Sequence record: PP180003
Direction: 5' to 3' (one strand)
From: Escherichia phage mEp515
Length of the DNA stretch: 53,673 bases
Shown here: positions 1 to 53,673 of the stretch, one piece after another
Numbering within the stretch: position 1 is the stretch's first letter
Layout: each line of letters opens with the position of its first letter
Notes under the pieces: model-generated
Seen by the model: the letters and a program-made list of their open reading frames with translations, nothing else
Told to the model about the DNA's origin: nothing
Databases searched by the model: none
Made by a program: the position numbers and the translations under genes

Positions 1-149
1 TCCAGACAGTAACGATTCGTAGTGTTTAGTTGCGTTCAGACTGGTTAATGGATGATAGAAAATATCATTTAAATTCACTAAGTTACACATCAATCTTCCG
101 CAGATGTGTTTTAATCCGTTCGATGATGTTAATATCCGTTCAGATAAAA

Positions 150-172
150 TTGTGTACCAAATCGTGACCAAA
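150..172. repeat. Left copy of flanking direct repeat (candidate attL core) TTGTGTACCAAATCGTGACCAAA
   Basis: 13/13 identical core TTGTGTACCAAAT plus GACCAAA shared with 53582-53604 (21/23 overall); lies 14 nt upstream of int start. Confidence 0.45.
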
Positions 173-185
173 AAGAGGTGTCATA

Positions 186-1400
186 ATGCTGACGGATACG
201 AAATTACGCGCAATAGCAAACAAGCCATATGACGGCCCGAACGAGATAGCAGATCGCGACGGCTTGTCTGCAAGGGTAAGCCCGAAAGGGAAAATAACTT
301 TCCAGTTCAGGTACAGGTTCAACGGTAAGCCTGTAAGGATGAAGATCGGCGATTACGGCAGCATGACGTTAAAAGATGCACGCTACGCGGTTGCAGAATA
401 CAAAGAGCTATTAGCGAAGGGGAAGAACCCAACTGTTTCAGTAAAGCAAGCGATAAGTTTTGAGCGTGGCAAATTAACGATAAGCGCCATTGTGAGCGAC
501 TATTTATCTCTGCCAAACGTTATTAAGCTGGTTGCATATAATGACGTCAGGAGCGCGCTTAAGCGTCATGTTGTCGATAAATTCGGTGAGTATATTGCCG
601 ATGATGTCAGCACGAAACAATGGATGGATATGTTTGGTGAGATCACTGCGGCGGGCCACGCGGTTACGGCTGGCCTAATACTTAAGCGAATGAAGATTGT
701 TGTGAACAGTGCTATCCGGCGCGGGCTAATGACCAGTACGGCGATAAACAACATCAGGGTTATTGACGTTGGCGAAAATTATGCGGTTGGCGAACGTTAT
801 TTATCATGCGATGAAATAGGCCATTTCTGGCGAACGGTGGATGATTCGCAGATCTACCGTCAGAACAAGATAGCATTAAAGCTATTGTTGCTCACCGGGT
901 GCAGGGTGGGAGAATTGCAGAAAATGCGGAGGGAACACCTCGACCTGGATAACGGTGTGTGGACCGTTCCGGCAGCGGTGGCGAAGACAAGGAGTGAAAT
1001 CAGGCGTGGATTATCTGATCTGTCAATAGAAATGCTCAGGGAGGTATTAGCCTCCCATGAGTATGATTATGTGTTCCCGCCAGTGATTAACGGCGGTAAC
1101 AGGCCAGTAAACGCATCAGTGATAAAAGTAGCTGCAATCTTCGTGCGTAAAAGAATGGGCGGTAAGTCGTGGTCCTGTCACGACCTCCGCCGGACGTGCA
1201 GGACGCACCTGTCAGCCATAGGTGTTCCGGTACATATCGCGGAAAAGATTTTAGGCCACTCACTAAGGGGAATTCTGGCGGTGTACGACAAATATGATTA
1301 TCTTGATGAACAAAAGGATGCGCTAAATAAGTTTGCGGATTATGTATTATCTTTGGCTGACGTCAAACCAATCTCATCAAAGAACCGCATTACATCCTGA
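186..1400 (+). CDS. int: Tyrosine recombinase / phage integrase (P4-type, N-terminal DUF4102-like arm-binding region)
   Basis: 404 aa; N-terminus LRAIANKPYDGPNEIADRDGLSARVSPKGKITFQFRYRFNGK typical of P4-family integrases; C-terminal HDLRRT box and catalytic Tyr region; SD AAGAGGTG upstream of ATG. Confidence 0.9.
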   Translation: MLTDTKLRAIANKPYDGPNEIADRDGLSARVSPKGKITFQFRYRFNGKPVRMKIGDYGSMTLKDARYAVAEYKELLAKGKNPTVSVKQAISFERGKLTISAIVSDYLSLPNVIKLVAYNDVRSALKRHVVDKFGEYIADDVSTKQWMDMFGEITAAGHAVTAGLILKRMKIVVNSAIRRGLMTSTAINNIRVIDVGENYAVGERYLSCDEIGHFWRTVDDSQIYRQNKIALKLLLLTGCRVGELQKMRREHLDLDNGVWTVPAAVAKTRSEIRRGLSDLSIEMLREVLASHEYDYVFPPVINGGNRPVNASVIKVAAIFVRKRMGGKSWSCHDLRRTCRTHLSAIGVPVHIAEKILGHSLRGILAVYDKYDYLDEQKDALNKFADYVLSLADVKPISSKNRITS

Positions 1401-1570
1401 TAGCGATACATGACGCCACGCCCGGTCCCCAACACATCAACCGGGTCCGGGAATGGAGTTCCGTTTTCCTCCCACTTTTTACGCCATGAATAAAACGTTC
1501 CCCTGCTAATTCCGCCCAGCATACGGCAGATGGCAGGGCGACTAAGAAGAATTGTTGCCGTCTTATCCAT
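1340..1570 (-). CDS. AlpA-like excisionase / small DNA-binding regulator
   Basis: 76 aa; HTH segment LSRPAICRMLGGISRGTFYSWRKK resembles AlpA/Xis family; last gene of leftward operon, convergent with and overlapping int 3' end. Confidence 0.6.
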   Translation of the reverse strand: MDKTATILLSRPAICRMLGGISRGTFYSWRKKWEENGTPFPDPVDVLGTGRGVMYRYQDVMRFFDEIGLTSAKDNT

Positions 1571-2229
1571 TATTTACCCCCCCCCGTGTATTCAACGTGT
1601 GCGATACAGCCATCAATAATTGCTTGTGCCATGTTGCGATAATCGCACGAAAAATCATTGTCATGGTTAAAGTCAATCTCTTTTGCCGCGTCTTCACCAA
1701 TCACCTTAGTAGCCAGCGCAAACGCAATTTGTGACAGTGCTTTTTCTTTTGGATCTATCCATCTGCGATATTTAAACCCATTCCATCTGGCTGTTTCTTC
1801 GTGTTTACCATCCTTTCTAACAAAGATCCCTAACTCATCGCCAGTAAAAATATATTTAGCTACGCAGTACATAGGGGCAAATTCCCCTGGGTAAAATTCT
1901 AGCCATACATTTAACGGCGGTCTTTCTCCTGGCTGCCATTCCTCGACTTTCTGCTTATCGCAATCATGGCGCTCATCTTCGATTAATTCATCAATGATTT
2001 CACTTTCTTTATTCATGCCGTCATCATCCTTATTCGATAAATCATCGTATTTTTCAAATTTCCAGCCTGAAGCCATAGCCGAATAAGTGCTGCCATTGTC
2101 AGCACGGATACCTAATAAATAGTATGTTCCGAAATTATATTCTGTGCGGCATGTTGCCACCTCAAACGATGGGTAACACTCAGGGTTAGCGCGATGACTA
2201 ATCACGCCAATTGCTTTAAGTTTATTCAT
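1570..2229 (-). CDS. Hypothetical protein (acidic, 219 aa)
   Basis: Long ORF with GAGGA SD; stop overlaps downstream start (TAATG coupling); no recognisable motif. Confidence 0.5.
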   Translation of the reverse strand: MNKLKAIGVISHRANPECYPSFEVATCRTEYNFGTYYLLGIRADNGSTYSAMASGWKFEKYDDLSNKDDDGMNKESEIIDELIEDERHDCDKQKVEEWQPGERPPLNVWLEFYPGEFAPMYCVAKYIFTGDELGIFVRKDGKHEETARWNGFKYRRWIDPKEKALSQIAFALATKVIGEDAAKEIDFNHDNDFSCDYRNMAQAIIDGCIAHVEYTGGGK

Positions 2230-2243
2230 TTGCTTATCCTCAA

Positions 2244-2419
2244 TTACGCCACAGCTACATTGTCAACTTTGATAAAATATTCAGGGTGATTTTCTATTTC
2301 GTGCTGAAAGTGAGCGTGACATAATCGCCAATCACGCGCCTGGTTGTGAAAGTAATAAACGTATTCGCCATCAACCTTATACAAAATGCCTGTAGGTTTA
2401 GCCATGTAATAACTAACCA
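2244..2419 (-). CDS. Hypothetical small protein (58 aa)
   Basis: Not in ORF track (under 60 aa); GGGGG SD 6 nt before ATG; start abuts ninB stop. Confidence 0.35.
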
Positions 2420-2851
2420 TTATTGCCCCCAGCGTTTTATAAATTCCTCGTTCAACTTAGTGTCACCAGACCATTGAACATTATGTTCAGCGCCGAACGA
2501 GTAGATCAGTTCGATTAGTTCGCTAAATTCTGCTTTACTCATCCGGCTGGTTGACGTACCCAGCACAACAAAACCTGATTTATCCAGGTTAGGGACAACG
2601 CCATATTTCTTAAGTCCGGCAGTAAATACCGCCTTCCAGTCTTCCGGCGACAGCTTTTTTCCGTACCAATTAACCTGATCGCTAATGTCGGTTAACAGCG
2701 CCCATAAAAGGCTATTTTGACTAAGCGAGCGGGTTTTCTCCTGGATGGTAATTATCAGCGGGCTTTTGCTATCAGACTGGATCTCTCTTATCTGCCTGAT
2801 AGCGTTTTCTTTTACGGCGTCGTTTACTATTTCAAATCTAATTTGCCTCAT
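2420..2851 (-). CDS. ninB: NinB (Orf-family recombination mediator)
   Basis: 143 aa; strong similarity to lambda NinB in my recollection (LIITIQEKTRSLSQNSLLWALLTDISDQVNWYGKKL, GVVPNLDKSGFVVLGTSTSRMSKAEFSELIELIYSFGAEHNVQWS). Confidence 0.85.
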   Translation of the reverse strand: MRQIRFEIVNDAVKENAIRQIREIQSDSKSPLIITIQEKTRSLSQNSLLWALLTDISDQVNWYGKKLSPEDWKAVFTAGLKKYGVVPNLDKSGFVVLGTSTSRMSKAEFSELIELIYSFGAEHNVQWSGDTKLNEEFIKRWGQ

Positions 2852-3569
2852 GGTTAGATAACGCCTCGTTTATTCTATTTGATGCAATTTCGAAATATTT
2901 TTCATCCTTTTCTATGCCGATAAAACGTCGGTTAGTATTCATGCAGGCAACGCCAGTAGTTCCGCTCCCCATACAGTTATCAAGAACTAAATCACATTCG
3001 TTTGTATATGTTTTAATTAAATATTCCATAAGCGCAACAGGCTTCTGTGTTGGGTGCAGCTTCGCACTATCTCGCGGAAACTCTAGTACCGTAACTGGAT
3101 AGCGTTTTGCGCCACTCACCGTAGTTACAATACCCGATGGATTGTAATTAGTAGATGTTTCCCTCCCTTTTTTGCGTTTATACGGCTTAAATCCCTCCCT
3201 CATTTGAGGGTTGTAAGTTGGCCGCTTGTCATAGAACACCAACACGTTTTCATGATTCTTAAGCGGAACGCGTTTCGCGTTAAGAAACCCCGTTCCTGCC
3301 TCTTTGCGCCAGATCCACTCATACCGAAGCATACCAATATTTGACGCGCCTAAAACTTTATCAAACGGAGTCTGTGCAGTCAGCACGATTGCCCCACAGT
3401 TTATGCGCTTGTATTCATTCCATAAAGACGTCAAATCAATAACGCTATCCCATTTGTTCCGCGTAGTCCCATACGGCAAATCACACAAAATCAAATTAAC
3501 GCTACGATCTGGAATAGACTTCATCAACTCCAGGCAATCGCCTGGCAATAATGTAACATCTTTATTCAT
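2838..3569 (-). CDS. DNA methyltransferase, beta-class (N6-adenine or N4-cytosine)
   Basis: 243 aa; motif IV DLPY (ILCDLPYGTT) near N-terminus and AdoMet motif LDNCMGSGTTGVA near C-terminus; no partner restriction enzyme seen. Confidence 0.8.
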   Translation of the reverse strand: MNKDVTLLPGDCLELMKSIPDRSVNLILCDLPYGTTRNKWDSVIDLTSLWNEYKRINCGAIVLTAQTPFDKVLGASNIGMLRYEWIWRKEAGTGFLNAKRVPLKNHENVLVFYDKRPTYNPQMREGFKPYKRKKGRETSTNYNPSGIVTTVSGAKRYPVTVLEFPRDSAKLHPTQKPVALMEYLIKTYTNECDLVLDNCMGSGTTGVACMNTNRRFIGIEKDEKYFEIASNRINEALSNHEAN

Positions 3570-3578
3570 GTTATAGCC

Positions 3579-3776
3579 TCATGACACACCGTTACTATTT
3601 TTCCATTGTGCCCGCGCATACATGATCGCCCGCAAAGAAATTAGACGAGAGCTTGTCATAAAAGCGCTTCTTAAGTACCTCATATCAACAACAACAGGCT
3701 TATCAGGATCGTCGCCGCGCATGTATTCAGCAATTGTGCTTAAGTCTTCCACGGTCAAATCTAATTCCCTATTCAT
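3579..3776 (-). CDS. Hypothetical protein (65 aa)
   Basis: ORF with AGGGGGG SD; within leftward operon. Confidence 0.4.
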   Translation of the reverse strand: MNRELDLTVEDLSTIAEYMRGDDPDKPVVVDMRYLRSAFMTSSRLISLRAIMYARAQWKNSNGVS

Positions 3777-3791
3777 GATCCAACCCCCCCC

Positions 3792-3998
3792 TTACACAAT
3801 CCGCATTGTGTTCCGTAATTCACCGCGCAACGCCTGCAAAGCGTAATGAATCGGCACAAAAGCCCGGTTAAATTTTACGTGCTTATACTTGCGCATTAGT
3901 GGCGGCGTATAAACCATCGTGCCGCAAGGATCGCATGTGAATTTAAAGTGAGATTCGTCAATAAACGTTTCTACTGAATAAAAAATTACCCGTCTCAT
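3792..3998 (-). CDS. Hypothetical protein (68 aa)
   Basis: ORF whose ATG overlaps upstream stop (ATGA). Confidence 0.4.
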   Translation of the reverse strand: MRRVIFYSVETFIDESHFKFTCDPCGTMVYTPPLMRKYKHVKFNRAFVPIHYALQALRGELRNTMRIV

Positions 3999-4552
3999 AA
4001 TTCCAACCCCGTTTCGCCGTTAAGTTTTTCAATCTCAAATATTGGTTTATCCGGTAGCAGGCCGTTATTTTTCCGGTATTCGTTCAGGAGGCTGTCAAAG
4101 TCAAACGCTAAATCATTAGCGTGACCGAATCGCCCTGGTTTAAACAGTGAGTAAAAATTAACCCCGTGCCTGTTTGGATCAACGCAAAGCGTTTCATCAA
4201 TCACCATTAAACGCAGAGTACGAGAAAGGTAATTCCACGGTATTCCCGTCTCAGCGCTAATGTCGCGCATACGCTTTTTAACGCTGTAGTCACTAAATAA
4301 CGACGCAACACGCTCACGACGTTCAGCATATAACTGTTTAATACGATAGCCCAGCAGACGGCGGCGGCGTCCAAAACATGTATATACGCGCTCGACGATA
4401 CCGTTTTTTATTAAGTGTTTAATTGTCTCAGGAAGTAACCCATCTTTATCATATCCAGCTAATAACCCCGTTTTATTGCGCAACTGGTGCATTGTTGCGA
4501 TGCCATCAAGTTCAAGGATATTGATAACTTTTGTTTCAAGTTCAGCGCTCAT
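3995..4552 (-). CDS. Hypothetical protein, possible winged-helix DNA-binding (185 aa)
   Basis: Start chosen at internal Met (MSAELETKV) preceded by GAGG SD; no catalytic motif. Confidence 0.45.
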   Translation of the reverse strand: MSAELETKVINILELDGIATMHQLRNKTGLLAGYDKDGLLPETIKHLIKNGIVERVYTCFGRRRRLLGYRIKQLYAERRERVASLFSDYSVKKRMRDISAETGIPWNYLSRTLRLMVIDETLCVDPNRHGVNFYSLFKPGRFGHANDLAFDFDSLLNEYRKNNGLLPDKPIFEIEKLNGETGLEL

Positions 4553-4631
4553 TGTTTTTAGCCTCGTTTTAAACGCGATAACAGCCACCAGAAAGCGGTA
4601 AACTTTCCGGTAAGCCGTTTGCTCATATTGA

Positions 4632-6047
4632 TTAAAAAGATGCGTTATTCTGGTTGTTTCGTTGGTTAAATCTGCCTGTGCGGTGATTCATAGACTGAAT
4701 ACACGCAGCAGCCGCGCGTGCCTGGTCGCATGGTAAAATGTTGCCGTTATCATCAAACCGCTGGTAAACAGTGCCAGATTTACCATGACGGTTTTTCGAT
4801 ACAATGATTTCCATATATTCGCGGGCTACAGACTGCTCATCGTAATATCCATCGCGGTAAACCATGATGATCCTGTCGGCATCTTGTTCAAGGTTCCCGG
4901 AATCGCGCAGATCTGAATTGTTAGGACGCTTGTTCGGTCGCTCCTCAACGCGGCGGGACAACTGCGCCAGCGCTAACACTGGAACGCGCAATTCTTTCGC
5001 CATCATCTTCAACGACCATGACAATTGCCCAACAGCGAGATCATGACGTTCGGCCTTAGCCAGTTTCATTAACCCGATGTAGTCAATCATTACCATACCC
5101 AGGTTTGGATGTTCCTGTTTCATCCGTTCCGTTGTGGCGCGTATTTCCTCAACCGTTAACTGCGACGCGTCAACGATCCACACATCAAGATTAGCAAGTG
5201 CGCTCATACCCTTGCCGACATGCGCCCACCCCTCATCATCAAGTTTTACCGGATTACGCAGGCAGTCTGTTGATAAATTACCAGCGCCAGCTATAGCGCG
5301 TTCAGTCATCTGATCGAGTGACATTTCAAGCGTGAAGAACAAAACGCCAACCCGCTGATCTTTACTGCCAGGGTAAGGGCGCTCAGCGGCAGCGCGGGCA
5401 ATTGTCAGCGCCAACGCAGATTTACCAGACCCAGGGCGTCCAGCTAAAAGCACCAAATCAGTAGCGTTAATGCCTCCCAACATCTCATCGAGTGGATCTA
5501 TCCCTGTTTTGATGTTGTCAGAATTAACACCGCATTCCATGCGCTTGCTTAAAACGTCCGTATATTCCTGTACCGCATCACGCAACAGAACAGGAATGAT
5601 CTTATCTTTCGTTACCTTTAATTTTGAATACCGGGAATCAAAATCTTTCATCGTCTCTTTGACGACCTCAAGCGTCCCCGTCTCCAGTTTGTAGCGCATA
5701 TCGTCGATGAGTTCCAACATCTGCCGCCGCTGGTGCTCTTCACGTAGTAGCTGTGCGTATCCCTTCAGGTTGGCAGCAGACGGGCACGATCTCGCCGTTT
5801 GCATTAGCGGTACAAAGTTTTCGTTGCCAATCTCATCGCCAACCAATAACGCGTCAATAAGATTCCTGTTTCTGGCTTGCGCCCTGATAATTTCAAACGC
5901 ACGTTTATACAGCGGAATCGTGAACACTTCAGGATCAAGAGTGGCGAGAACATCTTGCGCGTTAGGAGTAAGGCCGCCCAACAGCAGCCCACCGATAACT
6001 GACGCCTCACGTTCCTGCCGTAGTGAGTTTATTTGCTCAGTTACCAT
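4632..6047 (-). CDS. Replicative DNA helicase, DnaB family
   Basis: 471 aa; Walker A GRPGSGKSALALTIA, Walker B region VMIDYIGLM, DnaB-like N-terminal domain; strong GGAGGT SD. Confidence 0.85.
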   Translation of the reverse strand: MVTEQINSLRQEREASVIGGLLLGGLTPNAQDVLATLDPEVFTIPLYKRAFEIIRAQARNRNLIDALLVGDEIGNENFVPLMQTARSCPSAANLKGYAQLLREEHQRRQMLELIDDMRYKLETGTLEVVKETMKDFDSRYSKLKVTKDKIIPVLLRDAVQEYTDVLSKRMECGVNSDNIKTGIDPLDEMLGGINATDLVLLAGRPGSGKSALALTIARAAAERPYPGSKDQRVGVLFFTLEMSLDQMTERAIAGAGNLSTDCLRNPVKLDDEGWAHVGKGMSALANLDVWIVDASQLTVEEIRATTERMKQEHPNLGMVMIDYIGLMKLAKAERHDLAVGQLSWSLKMMAKELRVPVLALAQLSRRVEERPNKRPNNSDLRDSGNLEQDADRIIMVYRDGYYDEQSVAREYMEIIVSKNRHGKSGTVYQRFDDNGNILPCDQARAAAACIQSMNHRTGRFNQRNNQNNASF

Positions 6048-6081
6048 TATGTTATTACCTCCGGTTTACAAAATGGAAAAT

Positions 6082-6588
6082 TCAGGGTAAAGAAATACCG
6101 TGATTGCTATGAAAGTTATACATTCTTTCAGCTTCTTTTCTTGCTTTTACGGCATCATCAAATGAGTCACCGTAATAAACGTACATTGTTTTCTTTTTCC
6201 CATCAGACCCCCTTATACCTATTTGCGCCCGCCATTTATGGGTTTTCTTGTTCCACGTAACGCCAACGCATCCGCTAGTATTACTTGATGGCATTGTTTT
6301 GTTTCTGTTATTCTCCTTCCTTGTCACTATCCTTAAGTTTTCGATTCTATCGTCACCAGGTACATGATTTATGTGATCTATTTCCATTCCATCAGGAATA
6401 GGGCCGTTAAACATTTCCCAGATAATGCGGTGACGCCATGTGCAACAAATACCATTAACGCGTATAGTCCAATATCCGCGATAATGTTTACATCCAGCCA
6501 CGCTACCTGCTTTTATTTTGTTATTTGCACGGTTACAAGACCAATATAGAACGCCGTCGCTATATGTAAATAAATCATCCCACATCAT
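6082..6588 (-). CDS. HNH homing endonuclease with AP2-like DNA-binding domain (copy 1 of 4)
   Basis: RIIWEMFNGPIPDGMEIDHINH...NRIENLRIVTRKENN HNH motif then AP2-like C-terminus; start set at internal Met matching paralog N-termini (MMWDDLFTYSDG); ORF-track extension to 6690 overlaps upstream gene. Confidence 0.75.
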   Translation of the reverse strand: MMWDDLFTYSDGVLYWSCNRANNKIKAGSVAGCKHYRGYWTIRVNGICCTWRHRIIWEMFNGPIPDGMEIDHINHVPGDDRIENLRIVTRKENNRNKTMPSSNTSGCVGVTWNKKTHKWRAQIGIRGSDGKKKTMYVYYGDSFDDAVKARKEAERMYNFHSNHGISLP

Positions 6589-7705
6589 GACACCCAACCA
6601 TTTCAGGCCTATATACAAAGCGACCAATTTCGCCATAATCAGGGCTGTAAATGATAACCGCCGCGCAACGTTGCGATCTCCAGCCTCCATTAGTTGAATA
6701 AGCGTCTTTTCCCGCTAACGTGCCGTGGTGTTCAACTATGCCTATAGATGATTCTGTTACTGATTTATGGTGCAAATGTCCGACATGGACGTAAACATAT
6801 TTCGACTTGCCAAAATCCTCACGCCAGTCAGCTACGCAAGCAGACAATAAATTTTCAGGCTTTTTGATAGTGTGCCCGTGGTGGTAAGCAAGGAATGTTT
6901 TTCCGTACTGTGTGTGGTGGACGATGGCAGGGGACACATCAACCGTCACGCGCGGTTCATCTTCGTAAAAAGCCGCCAGCGCCGCACGTAGCCAGATCAT
7001 TCCTGACTGGTCGTGATTGCCGGATAACACCTGGATTTCAACATCCTTATGATTTAATAACATCTTCCCTACCGCCCGCCGGACAGACCGGATCGCTACA
7101 TAAACAAGTTTTGCGTAGCGACTATCTTGATCAAGAATGTGCCCGCTTGTTGGTGTCACCGGGACCATACCGTCAGAATGAAGTAGATCGCCACCGAGGA
7201 GCAGTACTGCTTTTTCAGACATAGGAGCAGCGCCAACCGCGTAGTCAAAGAAGTCATTCAACACGCGCTCAGCGATCCCAGTATCGTAGCTCTCACCGCA
7301 TTCAGCTTTATGAGCAAGTGCCCCGATATGCAGGTCAAACACCGGATAAAGAGCCAGGCTTTTTTGAAAATCAATTTCCGGCACTGGCACAGCCTCCGCG
7401 CGTGGTATTTCATCCGTGAAAGCGTCGCGGGCCGCTTCCATTAACTGTTCCATTTCGTCGCGGTCACGGGCTGTTTTAATCCAGCGCATGATCACATTGC
7501 CATCCTTATCGACTAGCAACGACTCGCCATTAACACCAAAACCAGGAGCGCGGCGCGTTGATAATAAACCGCGTTTTGCCAGTTTTGCTCCCAGGCGTTC
7601 GACATTGCGTTTAGACATGCCGTACTTTTCAGCGATCTGTTTGTACGTTAATCCGTTGTTATATTCAGCGATCAATTGCTCATCACTGATTTTTCTTTGC
7701 GACAT
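6575..7705 (-). CDS. HTH domain fused to calcineurin-like metallophosphoesterase
   Basis: N-terminal HTH (LTYKQIAEKYGMSKRNVERLGAKLAKRGLL); phosphoesterase motifs DLHIG, GDLLHSDG, GNHD, GHLHH; ATG at 7705 preceded by GGAGGG. Confidence 0.6.
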   Translation of the reverse strand: MSQRKISDEQLIAEYNNGLTYKQIAEKYGMSKRNVERLGAKLAKRGLLSTRRAPGFGVNGESLLVDKDGNVIMRWIKTARDRDEMEQLMEAARDAFTDEIPRAEAVPVPEIDFQKSLALYPVFDLHIGALAHKAECGESYDTGIAERVLNDFFDYAVGAAPMSEKAVLLLGGDLLHSDGMVPVTPTSGHILDQDSRYAKLVYVAIRSVRRAVGKMLLNHKDVEIQVLSGNHDQSGMIWLRAALAAFYEDEPRVTVDVSPAIVHHTQYGKTFLAYHHGHTIKKPENLLSACVADWREDFGKSKYVYVHVGHLHHKSVTESSIGIVEHHGTLAGKDAYSTNGGWRSQRCAAVIIYSPDYGEIGRFVYRPEMVGCHDVG

Positions 7706-7738
7706 AATGTTAATCCCTCCAGTCAACAAAATGTATAC

Positions 7739-8482
7739 CTACTTACACGCGAAAAGTTCAGACACCCAAAGTTGACCCTTAGCAGTAAATAGTGATTGGA
7801 CGTAACCTTCAGTCGAACATTTTACCACTCCATAGCCTTTGTCTACGAACCACTGTTTGAACATACGCCCGCCTCGCTTAATTCGCGTATCGTACACGTC
7901 AACCTGTTCAAGTTTTTTGTTGAGTTGCGTAGCAGTCATACCCAAAGGCTTGGCAACCTGTGTAGCGTTGCGATGCTGTTCGTTTTTTGCAATAGCATTA
8001 TAAACAGCCGCTTTCGGTGCTAATTCCTTATTTTCCAGCGCCAGACGATCAACTTCTTTCTGTGCTAATAGTTTTTGCTCTACCTCATCAGCCCATGCGC
8101 GAGCCGCCGCCACCGGATCAGTGAAATCCGGCAAAGCTGGTCTAAAACCGTAATGTCCATTTTCACGCAAAGCAGGGAGAACATCCTCGCACACCCAATC
8201 CTGGAAGCGCTCAGCTAATTCTACTTTTGATCGCATCACCAGACGGTAAACATCTGATTCATGAATTAGCGTTACGCCTTGCGGAATTGGTTCAAAACCC
8301 AAACGCCCCATTTCAGGGCATTTAATTTTAATCAATGACTTACAGTGTTCCCTTATAGCGTTTTGCGGCTTTGCGTACCCAAGCGCCCGCGCCACATCCA
8401 TTGCAACAAAAGCAGGTTTACCATCATAAATTACAGCAGTGATTTTATTGTCATCAAAATTAAAGCACATCAACTCAGACAT
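7739..8482 (-). CDS. Phage antirepressor (Bro-N domain plus KilA-C-like domain)
   Basis: N-terminus MSELMCFNFDDNKITAVIYDGKPAFVAMDVARALGY is Bro-N-like; start at internal ATG 8482 with GGAG SD. Confidence 0.7.
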   Translation of the reverse strand: MSELMCFNFDDNKITAVIYDGKPAFVAMDVARALGYAKPQNAIREHCKSLIKIKCPEMGRLGFEPIPQGVTLIHESDVYRLVMRSKVELAERFQDWVCEDVLPALRENGHYGFRPALPDFTDPVAAARAWADEVEQKLLAQKEVDRLALENKELAPKAAVYNAIAKNEQHRNATQVAKPLGMTATQLNKKLEQVDVYDTRIKRGGRMFKQWFVDKGYGVVKCSTEGYVQSLFTAKGQLWVSELFACK

Positions 8483-8613
8483 TGTAATTTCTCCGTAAAA
8501 CGCTCTACAACGCAAAAATCCCACCGCGTAACACGTTTGCACATGTTGCAGTGTCTTATTGCGCCAGAGGCGCTATCAGGTGGCTAATTTTTATTTACAG
8601 ACTGGTAGGTAGG

Positions 8614-8715
8614 TTATGGATTGACAAGAAGGAACAAACCGCCGAACAACGCTACGTTAACAGCGATTGCCGCAGCGATAGCAAATGCCAGGGCGAAAAC
8701 GTGTTTACCGTCCAT
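8614..8715 (-). CDS. Small hydrophobic peptide (33 aa, MDGKHVFALAFAIAAAIAVNVALFGGLFLLVNP)
   Basis: Single predicted TM helix; AGAGGA SD; preceded by the same 22-nt element found upstream of the antirepressor. Confidence 0.3.
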   Translation of the reverse strand: MDGKHVFALAFAIAAAIAVNVALFGGLFLLVNP

Positions 8716-8848
8716 TTTAAAATCCTCTCTAAAACGCTCTATAACGAGCTAAATAGCTAAAGGTATGCAAGTGTAGCACCCAATGCTTTTTAGCTCGCTG
8801 GTGAGCTTGTTTTGCGGGTAATTTTGTGTTTTTGCGGATCGTGGTTGG

Positions 8849-9904
8849 TCAAAGAGCGCCACATCGTGTATCACGTAGCGTTTTTGGTTTAAGCAGGAAA
8901 TCAAGTGTCGCTGTGAAGCCATTGCCGAAGTAAAAATCTGAAGCCGTGTTTTTGAACGCTTCAAAGTAGGCAACAAAGCCGTTGATGCTTTTGTCTTTCA
9001 GGTAGTCAGTGAACGCATAAATCTTGCGTTCAAGATCCCGATCAAGTTCGGCATGTGGCAACAGGCCATCAAACGCGCTGTTAAATGCCTCCACTACGTC
9101 GGCAGCGTTTGCAGTGGCTGACAGATTGCGCCATTTTTCAGCATCAGCCAGATACCCATCGAATTTAGTTACCCGGCAAATGTTAATAGGCTTAGGTGTT
9201 CCGCCACGGCTACGCCATTGCGTTAAAGCCCACTCAATCACTAATGTGATCTCATCCTCCGTATATGCTTTACGTGTTTTTGTTTCTGTCAGTAGTTCAA
9301 TGAATGGCTTGGTATCACGACATTTGCATCCAGCCTTGTCGTTGTAGAATGCCAGACAACGCAATGCAGCTTCGTTCACACCATCATGACTGACTGTTTT
9401 TTGTTCACTTTCGACAATACACGTAGTGTATATATCTTTTTCTCTTTCTTCTTCTTCTAATTCTAATTCTAATTCATGACCCTTTCTTGACCCGGTCATG
9501 ACCCTATCATGACCTTTTTGTGTTGGATTGATTAATTTTTCTAATTTTAATTGTTCCTTCGCTGTGTTTATGGCGGCCCTGTACGCGCTTTTAGAAGTCA
9601 TTGATTGGTCCAGCCTTTTCAATAACTTTAAACAAGTTATGTGGCCTTGAGAACATTCAAACAAACCAATTTCGATGAAGTATTTCATCATTTCTTCTAT
9701 GCGTTTTTCAGTAGATCCGACGTTTCTCGCAATGATTCTCGCGTCATGTCGTAGGTCGAATGTTAGATTGTGCTGATCCACGTCATAAGTTATCAGTTCT
9801 AGGCAATACCAATAAAGCCCGTAACCTTCCAGGCCATAATCTAACAAAACGTTTTGAAGTTTTTCATCGCGGTTAGCATCGCTATCGTGCTTGAACCACT
9901 TCAT
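8849..9904 (-). CDS. Replisome organizer / replication initiation protein (DUF4373-like N-terminus)
   Basis: 351 aa; N-terminus MKWFKHDSDANRDEKLQ typical of phage replisome organizers; central acidic linker; contains iteron-like repeats; GGAGG SD. Confidence 0.5.
   Translation of the reverse strand: MKWFKHDSDANRDEKLQNVLLDYGLEGYGLYWYCLELITYDVDQHNLTFDLRHDARIIARNVGSTEKRIEEMMKYFIEIGLFECSQGHITCLKLLKRLDQSMTSKSAYRAAINTAKEQLKLEKLINPTQKGHDRVMTGSRKGHELELELEEEEREKDIYTTCIVESEQKTVSHDGVNEAALRCLAFYNDKAGCKCRDTKPFIELLTETKTRKAYTEDEITLVIEWALTQWRSRGGTPKPINICRVTKFDGYLADAEKWRNLSATANAADVVEAFNSAFDGLLPHAELDRDLERKIYAFTDYLKDKSINGFVAYFEAFKNTASDFYFGNGFTATLDFLLKPKTLRDTRCGAL
9474..9514. repeat. Iteron-like direct repeats: four copies of TCATGACC(C) at 10-12 bp spacing, flanked by AT-rich tracts (candidate ori)
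   Basis: Copies at 9474, 9486 (one mismatch), 9496, 9507; adjacent (TTCTAA)3 and AT-rich 9515-9560; located inside the initiator gene as in lambda ori. Confidence 0.4.
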
Positions 9905-9907
9905 AGA

Positions 9908-10162
9908 TCATTCCTCCGGCAATGCAATATCATAAATTTCGCCGTATTCGTCAGCGCGTTTAATGAATCCTTTGCGGATTAATGAGTTTAATGCGTCAAC
10001 AGTAGTATGCAGTGGCAGTTCGCACACTTTTGCGATCTCTTCGCGTGAAGTGTGTGCGCGGCCTTTGTTGTCTGCCTTTTCTGCAATCGCCATTAAGACA
10101 AGTTTTTGAATCGGGCTGTTAAGTTTTACGCTCCATGCTTTGCTAATTATGTTCATGCTCAT
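9908..10162 (-). CDS. Small HTH DNA-binding protein (HTH_36-like), first gene of leftward early operon
   Basis: 84 aa from ATG 10162 (AGGAG SD); LVLMAIAEKADNKGRAHTSREEIAKVCELPLHTTVDALNSLIRKGFI; alternative start at 10276 lacks SD. Confidence 0.5.
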   Translation of the reverse strand: MSMNIISKAWSVKLNSPIQKLVLMAIAEKADNKGRAHTSREEIAKVCELPLHTTVDALNSLIRKGFIKRADEYGEIYDIALPEE

Positions 10163-10467
10163 CGTGTTTTCTCCTATGGTTAGAGTGAACGCGCGGGCGG
10201 GTATCCCATTAGCATTAGATAGCAGTGACTGACCGCTCAACAGATCCCGCCATTGCGTGATATTTGTTTTTCGCATCGCAGCGACACCGGGTTTTTAAAG
10301 AGCTTAAGGCGTCGGCCTTTTTGTGCTTTCCCTTATCTTTTTCCTTGCGTCATTGCAAGTATGGCTTTACCTTGTCAGCAAGTTTACAGAATGGCGCTAA
10401 CAGGTCAAGGCTTGAAAAACACGTTTTGTGACTTGCATCAAACTTTTTTAGGTTATAGGGTAGCGAC
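10163..10467. promoter_or_regulatory. Immunity-region intergenic switch: divergent promoters/operators between cI-like repressor and leftward early operon
   Basis: 305-bp non-coding interval between divergent genes; TTGCAAG-type half-sites; candidate -35 TGACTT at 10429-10434. Confidence 0.4.
10272..10303 (-). promoter_or_regulatory. nutR-like element (boxA-like GCTCTTTAAAAA plus short hairpin) on leftward transcript
   Basis: Minus-strand reading AGCTCTTTAAAAACCCGGTGTCGCTGCGATGCG; 26/33 identical to plus-strand copy at 19470-19502. Confidence 0.3.
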
Positions 10468-11115
10468 ATGAAAACAAAATGGTATGACTTAGCAAAGCAG
10501 CTCATGCGGGCGCAGGGCATGAGTCAGGATTCATTGGCTGATCTCATGGGGATAACCAAAGGTGGCCTTTCGCACTGGCTGAACGGTCGCCGTGAGCCAA
10601 ATCTTGAAGATATTGCGCGGATCATGCGGGCGCTTGGGCGTCGGCAGTTTACTGTCACACATGACGGGATGGTTATCGATGATTCTGTTTCTAACACGTT
10701 ACCGGGAGCGCCACCGCGTGATTTAGGCAGTTACCCGGTTGTTGACTGGAAGGATGTAGCAAACAATATGGAAGGCACATGCCGATCAACATTGCCACAC
10801 ATTACTACTAGCGTTATTTGTTCGGATGATAGTTATTGGCTGGTTGCTAAAGGTGAATCAATGAACGCACCGCAGGGGTTAAGCATCCCGGCGGGGACTA
10901 TGATACTCGTTGACCCGCACGCGCCAGCTATTGACGGAAAACTTGTTATAGCACAACTGGAGGAAGGGCAGATACCTACGTTTAAACAGTTGATTATTGA
11001 TGGAGGCCGAAAACTTTTGCGTTCACTGAATCCGTTGTATCCGCCGATCCCTATGAATCCAGAATCAAAAATCATAGGCGTGGTGGTTGATGCGAAGATC
11101 GTAAACCTGCCATAA
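10468..11115 (+). CDS. cI-like repressor (HTH_XRE N-terminus, S24 LexA-like autopeptidase C-terminus)
   Basis: 215 aa; HTH MSQDSLADLMGITKGGLSHWLNGRREP; C-terminal GESM serine motif and downstream Lys. Confidence 0.8.
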   Translation: MKTKWYDLAKQLMRAQGMSQDSLADLMGITKGGLSHWLNGRREPNLEDIARIMRALGRRQFTVTHDGMVIDDSVSNTLPGAPPRDLGSYPVVDWKDVANNMEGTCRSTLPHITTSVICSDDSYWLVAKGESMNAPQGLSIPAGTMILVDPHAPAIDGKLVIAQLEEGQIPTFKQLIIDGGRKLLRSLNPLYPPIPMNPESKIIGVVVDAKIVNLP

Positions 11116-11120
11116 ACACT

Positions 11121-11146
11121 AGCCGCCGGATGGCGGCTTTTCTTTG
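11121..11146 (+). terminator. Rho-independent terminator after repressor gene
   Basis: AGCCGCC-GGAT-GGCGGCT hairpin followed by TTTCTTTG. Confidence 0.7.
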
Positions 11147-11238
11147 TCTGAAAAAACACCAAAACGTAAACAGAAAACGCTATTTATTGTTTAAATATCA
11201 ATAGCATATAAAATATTTTAAAAAAGTATACAAAATGG

Positions 11239-11267
11239 ATTGACTCGGTGTTTTACGGGGCGTATAT
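11239..11267 (+). promoter_or_regulatory. Strong sigma70-type promoter (pL-like) for rightward early operon
   Basis: -35 TTGACT (11239-11244), 17-bp spacer, -10 TATATT (11262-11267); TACAAAATGG motif abuts the -35. Confidence 0.6.
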
Positions 11268-11522
11268 TGCGAATCAAAGGAAGGGCGTAGGTAACAAAAG
11301 CAGCTTCCTGGCACTTTAAAAATCAGGCTTAACACCTTGTCAACCGTGGAGTAACTCCCCGATGGGGGACCGAAAGCGGCACTGATAACAAGGCGCATGG
11401 GGTGTTTAAAGCGTTACATCCCCCACGAAACCGCACGCAGGGCGACGAGTCAGCTTGCTTGGAGTGAGCAAGGTCACGCCGGGAACGGCGATGATTGCGG
11501 GATTAGTTGAAAGATGTTAAGC

Positions 11523-11560
11523 CGCTCATTAAAAATCTGGTCAGCCGCTGGAAGTGCGGC
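11523..11560 (+). promoter_or_regulatory. nutL-like site: boxA-like CGCTCATTAAAAA plus boxB-like hairpin GCCGC-TGGAAGT-GCGGC
   Basis: boxA differs by one base from lambda boxA CGCTCTTAAAAA (from memory); hairpin 9 nt downstream; sits between promoter and N-like gene. Confidence 0.4.
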
Positions 11561-11617
11561 AATTAACGAAGATGATTTTTTTATTAAGTATCATCAAGGA
11601 TATACGGAGATCAGATC

Positions 11618-11908
11618 ATGACAGTTACAATCATGTATGGCAAATGTGACAGTAAACTGAATGCCAGGGAACGCAGAAGAATAAAAAGAGAAAACGAAAG
11701 AAAATCATCACCTGCAATTAATAAAACGGACAATGTGGATAAAGCCATTCGCTTTGCAAACGAGGAAAGATGCAAACCCAATGGCATTAAAGAACGTCGC
11801 AAAGGAGCGGTAAAATGGTATACGGAAAATGAAAGCGGCAACTACTACCACGCAACGCAACCACGCCAGTTAGGGGAAAAACCCCTTGATAAAGTCCGCT
11901 ACCATTAA
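11618..11908 (+). CDS. N-like transcription antiterminator candidate (arginine-rich motif protein)
   Basis: 96 aa; N-terminal ARM NARERRRIKRENERK resembles lambda/P22 N RNA-binding motifs; first gene after pL-like promoter and nut-like site. Confidence 0.45.
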   Translation: MTVTIMYGKCDSKLNARERRRIKRENERKSSPAINKTDNVDKAIRFANEERCKPNGIKERRKGAVKWYTENESGNYYHATQPRQLGEKPLDKVRYH

Positions 11909-11938
11909 TACAAAATGTAAATAATCGGAGGTGACATT

Positions 11939-12061
11939 ATGGTTATCGAGGCGCTCAAATTCAAACTTGCGGTAGCGGAAATGCTTCATGATGCCGAAAT
12001 GTGGAGCGCCGCGAATAAAGCCTTATACGTAGTGTTAACAGCGAAGGAGATCAAAGAGTGA
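11939..12061 (+). CDS. Hypothetical small protein (40 aa)
   Basis: GGAGGTG SD; stop overlaps GTG start of erf. Confidence 0.3.
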   Translation: MVIEALKFKLAVAEMLHDAEMWSAANKALYVVLTAKEIKE

Positions 12062-12699
12062 AAACAGAGTTACACAAAAAGCTGTGGACGATTCAACAAA
12101 CGTTGAATGCGCCGAAAAATCAGCGTAATAATTTCGGTGGGTACAATTACAGGTCGGCGGAGGATATTTTAGAGGCGGTTAAGCCACTGCTTCAAAATAT
12201 CACGCTGACTGTTAGCGATGAAATCGTCCTGATCGGCAATCGCTATTATGTGAAGGCCACAGCTACGCTAAGCGACGGTGAAGATGAAATTGCGGTAACT
12301 GCTTACGCCAGGGAAGAAGAAAGCAAGAAGGGAATGGACGCAAGCCAGTTAACTGGCGCGACATCAAGTTATGCGCGGAAATACGCGTTGAACGGATTGT
12401 TCTGTATTGATGATGCGCGAGATCCTGATACTGACGCATACGCGAAGCAGACTGGCCAGCAGCCTCGCCAGCAGAAAAACACACCAAAACAACAACCACA
12501 GCAGCAGAAAGCGCCGCCAAATCCTGACGAGGTGTTAGCGCGTTTCTGTGATGCAGCAGCGAAAGCGCCTGACGCTAACAAGTTGCGCGAGATATTCGGG
12601 AAGTGCTGGAAGCTACTTCCTAAAGATTCAGAACAGCAACAGAAAGCTAAAGACGTTTATGATATTCGCTTAAAAGAGCTTAACGGGGAGATCGGTTAA
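12058..12699 (+). CDS. Erf-family single-strand annealing protein
   Basis: 213 aa; NFGGYNYRSAEDILEAVKPLLQNITL and low-complexity Q/P-rich linker typical of ERF; GTG start with AAGGAG SD. Confidence 0.7.
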   Translation: MKTELHKKLWTIQQTLNAPKNQRNNFGGYNYRSAEDILEAVKPLLQNITLTVSDEIVLIGNRYYVKATATLSDGEDEIAVTAYAREEESKKGMDASQLTGATSSYARKYALNGLFCIDDARDPDTDAYAKQTGQQPRQQKNTPKQQPQQQKAPPNPDEVLARFCDAAAKAPDANKLREIFGKCWKLLPKDSEQQQKAKDVYDIRLKELNGEIG

Positions 12700-13109
12700 T
12701 GAGCTTAAATTCAATTACGCTGGGCGGTAACGTTGGGAATGATTGCGAAACGAGATTTACATCAAACGGGAAAGCAATCGGTAGTTTCTCACTTGCTGTA
12801 CAACAAGGTTACGGTGATAACAAACGTGCAATGTGGGTAACGTGTTTAATATTAGGTGATAGAGCAACAAAATTAGCCGAACATATTAGGAAGGGGGATC
12901 ACCTGGTTGTAAGTGGTCGGTTGGATGTTAGGGATTGGGAAGGGCAGGACGGAAGAAAAAACAAATCAGTTGAGGTTATCGTGTCAGATATTGAATTTAT
13001 GAGCGGAAATAAACGCAGCGACCAAAACCAAAACAGACAACGCGAACAGCAACAACAATATAACCAGGATAACGGCGGGCAGGACTGCGACCAAGATATC
13101 CCATTTTAG
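12699..13109 (+). CDS. ssb: Single-stranded DNA-binding protein
   Basis: 136 aa; OB-fold N-terminus, Gln-rich tail ending in acidic DIPF motif. Confidence 0.85.
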   Translation: MSLNSITLGGNVGNDCETRFTSNGKAIGSFSLAVQQGYGDNKRAMWVTCLILGDRATKLAEHIRKGDHLVVSGRLDVRDWEGQDGRKNKSVEVIVSDIEFMSGNKRSDQNQNRQREQQQQYNQDNGGQDCDQDIPF

Positions 13110-13138
13110 CGAATATAATCAATTAGTTAGGTGTTATT

Positions 13139-13663
13139 ATGAGTAATGCCGAACCATTGAAAATATGTTGTACTTGCGGGGCACTATTGCCCCTTTCTTG
13201 TTTTCATAACGATAAGGGCAAGAAAGACGGCAAATCATGTAGATGTAAAGAGTGCGCCAAAAAAGCCACTAGAGAATGGAGTGAAGCGAATAAAGAAAGA
13301 AAAAAGAAAAATGATAGCGAATACGCAAAAACAGATAAAGCCAAAAAGAAAAGGGAAGAATACAGAAAATCGCAAAGAGGTAAAGAGATCGCGGCTGAAT
13401 CAAGAAAAAAATGGAATGAGAAAAACCCTAAAAAATACCACGCCCAAGTGATGGCACATAACGCTATCCGCGACGGCAAATTAATTAAACAACCTTGCGA
13501 AGTATGCGGCAGAGATGACCGCGTACACGCGCACCATTGCGATTATGATAAGCCGCTCGATGTTATGTGGCTTTGCCCGATATGCCATCGAGAGTGGCAC
13601 AACGAACACGGTGAAGGAGCTAATGCACACGACGAGGTATTAAGTGGTGAGCGAATATCTTAA
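13139..13663 (+). CDS. HNH endonuclease-like zinc-finger protein with lysine-rich region
   Basis: C-terminal CEVCGRDDRVHAHHCDYDKPLDVMWLCPICHREWH is an HNH signature; N-terminal CxxC pair. Confidence 0.5.
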   Translation: MSNAEPLKICCTCGALLPLSCFHNDKGKKDGKSCRCKECAKKATREWSEANKERKKKNDSEYAKTDKAKKKREEYRKSQRGKEIAAESRKKWNEKNPKKYHAQVMAHNAIRDGKLIKQPCEVCGRDDRVHAHHCDYDKPLDVMWLCPICHREWHNEHGEGANAHDEVLSGERIS

Positions 13664-13928
13664 AGCACCGCCACCGCCACCGCGAACAAAAGAACAAGTA
13701 TTAAAAGAAGCCCGTGATCATATCGATCATGGGCTTTTTTTATGCGGAACGGCGGCGGATCGAATGGCGAAAAGATTTAGTGACCTGTACGCAAAACAAA
13801 TATGGTTCGACAACTGGCAGGCAAGTTTTTACCCACTGCAAAGAAAACCGGATATGCATTGGCCTGAATATGTCGATCCACGTATGCGCAAATATCGCGG
13901 GCGTATGGGCCAGGTTATTAACGATTAA
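13644..13928 (+). CDS. Hypothetical protein (94 aa)
   Basis: GTG-start ORF overlapping upstream gene end. Confidence 0.4.
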   Translation: MVSEYLKAPPPPPRTKEQVLKEARDHIDHGLFLCGTAADRMAKRFSDLYAKQIWFDNWQASFYPLQRKPDMHWPEYVDPRMRKYRGRMGQVIND

Positions 13929-13942
13929 TGAGGTATTAAATC

Positions 13943-14167
13943 ATGATCGAAGATAAAGAAGTTGACGTAGAAATTCCTGACAGCGCTGATGAGCTTATCA
14001 CTTTCGGCGGCGGCCTGTATGAGTTCGATACATCGGCTGGGTGGGTTGATAAGTGGCCTCAGCCTACTCGCCAGGAATTAATTAACCGCAAATCATTCGG
14101 CGAAGATGCAGAACGCCTTGCTAATAACAAGTGGCTTAACAAGTTCATTGCGGAGGGTGATAAATGA
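13943..14167 (+). CDS. Hypothetical protein (74 aa)
   Basis: ORF in early operon. Confidence 0.45.
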   Translation: MIEDKEVDVEIPDSADELITFGGGLYEFDTSAGWVDKWPQPTRQELINRKSFGEDAERLANNKWLNKFIAEGDK

Positions 14168-14277
14168 ACCTTGCAAAAATTGCCGCATTGCTTGCGGCTT
14201 TGTCTATCGCTGTGCTGTATCTCAGCGTATCGCTTTATATAACGGTAGCGATCATTAAACTCATTGCTAACATGTGA
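14164..14277 (+). CDS. Small membrane peptide (37 aa, MNLAKIAALLAALSIAVLYLSVSLYITVAIIKLIANM)
   Basis: ATGA overlap with upstream stop; single TM helix. Confidence 0.3.
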   Translation: MNLAKIAALLAALSIAVLYLSVSLYITVAIIKLIANM

Positions 14278-14285
14278 GGTTAATC

Positions 14286-14405
14286 ATGAAAGTCGGTAAG
14301 GATATTGTGACGGTCGCGTTTTGCATTATTTGCTTCCTATTTGTGGTTGTGTTTTGTGGCGGATTTGCAGCGCTGGTTAGCTTTATTTTCAGGGGATTGT
14401 TGTGA
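14286..14405 (+). CDS. Small membrane peptide (39 aa, MKVGKDIVTVAFCIICFLFVVVFCGGFAALVSFIFRGLL)
   Basis: GAGG SD; hydrophobic; stop overlaps next start. Confidence 0.3.
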   Translation: MKVGKDIVTVAFCIICFLFVVVFCGGFAALVSFIFRGLL

Positions 14406-14677
14406 TGAAAACATGGGATGCAAAGACTGGTGATCTTGTTGTATTGCCTGAATATCGTGATGACCCTGGCCTGGTTGTACTGAATAAGATGTATAACGAT
14501 CTAGATCGCCCGCTAGTGGTTAAATACCTGGACGGAACAATCATAGAACCGCGCTACTTTGATGATATTGAACTGAAGGCCCGCAACGTTCGCGTTAAGC
14601 CGTTCCGGGCTTATGTTGAGGACCACTGGCGGAAATTGTTCGCCGGACTGAATGGGATGTACGGCGTATGGCTATAA
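14405..14677 (+). CDS. Hypothetical protein (90 aa)
   Basis: ORF, translationally coupled. Confidence 0.45.
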   Translation: MKTWDAKTGDLVVLPEYRDDPGLVVLNKMYNDLDRPLVVKYLDGTIIEPRYFDDIELKARNVRVKPFRAYVEDHWRKLFAGLNGMYGVWL

Positions 14678-14859
14678 AGGAAGTAAAGGTCAAAGACCTG
14701 AAAGGCGGTGAGCGATTAAAGGCGTGGTGGGGTCGCGAGTTTACAGCCGCTGCCTTCATGATCATGCAGGGCGGGGAGGTCGTTATATACGATGAAGACC
14801 TGAAGGAAGTCGGCAGGTGGCATCTTGAGCAATATATCGAGGTGTTAGATGAAAATTAA
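14668..14859 (+). CDS. Hypothetical protein (63 aa)
   Basis: ORF. Confidence 0.4.
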   Translation: MAIKEVKVKDLKGGERLKAWWGREFTAAAFMIMQGGEVVIYDEDLKEVGRWHLEQYIEVLDEN

Positions 14860-15181
14860 ATTCCATAAAGGTTATGATTCGGTCACTAACAAGTTATCGC
14901 TATTTATTGAGTTCGAGCGCCGGATCGTGGTTGTTCCTTATTCTCGGCGCTTTAATGATGCGGCAGGGCGGCGGCAATTCGCGTTAGACATGTTGTTACG
15001 TGGCTGCGGCCTTATGCGCCCGCTATCTGATTTGAAACGGATGATGCCGGGATCGTTCGGTCAGGTTGATGAAATAGAAATAAGCCCGGAAGAACTGAAG
15101 CGGGAGCGTGATTTATTCCTTTCAAGCGAAGGAAACCCGTTTAATTCAGAAACAGAAATGAAATGGCATCACCCACTATAA
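14849..15181 (+). CDS. Hypothetical protein (110 aa)
   Basis: ORF. Confidence 0.45.
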   Translation: MKIKFHKGYDSVTNKLSLFIEFERRIVVVPYSRRFNDAAGRRQFALDMLLRGCGLMRPLSDLKRMMPGSFGQVDEIEISPEELKRERDLFLSSEGNPFNSETEMKWHHPL

Positions 15182-15194
15182 AAGGATAAATATC

Positions 15195-15815
15195 ATGAAC
15201 GACATTAAAACAGCTTATTCACTAGGCAGCGATGGCATGTTAATCACTCGCTACACTGAAGACGCAAGTTTTCATGAAGTGGAAACGAAGGATTATCACG
15301 AAGTATTAAAAGATATGGAAGCTGGCGCGTATGACGCAGATTTGAATCTGGCTTTACAGATTGTTGATATTATGATGGACGCGTCGATCCGCGATTATGT
15401 GTCTTTAAACGCTGAAGAAAAAACGGCTGTGGCTCGTTATGTCTTCTGCCTAACTTTCGTGAAACGAATGGAAGAGGAATATGGGCGCGTGCCAGTGCCG
15501 GAAGAAATTGACCCGCTGGCGTTCGGAAGCGCTGTTATTTTCCCGTTAGATGAAAATCATACTGGTAGCGTTGCGCTGCATTCTATGCGCGGCGTAATGA
15601 AATGCATCTTTGAGGCTAAAGCGCTACAGAAGTGCATTGATGAAGGGCATGACGAAGAAGACGTAAAAGCGATCATGCCGTTGTTTTATGGCGAAATGGT
15701 TGGGAACAACATGCGCGCAAATGATTTAGGTGTGCAGGCTGCCATAACTGTACTTAACGAAGCGCGGAAAATGTCGCAGCCAATGCCGGAACCTGAAAAA
15801 CGTGTACTGCATTAA
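15195..15815 (+). CDS. Hypothetical acidic protein (206 aa)
   Basis: ORF; acidic composition; no motif recognised. Confidence 0.5.
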   Translation: MNDIKTAYSLGSDGMLITRYTEDASFHEVETKDYHEVLKDMEAGAYDADLNLALQIVDIMMDASIRDYVSLNAEEKTAVARYVFCLTFVKRMEEEYGRVPVPEEIDPLAFGSAVIFPLDENHTGSVALHSMRGVMKCIFEAKALQKCIDEGHDEEDVKAIMPLFYGEMVGNNMRANDLGVQAAITVLNEARKMSQPMPEPEKRVLH

Positions 15816-15820
15816 CATCG

Positions 15821-15880
15821 TGATTGCGATCACATAAATATACATTTTGTGTTGTGATCGCATATCCGTTTTGTAAACTG
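15821..15880. promoter_or_regulatory. Intergenic inverted repeat TGCGATCACA / TGTGATCGCA flanking a TACATTTTGT motif (candidate operator or internal promoter)
   Basis: 10-bp arms separated by about 18 bp containing TATACATTTTGT; lies upstream of ORF 15915. Confidence 0.35.
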
Positions 15881-15914
15881 AAATCAAAAGGTTTACGGCA
15901 CGGAGGAAAACAAG

Positions 15915-16133
15915 ATGGCAAGCGAATTAATGCTTTATTGTGTTGAAGGTGGCGTGGGACATGATGCCTACGTCGCCGGGAAAAGCTATCCAGCAGATGA
16001 AGTGCTTTCTAATATGCACTTCCGGGAAAATGAAAACCAGGTGTCTGTGTGGAAGCGATGCGTTGATGGCATTGAGGTAGTTAGCCTCGAAAGATATTTG
16101 GGTAAATTTGACTACGCATTGATCGAGGCTTAA
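15915..16133 (+). CDS. Hypothetical protein (72 aa)
   Basis: ORF with GGAGG SD. Confidence 0.45.
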   Translation: MASELMLYCVEGGVGHDAYVAGKSYPADEVLSNMHFRENENQVSVWKRCVDGIEVVSLERYLGKFDYALIEA

Positions 16134-16231
16134 CTATGGACGAAACATTGCTATTCATGTGCATTTGCTGGGGTTTTATTGCCTTATGCCTGTTTATCAG
16201 GTGGTTTATTGAATACCATATGAGGTGATAT

Positions 16232-16426
16232 ATGGAACAGAAAACTGATTATAGAATACCTGACAACCTGAAGTTAGTTGGCATTGGTTTTGGTTGTCGT
16301 TTTGTATCTGACGCAAACGGGGCGATTTATTTAGTGCGCATCATTGATGGCGTTCAACATATAAGAAGGCTAGGACTTTACATCAAAGCATTTAGAAGAG
16401 GTTATTTGAAAACTCATGAAATTTAA
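16232..16426 (+). CDS. Hypothetical protein (64 aa)
   Basis: ORF. Confidence 0.4.
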   Translation: MEQKTDYRIPDNLKLVGIGFGCRFVSDANGAIYLVRIIDGVQHIRRLGLYIKAFRRGYLKTHEI

Positions 16427-16619
16427 ACAGTATAAAGAATGGAAGATTCCAGAAGAAGCGACAAAGGCAGCGCCCGGAATTTTTTCGGGCGTTTATTTTT
16501 ATATGGGCGGTAAATGGTATTTCGGCAGCAGGCCGGATCACTATTATCAAGAATTATGCAAATCTCACACATGGGACATTAATGAACGCGTGCAAGGCGG
16601 TGTAATAGACGAGGTTTAA
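16416..16619 (+). CDS. Hypothetical protein (67 aa)
   Basis: ORF. Confidence 0.4.
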   Translation: MKFKQYKEWKIPEEATKAAPGIFSGVYFYMGGKWYFGSRPDHYYQELCKSHTWDINERVQGGVIDEV

Positions 16620-16620
16620 A

Positions 16621-16857
16621 ATGATTAATGGTTTTTTAAGCTGGTTAAGAGTGTGGTTTTTTGCCACGCTTTTCGTTTTTTTGGCGTTCAGCGGTGTCAT
16701 TGTCATATTTACGCTGGCGATGATGTTCATTACATGGTCAGTACCTGAATTTAACAATCTTGGAAGTATTTTTGCTGTCGCCCGCGCCATGTTTGCTTGT
16801 AGCGCATTTGTTGGTTTTTGTTGGAGTGTTTCGCCTGATTGGGATGATGAATGGTGA
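16621..16857 (+). CDS. Small membrane protein (two predicted TM helices)
   Basis: 78 aa; hydrophobic segments WFFATLFVFLAFSGVIVIFTLAMMFI and AMFACSAFVGFCW. Confidence 0.45.
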   Translation: MINGFLSWLRVWFFATLFVFLAFSGVIVIFTLAMMFITWSVPEFNNLGSIFAVARAMFACSAFVGFCWSVSPDWDDEW

Positions 16858-16861
16858 TCCT

Positions 16862-17095
16862 ATGGCCTTGTTCAATATGTCAGAACTGCAATTCAACGCC
16901 GTAAAAGCTGCCGCCCGCGCTGCACTTTCTGCTTGCAAAGCGGAGGTAGAGAAAAACGGCTACAGCGATAAAGCCACGCGGCTGATATTAGAAAAGCATT
17001 ATCGCAAGGTCGCCCCACTAATCAGCATTGAGCGCTTTGTGTGGTTGGTGGGGTATTTAAACAACCGTTGGGGGACGGAACAAGATTATTTCTAA
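16862..17095 (+). CDS. Hypothetical protein
   Basis: Start set at internal Met (MALFNMSELQ) to avoid overlap with preceding gene. Confidence 0.4.
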   Translation: MALFNMSELQFNAVKAAARAALSACKAEVEKNGYSDKATRLILEKHYRKVAPLISIERFVWLVGYLNNRWGTEQDYF

Positions 17096-17104
17096 GGGGG
17101 CGTA

Positions 17105-17644
17105 ATGAAAAATGATTTTGGAGGCAGCCACACTCCTAAGGAAATTAAAGATCTATGGCAGACGCCTAAACCAGTTTTCAGAGGAATGGACCGCGAATTT
17201 GAATTTGTCGCTGACGTGGCGGCAAACAAGGAAAATGCGCTAGTTCCTCGGTATATAACCGAAGAAATGGACACGTTGCATTATCCGTGGGGAGCTGTGG
17301 CAATGCCTGGTGAGTATGTCTGGCTTAATCCGCCATATTCTAAACCGGGGCCATTCGTTGAGAAGGCGGCATTAGAACATCAACGAAATCACATTGGCTG
17401 TGTAATGCTGTTGCCCGCTGACATTTCTGTTAGCTGGTTTATGAACGGCGTGGATACGGCAAACGAATGCCGATTAATCACGCGCGGGCGGCTGGCGTTT
17501 ATCAATGCTGCGACTGGTAAGCCAGTAAGCGGAAACAATAAAGGGAGCTTGTTTTTGATCTGGCATCCACGGTGCAGACATGAATGTATTTTTACACACA
17601 TAACACGTAAAGAGCTATACGCAAGAGGTGCAGATAATGACTAG
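17105..17644 (+). CDS. Phage N6-adenine DNA methyltransferase (Dam-like)
   Basis: 179 aa; catalytic NPPY motif (VWLNPPYSKPG); size and layout typical of phage orphan Dam methylases. Confidence 0.8.
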   Translation: MKNDFGGSHTPKEIKDLWQTPKPVFRGMDREFEFVADVAANKENALVPRYITEEMDTLHYPWGAVAMPGEYVWLNPPYSKPGPFVEKAALEHQRNHIGCVMLLPADISVSWFMNGVDTANECRLITRGRLAFINAATGKPVSGNNKGSLFLIWHPRCRHECIFTHITRKELYARGADND

Positions 17645-18134
17645 TGCAGCAGATTTACTACGAATCGCAGCGGAAACAATTGAGCAAAGAGGTAAACAAA
17701 ACGGCTACGACAGAAAAGAGGAAAAATCAGCGCCAAAAATAGCCACTATATACAACGCTAAGAAGGGCGCAAATTTAACCCCACTTGATGTATGGGATCT
17801 GATGATTTGTCTTAAGGAGGCGCGTTTAGAGGCTATTTTGGTTAATGGCAGCGATCCCACTGACACTTTGGTTGACCTAATCAGCTACAGCGCACTAAAA
17901 GCTGAGCAAATATTGAATGATCTGGATGAAGAGTTAAAGAAAAATCAGTTCACTGCCGCCAATATTAATGATGGAATAATAAATGACGCAGCAATAACAA
18001 GCTGTAAGGGATTGCCGCCTTCAATGCTTAAACCTCAGTGTGGCTGTATTTCAAATCGGCTTGATTTGAGTTTTGACAGATCTGAAGCTATTCGCGACAA
18101 GAGGTATGACCCAAATGAAAAAGGTGACAATTGA
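17637..18134 (+). CDS. Hypothetical protein (possible nucleotide pyrophosphohydrolase-like domain)
   Basis: ORF with AGAGGTG SD; functional guess is weak. Confidence 0.4.
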   Translation: MTSAADLLRIAAETIEQRGKQNGYDRKEEKSAPKIATIYNAKKGANLTPLDVWDLMICLKEARLEAILVNGSDPTDTLVDLISYSALKAEQILNDLDEELKKNQFTAANINDGIINDAAITSCKGLPPSMLKPQCGCISNRLDLSFDRSEAIRDKRYDPNEKGDN

Positions 18135-18618
18135 CAGGTTATTGGCCTGCGTTTATGTCGCCGTTTTCGTGATCATCAACCTAATTGTTAACCATTGCGG
18201 CCCGTGGGTGATTCCTATCACTACGGTAGCCGCTGTGTGTGTCAATATGATGATCCGCGACTTCCTGTTATATGACGGCGGTATCAAGTGGTCGGCGACA
18301 ACATGCGCCGCCGCTGGCGCAATCACTGTGCTGATAAATTACGACGCCGGAATGGTAGCGATCGCGTCATTTGTTGCGGTTGTTTCCGGTGCACTTATTT
18401 CTGGCGGCGTTTACCGGGTTTTACCTGGTGACTTTGATTCAAAACGATGGCCTGCAAATATAGCGTCAGCAATAGGCGATGCGTTGATTTTCCCTACGCT
18501 ATCGTTTATGGCATTCATGCCGGAAATATCAGCAATGCAATTCATATCCAAAATGGCGGCGGTAACGGTGATCACTATCATCATGCGCCGCTATTTTACG
18601 TTTGAGGGTAGAAAATGA
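18115..18618 (+). CDS. Integral membrane protein (4-5 predicted TM helices)
   Basis: Strongly hydrophobic segments throughout; start uncertain (18106 or 18115). Confidence 0.5.
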   Translation: MKKVTIDRLLACVYVAVFVIINLIVNHCGPWVIPITTVAAVCVNMMIRDFLLYDGGIKWSATTCAAAGAITVLINYDAGMVAIASFVAVVSGALISGGVYRVLPGDFDSKRWPANIASAIGDALIFPTLSFMAFMPEISAMQFISKMAAVTVITIIMRRYFTFEGRK

Positions 18619-19373
18619 GCAGGGGTAAACATTGGTTTAATAATTGGCTTAGAAATTGGGTCGTTTGGTCGTTGTACGACGGCAGCGGGTACGCCGTCAA
18701 AGATTGGGCGGAAGCAGGATATAAGTGCTATTGCTTCAACTATGACGGCGCAAATCACGGCGATTATGAAGGCGTTAAAATCATTCATCCAAATATTGAA
18801 TACGTTAACGTATGGATTGACAGTCACTTCCTGGTGATGTTCTCGCCTGAACTGTCAGTTTACCCAGATCCTGATATTATCCTGGGCTTCCCGCCGTGCG
18901 ACGATCTCGCCGTGTCTGGCGCTCGCTGGTTCGCTGATAAACGGAAAAAAGATCCTGACTTCCAGGTGAAGGCGGCGAATAGCGCAAAACTGGTAGAAAA
19001 ACTGGCGGATATGCACAACGTGCCGTGGATGGTGGAAAATCCGGTGGGAGCACTGTCAACGCTATGGCGCAAACCTGATTTTATTTTCAACCCTTGCGCT
19101 TACGGTGGCTACCTGCCGGAAGACGACAAACATCCTGCTTTCCCTGATGTTTACCCTGCGCGCGACGCGTATACAAAGAAAACTTGCATATGGTGCGGCA
19201 ACGGATTCAAACAGCCGCTTTTTAGACCTGTAGATCTTAACTCTGGCGATAACCCTGGGTGGGCGAAAACCGGAGGCAGGACGAAACGAACAAAGATGAT
19301 CCGCTCACTAACTCCGCGTGGCTTTGCCCGTGCTGTATTCCTGGCTAACCATAACAGCGCTTTACCGGACTGA
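18615..19373 (+). CDS. DNA (cytosine-5) methyltransferase-like protein, short and atypical
   Basis: 252 aa; motif-IV-like GFPPCDD (Pro-Cys) and motif-VI-like WMVENPVG (ENV); no target-recognition domain at this length. Confidence 0.4.
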   Translation: MSRGKHWFNNWLRNWVVWSLYDGSGYAVKDWAEAGYKCYCFNYDGANHGDYEGVKIIHPNIEYVNVWIDSHFLVMFSPELSVYPDPDIILGFPPCDDLAVSGARWFADKRKKDPDFQVKAANSAKLVEKLADMHNVPWMVENPVGALSTLWRKPDFIFNPCAYGGYLPEDDKHPAFPDVYPARDAYTKKTCIWCGNGFKQPLFRPVDLNSGDNPGWAKTGGRTKRTKMIRSLTPRGFARAVFLANHNSALPD

Positions 19374-19470
19374 AATTTACAAAATGGCGTCATTGCGTGA
19401 TATGGATCACATAATGGCGCTTTTCACCTTGTTATGACGTATCCATTTTGTATACTTCAAACAAGCAAAA

Positions 19471-19503
19471 TGCTCTTTAAAAATCCGGCAGCGCTGAAAT
19501 GCG
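19471..19503 (+). promoter_or_regulatory. Second plus-strand nut-like element (boxA-like GCTCTTTAAAAA plus hairpin GCGC-TGAAAT-GCGT)
   Basis: 26/33 identical to the minus-strand element at 10272-10304; hairpin start resembles P22 boxB GCGCUGA (from memory). Confidence 0.3.
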
Positions 19504-19532
19504 TAGAAATCACCTGAAAAGGAGAGAGCATT

Positions 19533-19709
19533 ATGCCTTTTGATAATTACCAATGGCATGACGACTATGAACGAGAAAGCGTCATGCGTGCAATGTGCAA
19601 TGTATGCAGCACGAAGAAAGGAGACTGCAACGAGTGCAACGAATGTTTAGATCATTGGCTAAGGGCCGGACACGCCGAAAGGCTGAACGAAACAGAGAAT
19701 CAAAAATAA
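19533..19709 (+). CDS. Small Cys-rich protein (58 aa)
   Basis: Strong AAGGAG SD; CNVC...CNECNEC putative zinc ligands. Confidence 0.35.
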   Translation: MPFDNYQWHDDYERESVMRAMCNVCSTKKGDCNECNECLDHWLRAGHAERLNETENQK

Positions 19710-19723
19710 TCGGGGTGGTTTTT

Positions 19724-20329
19724 ATGCAAAACCCTAAAAAACCCATACGACGCCGTTGCAAATGCTGCGGCGTTTTTTTTGAGCCTAAATATCACAATCA
19801 AACGTGGTGCAGTGATGAATGTCTGGAAGAACTGAAGTTTGACCAGCTATGCCGCGACCGAGAAAAGGCTATGAAGGCTATGGAACGGAAGAAACGCCGC
19901 GACAGCCAGCGTGAGGAACGCAACCGGAAACGTAAACAGTTAAATCCGCGCAGCTACTGGATTAAACAGGCGCAAAACGTGTTTAACGCATATATTCGCG
20001 AACGTGACGCAGGACAGCCGTGTATATCTTGCGGGACTTATTATTACGAACAATGCGGCGCTGATGCTGGACACTGGCGCACAGTAGCGGCAGCCGGACA
20101 CCTTCGCTTTAACGAGGATAACGTAAACCTACAATGCCGACATTGCAATCAGGTATTAGACGGCAATGTAGAGTTATACAGAATAAATTTAATAAAAAAA
20201 ATAGGATTAGAAAGGGTGGAGGCATTAGAAAATAATAACGAGACTCACAAATGGACGATAGAAGAATGTAAGGAAATCATAAAAGTCTATCAGGCTAAAT
20301 TGGACGCCTTAAGGAGAAAGGCGGCATGA
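19724..20329 (+). CDS. ninG: NinG / Rap-like recombination endonuclease
   Basis: Start at internal ATG (MQNPKK); PRSYWIKQAQNVFNAYIRERD, PCISCG, GHWRTVAAAGHLRFNE, HKWTIEECKEI closely track lambda NinG as I recall it. Confidence 0.85.
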   Translation: MQNPKKPIRRRCKCCGVFFEPKYHNQTWCSDECLEELKFDQLCRDREKAMKAMERKKRRDSQREERNRKRKQLNPRSYWIKQAQNVFNAYIRERDAGQPCISCGTYYYEQCGADAGHWRTVAAAGHLRFNEDNVNLQCRHCNQVLDGNVELYRINLIKKIGLERVEALENNNETHKWTIEECKEIIKVYQAKLDALRRKAA

Positions 20330-20733
20330 ATGAATATTCTTTTAGCCTGCCTTACCCGCCATCGAACAATCGCTATTACCGACATTCTCGCGGTTTTCAC
20401 TATATTAGCAAAGTGGGGAAGGAATACAGGGAACAAGTAAGAGACATCATCGAGCTATTAAATTTAAACATCAACCTATCTTGCCGACTGGCAATAACTA
20501 TTCATGCCGCGCCGCCTGATAACCGGATCAGAGATCTGGATAATATCCCAAAATGCCTTTTTGATAGCCTTACTTACGCCGGATTCTGGACCGACGACGG
20601 ACAAATCGATTCTATAAAAATTGTTCGCTGCCGGAAGGTGAAAGGCGGGCGATTGTTTATTAAGGTGCGCGAGCGCGGCGACCTGTTACCGGATATTGGC
20701 GAATACGAAACTAATATATGGGGTGAGAAATGA
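20326..20733 (+). CDS. rusA: RusA-family Holliday junction resolvase
   Basis: 135 aa; LPYPPSNNRYYRH, RDLDNIPKCLFDSLTYAGFWTDDGQI, GGRLFIKV match the RusA signature. Confidence 0.9.
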   Translation: MNEYSFSLPYPPSNNRYYRHSRGFHYISKVGKEYREQVRDIIELLNLNINLSCRLAITIHAAPPDNRIRDLDNIPKCLFDSLTYAGFWTDDGQIDSIKIVRCRKVKGGRLFIKVRERGDLLPDIGEYETNIWGEK

Positions 20734-20912
20734 AAAACGAAATTAAAGATCTGCAAATAGATATTCAGCGCGACGAGCTTGATTTAGCTACAGTCAGGCA
20801 AATCCAGGCTTTCCACATGAGAGAATTGCTTGCGCTGAAAGAGCTTGAAAGAAAGTTGGTCCAGTCAATATCTGATCGCAAAAGACTGGTTGCGCGTTAC
20901 GGGGGTAAATAA
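20730..20912 (+). CDS. Hypothetical protein (60 aa)
   Basis: ORF, coupled. Confidence 0.4.
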   Translation: MKNEIKDLQIDIQRDELDLATVRQIQAFHMRELLALKELERKLVQSISDRKRLVARYGGK

Positions 20913-21634
20913 TGAATTTGGAATCTATTCTTAAATTCCATTTCCCAAAGTCACCGCGTTTGTCAGATGAAAGCCGTGGAACATCACCTGATGCACTTAA
21001 TACTACTGATGCACTAACCGCCGCAGGTATGGCGCAATCTCGCGTAGAGCTTGGATATAGCGCTTTTTTAGGGAAGATGGAACTATCACAAGCCGAAAAA
21101 CATAAGGCCGTAGTTTTGCTTATAGAGCGTTTAAAGGCTATGGCAAAAGATTATAAATACGTTATGGAACTGGACGAGGCACAACGCAATGATCTCATTA
21201 TTCTTGTTGCCGTTTTTGCGTTTCGGGATTATTGCCAGAGTGCCGCGACGGAAAAAACTTGCATGGAGTGCGGCGGATATAAATTTACGTTTGACGAATA
21301 CGGTGAAAAACACCTTTGTAAAAAATGCAAGGGGCATGGGACAGTTCGCAATCATTGTAAACAATGCAAGGGCCGTGGCGAAGTACCGGACAAAGCAGCC
21401 AGCGAAGCGACGGAAATGCCAGTATTCAAAACGTGCCAGCATTGCGGCGGGCGCGGTTACTCGCGTTTCCCAGTAGATCTTGTTCGGCAGGCGGTTAATC
21501 AGCTTGTTTTCCCTGTAAGCCGATCAACATGGTGGAAGAAATACAGGGTTTTCTATGAAGACGCCATAGTGGAGCTATTCAAAGAAGAATCTCGCGCGGA
21601 AAGCGAAATCAAACGAGTGACACGGGGTGAATAA
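20912..21634 (+). CDS. Q-like late antiterminator candidate with DnaJ-type zinc finger
   Basis: 240 aa; four CxxCxGxG repeats (CMECGGYK, CKKCKGHG, CKQCKGRG, CQHCGGRG); follows ninG/rusA as Q does in lambdoid phages, but 1.9 kb from the lysis cassette. Confidence 0.4.
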   Translation: MNLESILKFHFPKSPRLSDESRGTSPDALNTTDALTAAGMAQSRVELGYSAFLGKMELSQAEKHKAVVLLIERLKAMAKDYKYVMELDEAQRNDLIILVAVFAFRDYCQSAATEKTCMECGGYKFTFDEYGEKHLCKKCKGHGTVRNHCKQCKGRGEVPDKAASEATEMPVFKTCQHCGGRGYSRFPVDLVRQAVNQLVFPVSRSTWWKKYRVFYEDAIVELFKEESRAESEIKRVTRGE

Positions 21635-21864
21635 TGGAGCTAAAAATCTGGCAGGCTATCGACGTTGTTGATAATGAATTGTCTATGTTCGCCACTAACG
21701 GGAAACGCGTTGTGATCGCTACATGGACTCGTAACCATGATGATATTGCTTTTCGTCGCGCGGCGGCGGAATTGCTTTTCTCTGATGGCGGCTACACGAT
21801 GAACATCGACCAGCTTGCAAGAATGAAAGATGAAAAACTGGTTGATAGCTACACAACTGCTTAA
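21634..21864 (+). CDS. Hypothetical protein (76 aa)
   Basis: ORF. Confidence 0.4.
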   Translation: MELKIWQAIDVVDNELSMFATNGKRVVIATWTRNHDDIAFRRAAAELLFSDGGYTMNIDQLARMKDEKLVDSYTTA

Positions 21865-21874
21865 CGGGGTGAAT

Positions 21875-22108
21875 ATGCGTATCTATGAACACAAGCGGGA
21901 TAAAACCCGCTTTTTTGTTCGTGCTGGAGTGGCGTACCAGTATCACGAATGCGGTTACATTGAGGAGCTTGCTTACGATCTGGACTTCGAGCAAGAAAAG
22001 GAATGGTTCGATTTTAAAATTTACCGGAAGCGCAAACCAACGCGCGACGAGCGACACGCTATCCGTGACTTTTTAATCAGCATTGAACGTTGGGAGACAG
22101 AGGAATGA
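21875..22108 (+). CDS. Hypothetical protein
   Basis: Internal ATG with GGGGTGA SD. Confidence 0.4.
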   Translation: MRIYEHKRDKTRFFVRAGVAYQYHECGYIEELAYDLDFEQEKEWFDFKIYRKRKPTRDERHAIRDFLISIERWETEE

Positions 22109-22332
22109 AGGTAAAATTCTTGCACGATCACGGTTATCCGTCATTGAAACAGGTTGTTGGTAAGGTCGTTGATGTCGTTCATAGCGATGATGTCACTTGC
22201 ATGATTAACGGTGCTGATCTAATTGCCGCTGGTGCTGATGACCATTACATAAATCCAGCGTGGTCGTATACGTTTAGCCTGGGCGACTTCGTTGGCGACA
22301 AGGGGCGCGGGCTGGAAGTGGTCGAGGGTTAA
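22105..22332 (+). CDS. Hypothetical protein
   Basis: ATG 22105; GGGAG upstream. Confidence 0.4.
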   Translation: MKVKFLHDHGYPSLKQVVGKVVDVVHSDDVTCMINGADLIAAGADDHYINPAWSYTFSLGDFVGDKGRGLEVVEG

Positions 22333-22336
22333 CATC

Positions 22337-22585
22337 ATGGACGTTTACGAAGATCTATACCTCCAGACAAACACCAACACTTTTTATTTTCTTAAAAACG
22401 GCGTCGTGTATCGCAGTGACGACGGGGTGATAATGAAAGAGTGGTTATTTAAGCGTGAAGACCTACTCGACGATCTGGTTTTTGCCGGTGTATTTCGTAA
22501 ACGTCCGGCTAACCTGGAAGAAGAAATGTTGATTGAGGTTATTAAAAATGAAAATCAGGGTAAGTTATTTCCGGGCGAAAGATAA
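22337..22585 (+). CDS. Hypothetical protein
   Basis: ATG with GAGGG SD. Confidence 0.4.
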   Translation: MDVYEDLYLQTNTNTFYFLKNGVVYRSDDGVIMKEWLFKREDLLDDLVFAGVFRKRPANLEEEMLIEVIKNENQGKLFPGER

Positions 22586-22799
22586 GGCAACAGGAAAGCA
22601 GGTGGCGATCCTGGTTAACGAGGCGCAGTACATGTTTGTCCTTCAGCCGTGGTGTATGGCTGACTATAGCAGTGATTATCGCCGTCATGCTGCGCGGAGT
22701 GCGGTAGGGATGAAGGGATGGCAACCGCGCGACATGGAAAACTATTGTGAATGGAAATTAGTAGCAAAATACACGGTCGATTATAAAGGGGTTTTCTGA
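22548..22799 (+). CDS. Hypothetical protein
   Basis: ATG with GAGGT SD. Confidence 0.4.
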   Translation: MKIRVSYFRAKDKATGKQVAILVNEAQYMFVLQPWCMADYSSDYRRHAARSAVGMKGWQPRDMENYCEWKLVAKYTVDYKGVF

Positions 22800-22871
22800 T
22801 TAATGTCACTTTCCTGGACGATGCGCGAAACAGGGGCCAAATGGCCCCATTAAACCAGAAGGGGTGGGATC

Positions 22872-23171
22872 ATGAAAAGCGATAAATTCATTGCGTGCTG
22901 TTTTGTCGAAGTTCCTAATGATGATGTTTTCTACAATTATGAATTTAAAGACAGTTGGGGCGGATCTCATGTTGTAGTTGGCAAGCGCGGCGACTGGTTA
23001 TATATCACTGATGGTGACAGGATCTTCACTAAAAACCAGTTGTTAAGAATAAAGGCAGAAAATAATGAAATACCAGTTGGTAATATGGGGATTATGAACT
23101 ACCACGCCTGCCTATGTTTAAAGCAAGATGCGGTAAATAAAGCGCGTAGCTTACCTGGTGCGGAGTTTTAA
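22872..23171 (+). CDS. Hypothetical protein (99 aa)
   Basis: ORF. Confidence 0.4.
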   Translation: MKSDKFIACCFVEVPNDDVFYNYEFKDSWGGSHVVVGKRGDWLYITDGDRIFTKNQLLRIKAENNEIPVGNMGIMNYHACLCLKQDAVNKARSLPGAEF

Positions 23172-23173
23172 TT

Positions 23174-23347
23174 ATGGTTGTGTTCAGGCTATGGCGCGGT
23201 GTTAGTCGTACCGATGGCACGTACAGCCGCGTGATTGAAGATGTAAATCGTGGGCGTTTTTATGAACTGGCATACAATGAGGGAATGGGAAATACATATT
23301 TTGATGAATCTATCCATATGTGGCGGAAGATGGCTGGTGAAGGTTAG
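23174..23347 (+). CDS. Hypothetical small protein (57 aa)
   Basis: GGAG SD; not in ORF track. Confidence 0.3.
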   Translation: MVVFRLWRGVSRTDGTYSRVIEDVNRGRFYELAYNEGMGNTYFDESIHMWRKMAGEG

Positions 23348-23538
23348 CGACCTATGAACGAGATTGAAGACGGTATCTATTTACACAAGGTATTTAACAT
23401 CACCTATTTACTTAGAGGTGAATCGGTGATGATAAGACCTGATGATGATCCGCATTGGGAATCAAGCGACATGGATCGGTGGCATATGCAAACATTACTA
23501 AATAATGGCCTGATATATAGAAAGCCGTAAAGCCGTAT

Positions 23539-23567
23539 TTGTAGAGCGTAAACAAACAGATTAAAAT
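23539..23567 (+). promoter_or_regulatory. Candidate late promoter (pR'-like) just upstream of terminator and lysis genes
   Basis: -35 TTGTAG (23539-23544), 17-bp spacer, -10 TAAAAT (23562-23567). Confidence 0.3.
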
Positions 23568-23594
23568 ATTACCTAACAATGCGAAATTGTAATT

Positions 23595-23620
23595 ACCCGG
23601 CCCCGCGCCGGGTTTTTGCT
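23595..23620 (+). terminator. Rho-independent terminator (tR'-like) preceding holin
   Basis: ACCCGGC-CCCGC-GCCGGGT hairpin followed by TTTTTG. Confidence 0.7.
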
Positions 23621-23637
23621 TTGTTGGAGGTAAATCT

Positions 23638-23838
23638 ATGTTCGACAGAATACGGGAGGCGTGTGCGTATGTGACTGGGGCCGTAACTGCTTTTTTCGGC
23701 GCTATAACCATCAATGACGTCGCTGTTTTCGTTGGTATCTTATCAACCATAGGCACATTTGCCGTTAATTATTACTTCAAATCACAGGAGAACAAGCGGG
23801 CGCAAGAGGAACACGACGCGCGAATGGGGAATAAGTAA
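23638..23838 (+). CDS. Holin, probable pinholin (two TM helices)
   Basis: 66 aa; two hydrophobic helices and basic C-terminus; GGAGG SD; directly precedes SAR endolysin. Confidence 0.65.
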   Translation: MFDRIREACAYVTGAVTAFFGAITINDVAVFVGILSTIGTFAVNYYFKSQENKRAQEEHDARMGNK

Positions 23839-24330
23839 ATGATTAGCCAATCGCTGAAAAACAAGATTGTTGCGGCGGCGGCTGGTGGGGCGATCGCTAT
23901 TGCGGCGGTGATGATTAAGCCATTAGAGGGCGTGGAATACGATCCTTATCGTGATGTTGTTGGCGTATGGACTGTTTGCTACGGTCACACCGGAAAAGAC
24001 ATCATGCTTGGGAAGACTTACACGCAATCAGAATGCGATGCTTTGTTGAACAAAGATCTACATAAGACCGCAAAAGCGATTGACCCATATATCAAAGTCG
24101 AAATATCAGATTTTACCCGCGCTGCACTTTATTCATTCGCCTATAACGTAGGCGCAACCAACTTCAAAACATCAACCTTATTAAAGCTACTCAATGACGG
24201 CAAGAAATCAGAGGCGTGCGCACAGCTTAAGCGCTGGGTATACGCTGGCGGTAAGAAGTGGCAAGGCCTGGTTAACCGCCGCGAGGTTGAATATGCCGTT
24301 TGCGAATGGGGTGAGAAATGGACAAGGTGA
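23839..24330 (+). CDS. SAR endolysin (T4-lysozyme-like, GH24)
   Basis: N-terminal signal-anchor-release segment [17 protein letters not shown]; catalytic E-x8-D-x5-T pattern ([23 protein letters not shown]). Confidence 0.85.
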
Positions 24331-24788
24331 AGACGTTAATCATCGCCGTTGTTGTTTGCATTATTGCCGGACTGATCGCCGTAACGTGTTATTACCAGGG
24401 TGAAACGGCAAGGTTACAGGAAGAAGTCACGGTGACGAAAGGCGCACTGAAGACAGCAAGTAACACTATTCAGCAGATGAAGGAGCGAAACGCCGAACTG
24501 TCAAAACTTGATAAGAGGTATCACGATGAGATTAAAGCTATCAGATCTGACATTGCCGATCTGCGCACTGGCATTGATAACGGTACTATCAGGCTGCGCG
24601 TCAACGCCGTGCCAATGCGAACAGACAGTAATACCGGAACCTCCAGCCGCATTGATGGAGCCACCTGCGAACCTACTGCCGACGCTAAATCGGCTTATCT
24701 ATCCCTCAGAGAACAACTAAAAATAAAAGACGCACAGATCACTGGCCTACAGGACTACATCAAAACGCAGTGCTTACGCAAAGAATAA
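24318..24788 (+). CDS. Rz-like i-spanin
   Basis: 156 aa; N-terminal TM helix then coiled-coil periplasmic domain. Confidence 0.7.
24526..24720 (+). CDS. Rz1-like o-spanin lipoprotein embedded in +1 frame of Rz
   Basis: Signal peptide with lipobox VLSGC, Pro-rich mature part ([16 protein letters not shown]); GAGGT SD. Confidence 0.55.
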   Translation: MRLKLSDLTLPICALALITVLSGCASTPCQCEQTVIPEPPAALMEPPANLLPTLNRLIYPSENN

Positions 24789-25124
24789 CAGCGCGTGGAC
24801 GTGTCGCCGTTTCCGCCAGCCAGCCATAACCGGGCCAATCCTTCCCGCGAGCGACGGCAGAAATTCAAAAACACGTAATACCGGATCAACAGTCCCATTA
24901 ACAGGTCAGGCGCTACCTGGGTAGAAGAAAGCGTCATTACTCACCTGCCATGCGTAGGACGAGCGCCCGGATCTGTTTATCAGAGATGTTAAGCAGGTCC
25001 AGATTTATAAAATTCTGGAAACGGTACTCATGCAGCGCCGTTTTCAGTGTTTTATAGCTGTTTTCACTCCCTGCGGTGTCCAGTTTTGCGGGGGTTATAT
25101 TTTTCAGGATAGAGGAATATTCTG

Positions 25125-25709
25125 ATGGCTAAGGGTAAAGGCATTAAGTTGCCTCAATTCAAAGTTCCGCTCTTTGAGCATACAACAGTTTTCTTCTGCC
25201 CGACCCGCGACATGTTTTATGAATTTTGCGAAAGGGCCGGAATACCAATCGAACCTGATTTCGAACTGGCAGGAGGATTAACGCTTACTTGTACTGGTGA
25301 GAAAGGCGGTAATTTCTATGTGATCGCAGTATTCGACAATGAGTTAGGTACGCTGGTACACGAATGCGCTCACACTACATTCCACGTTCTAAGCGATGTA
25401 GGTGTCGTGGCAACCACTGATCCAACTCATCCGGCAAACGAGACATATGCTTACATGGTAGGCCGTATCTTTGACGCATTCTTCCCAATCCTGGCAGAGT
25501 CAAACGAAGCACAGATTGCAGCAATGCAGGCGGCTGAAGTTGTCGAGAAGGCATTAGATCAGGCAGAAAAGGCGACTGATGCAGCAGAGCAAGCAGTAAA
25601 ACAGGCAGAGGAACCGAAAGAAGAGAAAAAACCAGTTAAGAAAGGCAAACGTAAGCCTAAAGCAAAAGAGGCGCTTGTGCCGCGTGTTATGAGATTTAAA
25701 CGGGGGTGA
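25125..25709 (+). CDS. Hypothetical protein with HExxH motif and polybasic C-terminal tail
   Basis: 194 aa; HECAH zincin-like motif; C-terminus KKPVKKGKRKPKAKEALVPRVMRFKRG. Confidence 0.5.
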   Translation: MAKGKGIKLPQFKVPLFEHTTVFFCPTRDMFYEFCERAGIPIEPDFELAGGLTLTCTGEKGGNFYVIAVFDNELGTLVHECAHTTFHVLSDVGVVATTDPTHPANETYAYMVGRIFDAFFPILAESNEAQIAAMQAAEVVEKALDQAEKATDAAEQAVKQAEEPKEEKKPVKKGKRKPKAKEALVPRVMRFKRG

Positions 25710-25711
25710 TT

Positions 25712-25786
25712 ATGATTGACCCGCTCATTATCCTTTCTGCCTGTGTCGCTGTATGGCTGGCGATCATGATATTCATCGAAAGCTGA
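25712..25786 (+). CDS. Mini-ORF 1, hydrophobic peptide (24 aa, MIDPLIILSACVAVWLAIMIFIES)
   Basis: ATG 3 nt after upstream stop; GGGGG upstream. Confidence 0.3.
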   Translation: MIDPLIILSACVAVWLAIMIFIES

Positions 25787-25796
25787 AGGTGTTCAC

Positions 25797-25877
25797 ATGA
25801 ACGCATACGAAATGCTATTGCTGGTGGCTGTAGTTGTAGTCATTGCCGTTGATTTCTATCGAGGGTTTAAAAGATGA
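25797..25877 (+). CDS. Mini-ORF 2, hydrophobic peptide (26 aa, MNAYEMLLLVAVVVVIAVDFYRGFKR)
   Basis: GAAGGTG SD at 5-nt spacing. Confidence 0.3.
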   Translation: MNAYEMLLLVAVVVVIAVDFYRGFKR

Positions 25878-25945
25878 AAGAAGCAGACTTCTTTTGCATG
25901 ATTGTAGTGATCGTCATCATTGCGGTGATTTTAAACCTTAGTTGA
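25874..25945 (+). CDS. Mini-ORF 3, hydrophobic peptide (23 aa, MKEADFFCMIVVIVIIAVILNLS)
   Basis: ATGA overlap with mini-ORF 2; GAGGG SD. Confidence 0.3.
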   Translation: MKEADFFCMIVVIVIIAVILNLS

Positions 25946-25962
25946 ATCGCAGGGGGTTGAAA

Positions 25963-26031
25963 ATGAAATGGCTTGATTTCTTTTTCCTGATTGTTGCGAT
26001 TGTTCTAACCATGACCGCGCTTGCTCAATAG
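25963..26031 (+). CDS. Mini-ORF 4, hydrophobic peptide (22 aa, MKWLDFFFLIVAIVLTMTALAQ)
   Basis: AGGGGG SD at 6-nt spacing; paralogous to mini-ORF 3. Confidence 0.3.
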   Translation: MKWLDFFFLIVAIVLTMTALAQ

Positions 26032-26194
26032 GTTATGGCTTGGACGCGCATTTTATGCGCTTCCTAAACTTAGTAAGCCAAAGAAAGAGAATGGCAAACA
26101 ATGAAATATCTATCCAGTTGGTTTGGTGTATCAATATACTTCGCAACATTAATCGAGTGTTTATATATAGTGAATAAATTTTAAGAGGTGAATT

Positions 26195-26680
26195 ATGGCC
26201 CGCACTAAAAAGGCAAAGGCTGACGATAAAAAGACAGCCGCAAAAAGGGTGGGCCGTCCGCATGGTTATACCGAAGAAAAGGCATTAGAGATCTGTGAGC
26301 TGGTGGCGGACGGTCAAAGTATTAACAAGATTTCGAAGATGCCTGATATGCCTGCGCGTTCAACAATCCTTAAATGGTTCAGAGACGTGCCAGAGTTCTC
26401 GGACATGTACATACGCGCGAAGGAGATCGGTTTTGAGGTATTGGCTGATGAGATCATAGATATAGCAGATGCAGCGGAGAACATTGATAAAGACGAATGC
26501 CGCCGCCATCAACTGATGATTGAAACGCGTAAATGGCTATTGGCAAAACTGCAACCGCGTAAATATGGTGAACGCGTCACGCAGGAAATCGTTGGTAACA
26601 GGGAGGAAGCACCCGTCCAGGTAGAAGTCACGAAAGAAGAGATCGCCCGCATCGTCCAGGAAGTAGAAGACGAGGTGTGA
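26195..26680 (+). CDS. Terminase small subunit
   Basis: 161 aa; N-terminal HTH (GRPHGYTEEKALEICELVADGQSINKISKM), acidic C-terminus; immediately upstream of large terminase. Confidence 0.7.
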   Translation: MARTKKAKADDKKTAAKRVGRPHGYTEEKALEICELVADGQSINKISKMPDMPARSTILKWFRDVPEFSDMYIRAKEIGFEVLADEIIDIADAAENIDKDECRRHQLMIETRKWLLAKLQPRKYGERVTQEIVGNREEAPVQVEVTKEEIARIVQEVEDEV

Positions 26681-28161
26681 TTATGTTGACAATCAAAGAA
26701 CGAGTTATTCAGTCCAAATGTGAAAACGATGGCCTGTTTTTCAATCGCTATTTCTATAAACAAGCGAATGGAACGAAGATGTTAATCTCAGGCCATCATT
26801 TAGCTATCCGTGATGCACTACAACGCGTTATTAATGGTGAGATAACCCGCCTCATCATTAACATTCCCCCAGGGTACGGTAAAACTATGATCGCGACTAT
26901 CAACATGATGGCACGGTCCCTCGCAATAAATCCCCGCACAAGATTCCTTCACGTTTCCTATTCCAACAACCTGGCGCTACTCAATTCCTCTACTGTAAGA
27001 AACATGATCTGTACGCCTGAATATCAGGCAATGTGGCCCATGAAGATCCGCAACGATGCAAACTCAAAATCGATGTGGTGGACCGAATACGGTGGCGGCG
27101 TGTATGCAACGTCATCGCTTGGCCAGGTAACTGGGTTCCGTGCAGGATACATGGAATCAGGATTTAACGGCGCGTTAATCATCGACGACCCATTAAAACC
27201 CGCTGACGCTTACTCTGACGTGGTGAGAAAGCAGGTTAACACCAACTATAACGACACGCTTGCTTCACGTCTGGCTGTGCAAACAACGCCTGTCATAGTC
27301 ATCATGCAGCGCATCCACTACGATGATTTGTCCGGCTACCTGTTACGAGGTGGGAGCGGTGAAAAGTGGTATCACCTGAACCTGCCAGTGAAGATCGACA
27401 ACAGCATCGACTACTGGGATCTGTACCCTGAAAACGAGTTCGCAATCCCTATCGCTCACAACCTGCATGACGGCTGGCTATGGCCTAAAAAGCACAATGA
27501 CGCCCATGAAGCTGGACTGAAAGCACACAGGAGGTCATTCGAGGCCCAGTACATGCAGCGCCCGCGTAAATTCGACGAAGAGGGTGCATTGTGGACTGAA
27601 GCCATGATAACCGCTGCGCACCGGATGCAGATAACGCAGGACAAGATCCGCACGGTGATAGCCATCGACCCGGCGACAACATCATCTGATGAGTCGGACG
27701 AAACCGGGATTGTGGCATGTTCCGCTTATGGTGGCGGCAAGTACGCACAGTATTCTGTAGACGGTGACTATTCAGGCCGCATGTCGCCTAACGACTGGGC
27801 GCAAGCAGCAATGAGCGCATACGACATTCATGAGGCTGACGCGATGGTTATCGAAACCAACCAGGGCGGTGAAATGGCAGAGGCCACGCTACGCAATGCC
27901 GGATTTAAAGGCCGCATTGTTAAGGTGCACGCAAGCAAGGGTAAATTTGCCCGCGCCGAACCAATATCTGCATTGTATGCACAGGGTAGGGTAGTCCACA
28001 CTGGCAGCCTGTACACACTGGAAAATCAAATGATGGAATATGTGCCAGCTACCGCCAAAAAATCCCCTGACCGTATGGACGCTATGGTATGGGGTATCAC
28101 TGAATTAAGCCAGCCACAGGCAATGGGCCTCATGTTACCGAAGCGCCTGCGCGGATTTTAA
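26677..28161 (+). CDS. Terminase large subunit
   Basis: 494 aa; ATPase Walker A-like PPGYGKT and C-terminal nuclease domain; GTG start overlapping terS stop (or ATG 26683). Confidence 0.85.
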   Translation: MIMLTIKERVIQSKCENDGLFFNRYFYKQANGTKMLISGHHLAIRDALQRVINGEITRLIINIPPGYGKTMIATINMMARSLAINPRTRFLHVSYSNNLALLNSSTVRNMICTPEYQAMWPMKIRNDANSKSMWWTEYGGGVYATSSLGQVTGFRAGYMESGFNGALIIDDPLKPADAYSDVVRKQVNTNYNDTLASRLAVQTTPVIVIMQRIHYDDLSGYLLRGGSGEKWYHLNLPVKIDNSIDYWDLYPENEFAIPIAHNLHDGWLWPKKHNDAHEAGLKAHRRSFEAQYMQRPRKFDEEGALWTEAMITAAHRMQITQDKIRTVIAIDPATTSSDESDETGIVACSAYGGGKYAQYSVDGDYSGRMSPNDWAQAAMSAYDIHEADAMVIETNQGGEMAEATLRNAGFKGRIVKVHASKGKFARAEPISALYAQGRVVHTGSLYTLENQMMEYVPATAKKSPDRMDAMVWGITELSQPQAMGLMLPKRLRGF

Positions 28162-28239
28162 AATCTGACTCACAATCCCCCACAAGTTTTTCTATTTTTC
28201 GCGTAGCAACGCGTAAACATGTATTCAGGAGTAAACATT

Positions 28240-29610
28240 ATGCCATCCAATTTAGAATTGGCGGTTAATGCTGCCTTGTCTCAACGCCAGGCGGCATATG
28301 CCCGCTATGCCGCAGCCAACCCATTCACTATGGGGATAGATGCCAAACGAGATACTGCGTGGAGTGAATACGGATTCAAAGAAGAGATCACGTATGACGA
28401 TTTATACAAACTGTATCGTCGCGGCGGTATAGCTCACGGTGCTGTGGAAAAGATTGTTACAACTTGCTGGCGCACCATGCCGACGCTGATAGAAGGTACT
28501 AAAGACGAGAAAGCCGAAAAGGAAACACCCTGGGAAAGAGAAATAAAGAAACAATTCGACAACAGATTTTGGCGCGTCATTGCCGAATGCGATCGCCGAC
28601 GCCTCATTGGTCGTTATGCTGGCCTGTTGATTCACGTCAGAGATAACCAGCCGTGGGATCAGCCAGTAACAAAAGGCGTTGGCATTGCCAAATTTACCCC
28701 GGCATGGGCTGGTGCACTAACGCCGAAGGAGTTCGAAGAAGACCCGGATAATGAAAATTATGGCCTGCCGACGTGGTGGGAATACAAAGAACGCATTAAC
28801 AGTAAGACCATTGCCAGAAGAATCCACCCTGATCGCATATTCATATTTGGTGACTATTCTGATGATGCCATCGCCTTCCTTGAGCCGTCCTATAACGCCT
28901 TTGTGTCACTGGAAAAAGTGGAAGGTGGTAGTGGTGAATCATTCCTGAAAAACGCTGCCCGTCAGCTTGCTATCTCATTCGATAAAGAGATCGACTTCCG
29001 GTCACTGGCAGCCACATACGGATGCGACGTCACAGAGCTGCGCGAGAAATTCAACGAGGCAGCGGCTGAAATGAATAAGGGTAATGATGTGATGATGGCA
29101 TTACAAGGTGCAACAGTAAGCCCGCTGGTGACTGCCGTATCTGACCCGTCAGCAACCTATGATGTCAACCTGCAAACCGCAGCCGCTGGTATTGATATTC
29201 CAACCCGCATCCTGGTTGGGAACCAGCAGGGCGAACGCGCATCAACCGAAGACCTCCGCTACTTCAACAGCCGCTGTATGACCCGCAGGGAGGAAATCGG
29301 CGGCGAGCTTGAGGATTTATTCCGCAAGATGGCAGATCTCCGCCTTATCAGTATGCCAATTGACGTATCAGTAATATGGGACGACCTGAACGCCATGACC
29401 AAAGCCGAACTACTGGAAGCGGCACACAAAATGGCGCAAATCAATCAGGCTTGCCTGGCTACTGGTGAAGAAATATTTAGCGGTGACGAGATCCGAGAGG
29501 CTGCCGGATACGATGGCCCTGCCAGTGTAGTAGAAATGGAAGAGGAAAACGATGATGAAGGTGAAGAAGATAATCAGGCGAATACCTCCAGCCGCGATAA
29601 TGCCATCTAA
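28240..29610 (+). CDS. Portal protein
   Basis: About 456 aa; position after terminase; acidic C-terminal tail; start at second ATG with AGGAG SD (first ATG 28219 lacks SD). Confidence 0.8.
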   Translation: MPSNLELAVNAALSQRQAAYARYAAANPFTMGIDAKRDTAWSEYGFKEEITYDDLYKLYRRGGIAHGAVEKIVTTCWRTMPTLIEGTKDEKAEKETPWEREIKKQFDNRFWRVIAECDRRRLIGRYAGLLIHVRDNQPWDQPVTKGVGIAKFTPAWAGALTPKEFEEDPDNENYGLPTWWEYKERINSKTIARRIHPDRIFIFGDYSDDAIAFLEPSYNAFVSLEKVEGGSGESFLKNAARQLAISFDKEIDFRSLAATYGCDVTELREKFNEAAAEMNKGNDVMMALQGATVSPLVTAVSDPSATYDVNLQTAAAGIDIPTRILVGNQQGERASTEDLRYFNSRCMTRREEIGGELEDLFRKMADLRLISMPIDVSVIWDDLNAMTKAELLEAAHKMAQINQACLATGEEIFSGDEIREAAGYDGPASVVEMEEENDDEGEEDNQANTSSRDNAI

Positions 29611-30496
29611 CACCGAAGACCCGACCATGACAGGTAAGTTCCGGTCGGGCGCTATCAAGCGTTTTAAAGCCTGCCTGAAGAAAGTTGCGGATCCGTATAT
29701 TGCCATACTGGACAGAATACAATACAGCCTGGCTGTTAATAAGAAATACACTTTCCAGATCTACATTGACGAATTACATGATTTGCTGGAAGACGCCAGC
29801 GACATGATTGATGAAATATTCGAGTTAACAGACCCGGAAAACTTCTGGTTCTGGCAGGAATACGTGAAAGTGGCATATCAGCGCGGCACTTCTCAGGAAT
29901 ATGCCAACCTCGCTAACCAGTCAGTCACATATTCCAGGGCTTACCCTGAAGTGTCGTCGGTATTAACCAGTCAGACCTATCGCACACGCCTCGCCCTGGT
30001 TCGAACCCGTGTATTTGAAGAGATGCGCGGGCTGACCGCACAGATCAAGAAGGATATGGCCCGGCGATTAACTGAAGGGATGGCCCGTGGCTTAAACCCA
30101 CTGGAAATAGCACGCACATTGCAGCAGGAAACGCAATTACCGCTATACAGGTGCAAACGTATTGCTCGTACTGAAATATGCACAGCGTTGCGCACAGCGC
30201 GTATGGATGAGGCGGAAGCGGCGACGGAAGAGCTTAACTTGCGCACTATGCAAATGCACATTTCGGCATTGTCACCGACTACCAGGCTATCACACGCACA
30301 GCGACACGGGAAAACATACACCATAGAAGAGCAGCGCGAATGGTGGAGTAGATCCCCTAATTCAATTAACTGCAAATGCAGCACTATTACCGTGATGGTT
30401 GATGAGTCTGGTAATATATTAAACAAACGAATATTAGATCGGGCGCAAGAAAACTATAAGGTTGCGCACGCTAAATATGGCGAAGATTGGGAGTAA
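29552..30496 (+). CDS. Head morphogenesis protein (Mu F-like minor head protein)
   Basis: 314 aa; position after portal, overlapping its 3' end; start uncertain. Confidence 0.7.
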   Translation: MMKVKKIIRRIPPAAIMPSNTEDPTMTGKFRSGAIKRFKACLKKVADPYIAILDRIQYSLAVNKKYTFQIYIDELHDLLEDASDMIDEIFELTDPENFWFWQEYVKVAYQRGTSQEYANLANQSVTYSRAYPEVSSVLTSQTYRTRLALVRTRVFEEMRGLTAQIKKDMARRLTEGMARGLNPLEIARTLQQETQLPLYRCKRIARTEICTALRTARMDEAEAATEELNLRTMQMHISALSPTTRLSHAQRHGKTYTIEEQREWWSRSPNSINCKCSTITVMVDESGNILNKRILDRAQENYKVAHAKYGEDWE

Positions 30497-30501
30497 TAAC
30501 C

Positions 30502-30999
30502 GTGAATGAAATGATTAACTGGCATGATTATTTCACGTATAAATCCGGGCGTCTTTATTGGAAAGTAAAACCAAAACACGGAAGGGTTTGTGTTGGTGAT
30601 CTTGCTGGTTGTGTGTGCGGTACGACATCATACAGGGTAATACGCTACAAACAAAACCGGTATTTGGAACATCGTATCATATGGGAGATGCACAACGGCC
30701 CGATCCCTGAAGGTTACGAGATAGATCACATTGACCATAACACGCTAAATAACGATATAACGAATCTAAGAATGGTAACCCATCACGAAAACACACTAAA
30801 TGCGTCAATGCGGAAGGATAATAAAAGCGGTTGCGTCGGTGTTATTTGGCACAAGGCGCGCCGTAAATGGATGGCGTACATAGCTGTGAATAAGAAGCCA
30901 AAATATTTAGGTTTATTTGACAGCATAGATGAGGCCGTAGCTGCCCGCCGACAGGCTGAAAAAGAGAACAATTATCACCAAAATCACGGGAGTGTTTAA
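30502..30999 (+). CDS. HNH homing endonuclease with AP2-like domain (copy 2 of 4)
   Basis: HRIIWEMHNGPIPEGYEIDHIDHNTLNNDITNLRMVTHHENT plus AP2-like C-terminus; GTG start with GGGAG SD; inserted between head genes. Confidence 0.8.
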   Translation: MNEMINWHDYFTYKSGRLYWKVKPKHGRVCVGDLAGCVCGTTSYRVIRYKQNRYLEHRIIWEMHNGPIPEGYEIDHIDHNTLNNDITNLRMVTHHENTLNASMRKDNKSGCVGVIWHKARRKWMAYIAVNKKPKYLGLFDSIDEAVAARRQAEKENNYHQNHGSV

Positions 31000-31000
31000 G

Positions 31001-32266
31001 ATGTCAGATTTAATTCAAGTAAACACAAAAATTTCATGTAATAAAATCCGCAGGGAAACATACAACGGGCGGGAACATATTGTTGTCCCGTCCTACACAT
31101 TACCCTTTGGTATCGTTATGAATCGTGAATATTACCCTGAAGCTGAAATTATCGCTAATTATCAGTCACTGGAAGGCACACTTGCACCGCTGGGCCATCC
31201 TACGGTTGACGGCGAATTTGTTTCCGCATTTAGCCCGGAAGGTCTGAATATTGGCTTTTGTGGTGCGTGGAACAGAAATGTTGAATTACGCGGCAATCGT
31301 GTTTATGTGGAAAAATGGGTTGATGTTGAAACAGCAAGCCATTCAGAACAAGGGCGCGAATTATTAAGCCGACTCGAAGCGCTGGAAAAAGGCGAAAGCA
31401 AGGATCCTATCTGGTCATCCGTAGCCGTATATCGTCAGCGTATGCCAGCCACCGAAGAAATGAAAGCCCAGGGTGCTGACAGCGTTGTCAAAATTATGTC
31501 GATTGACCATGACGCTATCTTACTGCATGAACCGCCAGCCGCATCGCCTGAACAGGGCGTTGGCCTGATGGTTAACACTGACCAGGCCAAGCCGTTAATG
31601 GCGGTGGCAATGAAAGAAAACAGCTATCGCACGCTTGAAAAACAATTGGAAGAAGCGGCGCGTGAACTGTTCAAGGATGCGGATTATGTCTACGTCGTGG
31701 ACTTCACAGACAAAGAAGTGACCATTGCTACTAATGCCGAAAGTGCTCAAGTTTGCACGTATGAAAAACAGGCTGATAAAATAATTCTCAATAATGGCGA
31801 GCTTGCAACCAATGAGGAAAGTAAATCCTGGTTCGCTCAGTTCGCTGAACACCTATCCAATCTTTTCTCACTAAGTGAAAAAATTAAGGCCAATAAATCG
31901 GAGGACGATCCCATGCCTTTGACCAAAGAAGAACGCGCCGAACTGGTGAAAGAAATTAACGAAAGCATCACCGCAAATATGGCTAATGCAATCGCTGAAG
32001 CGCTTAAACCAGTACAGGCAAGCGTTGAAGAATTACAGACCAATCAGAAAGCGATTAAAGAAGAGATCGCAGCAAACGCAGATAAAGAAGTAGCAGAAAA
32101 ACGCGCCGCAGTAGCAAAAGTGCACGGCGAAATTGTTGCTAACGCATTAAGTGGTGAAGCGTTAGAAGCAATGTTTAAATCCCTGGGAAAAGCGTCGCCG
32201 ATGGCAACCAATGCAGCAAGCGAAGGTAAAAAAGGCGAAGTACCAGACTTTAACACTTATTTCTAA
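31001..32266 (+). CDS. Putative scaffolding / prohead core protein (DUF2213-like)
   Basis: About 421 aa; position between MuF-like and capsid genes; coiled-coil-rich C-terminal half. Confidence 0.45.
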   Translation: MSDLIQVNTKISCNKIRRETYNGREHIVVPSYTLPFGIVMNREYYPEAEIIANYQSLEGTLAPLGHPTVDGEFVSAFSPEGLNIGFCGAWNRNVELRGNRVYVEKWVDVETASHSEQGRELLSRLEALEKGESKDPIWSSVAVYRQRMPATEEMKAQGADSVVKIMSIDHDAILLHEPPAASPEQGVGLMVNTDQAKPLMAVAMKENSYRTLEKQLEEAARELFKDADYVYVVDFTDKEVTIATNAESAQVCTYEKQADKIILNNGELATNEESKSWFAQFAEHLSNLFSLSEKIKANKSEDDPMPLTKEERAELVKEINESITANMANAIAEALKPVQASVEELQTNQKAIKEEIAANADKEVAEKRAAVAKVHGEIVANALSGEALEAMFKSLGKASPMATNAASEGKKGEVPDFNTYF

Positions 32267-32282
32267 TTAAAAGGGGATCACA

Positions 32283-32711
32283 ATGTTTCGTTTTCGTCGT
32301 GTAAATATTGATGGTAAATCTATTACCGAAACCTACGCCGCCGCCGCAGCGGTGAAGCCCGGTGAACTGGTTAAACGGGCGAACGGCAAATTCGCTAAAG
32401 TAGCACTTGCTGACGTTGGTAAGGAACAACTTTTCATCGTTAACCCGGCGTTCCATGAAGGCAAAACCATTGCTGATGAAATTGCTGAAGGTGAAACCGT
32501 TGTTGCTGATTATGTGGAGCAGGGTCGTGAGTTTGCTCTTCGTGTTCCTGCCGCAACATACAAAAAGGGGGCGGCTATCGCTTTCACGGCTACTGGCGTC
32601 AAGCTGTTTACCGAGCCGCTTGAGTCAGCACCCGCAGATCCGATTGTCGCATACTGCCAGGAAGACGTAACCCTGGAAGCGGAAGACTTCATTCGCGTTC
32701 GCGTAGCTTAA
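32283..32711 (+). CDS. Putative head decoration / structural protein (DUF2190-like)
   Basis: 142 aa directly upstream of major capsid gene. Confidence 0.45.
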   Translation: MFRFRRVNIDGKSITETYAAAAAVKPGELVKRANGKFAKVALADVGKEQLFIVNPAFHEGKTIADEIAEGETVVADYVEQGREFALRVPAATYKKGAAIAFTATGVKLFTEPLESAPADPIVAYCQEDVTLEAEDFIRVRVA

Positions 32712-32728
32712 TTTAAAAGGGGAAAAAC

Positions 32729-33778
32729 ATGTACTTTACTAAAGAAAACCTCGCTACCAACGCCCGTATGCAGGGCCATTGGAAAGAACTGTGGGCGCAA
32801 CGCAACATCTTCAACGATCAGCATGACGCCATGATTGCAGCAAACAAGGCGAACATGACCGCTGAAATGATTGCCTGTAACGCCGTTGGCGGCTTTGCAA
32901 AAGAGTTCTGGAAAGAAATCGACAACCAGATTATCGAACTGAACACCGAAGAAATCGGTATTGAAATCGTCAACGACCTGATGGGTGTGCAAACCGTACT
33001 GCCTATCGGTAAAACGCTGAAAATGTACAGCGTATCCGGCGACATCAACGATGAAGTCGTAATGTCTATGGATGGTCAGGCGCCTCACGGCTATGATCAC
33101 ACCGAATACGGCAGCGATGGCGACCCGATCCCGATGTTCGCAGCGGGTTACGGTGTTAACTGGCGTTTAGCCCAGGGCTTAAATACTGTAGGCATCGACC
33201 TTGCCCTGGACAGCCAGCGCCTGAAACTGAAAAAATTCAACAAAGCACGCGTTAAATTCTACCTTGAAGGTAACGAAAACATCGTGGTTGATGGTCATAA
33301 AGCTATGGGTATTAAAAAACACACAAACACCCAGCAACTGACCTTGACCACTGACCTTGCCACTGCAAAATTTGACGCACTGATCGACTTCTTCACCGTT
33401 GGCGAATTTGGTGTTCTGGCCCGCAATAACTTCGTTGCAAAATATGATGTGATGTGGGTATCACCTGAAATCATGGCTAACCTGGCACGTCCGCACATCG
33501 TTAACGGTGCTGTCGTTGGCAGCGTACTCAACACGGTTATGCCGTTCGCCCCTGTTGGTGAAATCCGTCAGACCTTTGCACTGAAAGGCAACGAAATCAT
33601 TGCTTATCAGCGCCGCCGTGACGTTATCACCCCGCTGATCGGTATGACTACTGGTGTAGTACCTGTTCCGCGCTCTATGCCTACTGATAACTACAACTTC
33701 AAAATCATGTCTGCCGAAGGTTTACAGATCACCCGCGACATGCTGGGCCGTTCCGGTGTTGTTTACGGTCACAAATAA
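32729..33778 (+). CDS. Major capsid protein
   Basis: 349 aa; position and size; followed by a strong terminator. Confidence 0.65.
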   Translation: MYFTKENLATNARMQGHWKELWAQRNIFNDQHDAMIAANKANMTAEMIACNAVGGFAKEFWKEIDNQIIELNTEEIGIEIVNDLMGVQTVLPIGKTLKMYSVSGDINDEVVMSMDGQAPHGYDHTEYGSDGDPIPMFAAGYGVNWRLAQGLNTVGIDLALDSQRLKLKKFNKARVKFYLEGNENIVVDGHKAMGIKKHTNTQQLTLTTDLATAKFDALIDFFTVGEFGVLARNNFVAKYDVMWVSPEIMANLARPHIVNGAVVGSVLNTVMPFAPVGEIRQTFALKGNEIIAYQRRRDVITPLIGMTTGVVPVPRSMPTDNYNFKIMSAEGLQITRDMLGRSGVVYGHK

Positions 33779-33797
33779 TTTCCTTATTTCCTGTAAC

Positions 33798-33828
33798 TCC
33801 CCGGCGCGATGCCGGGGATTTTTTTTGT
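33798..33828 (+). terminator. Rho-independent terminator after capsid gene
   Basis: TCCCCGGC-GCGAT-GCCGGGGA hairpin plus TTTTTTTT. Confidence 0.75.
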
Positions 33829-33844
33829 ATGTGGAGCAAACAAA

Positions 33845-34231
33845 ATGGTCACTACAGAACAGGCGCGGGAATATCTTGAAAGCCAGGGTATTGACCTGCC
33901 AGACATTATCTTATCCTTGCTGGTGGAGCAGGCAAACAGCGTTAATGAATGCCTTGATGCCAACTATCCGGCCTCCACTGCAACATTGATTCAACTTTAT
34001 CTGATTGGCCTGTTAGGACTCACTCAGGCTAACAAGTACGTTTCCTCGCAAACTGGTCCGAACGGTGCAAGCCAGTCATACCGCTATGTCGATTTCAATA
34101 AAAAATGGAAGGCGGCCTGCTCGTTGCTTTACTCCCTTGATAAACATCACTGTACAGCCGAACTGATTCCACCAGATCCAGAAAACACCGCGCACGCTGG
34201 GCTTTGGATAGGTAAAAGCGGGAGGATGTAA
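33845..34231 (+). CDS. Putative head-tail connector / adaptor protein
   Basis: ATG with GGAG SD; position in head-tail joining block. Confidence 0.45.
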   Translation: MVTTEQAREYLESQGIDLPDIILSLLVEQANSVNECLDANYPASTATLIQLYLIGLLGLTQANKYVSSQTGPNGASQSYRYVDFNKKWKAACSLLYSLDKHHCTAELIPPDPENTAHAGLWIGKSGRM

Positions 34232-34233
34232 CA

Positions 34234-34419
34234 ATGTGGAACGACCTGACATTACCGGATCCGCTATTGCCGAAGCTGTTTACCCGCGTGTGGGTGAAGA
34301 CAGACACCGGGCGACAGGTGGCGGCCTATCTTAATGATGCTGGTGAATGGGTAATTCTGTGCCCGCGCGTGGCGAAAACCCATCCGAAAATTGTTAAATG
34401 GAGCTATGGCTATGAGTAA
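34234..34419 (+). CDS. Hypothetical head-tail joining protein (61 aa)
   Basis: ORF in structural block. Confidence 0.4.
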   Translation: MWNDLTLPDPLLPKLFTRVWVKTDTGRQVAAYLNDAGEWVILCPRVAKTHPKIVKWSYGYE

Positions 34420-34798
34420 GATCGCGAGATTCAGTTACAAGGCATTAGCCACCATTTACCCCGTAACGCGTGACGACTGGAATAATTCGAAGGTATACGG
34501 GCAACCTTACCTGATTGATTGCGCCTGGACGTCGACGGAAGGTAAAGACGAAGACGAGCGCGGGAGTGAAACCGATGTTAGTTACGTCATATTTACCGAA
34601 CTGCTTTACAACCTGCAACCAGTGGAGCGCCCCCGGAAAGGGTGGATGATTGCACCAGGTGACACCACGGCTTTTTCTGATCCGCTTGAAGCTGGCGCGA
34701 ATGAGATCTCCGGCGTGGTTGAATGGGATATGAGCATGTTTAACGACACACCGGATTATAAAATCATTACAGGTAACAGCGTGCGAAGTAAATATTAA
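34406..34798 (+). CDS. Putative head closure / connector protein
   Basis: ORF; start uncertain (34406-34415). Confidence 0.45.
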   Translation: MAMSKIARFSYKALATIYPVTRDDWNNSKVYGQPYLIDCAWTSTEGKDEDERGSETDVSYVIFTELLYNLQPVERPRKGWMIAPGDTTAFSDPLEAGANEISGVVEWDMSMFNDTPDYKIITGNSVRSKY

Positions 34799-34809
34799 AG
34801 GGGTTTTCT

Positions 34810-35250
34810 ATGCCTATTAAGGGTGTTAAACGCGTCAGGGAGCGATTGAAGCAGGAACTAAAGGAAATTACAGACAGAAAAACGCACGATGTATTATGGC
34901 GAGTGGGGCTTGTTGCTGGTGGATTCGCCGCAAATATGACGCCGATCGATACTGGTTTTTTAATTAACAGTCAATTCCAGTATATAGGTGACACTCCCGA
35001 GGGTATGCAATTACGTCTGGGTTACACCGCCCGCTACGCTGAATGGGTGCATGACATGCCAGGCACATTAAAAGGCCAGCCGCGCGAACATTTCGGTAAA
35101 ACAAGAGAAGGCGTCGAATTTGGCGGCGGTACTGGTAAGGGTGATTACTGGGATCCAAACGCGGAACCGGAATTTTTGCGCAAAGCATTCGAAGAACCAG
35201 ATAACGCCGACGATATTTATAAAACGATTATAGAAGGTTACAAAACATGA
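34810..35250 (+). CDS. Putative tail completion / head-tail joining protein
   Basis: 146 aa; position. Confidence 0.45.
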   Translation: MPIKGVKRVRERLKQELKEITDRKTHDVLWRVGLVAGGFAANMTPIDTGFLINSQFQYIGDTPEGMQLRLGYTARYAEWVHDMPGTLKGQPREHFGKTREGVEFGGGTGKGDYWDPNAEPEFLRKAFEEPDNADDIYKTIIEGYKT

Positions 35251-35633
35251 AACGCAGCGAGGTTTACGACGAAATAAGGGATTGGATTAAATCCCACGGG
35301 TACGACGAAGGTTATATTTTGCAGGCCCGTTTCTGGAATGAGCGATCCAATTCGAATAACAGCAGATATATTGTCATACAGCAAAACGGCGGAGCGGCGG
35401 GAGAAGAGGCGATAACCCGCGACTATTTCCGCATCCTGGTTATTTCGGCGCGTAATGACGCAAATATCAGTGAAGTGGAAGATCTCGCCGATGCAATACG
35501 GCAAAGTATGATAACAGAGTATAAAACTGATAAAATTACATACATGAAGCCAGTAGGCGCTATTCCTGCAATGCAGACAAGAGAAGGGCGCTTTATTTTT
35601 ACCGTAGCTTTTCAAACTACCATATCAAGATAA
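35247..35633 (+). CDS. Putative tail terminator / tail component
   Basis: 128 aa; position before major tail protein. Confidence 0.45.
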   Translation: MKRSEVYDEIRDWIKSHGYDEGYILQARFWNERSNSNNSRYIVIQQNGGAAGEEAITRDYFRILVISARNDANISEVEDLADAIRQSMITEYKTDKITYMKPVGAIPAMQTREGRFIFTVAFQTTISR

Positions 35634-35646
35634 GAGGTAATAAGAC

Positions 35647-36123
35647 ATGTCTGAGACTTGCAAAAATGGCTCATTTACAGGCCGTGACGTTGCTGTATTC
35701 TTTGCTATCGCTTGCCCTAACGCCAAACCGGAAACTGGAGCGTACAAGGCGTTAGGCATGATGCGCGGCAAAACACTTTCCGTAGAATGGGAAACCGCAG
35801 ACGCCACCGCTGATAAATCCGCCGACTATACCAAAGAATCCCTGGTCACTTACAAATCTGTTTCTTTCTCCGGCGACGGCGTATCACGTAGTGATGCTCT
35901 ACACAACCAGAAAGAACTAAAGCGGCATGTAATGTCACCGGGCACTGCTACCGGAAATCAGCCGTACGTGTGGCTAAAAATCGTCACCCCCACCGATGTG
36001 ACTGAGGGTCCATTCCTTTGCACATCTTTCGAAGAAGAAGCGCCGCACGATGATGTGACAACCTGGTCCATTGAGTGCGAAAGCGCGGGCCAGGTAACTG
36101 TAACCGATCCAGTTGTCGCATAA
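35647..36123 (+). CDS. Putative major tail tube protein
   Basis: 158 aa; AAGAGGT SD; followed by terminator then chaperone and tape measure. Confidence 0.5.
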   Translation: MSETCKNGSFTGRDVAVFFAIACPNAKPETGAYKALGMMRGKTLSVEWETADATADKSADYTKESLVTYKSVSFSGDGVSRSDALHNQKELKRHVMSPGTATGNQPYVWLKIVTPTDVTEGPFLCTSFEEEAPHDDVTTWSIECESAGQVTVTDPVVA

Positions 36124-36129
36124 ACAATA

Positions 36130-36156
36130 AAGGGGCTATTTAGCCCCTTCCTTTTA
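36130..36156 (+). terminator. Rho-independent terminator after major tail gene
   Basis: AAGGGGCT-ATTT-AGCCCCTT hairpin plus CCTTTT. Confidence 0.6.
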
Positions 36157-36167
36157 GGGTGAATACT

Positions 36168-36848
36168 ATGATCCATGTTCGTACAGGACAATTTGCGGCT
36201 GTGGTGAACGGTAAGCGCTATAAATTTAACCCGTGTTTCGCTGCGATGGCTAAAATCGGTAATGACAGGGAGCTTGTGGAATGTTTCGCAACCATCCACG
36301 GTAGCAAATACCCTTCACGATTACCTACAGATCCAGACCTCCGCAATCGCATTATGGCGCGGTGTTATGGTGAGATAGTACAAACGTCAATGCGCATCCT
36401 GAAATGTTGCTCAGACGACGAAACAGGCCCGTTATTAGGCGAATGCTGGTTCACTCCTTCGGGTAAATTGAGATTAAAACCGGGAATAATGCCAGTTGAT
36501 GATGTTATCACGCTGGCGCAACACTGCATGTACCACGGTTTAATTGGTGACGGCCCTGAAGAGGTCGCAAGCGATAGACGGGAAGGTGAATACAAACCAA
36601 CGTTCGACATACTGGAGTTTGTTTATTCTGCCGTTGCTCACCTGGGGTTATCAGAATCAGAAGCGTGGAATATGACAATGACCGGATATAGGGCCGCTGT
36701 GCGTGCTAAAACGCCGTCAGAAGCAAGAAACAAACAAAAACGACCAGATGTATTACTGGATAAAAAGGCTTATGACGATGGAATGAGGGAGGCTATGGAG
36801 ATATTAAAAAGAATGGAAAATAGCGAGCAAGAAAAAGCCCGGGATTAG
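36168..36848 (+). CDS. Putative tail assembly chaperone
   Basis: Position immediately upstream of tape measure; no frameshift site identified. Confidence 0.4.
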   Translation: MIHVRTGQFAAVVNGKRYKFNPCFAAMAKIGNDRELVECFATIHGSKYPSRLPTDPDLRNRIMARCYGEIVQTSMRILKCCSDDETGPLLGECWFTPSGKLRLKPGIMPVDDVITLAQHCMYHGLIGDGPEEVASDRREGEYKPTFDILEFVYSAVAHLGLSESEAWNMTMTGYRAAVRAKTPSEARNKQKRPDVLLDKKAYDDGMREAMEILKRMENSEQEKARD

Positions 36849-36869
36849 CCGGGCCTCTAAAATTCTGTG

Positions 36870-37229
36870 TTAGTTGAAATACGCATCAACTCTGTGGGCC
36901 ACGTTTACACCATAAGACTCGCCATCCTTAAACGCATTTAGTGACGCTTTATTATTTTTTGCCGCCTCTTTTAATCCATTGTACTTGCTATTAAGATCTT
37001 TCCATTCAGCGGTTTTTTCTAATACTGGCTTCATTGCGTAATGAATACAGCCAACGTTAAATGGCATTTCCAGATCACCATTACCGTCACCATGCTTTAT
37101 ATCGTACAACTGAGCATTATGCGCACATTCACGAAGTATGTATTTTGCAGACGGAGAGTGCTCAGCATTAGCATTAAGCGCAACCCCTGCAAGTACCGCC
37201 ACGATTAAGATTTTTGCCAGACTTTTCAT
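36870..37229 (-). CDS. Secreted/periplasmic protein of unknown function (opposite-strand moron in tail operon)
   Basis: 119 aa; signal peptide MKSLAKILIVAVLAGVALNANA with AxA cleavage site; two Cys in mature part; minus-strand terminator hairpin at 36837-36856. Confidence 0.6.
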   Translation of the reverse strand: MKSLAKILIVAVLAGVALNANAEHSPSAKYILRECAHNAQLYDIKHGDGNGDLEMPFNVGCIHYAMKPVLEKTAEWKDLNSKYNGLKEAAKNNKASLNAFKDGESYGVNVAHRVDAYFN

Positions 37230-37241
37230 ATTTCACCCCGC

Positions 37242-37331
37242 TTAGTTTTTGTTTTTCAGTGCTTTTAACATTTCTTCGATGAAGTCAGCATAGCGCTCAT
37301 GTTCGCTGGGGTGGTAGTTTACGTTTTTCAT
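37242..37331 (-). CDS. Small ORF (29 aa) upstream of secreted moron
   Basis: AAGAGGA SD; MKNVNYHPSEHERYADFIEEMLKALKNKN. Confidence 0.3.
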   Translation of the reverse strand: MKNVNYHPSEHERYADFIEEMLKALKNKN

Positions 37332-37488
37332 TTTCTTATCCTCTTTTGCTTCCTCCGGTCAATCCGGTCTTTTAAATCCCTTTGCTCTATCCCTTTCCTT
37401 TATCTTCTTTATACAAAATGTACTCGTTGAAGTGAAGCCATTTTGTATAAAATAGAGACATAGATCACATTTTGTATGAGGTTAAATC
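37332..37488. promoter_or_regulatory. Divergent regulatory region with three TACAAAATGTA-family motifs and TAGATCACA
   Basis: Motif copies at 37412-37422 (perfect palindrome), 37439-37449, 37468-37477. Confidence 0.4.
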
Positions 37489-40400
37489 ATGTCAACAAAT
37501 TTAGGCACAATTTATTACGAGGTTGATGCAAAAACGGGTCAGCTTCTGACTGTTCAACGCGAGGTAGATCGCGCAACTGGCAAAATGGAAAAGGATTTGG
37601 AGCGCGTGGATAGTGCCGCTACCCAGGCAAGCAAGTCACTGTCAAAGCTATCCTCGATTGCCAGCGCCCTGGGTGCTGCAATGGCAGCGAAAAAAATCAT
37701 TGAGTATGCAAACGCCTGGCAGGAGGTGAATAACAGGCTAATCAATAGCGTTCGTGCTGGTGAATCACTGGCAGACGTTAATCAGCGTGTATTTCAGATC
37801 GCGCAAAATTCACGAAGCGACCTTGATGCTACAGCAGATCTTTACGGTAAATTAGAGCGCTCGACGCGCGACGCTGGTTTATCGACGAAAGCACTTGGTG
37901 ATATGGTTGAAACCATTAACAAAACATTCCGCATTTCTGGCGCTTCTGCCGCTGAAGCAGAAGGCGGGATCCGTCAGTTGGGTCAATCCCTCGCCAAAGG
38001 TGTTTTGAATGGCGATGAATTTAACTCCGTTACAGAAAACGCCACCAGGCTGTCAGAGGGTTTGGCTAAATCACTGGGCGTATCGTCAGCAGAAATGCGC
38101 AAGATGGCAGCAGAAGGGAAAATCACCCGTGAAGCTATCATTAAAGCCCTTAAGGAAATGAAGGCGGAGGTTGATGCTGAGTTTTCTAAACTCACCCCAA
38201 CTATGCAGGAGGCTTTCACTGTTGCAGGCAACAACGCAGCTAAATTTTTCGGCAGCAATTCGTCAATTATGGGCGGGATTGGTGCTTTTAATTCGGCAGT
38301 TGTAACCCTGTCAGAAAACCTTAACGAAATAGCTACTGCATTTATTGGCCTTGCCACTGTGATGGGTGGCAGAGTGGTAAATAAATTCGTAGCTGCAACA
38401 GCAGAGGCATTAACTAACGCTCAGGCAACCAGGGCACAAACGGCAGCGGCACGGCAGGCCGCTCAGAGTGAATTGGCGCTAGCTAACGCTCAGGTGGTAT
38501 CAGCACGGCAATCAGCAGCGGCGGCGGCGGCAAGGCTGAGAGAGGCGCAGGCTTATGCTGCGGCAAATGCCGGAACAAAATTCGAAGTTCAGACGCTGAA
38601 AGAACTGGCTGTAGCCAAAGCACAGAACACAGCGGCATCAAACTCCCTTACTGCGGCAGAGCAGCGCCTTGCTGCGGCCCACACTGCGGCGGCAGCTAAT
38701 GCAGGACTACTAAAAACAGCATTTAGCGCTACTTTAGGCGCAATAGGCGGTATACCCGGCGCGTTAATGCTTGCTGTTTACGGATTGACATCATATGTAG
38801 ATCACGTAGATCAAACGGCAGAGGCAAATCGCAACCTTGCCGATTCAGTGGACGTTAGCACCGAATCACTGGAGCGAATGAGTAAGGCGGCTAAACTGGC
38901 TGGCGCAGATAAGCTACAAATATCAATGGGTCAGTTAGAGGAAGACATTGCCAGTCTTAACAAACAGATTGACCAGGACACACAGGCGCTAGAACTGAAT
39001 AAACAGGCACTGGAGAAAGCAGAGGAGGGGTCACGCGCTTACGCTAATCTATCGAAAGCTAATCAGGAAATAACGGCCCGTCTAACCAGGGAAGAAGCGC
39101 AGCGTGAAGATATTCTCGACCGCCTTAATCAAATGCAGCGCAAATATATTTTGCTTATGCAGGATACAGATCCTCTAATGAAGACCCTTGCCACTTCGTT
39201 GGGGTTGGTAGCAGACGCATACGGAAGAATCACCACAGAAGCAGAACGCGCAGCAGCAGCAACGCAACACGCTTCAGCAGCGCTTAACGCAGATCAACAA
39301 GAACTAATGAATCTGGCAAACCGCCGCCTGGAGCTGGCAAAACTCGACTCCAAAACAGCCAGCAGGGAAAAGGCGATTGATGGGTTTAAGCGTGAGGCTG
39401 AGAAAGCAAACCTGACCGGGGAAGCGTATGAAAAATACATGGCTACAATGACCAAAGCGTACGACACCGAGCAGAAACGCGCCGAAGCTGAAAGAAAGGC
39501 CAGTCATGGGAAAAAAACTGGCGAAAGCGAGGAGAAAAAACATCTAAAAGAGGCTGAACGCCTGCGCAAAGAGCTTGAGAAGCGGGGCCAGAATGTTGCA
39601 GACAAATACAACGTAGAAGCCGCAGCACAACGGAAATTAAAAGAGGATCAGGATGCGCTAAACGCCGCACTTAAAAGCGGGAAAATAAGCGCGGAACAAT
39701 ACAATAAGGCATGGAAAGAATTAATTGGAACCGAGGAACAACGCAAACGTCAGGCTGGTTGGGATAATCTGGTAAACAATGAGCTACAACTACGCGGGCA
39801 ACTAGACCCAATTCAGCAGGCGATGAATGAATGGGCGGTTCGCAAGCAGATGCTCACAGATTTAGGCGCTACAGAGCAATATATGAGGGAGCAAGAAAAA
39901 GCGCATGAGAGGGAAATGCTATCACTTCAGTGGGAGAGGTATAAGGCGCAGTCATTGACCAACCAACTGTTAGGCGATGCTGTTGATGCAATGAGCGGAT
40001 CTGCAACTAACGCGCTTGTCGGCCTGATTAACGGTACTCAAAATTGGCAACAGGCGATCGCTAACATTGGCAATACAATCCTTTCCTCCGTGATTGGTAC
40101 GATTGTTCAAATGGGTACTGAGTGGGTCAAGCAGCAATTGATTGGTGATACAGCAAGAACTATGGCAACAACCAAAGCACTGGCAGAGGCGGCAGCGTTA
40201 TCATCAGCGTGGGCTACCCCTGCATACCTGGCAAACGTTGCCACGATGGGCGGCGCTGGGGCCACTGGACTTACTGGGCTTACTACTGGCGTCGCTGCCG
40301 CCAAAACGCTTGGACTGGCTGGCGCTCGTTATAACGGCGGTGCGGTTAACGGTGGTAGCCTGTATCGCGTAGGGGAACACGGTAAGCCAGAGATCTTCCA

Positions 40401-40644
40401 ATCTCGAAACGGTGAACAGTATATGATTCCTGGTGACAACGGCAGGGTAATACCAAATCGCGACATTGGTGGTGCGGGTGGTGGTAACGTTAGTATAAAC
40501 GCACCGATTAGTGTTTACCCACAAAATGGATGGAGTGATGAGGACGCCAAAAAACTACAGCAGGATATGGAAAAGATCTGCATGGGCCTGATACACCGCG
40601 AATCATCCAGACCGGGCGGAATGCTGCAACCGCGCCGCAAATAA
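37489..40644 (+). CDS. Tail tape measure protein
   Basis: 1051 aa; long coiled-coil/Ala-rich protein with Gly-rich C-terminus. Confidence 0.85.
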   Translation: MSTNLGTIYYEVDAKTGQLLTVQREVDRATGKMEKDLERVDSAATQASKSLSKLSSIASALGAAMAAKKIIEYANAWQEVNNRLINSVRAGESLADVNQRVFQIAQNSRSDLDATADLYGKLERSTRDAGLSTKALGDMVETINKTFRISGASAAEAEGGIRQLGQSLAKGVLNGDEFNSVTENATRLSEGLAKSLGVSSAEMRKMAAEGKITREAIIKALKEMKAEVDAEFSKLTPTMQEAFTVAGNNAAKFFGSNSSIMGGIGAFNSAVVTLSENLNEIATAFIGLATVMGGRVVNKFVAATAEALTNAQATRAQTAAARQAAQSELALANAQVVSARQSAAAAAARLREAQAYAAANAGTKFEVQTLKELAVAKAQNTAASNSLTAAEQRLAAAHTAAAANAGLLKTAFSATLGAIGGIPGALMLAVYGLTSYVDHVDQTAEANRNLADSVDVSTESLERMSKAAKLAGADKLQISMGQLEEDIASLNKQIDQDTQALELNKQALEKAEEGSRAYANLSKANQEITARLTREEAQREDILDRLNQMQRKYILLMQDTDPLMKTLATSLGLVADAYGRITTEAERAAAATQHASAALNADQQELMNLANRRLELAKLDSKTASREKAIDGFKREAEKANLTGEAYEKYMATMTKAYDTEQKRAEAERKASHGKKTGESEEKKHLKEAERLRKELEKRGQNVADKYNVEAAAQRKLKEDQDALNAALKSGKISAEQYNKAWKELIGTEEQRKRQAGWDNLVNNELQLRGQLDPIQQAMNEWAVRKQMLTDLGATEQYMREQEKAHEREMLSLQWERYKAQSLTNQLLGDAVDAMSGSATNALVGLINGTQNWQQAIANIGNTILSSVIGTIVQMGTEWVKQQLIGDTARTMATTKALAEAAALSSAWATPAYLANVATMGGAGATGLTGLTTGVAAAKTLGLAGARYNGGAVNGGSLYRVGEHGKPEIFQSRNGEQYMIPGDNGRVIPNRDIGGAGGGNVSINAPISVYPQNGWSDEDAKKLQQDMEKICMGLIHRESSRPGGMLQPRRK

Positions 40645-40648
40645 TCAA

Positions 40649-40680
40649 AACCCCGGCGCAATGCCGGGGTTATTTTTATT
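40649..40680 (+). terminator. Rho-independent terminator after tape measure gene
   Basis: AACCCCGGC-GCAAT-GCCGGGGTT hairpin plus ATTTTTATT; near-identical stem to terminator at 33798. Confidence 0.75.
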
Positions 40681-40855
40681 CAATTTCATCATTTTTAAAT
40701 TCGCCGTTTGCATAAAGCTGTAATGCTCTTATCAGTTCGTCAGCTTGCTTTTTGTCTATTACAATCATCTCGCAGTCGCTAACGATCCATAATCTTCCGT
40801 CATCTTCAATACTAAGATCAATCCTTCTACATTCTTCAGTATCATGAATAATCAT
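40676..40855 (-). CDS. Small ORF (59 aa, acidic)
   Basis: Not in ORF track; weak SD. Confidence 0.25.
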   Translation of the reverse strand: MIIHDTEECRRIDLSIEDDGRLWIVSDCEMIVIDKKQADELIRALQLYANGEFKNDEIE

Positions 40856-40893
40856 TATAAACCTTCATCATGTTATTGATTTCGTGAATAAAT

Positions 40894-41064
40894 TTACTCA
40901 AATCTTGTATATCCTCTCTCAATTTTCCCTCCGTGTACACTTCTGGCAAATACCGCGTCAGTATACCTAAAAAATGGGCATGTATATGTATCCCCTTTAC
41001 TATCCATATATTTTAGCACCCATGCTATGCGTTTTACGTTGCTTTTATTTGCCGGATTTTTCAT
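40894..41064 (-). CDS. Hypothetical small protein (56 aa)
   Basis: Internal ATG with GGAGG SD. Confidence 0.35.
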   Translation of the reverse strand: MKNPANKSNVKRIAWVLKYMDSKGDTYTCPFFRYTDAVFARSVHGGKIERGYTRFE

Positions 41065-41327
41065 TTTATTTTTCCTCCGCAAATCACAACCTGCCGTTTC
41101 TTGCTATGTAGCTGCGAGCAAACATCACCTGCCAGATGTTCCAAATCTCACGCCACGTAAATTTATCATCTTCCATATCTCACCCCGTCGCGCTTGTATG
41201 GTTCGCCATCAGCAAACGGGATTAACTCATCGTTTGCCACCATTCGATTAAACCAGTCTTTAAGAATAACCAGGGAGAACCGGATCCCGTAACTGTGCAA
41301 TTCGCGCCACCTCATTTATGTGCCACC

Positions 41328-41834
41328 CTATTTACCGTGATTTGGATGAAAACCGTATTTAATTTCGGCTTCTTGCCTTGCCTTGATTGCATCATCTTTG
41401 CTTTTGAATACCCCTAAATGTTTTAATTTTCCGTTGATTCTGATAACTGCGCACCATTTACGCAATCTTTCAAGCCAATAAACACCAGCACAGCCGGATT
41501 TATTATTATGGTTGCGACTTCTGTTGTGGTTATTGTCTTTGCAGGTAACTAGCCGCAAATTTTCTATATGGTTGTTTACCTTATTGTGATCGATATGATC
41601 TATTTCCATTCCTTCCGGGATTGGTCCGTTGTGCATTTCCCATATAATTCTATGCTCTTGGTATATCCTCCTGTTAAACCCTACATGTATATACCCACTT
41701 CGTTTATGAAGGCACCCGGCTCGCTTTCCCGCATATCTTGAATTCCAGGTTTTGGAAACGCCATTTCTTGGCTTCCATAATATAGCGCCGTCACTGTATA
41801 TAAAATAATCATTCCAGTTAATTACTTGTGACAT
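41328..41834 (-). CDS. HNH homing endonuclease with AP2-like domain (copy 3 of 4)
   Basis: HRIIWEMHNGPIPEGMEIDHIDHNKVNNHIENLRLVTCKDNN plus AP2-like C-terminus. Confidence 0.8.
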   Translation of the reverse strand: MSQVINWNDYFIYSDGAILWKPRNGVSKTWNSRYAGKRAGCLHKRSGYIHVGFNRRIYQEHRIIWEMHNGPIPEGMEIDHIDHNKVNNHIENLRLVTCKDNNHNRSRNHNNKSGCAGVYWLERLRKWCAVIRINGKLKHLGVFKSKDDAIKARQEAEIKYGFHPNHGK

Positions 41835-42076
41835 CCGCGCACCCCTGACAATTCATTAAATTTGTGATGCTCGACGATTACCCATGCTTTCAAGTCCTGG
41901 CTATAAACACGCCAATCTAAATTGGCGCGGAAGGCGTAGCCGTAGCCGTCCTTTAATTTTTTGGGTGCAACATCCTTGTTTAAAAACGCGTTCAGAAGTG
42001 CTTTTGCTTTTTTGATTACGTGTCCAGGTGCGTTTTTCTGTGCTTTCAGGTTTTTACCAATCGCCACCAATTTCAT
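41822..42076 (-). CDS. Hypothetical basic protein (84 aa)
   Basis: Lys-rich; start MKLVAIGKNLK. Confidence 0.45.
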   Translation of the reverse strand: MKLVAIGKNLKAQKNAPGHVIKKAKALLNAFLNKDVAPKKLKDGYGYAFRANLDWRVYSQDLKAWVIVEHHKFNELSGVRGCHK

Positions 42077-42093
42077 AACACACCCCACAATCC

Positions 42094-42249
42094 ATTAGCT
42101 GACCACTTTCAGGAAGAAATCACGGTACTCATTTTCCTTCGCATTCATCATGAATTGACCGTATTTGAATGCGTCATCAAAGCCTTTAACTATCGCCACT
42201 TCCACCTGTTCGAATGCGTTGTTCAGCATTACCACTACATAACGCTTCA
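42094..42249 (-). CDS. Hypothetical small protein (51 aa)
   Basis: Not in ORF track; AAGGGGG SD. Confidence 0.35.
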
Positions 42250-42419
42250 TGTTGGCCCCCTTTGTCGGTACTGCTTTTTCTTCTTGCTTACTATATACAT
42301 CTTGTCACGCCTTATGTGAAGCCATTTTGTAAACTGGTTATAATTCTTGTGATGAATTTCTCATTTTTCGCGTAGAAGCGCGTAAAGATGTATGCAATAT
42401 GTAACTTATAGGGGGAATC

Positions 42420-42773
42420 ATGCCAGAAGTTTTCAGATGGACGCCGCAAAGAAGCTACAGCGTGACCAGGGAACCAAATGTGTCTGTCATTAAACTTGGT
42501 GATGGGTATGAACAGCGCCAGGCGAAAGGGATTAACACATTGCTTGACAGCTACACCCTGGTCTTTAAAGGCAGTAGCGCAGGATGCGGTGATGGTGGGA
42601 ACGTGGCGATCCAGGCAGAAGCATTCTTGAGGGCGCGCGGCGCTGTCGATGCTTTCTACTGGACGCCTTCGATGGATGGGGTGCAAAGGCTTTTCGTTTG
42701 CCGTAGCTGGAGCATGACCAAAGACGGGCCTGTGTACACGCTAAACGCAACGTTTGAACAAGTTGTTGGCTAA
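42420..42773 (+). CDS. Minor tail protein M (lambda gpM-like)
   Basis: 117 aa; FRWTP...GDGYEQRQ...FYWTP...ATFEQVVG matches lambda gpM landmarks as I recall them. Confidence 0.85.
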   Translation: MPEVFRWTPQRSYSVTREPNVSVIKLGDGYEQRQAKGINTLLDSYTLVFKGSSAGCGDGGNVAIQAEAFLRARGAVDAFYWTPSMDGVQRLFVCRSWSMTKDGPVYTLNATFEQVVG

Positions 42774-42784
42774 TGGGGGTTGTT

Positions 42785-42970
42785 ATGTACGGGACTTGTG
42801 TAGTTGACAAAACTTACGCTTTTACATTGTTTGACGACTATGAGATCAACGACCTTACTGTAAAGGCTGACAATGGCGATACATGGTATCTTCATGATGT
42901 TGGTGATGGTTATGTGGGATGCAGATCCAGAGAAGGCAAGGAGGTTTTATTTTTGGTTGATGGCGTATAA
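42785..42970 (+). CDS. Hypothetical small protein (61 aa)
   Basis: ATG with GGGGG SD. Confidence 0.35.
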   Translation: MYGTCVVDKTYAFTLFDDYEINDLTVKADNGDTWYLHDVGDGYVGCRSREGKEVLFLVDGV

Positions 42971-42974
42971 TAAC

Positions 42975-43000
42975 AACCCCGCTTCGCGCGGGGTTTTCTT
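42975..43000 (+). terminator. Rho-independent terminator
   Basis: AACCCCGC-TTCGC-GCGGGGTT hairpin plus TTTCTT. Confidence 0.7.
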
Positions 43001-43001
43001 G

Positions 43002-43139
43002 TCAGTAGTTAATGTGCATCAAACTCATTGGGTGAGCGTGCGCCATGTTGTTTGCTATTGCCGCCCAGTCCCAACCAGCAGCGTGAACACCAAATACGAT
43101 CAAGCCCATTATTATTAGCGCCAAAACTTCTATTTTCAT
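43002..43139 (-). CDS. Small membrane peptide (45 aa)
   Basis: AGGTGA SD; MKIEVLALIIMGLIVFGVHAAG TM segment. Confidence 0.3.
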   Translation of the reverse strand: MKIEVLALIIMGLIVFGVHAAGWDWAAIANNMAHAHPMSLMHINY

Positions 43140-43149
43140 AATCTGTCAC

Positions 43150-43398
43150 CTATAAGTTATCACGCAGATAATTAACGCCCTTATCAGTAACGAATGAATG
43201 GTTGACCTGGTTTTCATCCGTCATGATGATGAATAACTTTTCCTGTAGGTATTTCGCTTTCGGGTACAGTGTTAAACAGACCTGGTACAGTATCCCGCGC
43301 TCAATCAGCAAATGAATAAATTCGTGTTCATGATAACCGATAAGGCGGGCGGCCTGTTTCAACGTGTACACATAATCCCCGTGATTACGCCGCGCCAT
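43150..43398 (-). CDS. Small HTH DNA-binding protein (82 aa)
   Basis: HTH-like YTLKQAARLIGYHEHEFIHLLIERGIL. Confidence 0.5.
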   Translation of the reverse strand: MARRNHGDYVYTLKQAARLIGYHEHEFIHLLIERGILYQVCLTLYPKAKYLQEKLFIIMTDENQVNHSFVTDKGVNYLRDNL

Positions 43399-43407
43399 AC
43401 TCCCACC

Positions 43408-43758
43408 CTATTTATTGAACGCAGACAAATTGTCGATACAGAAATCTTTAGCCGCTTTTTCGTATTCACGTTTTGCTTCAGGATCGTCAGCCGGGAAACC
43501 TTTTGCGTGTATTTCGCCAGGGCAAGACTGATCCATAGAATCAGCAAATTCAACATTGACGTTAAAGTTAATATCTTTCGGGTTCATCTCTTCCACCTTA
43601 TCCGGTACTTGGACCGGAGTAATATCAAAATCACGATAGTTAAACCCACAGCGAAGTAATTCACGACCTTCATCACGCGCCGCAGCATATGTGTCAAATA
43701 GGCCCATGCGTTCCCATCCGCATTTATTGGTAAACACGTCTAAACTGTATTTTTGCAT
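43408..43758 (-). CDS. Hypothetical protein (116 aa)
   Basis: ORF; no motif recognised. Confidence 0.5.
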   Translation of the reverse strand: MQKYSLDVFTNKCGWERMGLFDTYAAARDEGRELLRCGFNYRDFDITPVQVPDKVEEMNPKDINFNVNVEFADSMDQSCPGEIHAKGFPADDPEAKREYEKAAKDFCIDNLSAFNK

Positions 43759-43770
43759 TTTGTTAACCTC

Positions 43771-43926
43771 TCATTTGACGGGTTCGATCTCGTACCCCAA
43801 AACGCGTTCGTCTTCAGCAAGTAAAAGCGCGTCAACCAGCGCATCGCCTTCATCTTTATACAGGGCCACAAGCATTTCCCTGCCATCAGCCAGGAACACC
43901 GTCAACCTCCACACCTTATCATCCAT
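43771..43926 (-). CDS. Small acidic protein (51 aa)
   Basis: Internal ATG with strong GGAGGTG SD; first gene of minus-strand island. Confidence 0.4.
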   Translation of the reverse strand: MDDKVWRLTVFLADGREMLVALYKDEGDALVDALLLAEDERVLGYEIEPVK

Positions 43927-44053
43927 CGCACACCTCCGCGCCATTTTGTTAACCCTGCTTCCTTTTGAGTACAATATACATATTGTAAAAAGCGCTATCA
44001 ACCGTTTTGGTATGATTTAGCGTGACGTAGATCACAAATTGCAAGGTGATAAA

Positions 44054-44758
44054 ATGCGCAGCATACCTACAGAAATGATTATTGATTCCGTGGATGCCGG
44101 AGTCGGCGCGGTAATTGACTTGTTTGAATTAGACCTCACGCCCCTGGGTGGCGAGGTTATCCGCTTCCATTCCGGCGCGAATGGCTATTACGGCCCGGTT
44201 ATCTGGAAGGGGGTGGCCTACAACAGCTACCCAATCGAGGCGACTGGCTTCGAAATGAAAAACGAAGGCGTTTACTCACGCCCACAAATGGTAGTAGCCA
44301 ACATCGGCGGGCTAATCACCGGGATGAATAACGATTTTAACGACCTGCGAGGAATGAAGGTTACGCGCCGCCAGGTGGAGGTAAAATACCTGGACGCCGT
44401 TAATTTCCCCAACGGCAACCCGGATGCAGATCCATCTATTGAGGCTGTGTCTTTTTACGTCGTTGAAGCGATGAGTGAAGAAACAGCCGACCAGGTGCAA
44501 TATGAACTGTCAACGCCAATTGATGCTGATAAGGCGGTTATCCCTGGGCGCACAATTCTCGCTGACGTTTGCCAGTGGCAATATCGCGGCGACGGTTGCG
44601 GATACAGTGGCGGCCCTGTAGCTACAGATAAAGACGAATCGACCAGCGATCCAAAACTGGATAGATGCAGCCACCGCCTGAGCGGTTGCCGTTTGCGTTT
44701 TCCGCGCCCCAACCCGTTACCAATTTCCTGTTTCCCGGGATCAAGCAAGGTGGGTTGA
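44054..44758 (+). CDS. Minor tail protein L (lambda gpL-like)
   Basis: YLDAVNFPNGNPDADP, ADVCQWQYRGDGCGYSG and Cys cluster CSHRLSGCRLRF parallel lambda gpL. Confidence 0.9.
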   Translation: MRSIPTEMIIDSVDAGVGAVIDLFELDLTPLGGEVIRFHSGANGYYGPVIWKGVAYNSYPIEATGFEMKNEGVYSRPQMVVANIGGLITGMNNDFNDLRGMKVTRRQVEVKYLDAVNFPNGNPDADPSIEAVSFYVVEAMSEETADQVQYELSTPIDADKAVIPGRTILADVCQWQYRGDGCGYSGGPVATDKDESTSDPKLDRCSHRLSGCRLRFPRPNPLPISCFPGSSKVG

Positions 44759-44760
44759 TT

Positions 44761-45492
44761 ATGGCGCTTGAAGATAAAATGATTCGCTATGCCGCAGCAC
44801 ACCCGGAAGAGGAGGTGTGCGGGCTGGTGATAGATAACGATTATTTTTACCCGTGCTTAAACGTGTCTGAAACGCCGCACAACAGCTTTAAAATATCGCC
44901 TGACGATTATATCAAAGCTGACGAATTAGGCGTTATAACCGCCGTTTTTCACTCCCATACTGACAATTCGTTGATATTGTCAGCACGGGATCGACAACAG
45001 CAGGTTATTTCCGGCCTGCCGTGGTATTTGTGTTCCGGCGGCAGGGTTAGAAAGTTCCGCCCGGTGGCGCACCTGTTGGGCCGTAAATTTGAACACGGTA
45101 AAACAGATTGTTACTCGCTTTTCCGTGACGCATATCACCTATGCGGCGTGGATCTGCCCGACTTTGAGCGCCACGATGGGTGGTGGCTGCGTGGGGAAAA
45201 CCTGTACATAAAAAACCTGCCATTGAACGGGTTTTTCATGGTTGACGCGCAAAGCATTCAGCCAGGTGATGTGATTATTCGCCAGCCTTTTAAAGGCGCT
45301 GACCCATGTCACGCGATGATTTACCTGGGCGATAACACCGTTTTGCATCATGACAATGCCGGACTGTTAAGCCGCCGCGAGCAAATGCGGCCAGCTTATG
45401 TTAGGCAAACGCATTCAATATGGAGATCTGACAAATGCTCAAATTTAGATTTACGGGCAATCTTCGAAGATATTACGGCAAGGTGTGTTTAA
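44761..45492 (+). CDS. Tail assembly protein K (lambda gpK-like; MPN/JAMM plus NlpC/P60-like)
   Basis: VFHSHTDNS (HxH) and later Cys/His pair; position after L. Confidence 0.8.
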   Translation: MALEDKMIRYAAAHPEEEVCGLVIDNDYFYPCLNVSETPHNSFKISPDDYIKADELGVITAVFHSHTDNSLILSARDRQQQVISGLPWYLCSGGRVRKFRPVAHLLGRKFEHGKTDCYSLFRDAYHLCGVDLPDFERHDGWWLRGENLYIKNLPLNGFFMVDAQSIQPGDVIIRQPFKGADPCHAMIYLGDNTVLHHDNAGLLSRREQMRPAYVRQTHSIWRSDKCSNLDLRAIFEDITARCV

Positions 45493-45965
45493 ACGTTGAT
45501 ACGCCAGCGCAGGGACTTCGCTTATTGACCGCACAGAATCAGGAGTTCAAGAAGGCTTTTTTAAACACCCCATTGCGCTTGCGAATTGCCGGAAAAGATT
45601 ACGACGAAAAGACCGCACCCGCAGCGGTTAACAGTAAATACCAGGATGGTACTACCGTCATTGTTGCGCCAGTGGTGGAAGGCGGTATTGCAGGGATTGG
45701 CGTTGTAGGCTGGATTTTGATCGGTGTTTCGGTTGTTAGCGTTGCGTTCTCGATCTTCATGTCACGCAACATGAAGATAAAAACATCAGCAGAAAGCGCA
45801 CAAGATAACACCATATCTAACAACACATACACCAGCGTTGAAAACAAGGTTGGCCAGGGTAGACCAGTGCCGATCCTGTTGGGTGAAATGAAAATAGGTT
45901 CAAACGTCGGATCGTTAGGCATAGACACAAGTAATAACAAAGACGCCTTAGACGTTGTAAGTTAA
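45435..45965 (+). CDS. Tail assembly protein I (lambda gpI-like)
   Basis: 176 aa; internal hydrophobic segment; position between K and J. Confidence 0.75.
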   Translation: MLKFRFTGNLRRYYGKVCLNVDTPAQGLRLLTAQNQEFKKAFLNTPLRLRIAGKDYDEKTAPAAVNSKYQDGTTVIVAPVVEGGIAGIGVVGWILIGVSVVSVAFSIFMSRNMKIKTSAESAQDNTISNNTYTSVENKVGQGRPVPILLGEMKIGSNVGSLGIDTSNNKDALDVVS

Positions 45966-45977
45966 TAGGGGGTTACA

Positions 45978-46544
45978 GTGAACTGGTCTGAATTGTTTGT
46001 TTATGATGAAGATTCTCCTTCATGTTTAAGGTGGAAAGTCACCGCTAACAGCAGAACGGCGAGGACTGGCGATGCGGCAGGAAAAATAGTAGCGGCAAAA
46101 AGCGGCAATAAGTACTGGAAAATCACATGGAAGGGCCGTCGCTATTATGCTCACCGGATTGTTTACGAATTATGCAGTGGCAGAAAATTAAAACGCAGTG
46201 AGATCATCGATCACATTGATGGTAATGGGCTTAATAATAAATTCAATAACATACGCGTAACAGATAAAAAAGGTAACGCCAGAAATATGACCATAGGTCG
46301 CGCGACAAGGGAGAGCGGATTGCCATTTGGGATATGTTGGCACGCAGAAGGGAGATCTATTAGAGCACGTATCACCGCTGATAACGACAAAAGAGTTAGT
46401 AAATCATTTAGCGTTATAGCGTGCGGTGGACTTGAAATGGCTATTAATGCCGCCGTCGCGTGGCGGTCATTCATGATTGAAGAGCTAAATAAAGCTGGCG
46501 CAGGATACACGAAATTACACGAAACAGGGGGTTTATATGTCTAG
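45978..46544 (+). CDS. HNH homing endonuclease with AP2-like domain (copy 4 of 4)
   Basis: AHRIVYELCSGRKLKRSEIIDHIDGNGLNNKFNNIRV; GTG start with GGGGG SD; inserted between tail genes I and J. Confidence 0.75.
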   Translation: MNWSELFVYDEDSPSCLRWKVTANSRTARTGDAAGKIVAAKSGNKYWKITWKGRRYYAHRIVYELCSGRKLKRSEIIDHIDGNGLNNKFNNIRVTDKKGNARNMTIGRATRESGLPFGICWHAEGRSIRARITADNDKRVSKSFSVIACGGLEMAINAAVAWRSFMIEELNKAGAGYTKLHETGGLYV

Positions 46545-49500
46545 TGGCGGCGGTAAAGCAAAAACGCCAACTTTGCTTAATGATAATTTGTTTCATAAAC
46601 AATTTTATCGGGTTTTAGATATTCTAAGTGAAGGACCAATTTTTGGAGTAGTTAACCAAACAGCGCCATTAAACAGCGTAATGCTTAATGACACGCCTAT
46701 CACTGACGCAAGCGGAAACACATCAGTCCCTGGCGTTAGCTTAGCGTGGCGTAATGGTACGGCTGACCAGTCACCAATCAACGGCTTCAACGCTATTGAG
46801 TCAACCGTTATTGTCAACGCAAAAGTAACTCACGACACACCAATAATCAGGACCATTTCAGATCCCAACGTTAACCGCGTAAGGCTGAATCTTGGCGTTG
46901 ACTCTTTGGTAAGGTCAGATGACAAGGGCAATCAATACAATACATCCGTTATGTTGATGGTTGATGTCAAACCTTCATCGTCATCAACGTGGTCACTGGT
47001 TAAAGATATTACTATTGGCCCAGGCAAACAAAGCGGTGAGTATCTAGAAGCCCACATTATCAACGCGCCGGATGAAAAACCGTTTGATATTCGCGTTCGT
47101 CGCGTAACGCCAGACAGCACGGGAGATCTTCTTCACAATGATACCAGGTGGAGCAGTTACAGCGAGATAATCGATGATAATTTGTCTTATCCCCATACCG
47201 CTGTTGCTGGCGCGGTAATTGACCACGATCAGTATACTGATACGCCTACCCGCACCTATCATCTGCGTGGGCTGATTGTTGATGTTCCTGATAACTACGA
47301 CCCGGAAACGCGCACGTATTCAGGATTATGGCTTGGTGGCTTTAAAAAGGCGTATACCAATAACCCTGCATGGCTTTTCCGGTATCTGGTTAAAAATGAA
47401 CGTTTCGGGCTTGCCCGTCATGCTGGTTACATTGATGTTGACGACGGCGCATTATATACGCTTTCTCAATACTGCGACCAGTTGGTTAGCGACGGATACG
47501 GCGGCTTTGAACCTCGCATGACGCTTAATGCTTACATCACGGAGCAAATGAGCGCACGCGACTTACTTGATAACATTGCAGGCATGTTCCGTGGTATCGC
47601 GTTATGGGACGGGCAACGCCTTACCGTGATGATTGATGCACCACAAGATCCGATCGCCACCATTACAAATGCAAACGTCGTTGATGGCGCGTTTACTCGT
47701 TCAAGTATTGCCCGCGCAGAATCTTACAACGCCGTGATTGTGTCATGGACTGACCCAGAAAACGGCTGGGAGCAATCAAAAGAATACGTGGCAGATGATG
47801 AATTGATCGCCCGCGACGGTTATAACGAAACAACGCTAGAGGCGTTCGGTTGCACGTCACGCGGGCAAGCGTACCGCGCTGGCAAATGGCTGATAGAAAC
47901 GGCAAAACGCGAGCCATCAAAATTCACGTTTAAAATGGCCCGTGACGCAATTCACTTCACCCCCGGGGATATTATCGAGATACTCGACAATAACCGCGCT
48001 GGCGCTCGTTTAGGCGGCCGCATCGTGGCGAACAGTGGGAAGGTGATAACGGTAGACAAGGTTGATTCTGAATATATCGCGGCTGGTGACACTATCAGTT
48101 TACTTGATAGTGATGGCAAGTTTAAAAAACACCAGATCACCGGAGTTAACGGAAACAACATCACCCTTGCAACCGCCCCCGCATGGATTCGTAACGGGAC
48201 CGTATTCGCTGTGTCAACTGAAGCGGCAAAACCTGTTCTGTGTCGAATTATCAGCGTAGCAGAAACAGAAAATAACAGCGTGTACACCATCGAGGCAGCA
48301 CAACATGACCCACACAAACAGGCTGTAGTTGATGAAGGCGCAATCTTCGAGGTAAACAACGACACGCTTAATCACTTCCGCGTGCCGAACATTGAAAATC
48401 TGAAGGTGTTAAACGTTGGTTCTGAAACTGTTCAATGTCGCGCTACATGGGAAACACAGACGACAACGCATCGCCTGACCTTTGAAATACGCGTATATAA
48501 CGCCGAAGGCCGCGTGGTGGCAGCTTATGAAACAACGAATTACCGCTATGATTTTTATGGCCTCGATGCTGGCAGCTACACACTTGGTATTCGCGGTCGT
48601 AATGACACTGGCATGAAGGGGGCGGAAAGTATTGTTGACCTGGTTATTGGCGCGCCAGCGGCCCCAATTGGAGTTAATTGGGTTCCCGGCGTTTTCCAGG
48701 CAACAGTATACCCGATCAGCAAAACAACACTGACAACTGATACAGCATACGAGTTCTATTTCTCAGGTGAAAATCAGATCACTGACCCATCAAAAGTAAC
48801 AACTTTGGCGCAGTTTACCGGGCGCGGCTATCAGTGGACTTTTGGCGGAATGAACACGGGCCATACCTATTACGTTTATGTCCGCACACGTAACGCTTTT
48901 GGTGTGTCAGATTTCGTTGAGTCATCAGGAAAACCAACTGAAAACTTCGATGAAATTAGCGACTACGTCACCAAAGACGTGATTAACTCAGAACAGTTTA
49001 AAGGGATGATTAGCGACATTAAAGATCTTGGCGACCGCGCCGACCTTATCGAAAGCGCTACAAATGACCTTAAAACTGCTACCGACAACCTCAAAACTGC
49101 AACTGATAACCTGACAAACATCACTGACGATTTAATGGTTGACACTGACAACCTGACAAACATCACTGACGAATTGAGGACTGATACGGACGGCTTAATC
49201 ACAGAAACAGGGGCCATAAAAGCTGATACGGACACACTGAAAAAACAAACGGAAGATCTTTATAAAAAGGTTGGGGAAAACGCCGATGATATTGGACAGC
49301 ATGAGGCAAGAATAGATTCACTGGAGGTATCTAGCGAAAAAGTTGGCAGTGAACTTGCGCAAGCAAAAGCAAGCCTGCAAAACGCGTCATTGGCGCTTAT
49401 CAATAACTCACTTGCACAGACTAACACTCGCGTAACTCTTACCGCTCAGTATAAGAAAGGCAGGACAGAGACGAAGGCTGAAATTGACCGTATTGACAAC

Positions 49501-50718
49501 GTTATTGCTGAAGAGAAAAAGGCAACGGCTGAATCACTGGAAACCATCACGGCAGAAATGAACACGATGGATTCTAACCTTAAAGGTCAGATCTCAAGCG
49601 TGGAACGCGCAGTGGCTGACGAGGCCAGCGCACGCGCAGAAGCCATTAACGGTGTGAACGCATCAATAAGCAATCTAGACAAGAAAACAGACGCCAGCAT
49701 CAATAGACTTGATCAAGCTATTGCAGACGAAACGAACGCCCGCACACAGGCAGTCAGTGACGTTAACGCGAGTATCTCATCGCTAGACAAGAAAACTGAC
49801 GCCAGCGTTAAACGCTTGGATCAAGCAATTGCAGACGAAACCAGTGCAAGAACTGAAGCTATCAGCGGCGTGAACGCATCAATTTCCACTCTTGATAGCA
49901 AGGTAACAAGCAATGTAACGCGCATAGATAAGGCTATTGCAGACGAAACGAAGGCACGCACTGACGCGATAAGTAGCCTTAATTCATCGCTTACCAGTAC
50001 GATTAATTCGAAAGTGTCTGAAGTATCAACGGCACTTTCTACGCATGAAGCATCAAGCGCTGAAAAATTTAGCCAGATCTCTGCGTCTTTCGAATCTGTA
50101 AACTCAAGTATTACAGAATGGTCACAATCTATGGCAACGGCTGACGAGGCATTGTCAACCAAAATTGATCAGTTAACAGTAACCGTTAACGGTAACAAAA
50201 CGGCGATCGAGACGACATCGAATGCGCTAACCGATTTCAAGGGTAACGTTGATGCGTCATATTCAATCAAGCTCGCCACCGATAACAACGGCATGAAGTA
50301 CGCGACAGGTATGTCGCTTGGCCTGACTGGTAACGGCACAAACTTTCAATCGCAGTGTATTTTCCTCGTTGACCGCTTCGTGTTAATGACCTCAGCAAAC
50401 GGCACATATACAACACCTTTCTATGTCACCAATGGTGCGATGTATGTGAAAGAAGCGTTTATTAAAGACGGATCGATCGATACTGCAAAAATAGCGCAGC
50501 AAATCCAGTCAACTGTATTTGTTCAAGACTCAAAAGGTTGGATGATTAACAAAGATGGATGGGCGCAATTCAACGAAGTTACTGTAAGGGGTAACGTCAT
50601 TGTTAAAGGCAATCAAAATTTCGATGTACGCAATAGTGACGGACGGGTAATTATTAACAATAATGGCATTACAGTAAATCTTCCTAGTGGTGGTAAAATT
50701 ATTATCGGTGTTTGGTAA
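46537..50718 (+). CDS. Host specificity / central tail fibre protein J (lambda gpJ-like)
   Basis: 1393 aa; conserved gpJ N-terminal two-thirds; C-terminal region with tandem coiled-coil repeats and a distinct distal domain. Confidence 0.9.
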   Translation: MSSGGGKAKTPTLLNDNLFHKQFYRVLDILSEGPIFGVVNQTAPLNSVMLNDTPITDASGNTSVPGVSLAWRNGTADQSPINGFNAIESTVIVNAKVTHDTPIIRTISDPNVNRVRLNLGVDSLVRSDDKGNQYNTSVMLMVDVKPSSSSTWSLVKDITIGPGKQSGEYLEAHIINAPDEKPFDIRVRRVTPDSTGDLLHNDTRWSSYSEIIDDNLSYPHTAVAGAVIDHDQYTDTPTRTYHLRGLIVDVPDNYDPETRTYSGLWLGGFKKAYTNNPAWLFRYLVKNERFGLARHAGYIDVDDGALYTLSQYCDQLVSDGYGGFEPRMTLNAYITEQMSARDLLDNIAGMFRGIALWDGQRLTVMIDAPQDPIATITNANVVDGAFTRSSIARAESYNAVIVSWTDPENGWEQSKEYVADDELIARDGYNETTLEAFGCTSRGQAYRAGKWLIETAKREPSKFTFKMARDAIHFTPGDIIEILDNNRAGARLGGRIVANSGKVITVDKVDSEYIAAGDTISLLDSDGKFKKHQITGVNGNNITLATAPAWIRNGTVFAVSTEAAKPVLCRIISVAETENNSVYTIEAAQHDPHKQAVVDEGAIFEVNNDTLNHFRVPNIENLKVLNVGSETVQCRATWETQTTTHRLTFEIRVYNAEGRVVAAYETTNYRYDFYGLDAGSYTLGIRGRNDTGMKGAESIVDLVIGAPAAPIGVNWVPGVFQATVYPISKTTLTTDTAYEFYFSGENQITDPSKVTTLAQFTGRGYQWTFGGMNTGHTYYVYVRTRNAFGVSDFVESSGKPTENFDEISDYVTKDVINSEQFKGMISDIKDLGDRADLIESATNDLKTATDNLKTATDNLTNITDDLMVDTDNLTNITDELRTDTDGLITETGAIKADTDTLKKQTEDLYKKVGENADDIGQHEARIDSLEVSSEKVGSELAQAKASLQNASLALINNSLAQTNTRVTLTAQYKKGRTETKAEIDRIDNVIAEEKKATAESLETITAEMNTMDSNLKGQISSVERAVADEASARAEAINGVNASISNLDKKTDASINRLDQAIADETNARTQAVSDVNASISSLDKKTDASVKRLDQAIADETSARTEAISGVNASISTLDSKVTSNVTRIDKAIADETKARTDAISSLNSSLTSTINSKVSEVSTALSTHEASSAEKFSQISASFESVNSSITEWSQSMATADEALSTKIDQLTVTVNGNKTAIETTSNALTDFKGNVDASYSIKLATDNNGMKYATGMSLGLTGNGTNFQSQCIFLVDRFVLMTSANGTYTTPFYVTNGAMYVKEAFIKDGSIDTAKIAQQIQSTVFVQDSKGWMINKDGWAQFNEVTVRGNVIVKGNQNFDVRNSDGRVIINNNGITVNLPSGGKIIIGVW
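49654..49977 (+). repeat. Three in-frame 108-bp tandem repeats within J (36-aa units VNASIS.LDKKTDAS..RLDQAIADET.ART.A)
   Basis: Repeat units begin at 49654, 49762 and 49870; shorter DNLTNITD repeats upstream around 49100-49170. Confidence 0.55.
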
Positions 50719-50758
50719 CCACTGTTGCCCCGCCAAATGGTTGGGGCAACTAATTTTA

Positions 50759-51703
50759 TTAATAAATTACTGGCAAATAAGGAAGATTCATACCTATACA
50801 GAAATCCGGCCTGTTACCTATTTCATACCTGACAATCCTTGATCCTGTTCCGCTTTTCACCTGCCCGTTGTACATCATAATGCCTTTGTATCTTAGTTCC
50901 TTGTATGCTGATATAGCTCTAGTATTAAAGCCGCATCTCAATATTGGGAAGAACGCGTCACCTATTGTCTGGTAACTATTCGATAACGCTATAAATCCCT
51001 TAACAACCAATGGCCTTTGTTTTGTTGAAAACACGCATTGATTATTTTTATTAATGATGGTTATTCCGTCGCCAGGTGATGGCGGTGATTTGCTAAAAAT
51101 AGCCAAATTCATCGTTACCGATCCATATGTGTCACCAGTTGCAGAAGTGTTTGTGTTTGTACAGATCAATTTATTGTTTCCGTCAAACTCAACTGAAACA
51201 CCGCTATTGCTCCAGTTACCGAAAGGAACACCGGCAACTGGCATAGTGTAAGAACCATTAAAGCTAACACTCCCAACCCATAAACATGACATCAATGTAT
51301 CGTTAGTCGTTATCGATGCAAAATCTGTGCTATCTGCAACTAATATACCCTCACCAGTAGACGCCTTTGCTATCTCAAACACGCTACCGCTAAAATTAGT
51401 GATCCTATCAGAATATGCGTTCTCACCACTAATTGAAATCCTTGCCGTGCCACCAGAAGCACTAAAGCCTGATATAAAATATGTTTCAACACCCCTGTCA
51501 AGCTCAAACGCGTAAGCGCCTACCTTTGGGATTAGAAACTTATCGCCGCCAGTTAAATCCTTTATGGAAAAACTTTGCGAAAACCCAGCATTTTGAATAT
51601 TGAAATCTCCAGCGTGTGAGAACGCACGCAACCCGCTTGTTATTTCCATTGCAGGGCGTCCGTCATTCAGCCCAATATATATACCCGCCCCCATTAGTAC
51701 CAC
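50759..51703 (-). CDS. Hypothetical beta-rich protein (314 aa), opposite strand between J and side tail fibre
   Basis: Ser/Thr/Gly/Asn-rich; no signal peptide recognised; start overlaps upstream lipoprotein gene. Confidence 0.5.
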   Translation of the reverse strand: MVLMGAGIYIGLNDGRPAMEITSGLRAFSHAGDFNIQNAGFSQSFSIKDLTGGDKFLIPKVGAYAFELDRGVETYFISGFSASGGTARISISGENAYSDRITNFSGSVFEIAKASTGEGILVADSTDFASITTNDTLMSCLWVGSVSFNGSYTMPVAGVPFGNWSNSGVSVEFDGNNKLICTNTNTSATGDTYGSVTMNLAIFSKSPPSPGDGITIINKNNQCVFSTKQRPLVVKGFIALSNSYQTIGDAFFPILRCGFNTRAISAYKELRYKGIMMYNGQVKSGTGSRIVRYEIGNRPDFCIGMNLPYLPVIY

Positions 51704-51912
51704 TCCTTACTTCCGCAATCTCTAGTCTTGCCACTATGACCATCAGTGCCATCATAAACGCGACAGATCTCACCGGACGGAACCTTAGCCCCGTCAACCC
51801 ATCTTTCATAGCAGACACCGTATGCGCTAGTTGCACAATGGCCGTTGTGTCGATTAGTGTCAGCGCAACCAACCAGAATAGCCGCAACAGCGATAATTGT
51901 TACCATTTTCAT
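51694..51912 (-). CDS. Small Cys-rich lipoprotein (candidate Llp/Cor-like superinfection-exclusion lipoprotein)
   Basis: 72 aa from MKMVTIIAVAAILVGC (lipobox LVGC); six further Cys; GGGGTG SD; adjacent to receptor-binding genes. Confidence 0.5.
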   Translation of the reverse strand: MKMVTIIAVAAILVGCADTNRHNGHCATSAYGVCYERWVDGAKVPSGEICRVYDGTDGHSGKTRDCGSKEWY

Positions 51913-52046
51913 TAGTACACCCCACTCAGATTGTGTGTATTTGTTGCTTTGTTTATTATAATATACATTTTGTATAAGCATAAAATGCAACATAGATCAC
52001 AAAATGGTAGAATTATTCCGTTAATTAACATAATGGAGTCATTGCG

Positions 52047-53396
52047 ATGATTTACACAACTGGAACAATTGCCATCAATGGCAACACAGTTACAGGCACG
52101 GGTACAAACTTTTCCGCGCCGCTTTCTCTCATTCGTGTAGGTTGCACGCTCATTACCATCGGCAATCCGGTGCAGATCTTTACCATCACAGAAATTAAAA
52201 GCGGTACTGAACTGTCAGTAACGCCAGCGGCTAACCCTGCGATCCCCGCCGGAACAAAATTTAGCATTCTGCTTTCTGACTCGATCTCAGTAGATGGTCT
52301 TGCTCAGGACGTAGCTGAAACGCTGCGTTACTACCAGGGTAAGGAAACTGAAATTGCAGAAGCAATTGAATTTTTCCATGAATTTGATTTCAATGCACTT
52401 ACAACGCTGGCTAACCAGGTTCACACTGATTCAGCGCAAGTAAGCGCAGATAAAGCGATAGTTCAGCAATATAAAACAGATTCCGAATCAGCCAAATCAG
52501 CAGCAGAAGCTGCAAAAGGTCAGGCGGTGTTAGCTCAAACCGCCGCAGAGACAGCTAATACCAACGCGCAAGCCGCCAGCACTGCAGCGCAGGGATTTTG
52601 CGATCGGGCCGAAGAATGGGCGCAAAGCGTAAACCCCGACAACCTGCTAACTAAAGCCGGCAACCTGGCAGGGTTGACAGATAAATCGGCGGCGAGGTCC
52701 AATCTTGGGGTTGGAGATAATAGTTTAGTTAAGTTAGGTGCGCTGCACCTGAATGGTGGTGAGTCATTAGTGTTAAGGGGCGCAGAGTCTAACGAGTTAA
52801 GGTTGTCAAACTCTTTATACGGGGCTGATAGCTGGGTTGGGATGACGATGCATAAGTGGTACGAGGATTGGACGCGGGCTGGCTTGGTAAGGGGAGGTGG
52901 TACCAAATTATCAGACTACCGCATCCATGTGTGGAAAGATGGTATATCTGATGCTTTATTCCGATTTTTGCCCGACCAAAGGCTTATTAGCGGCAACAGT
53001 GACAACCCGGCGGTTAACGAGTTCCAGAAAGCGCCGCTATCGGACCGCGACCATAAAAAAGAAATCCAATACACGGACGGCGAGGAAAGCTACAACCGCG
53101 TTCGCCAATGGCTTCCGGTAATGTTTAAGTATAAAGAGTCGGATGTACAGCGATACGGCCTTATCGCGCAGGACCTGGTAAGGATTGACCCGGAATACGT
53201 GCATTTGCTGCCGGGCTACGCCATCTATGAGGACGTCAAGGGGGTGGACGAGGAAGGGAACGAGGTAGTAGTAGACCGGAAGGAGATCGGGTATACAGAC
53301 GATGTGCTGTCTCTAGACAGTAATGTGCTGTTGATGGATCTGTGTGCCGCCTTCGTTCATCTGTTGCATAAAGTGGAGAAGCTGGAAGGTAAGTAA
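52047..53396 (+). CDS. Side tail fibre protein with probable C-terminal intramolecular chaperone domain
   Basis: 449 aa; N-terminus MIYTTGTIAINGNTVTGTGTNF typical of stf-family fibres; C-terminal segment consistent with self-cleaving chaperone domain. Confidence 0.75.
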   Translation: MIYTTGTIAINGNTVTGTGTNFSAPLSLIRVGCTLITIGNPVQIFTITEIKSGTELSVTPAANPAIPAGTKFSILLSDSISVDGLAQDVAETLRYYQGKETEIAEAIEFFHEFDFNALTTLANQVHTDSAQVSADKAIVQQYKTDSESAKSAAEAAKGQAVLAQTAAETANTNAQAASTAAQGFCDRAEEWAQSVNPDNLLTKAGNLAGLTDKSAARSNLGVGDNSLVKLGALHLNGGESLVLRGAESNELRLSNSLYGADSWVGMTMHKWYEDWTRAGLVRGGGTKLSDYRIHVWKDGISDALFRFLPDQRLISGNSDNPAVNEFQKAPLSDRDHKKEIQYTDGEESYNRVRQWLPVMFKYKESDVQRYGLIAQDLVRIDPEYVHLLPGYAIYEDVKGVDEEGNEVVVDRKEIGYTDDVLSLDSNVLLMDLCAAFVHLLHKVEKLEGK

Positions 53397-53400
53397 GGAA

Positions 53401-53430
53401 AAGGGGCCATACGGCCCCTTCTTTAGTTTG
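53401..53430 (+). terminator. Hairpin after tail fibre gene (possible bidirectional terminator)
   Basis: AAGGGGCC-ATAC-GGCCCCTT followed by CTTTAGTTT. Confidence 0.4.
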
Positions 53431-53554
53431 AGTTTTCCCAGCCCATTTTACGCCGCACCAACGAGATTTCGTAGTATTCCTTGCCTTCTACCTCCACCAA
53501 CGGCCAATCGTTAATAATCACGTATATCTCCGCTATACCTCAATCACGCCGCGC

Positions 53555-53587
53555 GAAACGAGGCTAACGCCTCGTTTCTTTTTGTGT
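53555..53587 (+). terminator. Rho-independent terminator abutting right-end repeat
   Basis: GAAACGAGGC-TAAC-GCCTCGTTTC hairpin plus TTTTTGTG. Confidence 0.6.
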
Positions 53588-53604
53588 ACCAAATAGAGAC
53601 CAAA
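53582..53604. repeat. Right copy of flanking direct repeat (candidate attR core) TTGTGTACCAAATAGAGACCAAA
   Basis: 21/23 identical to 150-172. Confidence 0.45.
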
Positions 53605-53673
53605 TATCCAAAACAAAAAGCAAAAGCACTGTAACATACTGTTTTATAAATGATTATTCACAACACTAATCAT

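What the first reader, a model, noticed from the sequence alone, without database searches (positions are those of the whole stretch)
50759..51912. Cys-rich lipoprotein plus 314-aa protein encoded antisense between J and side tail fibre
The 72-aa lipoprotein (lipobox LVGC, six further Cys) sits next to receptor-binding genes on the opposite strand, mirroring T5 Llp and phi80/N15 Cor lipoproteins that block the phage's own receptor. The overlapping 314-aa Ser/Thr/Gly-rich protein is unassigned and could be a cell-surface partner.
Basis: partly seen in the sequence, partly recalled or inferred. Interest (0 to 1): 0.55.

Follow-up and report, generated by a model that had tools for sequence, protein, structure and literature searches.

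The report
Phage receptor-binding protein with its exclusion lipoprotein
The two antisense genes are a known two-part host-recognition module, a tail-tip receptor-binding protein plus the small lipoprotein that blocks the same receptor in infected cells; its closest solved relatives bind the essential LPS exporter LptDE, although this phage group was published as OmpA-dependent.

Summary
Both genes are real. The window is an mEp021-type temperate coliphage, probably mEp515.

- **Lipoprotein (72 aa).** It is identical to Lpp021/Gp81. A 2025 paper already showed that Lpp021 excludes mEp021 and mEp515. It belongs to Pfam PF24052 and is about 54% identical to Rtp45, whose cryo-EM structure shows it plugging the periplasmic side of LptDE.
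- **Second gene.** It encodes 311 aa, not 314. It is not a host-surface partner. It belongs to DUF6453 and is 64% identical to the AugustePiccard/Rtp44-type receptor-binding protein (RBP). Its only significant structural match is the Oekolampad RBP solved on LptDE. GenBank labels it a virion structural protein.
- **Architecture.** The layout J → ← RBP ← lipoprotein recurs in lytic T1-like and Dhillonvirus phages and in E. coli prophages. The extreme C-terminus of J co-varies with this RBP family.

Neither Cor nor Llp is a homologue.

The one fresh point is a conflict. By homology the terminal receptor should be LptDE, which is essential and so absent from Keio screens. The published work names OmpA and credits J with receptor binding. 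This is a new member of a known kind, of moderate interest.

The parts
51694..51912 (-). Superinfection-exclusion lipoprotein gene (72 aa; identical to mEp021 Gp81/Lpp021), Rtp45 family
   Evidence: Pfam PF24052 scores E 5.6e-31. PDB chain 9rps_D (Rtp45 bound to LptDE) matches at E 1.6e-18, with about 54% identity to Rtp45 and 50% to the Bas01 exclusion protein. Exclusion of mEp021 and mEp515 is published.
51865..51912 (-). Lipoprotein signal peptide with lipobox LVGC. Cys16 is the lipidated residue, and Ala at +2 predicts sorting to the outer membrane.
   Evidence: Sequence MKMVTIIAVAAILVGC|AD. The hydrophobic maximum is at the N-terminus, Kyte-Doolittle 1.8. The outer-membrane sorting rule is established knowledge.
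50759..51694 (-). Receptor-binding protein gene (311 aa; identical to mEp021 gp80), DUF6453 / Rtp44 / RBP-Oekolampad family
   Evidence: Pfam DUF6453 scores E 1.6e-104. PDB chain 9rpt_C matches at E 8.8e-46. Identity is 63.7% to the Bas01 RBP and 36-43% to the Bas18, Bas25 and ACG-M12 RBPs. The AF2 model has pLDDT 86.5, and its only significant Foldseek PDB hit is 9rpt_C (E 1.9e-15, TM 0.80).
51703..51708 (-). Shine-Dalgarno sequence AAGGAG for the RBP gene. It lies inside the end of the lipoprotein gene, with a TAATG stop/start overlap, which implies translational coupling.
   Evidence: Read from the sequence. GenBank annotates an AGGAG ribosome-binding site here. The same 1-nt overlap occurs in Bas01, 2006V, ACG-M12 and two E. 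coli prophages.
50724..50750 (.). GC-rich hairpin between the convergent stop codons of J and the RBP gene; a likely terminator
   Evidence: Folding gives dG -19 kcal/mol with z -3.9 against shuffles. GenBank annotates it as terminator TERM_13. The simple terminator scan missed it.
50581..50715 (+). C-terminal tip of J (last 45 aa, ...NNNGITVNLPSGGKIIIGVW); the proposed docking site for the RBP
   Evidence: A tip HMM matches J in 56 of 58 IMG/VR loci that encode this RBP family. It also matches the two E. coli prophages (E 1e-23 to 1e-25). It does not match J of tunus, PTXU06 or phi80, which have other RBP loci, or J of mEp044, which uses LamB. tblastn hits reach the end of J only in phages that carry DUF6453.
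46537..50718 (+). Central tail fibre / tip attachment protein J (1393 aa), with a coiled-coil repeat region and a Phage_Tail_Tip domain
   Evidence: Pfam finds FNIII-A_GpJ, Phage-tail_3, Ig_J, Ig_J_second and Phage_Tail_Tip.
51955..51960 (-). Perfect TATAAT -10 hexamer 43 nt upstream of the lipoprotein ATG, with a poor -35; a candidate promoter for the two-gene operon
   Evidence: Found by a relaxed hexamer search. The stricter scan found no promoter here. This is weak evidence.
52047..53396 (+). Lateral/side tail fibre gene (449 aa) with a C-terminal S74 intramolecular chaperone. It is context for the module and a possible reader of OmpA.
   Evidence: Pfam Peptidase_S74 and PHROG tail fibre hits. 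Residues 183-449 are 70-85% identical to Dhillonvirus lateral fibres.

Best explanation
The locus is a two-gene host-recognition and self-protection operon of the Rtp44/Rtp45 (LptDE) type. It is carried here by a temperate mEp021-type siphophage.

**Gene 1, the lipoprotein (72 aa).** It is exported, lipidated at Cys16 and sorted to the inner leaflet of the outer membrane. It excludes the phage's own kind; this step is shown in the literature. By homology to Rtp45, it is inferred to bind the periplasmic face of LptD and push a beta-hairpin up the barrel lumen. That would displace extracellular loop 4, so the phage's receptor-binding protein can no longer bind. The effect protects infected or lysogenic cells from superinfection and keeps progeny from being wasted on cell debris.

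**Gene 2, the RBP (311 aa).** It is translationally coupled to gene 1 and is a virion protein. Its strongly conserved N-terminal ~25 residues are inferred to dock on the matching C-terminal tip of the J fibre. The rest of the protein is inferred to insert into the open LptDE translocon as the terminal, irreversible receptor.

**OmpA.** The published OmpA requirement is then an additional requirement, not the whole story. Two routes could supply it:
- a second contact made by the RBP itself;
- a contact made by the lateral fibre gp82.

**My probabilities**
- gp80 is the tail-tip RBP: about 0.95.
- gp81 acts by blocking that RBP's receptor: about 0.85.
- That receptor is LptDE: about 0.65-0.7.
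For: **Homology to solved structures**
- gp80 matches 9rpt_C, the Oekolampad RBP on LptDE, at E 8.8e-46. gp81 matches 9rps_D, Rtp45 on LptDE, at E 1.6e-18.
- The AF2 model of gp80 (pLDDT 86.5) has 9rpt_C as its only significant PDB fold match.

**Position within the family**
- gp80 is 64% identical to the Bas01 RBP. Experimentally LptD-dependent members differ from each other down to 35%.
- A 2026 preprint defines the LptD RBP family as >30% identity with >99% coverage.
- gp80 keeps 56 of 61 columns that are invariant in five reference RBPs. gp81 keeps 19 of 23 in the exclusion proteins, including the Cys30-Cys38 pair and the C-terminal GSKEW.

**Architecture and J-tip co-variation**
- The J → ← RBP ← lipoprotein layout is identical in Bas01, 2006V, Oekolampad, ACG-M12 and two E. 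coli prophages.
- In IMG/VR, 56 of 58 RBP loci have a J with the same tip type, and about 30 have the RBP gene directly downstream of J. Negative controls lack the tip.
- The first 20 residues of gp80 are 70-80% identical to all references, against 5-55% elsewhere for the distant ones.

**Published and annotation evidence**
- Lpp021 excludes mEp021 and mEp515.
- gp80 is labelled 'virion structural protein' in a record where that label matches the 16 mass-spectrometry-detected proteins.
- LamB-dependent mEp044 lacks the DUF6453 gene.
- The mechanism of Rtp45 and RBP-Oekolampad comes from PMC12685063.
Against: - The only receptor phenotype published for these phages is OmpA dependence: plating on the Keio ompA strain drops to about 1e2 PFU/ml. 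The authors assign binding to J.
- LptD was never tested for these phages.
- No other LptD-type siphophage is reported to need OmpA, so the combination has no exact precedent. Bas01 needs NupG plus LptD, through a J domain that this J does not obviously have.
- The RBP residues that contact the receptor could not be compared, because the interface list was not available and no multimer prediction was possible.
- Virion presence of gp80 is inferred from an annotation label. I could not read it from the paper's figure.
- Promoter evidence for the operon is weak.
Confidence: 0.68

Rival explanations
1. This is a receptor-switched member of the family. gp80 keeps the Rtp44 fold and J docking, but its distal surface now binds OmpA, and gp81 blocks OmpA rather than LptDE.
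For: - OmpA is the only receptor requirement demonstrated for mEp021 and mEp515.
- Within the mEp group, the OmpA-versus-LamB difference maps to the J terminus, gp80/gp81 and the fibre C-terminus.
- gp80 and gp81 form their own temperate-phage subclade: 81-97% identical among prophages but only 64% and 50% identical to the lytic members. That subclade has an extra conserved Cys pair in the lipoprotein.
Against: - All typed members of this RBP family, spanning 35-100% identity, use LptD. gp80 lies well inside that range.
- RBP-Oekolampad works by inserting deep into a 26-stranded barrel lumen, and Rtp45 works by reaching up that lumen. OmpA's 8-stranded barrel offers no such lumen (established knowledge).
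- The Rtp45 contact strand and hairpin are conserved in gp81.
Confidence: 0.15
2. J alone reads the receptor (OmpA), as published. On this reading gp80 is an accessory or assembly protein of the tail tip with no direct role in receptor binding.
For: The mEp021 paper attributes receptor recognition to the variable J C-terminus, by analogy with lambda.
Against: - After the Phage_Tail_Tip domain, this J has only about 36 residues. Those residues are the tip shared by every DUF6453-encoding phage regardless of host.
- The homologue of gp80 was solved bound to its receptor.
- LamB- and TolC-type phages that do use J directly lack the separate RBP gene.
Confidence: 0.07
3. The lipoprotein excludes at a post-adsorption step, blocking DNA entry, rather than by blocking the receptor.
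For: The published assay measured only plaque formation. The authors mention both possibilities.
Against: - Identity to Rtp45 is 54%, and Rtp45's receptor-blocking mechanism is seen by cryo-EM.
- Exclusion is specific to the two phages that share this RBP module; the LamB-dependent phages and lambda are not among those Lpp021 inhibited.
Confidence: 0.08

Closest known systems
Rtp44/Rtp45 of coliphage Rtp and the near-identical pair of AugustePiccard (Bas01)
   Same: Both proteins belong to the same Pfam families. The RBP is the same length (311 aa). The gene order, orientation and 1-nt overlap downstream of J are the same, and the J tip is of the same type. Identities are 64% for the RBP and 50-54% for the lipoprotein.
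   Different: - The host phage here is temperate and from an unrelated lineage (the mEp immunity-I group), not a lytic Drexlerviridae phage.
- The pair stands alone between two rightward late genes, rather than at the end of a leftward gene block.
- The lipoprotein has an extra Cys pair.
- The published receptor phenotype is OmpA, whereas Bas01 needs LptD plus NupG.
Oekolampad (Bas18) RBP and its exclusion lipoprotein; cryo-EM of LptDE-RBP (9rpt) and LptDE-Rtp45 (9rps), PMC12685063
   Same: The fold is the same (Foldseek E 1.9e-15, TM 0.80). The N-terminal segment is conserved, the lipoprotein disulfide pair and C-terminus are conserved, and the locus layout is the same.
   Different: Identity is only 36% for the RBP and 48% for the lipoprotein. 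The C-terminal ~30 residues of the RBP, which include Oekolampad's Gln299 contact, follow the Bas01 pattern instead.
T5 pb5 / Llp (FhuA)
   Same: The logic is the same. A separate monomeric RBP is hung on the central fibre, and a small periplasm-facing outer-membrane lipoprotein is encoded next to it, both on the strand opposite the tail genes. The lipoprotein blocks the RBP's receptor from inside (PMC9586334, as summarised).
   Different: There is no sequence or fold relationship. Llp acts by long-range allostery on a TonB-dependent transporter, whereas Rtp45-type proteins physically displace a loop.
Cor of phi80 / N15 / HK022 / T1
   Same: It is a small prophage-encoded lipoprotein in the tail-fibre region that excludes phages using the same receptor.
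   Different: It is not homologous: BLASTP gives E = 3.3, and the PHROG Cor hit covers only the signal peptide. Cor targets FhuA-dependent phages. In phi80 it is a separate moron downstream of gp22 and gp23 on the same strand as J.

Membership tests
DUF6453 / Rtp44 / RBP-Oekolampad receptor-binding proteins (LptD type) | Sequence membership: Pfam PF20051 above its cut-off, and >30% identity with about full coverage to typed LptD RBPs | tested here: met
   The Pfam score is 349.8 bits against a cut-off of 25. Full-length identity to Bas01, Bas18, Bas25 and ACG-M12 is 36-64%. The family rule is quoted from the preprint.
DUF6453 / Rtp44 / RBP-Oekolampad receptor-binding proteins (LptD type) | Fold of the solved RBP (9rpt chain C) | tested here: met
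   The AF2 model has pLDDT 86.5 and pTM 0.87. Foldseek gives E 1.9e-15, probability 1.00 and TM 0.80 normalised to the target, with no other hit below E 0.05.
DUF6453 / Rtp44 / RBP-Oekolampad receptor-binding proteins (LptD type) | Gene sits directly next to the 3' end of J, and J carries the matching C-terminal tip | tested here: met
   The two stop codons are 40 nt apart. The tip HMM is positive here and in 56 of 58 related loci, and negative in four controls.
DUF6453 / Rtp44 / RBP-Oekolampad receptor-binding proteins (LptD type) | Protein is part of the virion | tested here: inconclusive
   The GenBank product is 'virion structural protein'. Genes with structural products in that record (the same label is also given to the odd gp41) fit the paper's account of 16 mass-spectrometry-detected proteins, two of them upstream of the lysis genes. 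Figure 1D itself could not be read.
DUF6453 / Rtp44 / RBP-Oekolampad receptor-binding proteins (LptD type) | Binds LptDE, and infection is blocked by lptD loop mutations | not testable with these tools
   No experiment exists for mEp021 or mEp515. The published dependence is on OmpA. LptD is essential and so is absent from the Keio collection.
Rtp45-type superinfection-exclusion lipoproteins (Pfam PF24052) | Sequence membership | tested here: met
   The Pfam score is 106.8 bits against a cut-off of 27. The Rtp45 PDB chain matches at E 1.6e-18, with 54% identity.
Rtp45-type superinfection-exclusion lipoproteins (Pfam PF24052) | Lipobox with an outer-membrane sorting signal, the conserved disulfide pair (Rtp45 C30-C38), the hairpin segment and the C-terminal GSKEW | tested here: met
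   The lipobox is LVGC with Ala at +2. C26 and C34 align with Rtp45 C30 and C38. VP(S/A)GE and GSKEW are conserved.
Rtp45-type superinfection-exclusion lipoproteins (Pfam PF24052) | Excludes the cognate phage when expressed alone | not testable with these tools
Rtp45-type superinfection-exclusion lipoproteins (Pfam PF24052) | Binds the periplasmic face of LptDE(M) | not testable with these tools
   It is shown only for Rtp45.
Cor exclusion lipoproteins (phi80, N15, HK022, T1) | Sequence similarity of the mature protein to Cor | tested here: not met
   BLASTP against phi80 Cor gives E = 3.3. The PHROG Cor hit (E 0.009) covers residues 1-31 only, which is the signal peptide.
T5 Llp | Sequence similarity to Llp | tested here: not met
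   A PDB-wide phmmer search at E <= 1 returns only Rtp45. No other Pfam family hits.

The most novel reading that the evidence does not exclude
The Rtp44/Rtp45-type pair in mEp021-type temperate phages has switched receptor. The RBP would bind the small 8-stranded OmpA barrel and the lipoprotein would neutralise OmpA. That would show that a module built to invade the LptD lumen can be re-aimed at a completely different class of outer-membrane protein. A milder version is more likely, at about 0.5: these phages need both OmpA and LptDE, and their lysogens carry a lipoprotein lodged in the essential LPS translocon.
Probability: 0.15. Interest if true: 0.65.

Novelty: new member of a known kind. 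Interest (0 to 1): 0.4.

Why it matters
- **Correction to the published picture.** The published account of this phage group has J binding OmpA and Lpp021 acting by an unknown route. The homology found here points instead to a separate receptor-binding protein (gp80) and to the essential LptDE translocon as the likely terminal receptor. Keio-type knockout screens cannot see LptDE.
- **Host range of the module.** If confirmed, the LptDE-type module would extend from lytic T1-like and Dhillonvirus phages to widespread gut prophages.
- **Effect on lysogens.** Lysogens may then express a lipoprotein that sits inside the LPS exporter, which bears on outer-membrane physiology and on ideas for steering phage resistance.
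- **A second dual-requirement case.** It would be a second example, after Bas01 with NupG plus LptD, of a siphophage that needs two outer-membrane proteins.
- **What is not new.** The lipoprotein-next-to-RBP observation itself is textbook and already tested for this exact protein.

Tried and rejected
- **Cor or Llp homology:** rejected. BLASTP against phi80 Cor gives E = 3.3, the PHROG Cor hit covers only the signal peptide, and no PDB or Pfam hit points to either family.
- **'Membrane protein' (PHROG 1265 and several GenBank labels) and the FlgL-like note in GenBank:** rejected. There is no hydrophobic segment, and the fold matches only the Oekolampad RBP.
- **Known defence-system components:** no PADLOC hit. 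NCBIfam gave only a sub-threshold TraV signal-peptide match.
- **Strict promoter and terminator scan of 50400-52300:** it found nothing useful. A relaxed search gave only a TATAAT with a poor -35. The J/gp80 hairpin was confirmed by folding.
- **The 16 mass-spectrometry-identified proteins in the mEp021 paper's supplements:** not held as text.
- **mEp515 record (PP180003):** I tried to fetch it to identify the window exactly, but it is not in the collection.
- **Another lipoprotein next to the co-directional J-RBP loci in IMG/VR:** none found.
- **Papers linking temperate phages, OmpA and LptD:** none found.
- **Contact-residue comparison with the LptDE-RBP interface:** not possible. Only Gln299 is named in the text, and it lies in a loop where gp80 follows the Bas01 pattern.
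Full report
**What is there**

Window 50759-51912 holds two minus-strand genes. They lie between the central fibre gene J (46537-50718, +) and a 449-aa lateral fibre gene (52047-53396, +).

The upstream gene (51694-51912) encodes a 72-aa protein, MKMVTIIAVAAILVGC|AD.... It has a classical lipobox and five cysteines in all: C16, C26, C34, C50 and C66. That is four further Cys, not six.

Its TAA stop shares one base with the ATG of the next gene (TAATG). That ATG is preceded by AAGGAG at an 8-nt spacing. The second protein is therefore 311 aa (50759-51694), not 314. GenBank makes the same call, and all homologues start at the equivalent methionine.

A GC-rich hairpin at 50724-50750 separates the convergent stops of J and this gene (dG -19 kcal/mol, z -3.9). 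A perfect TATAAT lies 43 nt upstream of the lipoprotein start, but its -35 is poor. Promoter evidence is therefore weak.

**Identity of the window**

The region is 99.9% identical to Enterobacteria phage mEp021 (MH706966), and both proteins are 100% identical to gp80 and gp81. Other parts of the window are only 83-94% identical, and J is 1002 nt shorter in its coiled-coil repeat region. The window is therefore a sibling of mEp021, most likely mEp515. I could not fetch that record.

**What is already published**

Negrete-Mendez et al. 2025 (PMC11893012) cloned gp81 as Lpp021. Its expression excludes mEp021 and mEp515; the LamB-dependent mEp phages and lambda were not among the phages it inhibited. 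They also showed that these two phages plate very poorly on a Keio ompA strain. They attributed receptor recognition to the variable J C-terminus.

The paper never discusses gp80. In the GenBank record it is called 'virion structural protein'. That label is also given to the odd gp41 upstream of the lysis genes. The genes with structural products in the record fit the paper's account of 16 mass-spectrometry-detected proteins, two of them upstream of lysis. gp80 was therefore very probably detected in purified virions. This is an inference from the annotation, not something I could read directly.

**What the two proteins are**

The lipoprotein is Pfam PF24052 (E 5.6e-31), and the 311-aa protein is DUF6453 (E 1.6e-104).

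Against all PDB sequences, gp80 hits one thing: chain C of 9rpt, the receptor-binding protein of phage Oekolampad on LptDE (E 8.8e-46). gp81 also hits one thing: chain D of 9rps, the exclusion lipoprotein Rtp45 on LptDE (E 1.6e-18).

An AlphaFold2 model of gp80 (pLDDT 86.5, pTM 0.87) has 9rpt_C as its only significant structural match (E 1.9e-15, TM 0.80 normalised to the target).

| Comparison | Identity |
|---|---|
| gp80 vs AugustePiccard (Bas01) RBP | 63.7% |
| gp80 vs vB_EcoS-2006V RBP | 62.4% |
| gp80 vs ACG-M12 RBP | 43% |
| gp80 vs VogelGryff (Bas25) RBP | 40% |
| gp80 vs Oekolampad (Bas18) RBP | 36% |
| gp81 vs Rtp45 | about 54% |
| gp81 vs Bas01 exclusion protein | 50% |
| gp81 vs Oekolampad exclusion protein | 48% |

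The Bas01 RBP is said to be 96% identical to Rtp44. The reference RBPs, which are linked to LptD by resistance mutations or cryo-EM, are as little as 35% identical to one another. gp80 therefore sits well inside the family.

gp80 keeps 56 of the 61 columns that are invariant in the five references. gp81 keeps 19 of 23, including the Cys pair that forms the Rtp45 disulfide, the hairpin segment and the C-terminal GSKEW.

There is no meaningful similarity to phi80 Cor (E 3.3) or to T5 Llp. There is also no defence-system hit.

**Context elsewhere**

The same arrangement, J → ← RBP ← lipoprotein with a 1-nt overlap, is found in several places:
- Bas01, 2006V and ACG-M12;
- Oekolampad, where a 2-nt gap replaces the overlap;
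- E. coli prophages in strains WCHEC025970 and O157:H7 LSU61.

In IMG/VR, 58 loci encode a full relative of gp80, and 56 of them also encode a J whose last ~45 residues match a tip profile (...NGITVNLPxGGxVVVGxW). In 24 of the loci J is convergent with the RBP gene, 22 of them with a detected lipoprotein gene upstream of the RBP. In about 30 prophage-like contigs the RBP gene follows J directly on the same strand, with no lipoprotein.

J proteins of phages with other receptor-binding loci (tunus, PTXU06, phi80) do not match the tip profile. Neither does J of the LamB-dependent sibling mEp044, which also has no DUF6453 gene at all.

The N-terminal 20 residues of gp80 are 70-80% identical to every reference. 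The rest drops to 5-55% for the distant ones.

Together these results indicate that gp80 hangs on the J tip by its N-terminus. This is the arrangement proposed for these 'bona fide RBP loci' in the BASEL papers and in the 2026 receptor-prediction preprint.

**Mechanism**

Shown in the literature:
- Lpp021 excludes its own phage type.
- Rtp45 binds the periplasmic side of LptD between LptE and LptM. It sends a hairpin up the lumen and displaces extracellular loop 4 by up to 20 Å, which prevents RBP binding.
- The Oekolampad RBP inserts deeply into an open state of LptDE.

Inferred here: gp81 and gp80 do the same things.

The Ala at +2 of the mature lipoprotein predicts outer-membrane sorting (established rule), which fits a periplasm-facing partner of an outer-membrane protein. 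The translational coupling and the single hairpin suggest one small leftward operon.

**The unresolved conflict**

Homology says LptDE, and the published phenotype says OmpA. Several points bear on this:
- LptD is essential and could not have been found with Keio strains.
- No LptD-type siphophage in BASEL or in the 2026 RB-TnSeq screens was reported to need OmpA. A general indirect effect of ompA loss on such phages is therefore unlikely.
- Bas01 shows that a second outer-membrane protein (NupG) can be required together with LptD.
- In the mEp group, the OmpA-versus-LamB difference maps only to the J terminus, gp80/gp81 and the distal part of fibre gp82.

OmpA is therefore probably read either by gp80 itself or by the gp82 knob. 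I judge 'LptDE terminal receptor plus an extra OmpA requirement' the most likely reading (about 0.65). A true receptor switch to OmpA is possible (about 0.15). 'J alone binds OmpA' is unlikely.

**Verdict**

The lipoprotein interpretation is right and already proven for this exact protein. The 'cell-surface partner' idea is wrong, because that protein is the phage's own receptor-binding protein.

The module is a new, temperate-phage member of a family whose structure and mechanism were published in 2025. The only real news is the predicted LptDE involvement, which conflicts with or complements the published OmpA assignment and can be tested directly with existing lptD mutants.

Noticed in passing
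window 45978-46544 (+): An HNH endonuclease gene (Pfam HNH_3, PHROG 99) sits inside the tail operon between tail assembly gene I and J. It overlaps the J start by 8 nt, which makes it a likely homing-endonuclease insertion.
   Followed up: no
window ~49817-49983 (J coiled-coil repeat region): J here is 1393 aa, against 1727 aa in GenBank mEp021. The difference is a 1002-nt length polymorphism inside the tandem coiled-coil repeats. The rest of the J-to-end region is 99.3-99.6% identical, and other genome parts are only 83-94% identical, so the window is a sibling phage, probably mEp515.
   Followed up: partly
phage records phiEco32, SU10, NJ01, ES17, IMEP8 and others: Kuravirus-type podophages encode distant homologues of both proteins: 24-28% identity to gp80 and 38-40% to gp81. 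The two genes lie tens of kb apart. This hints that these podoviruses may also use and block LptDE.
   Followed up: no
IMG/VR loci L033-L057, L059-L061, L068, L069: About 30 prophage-like contigs of ~40 kb carry a DUF6453 gene (about 33% identical to gp80) immediately downstream of J on the same strand. They have no Rtp45-like lipoprotein and no other lipoprotein ORF nearby.
   Followed up: partly
window 51694-51912; L008 6525-6737; L009 4937-5152: The lipoproteins of the temperate-phage subclade (mEp-type, and E. coli strains WCHEC025970 and O157:H7 LSU61) share an extra Cys pair, C50 and C66. It is absent from Rtp45 and from the Bas01, 2006V, ACG-M12 and Bas18 proteins, so it may form a second disulfide bracing the hairpin.
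   Followed up: partly
L005 (VogelGryff/Bas25) 4876-5001; L028: The LptD-dependent Seuratvirus locus has the RBP gene but no annotated or detectable Rtp45-like lipoprotein upstream. The exclusion gene is therefore not an obligatory part of the module.
   Followed up: no
window 52047-53396 (+): The lateral fibre gp82 is a mosaic. Its N-terminal ~25-180 residues resemble T1-like fibres. Residues 183-449, the knob plus the S74 chaperone, are 70-85% identical to lateral fibres of lytic Dhillonviruses (JL1, mckay). The whole host-recognition end of this temperate phage therefore looks exchanged with lytic small siphophages.
   Followed up: partly
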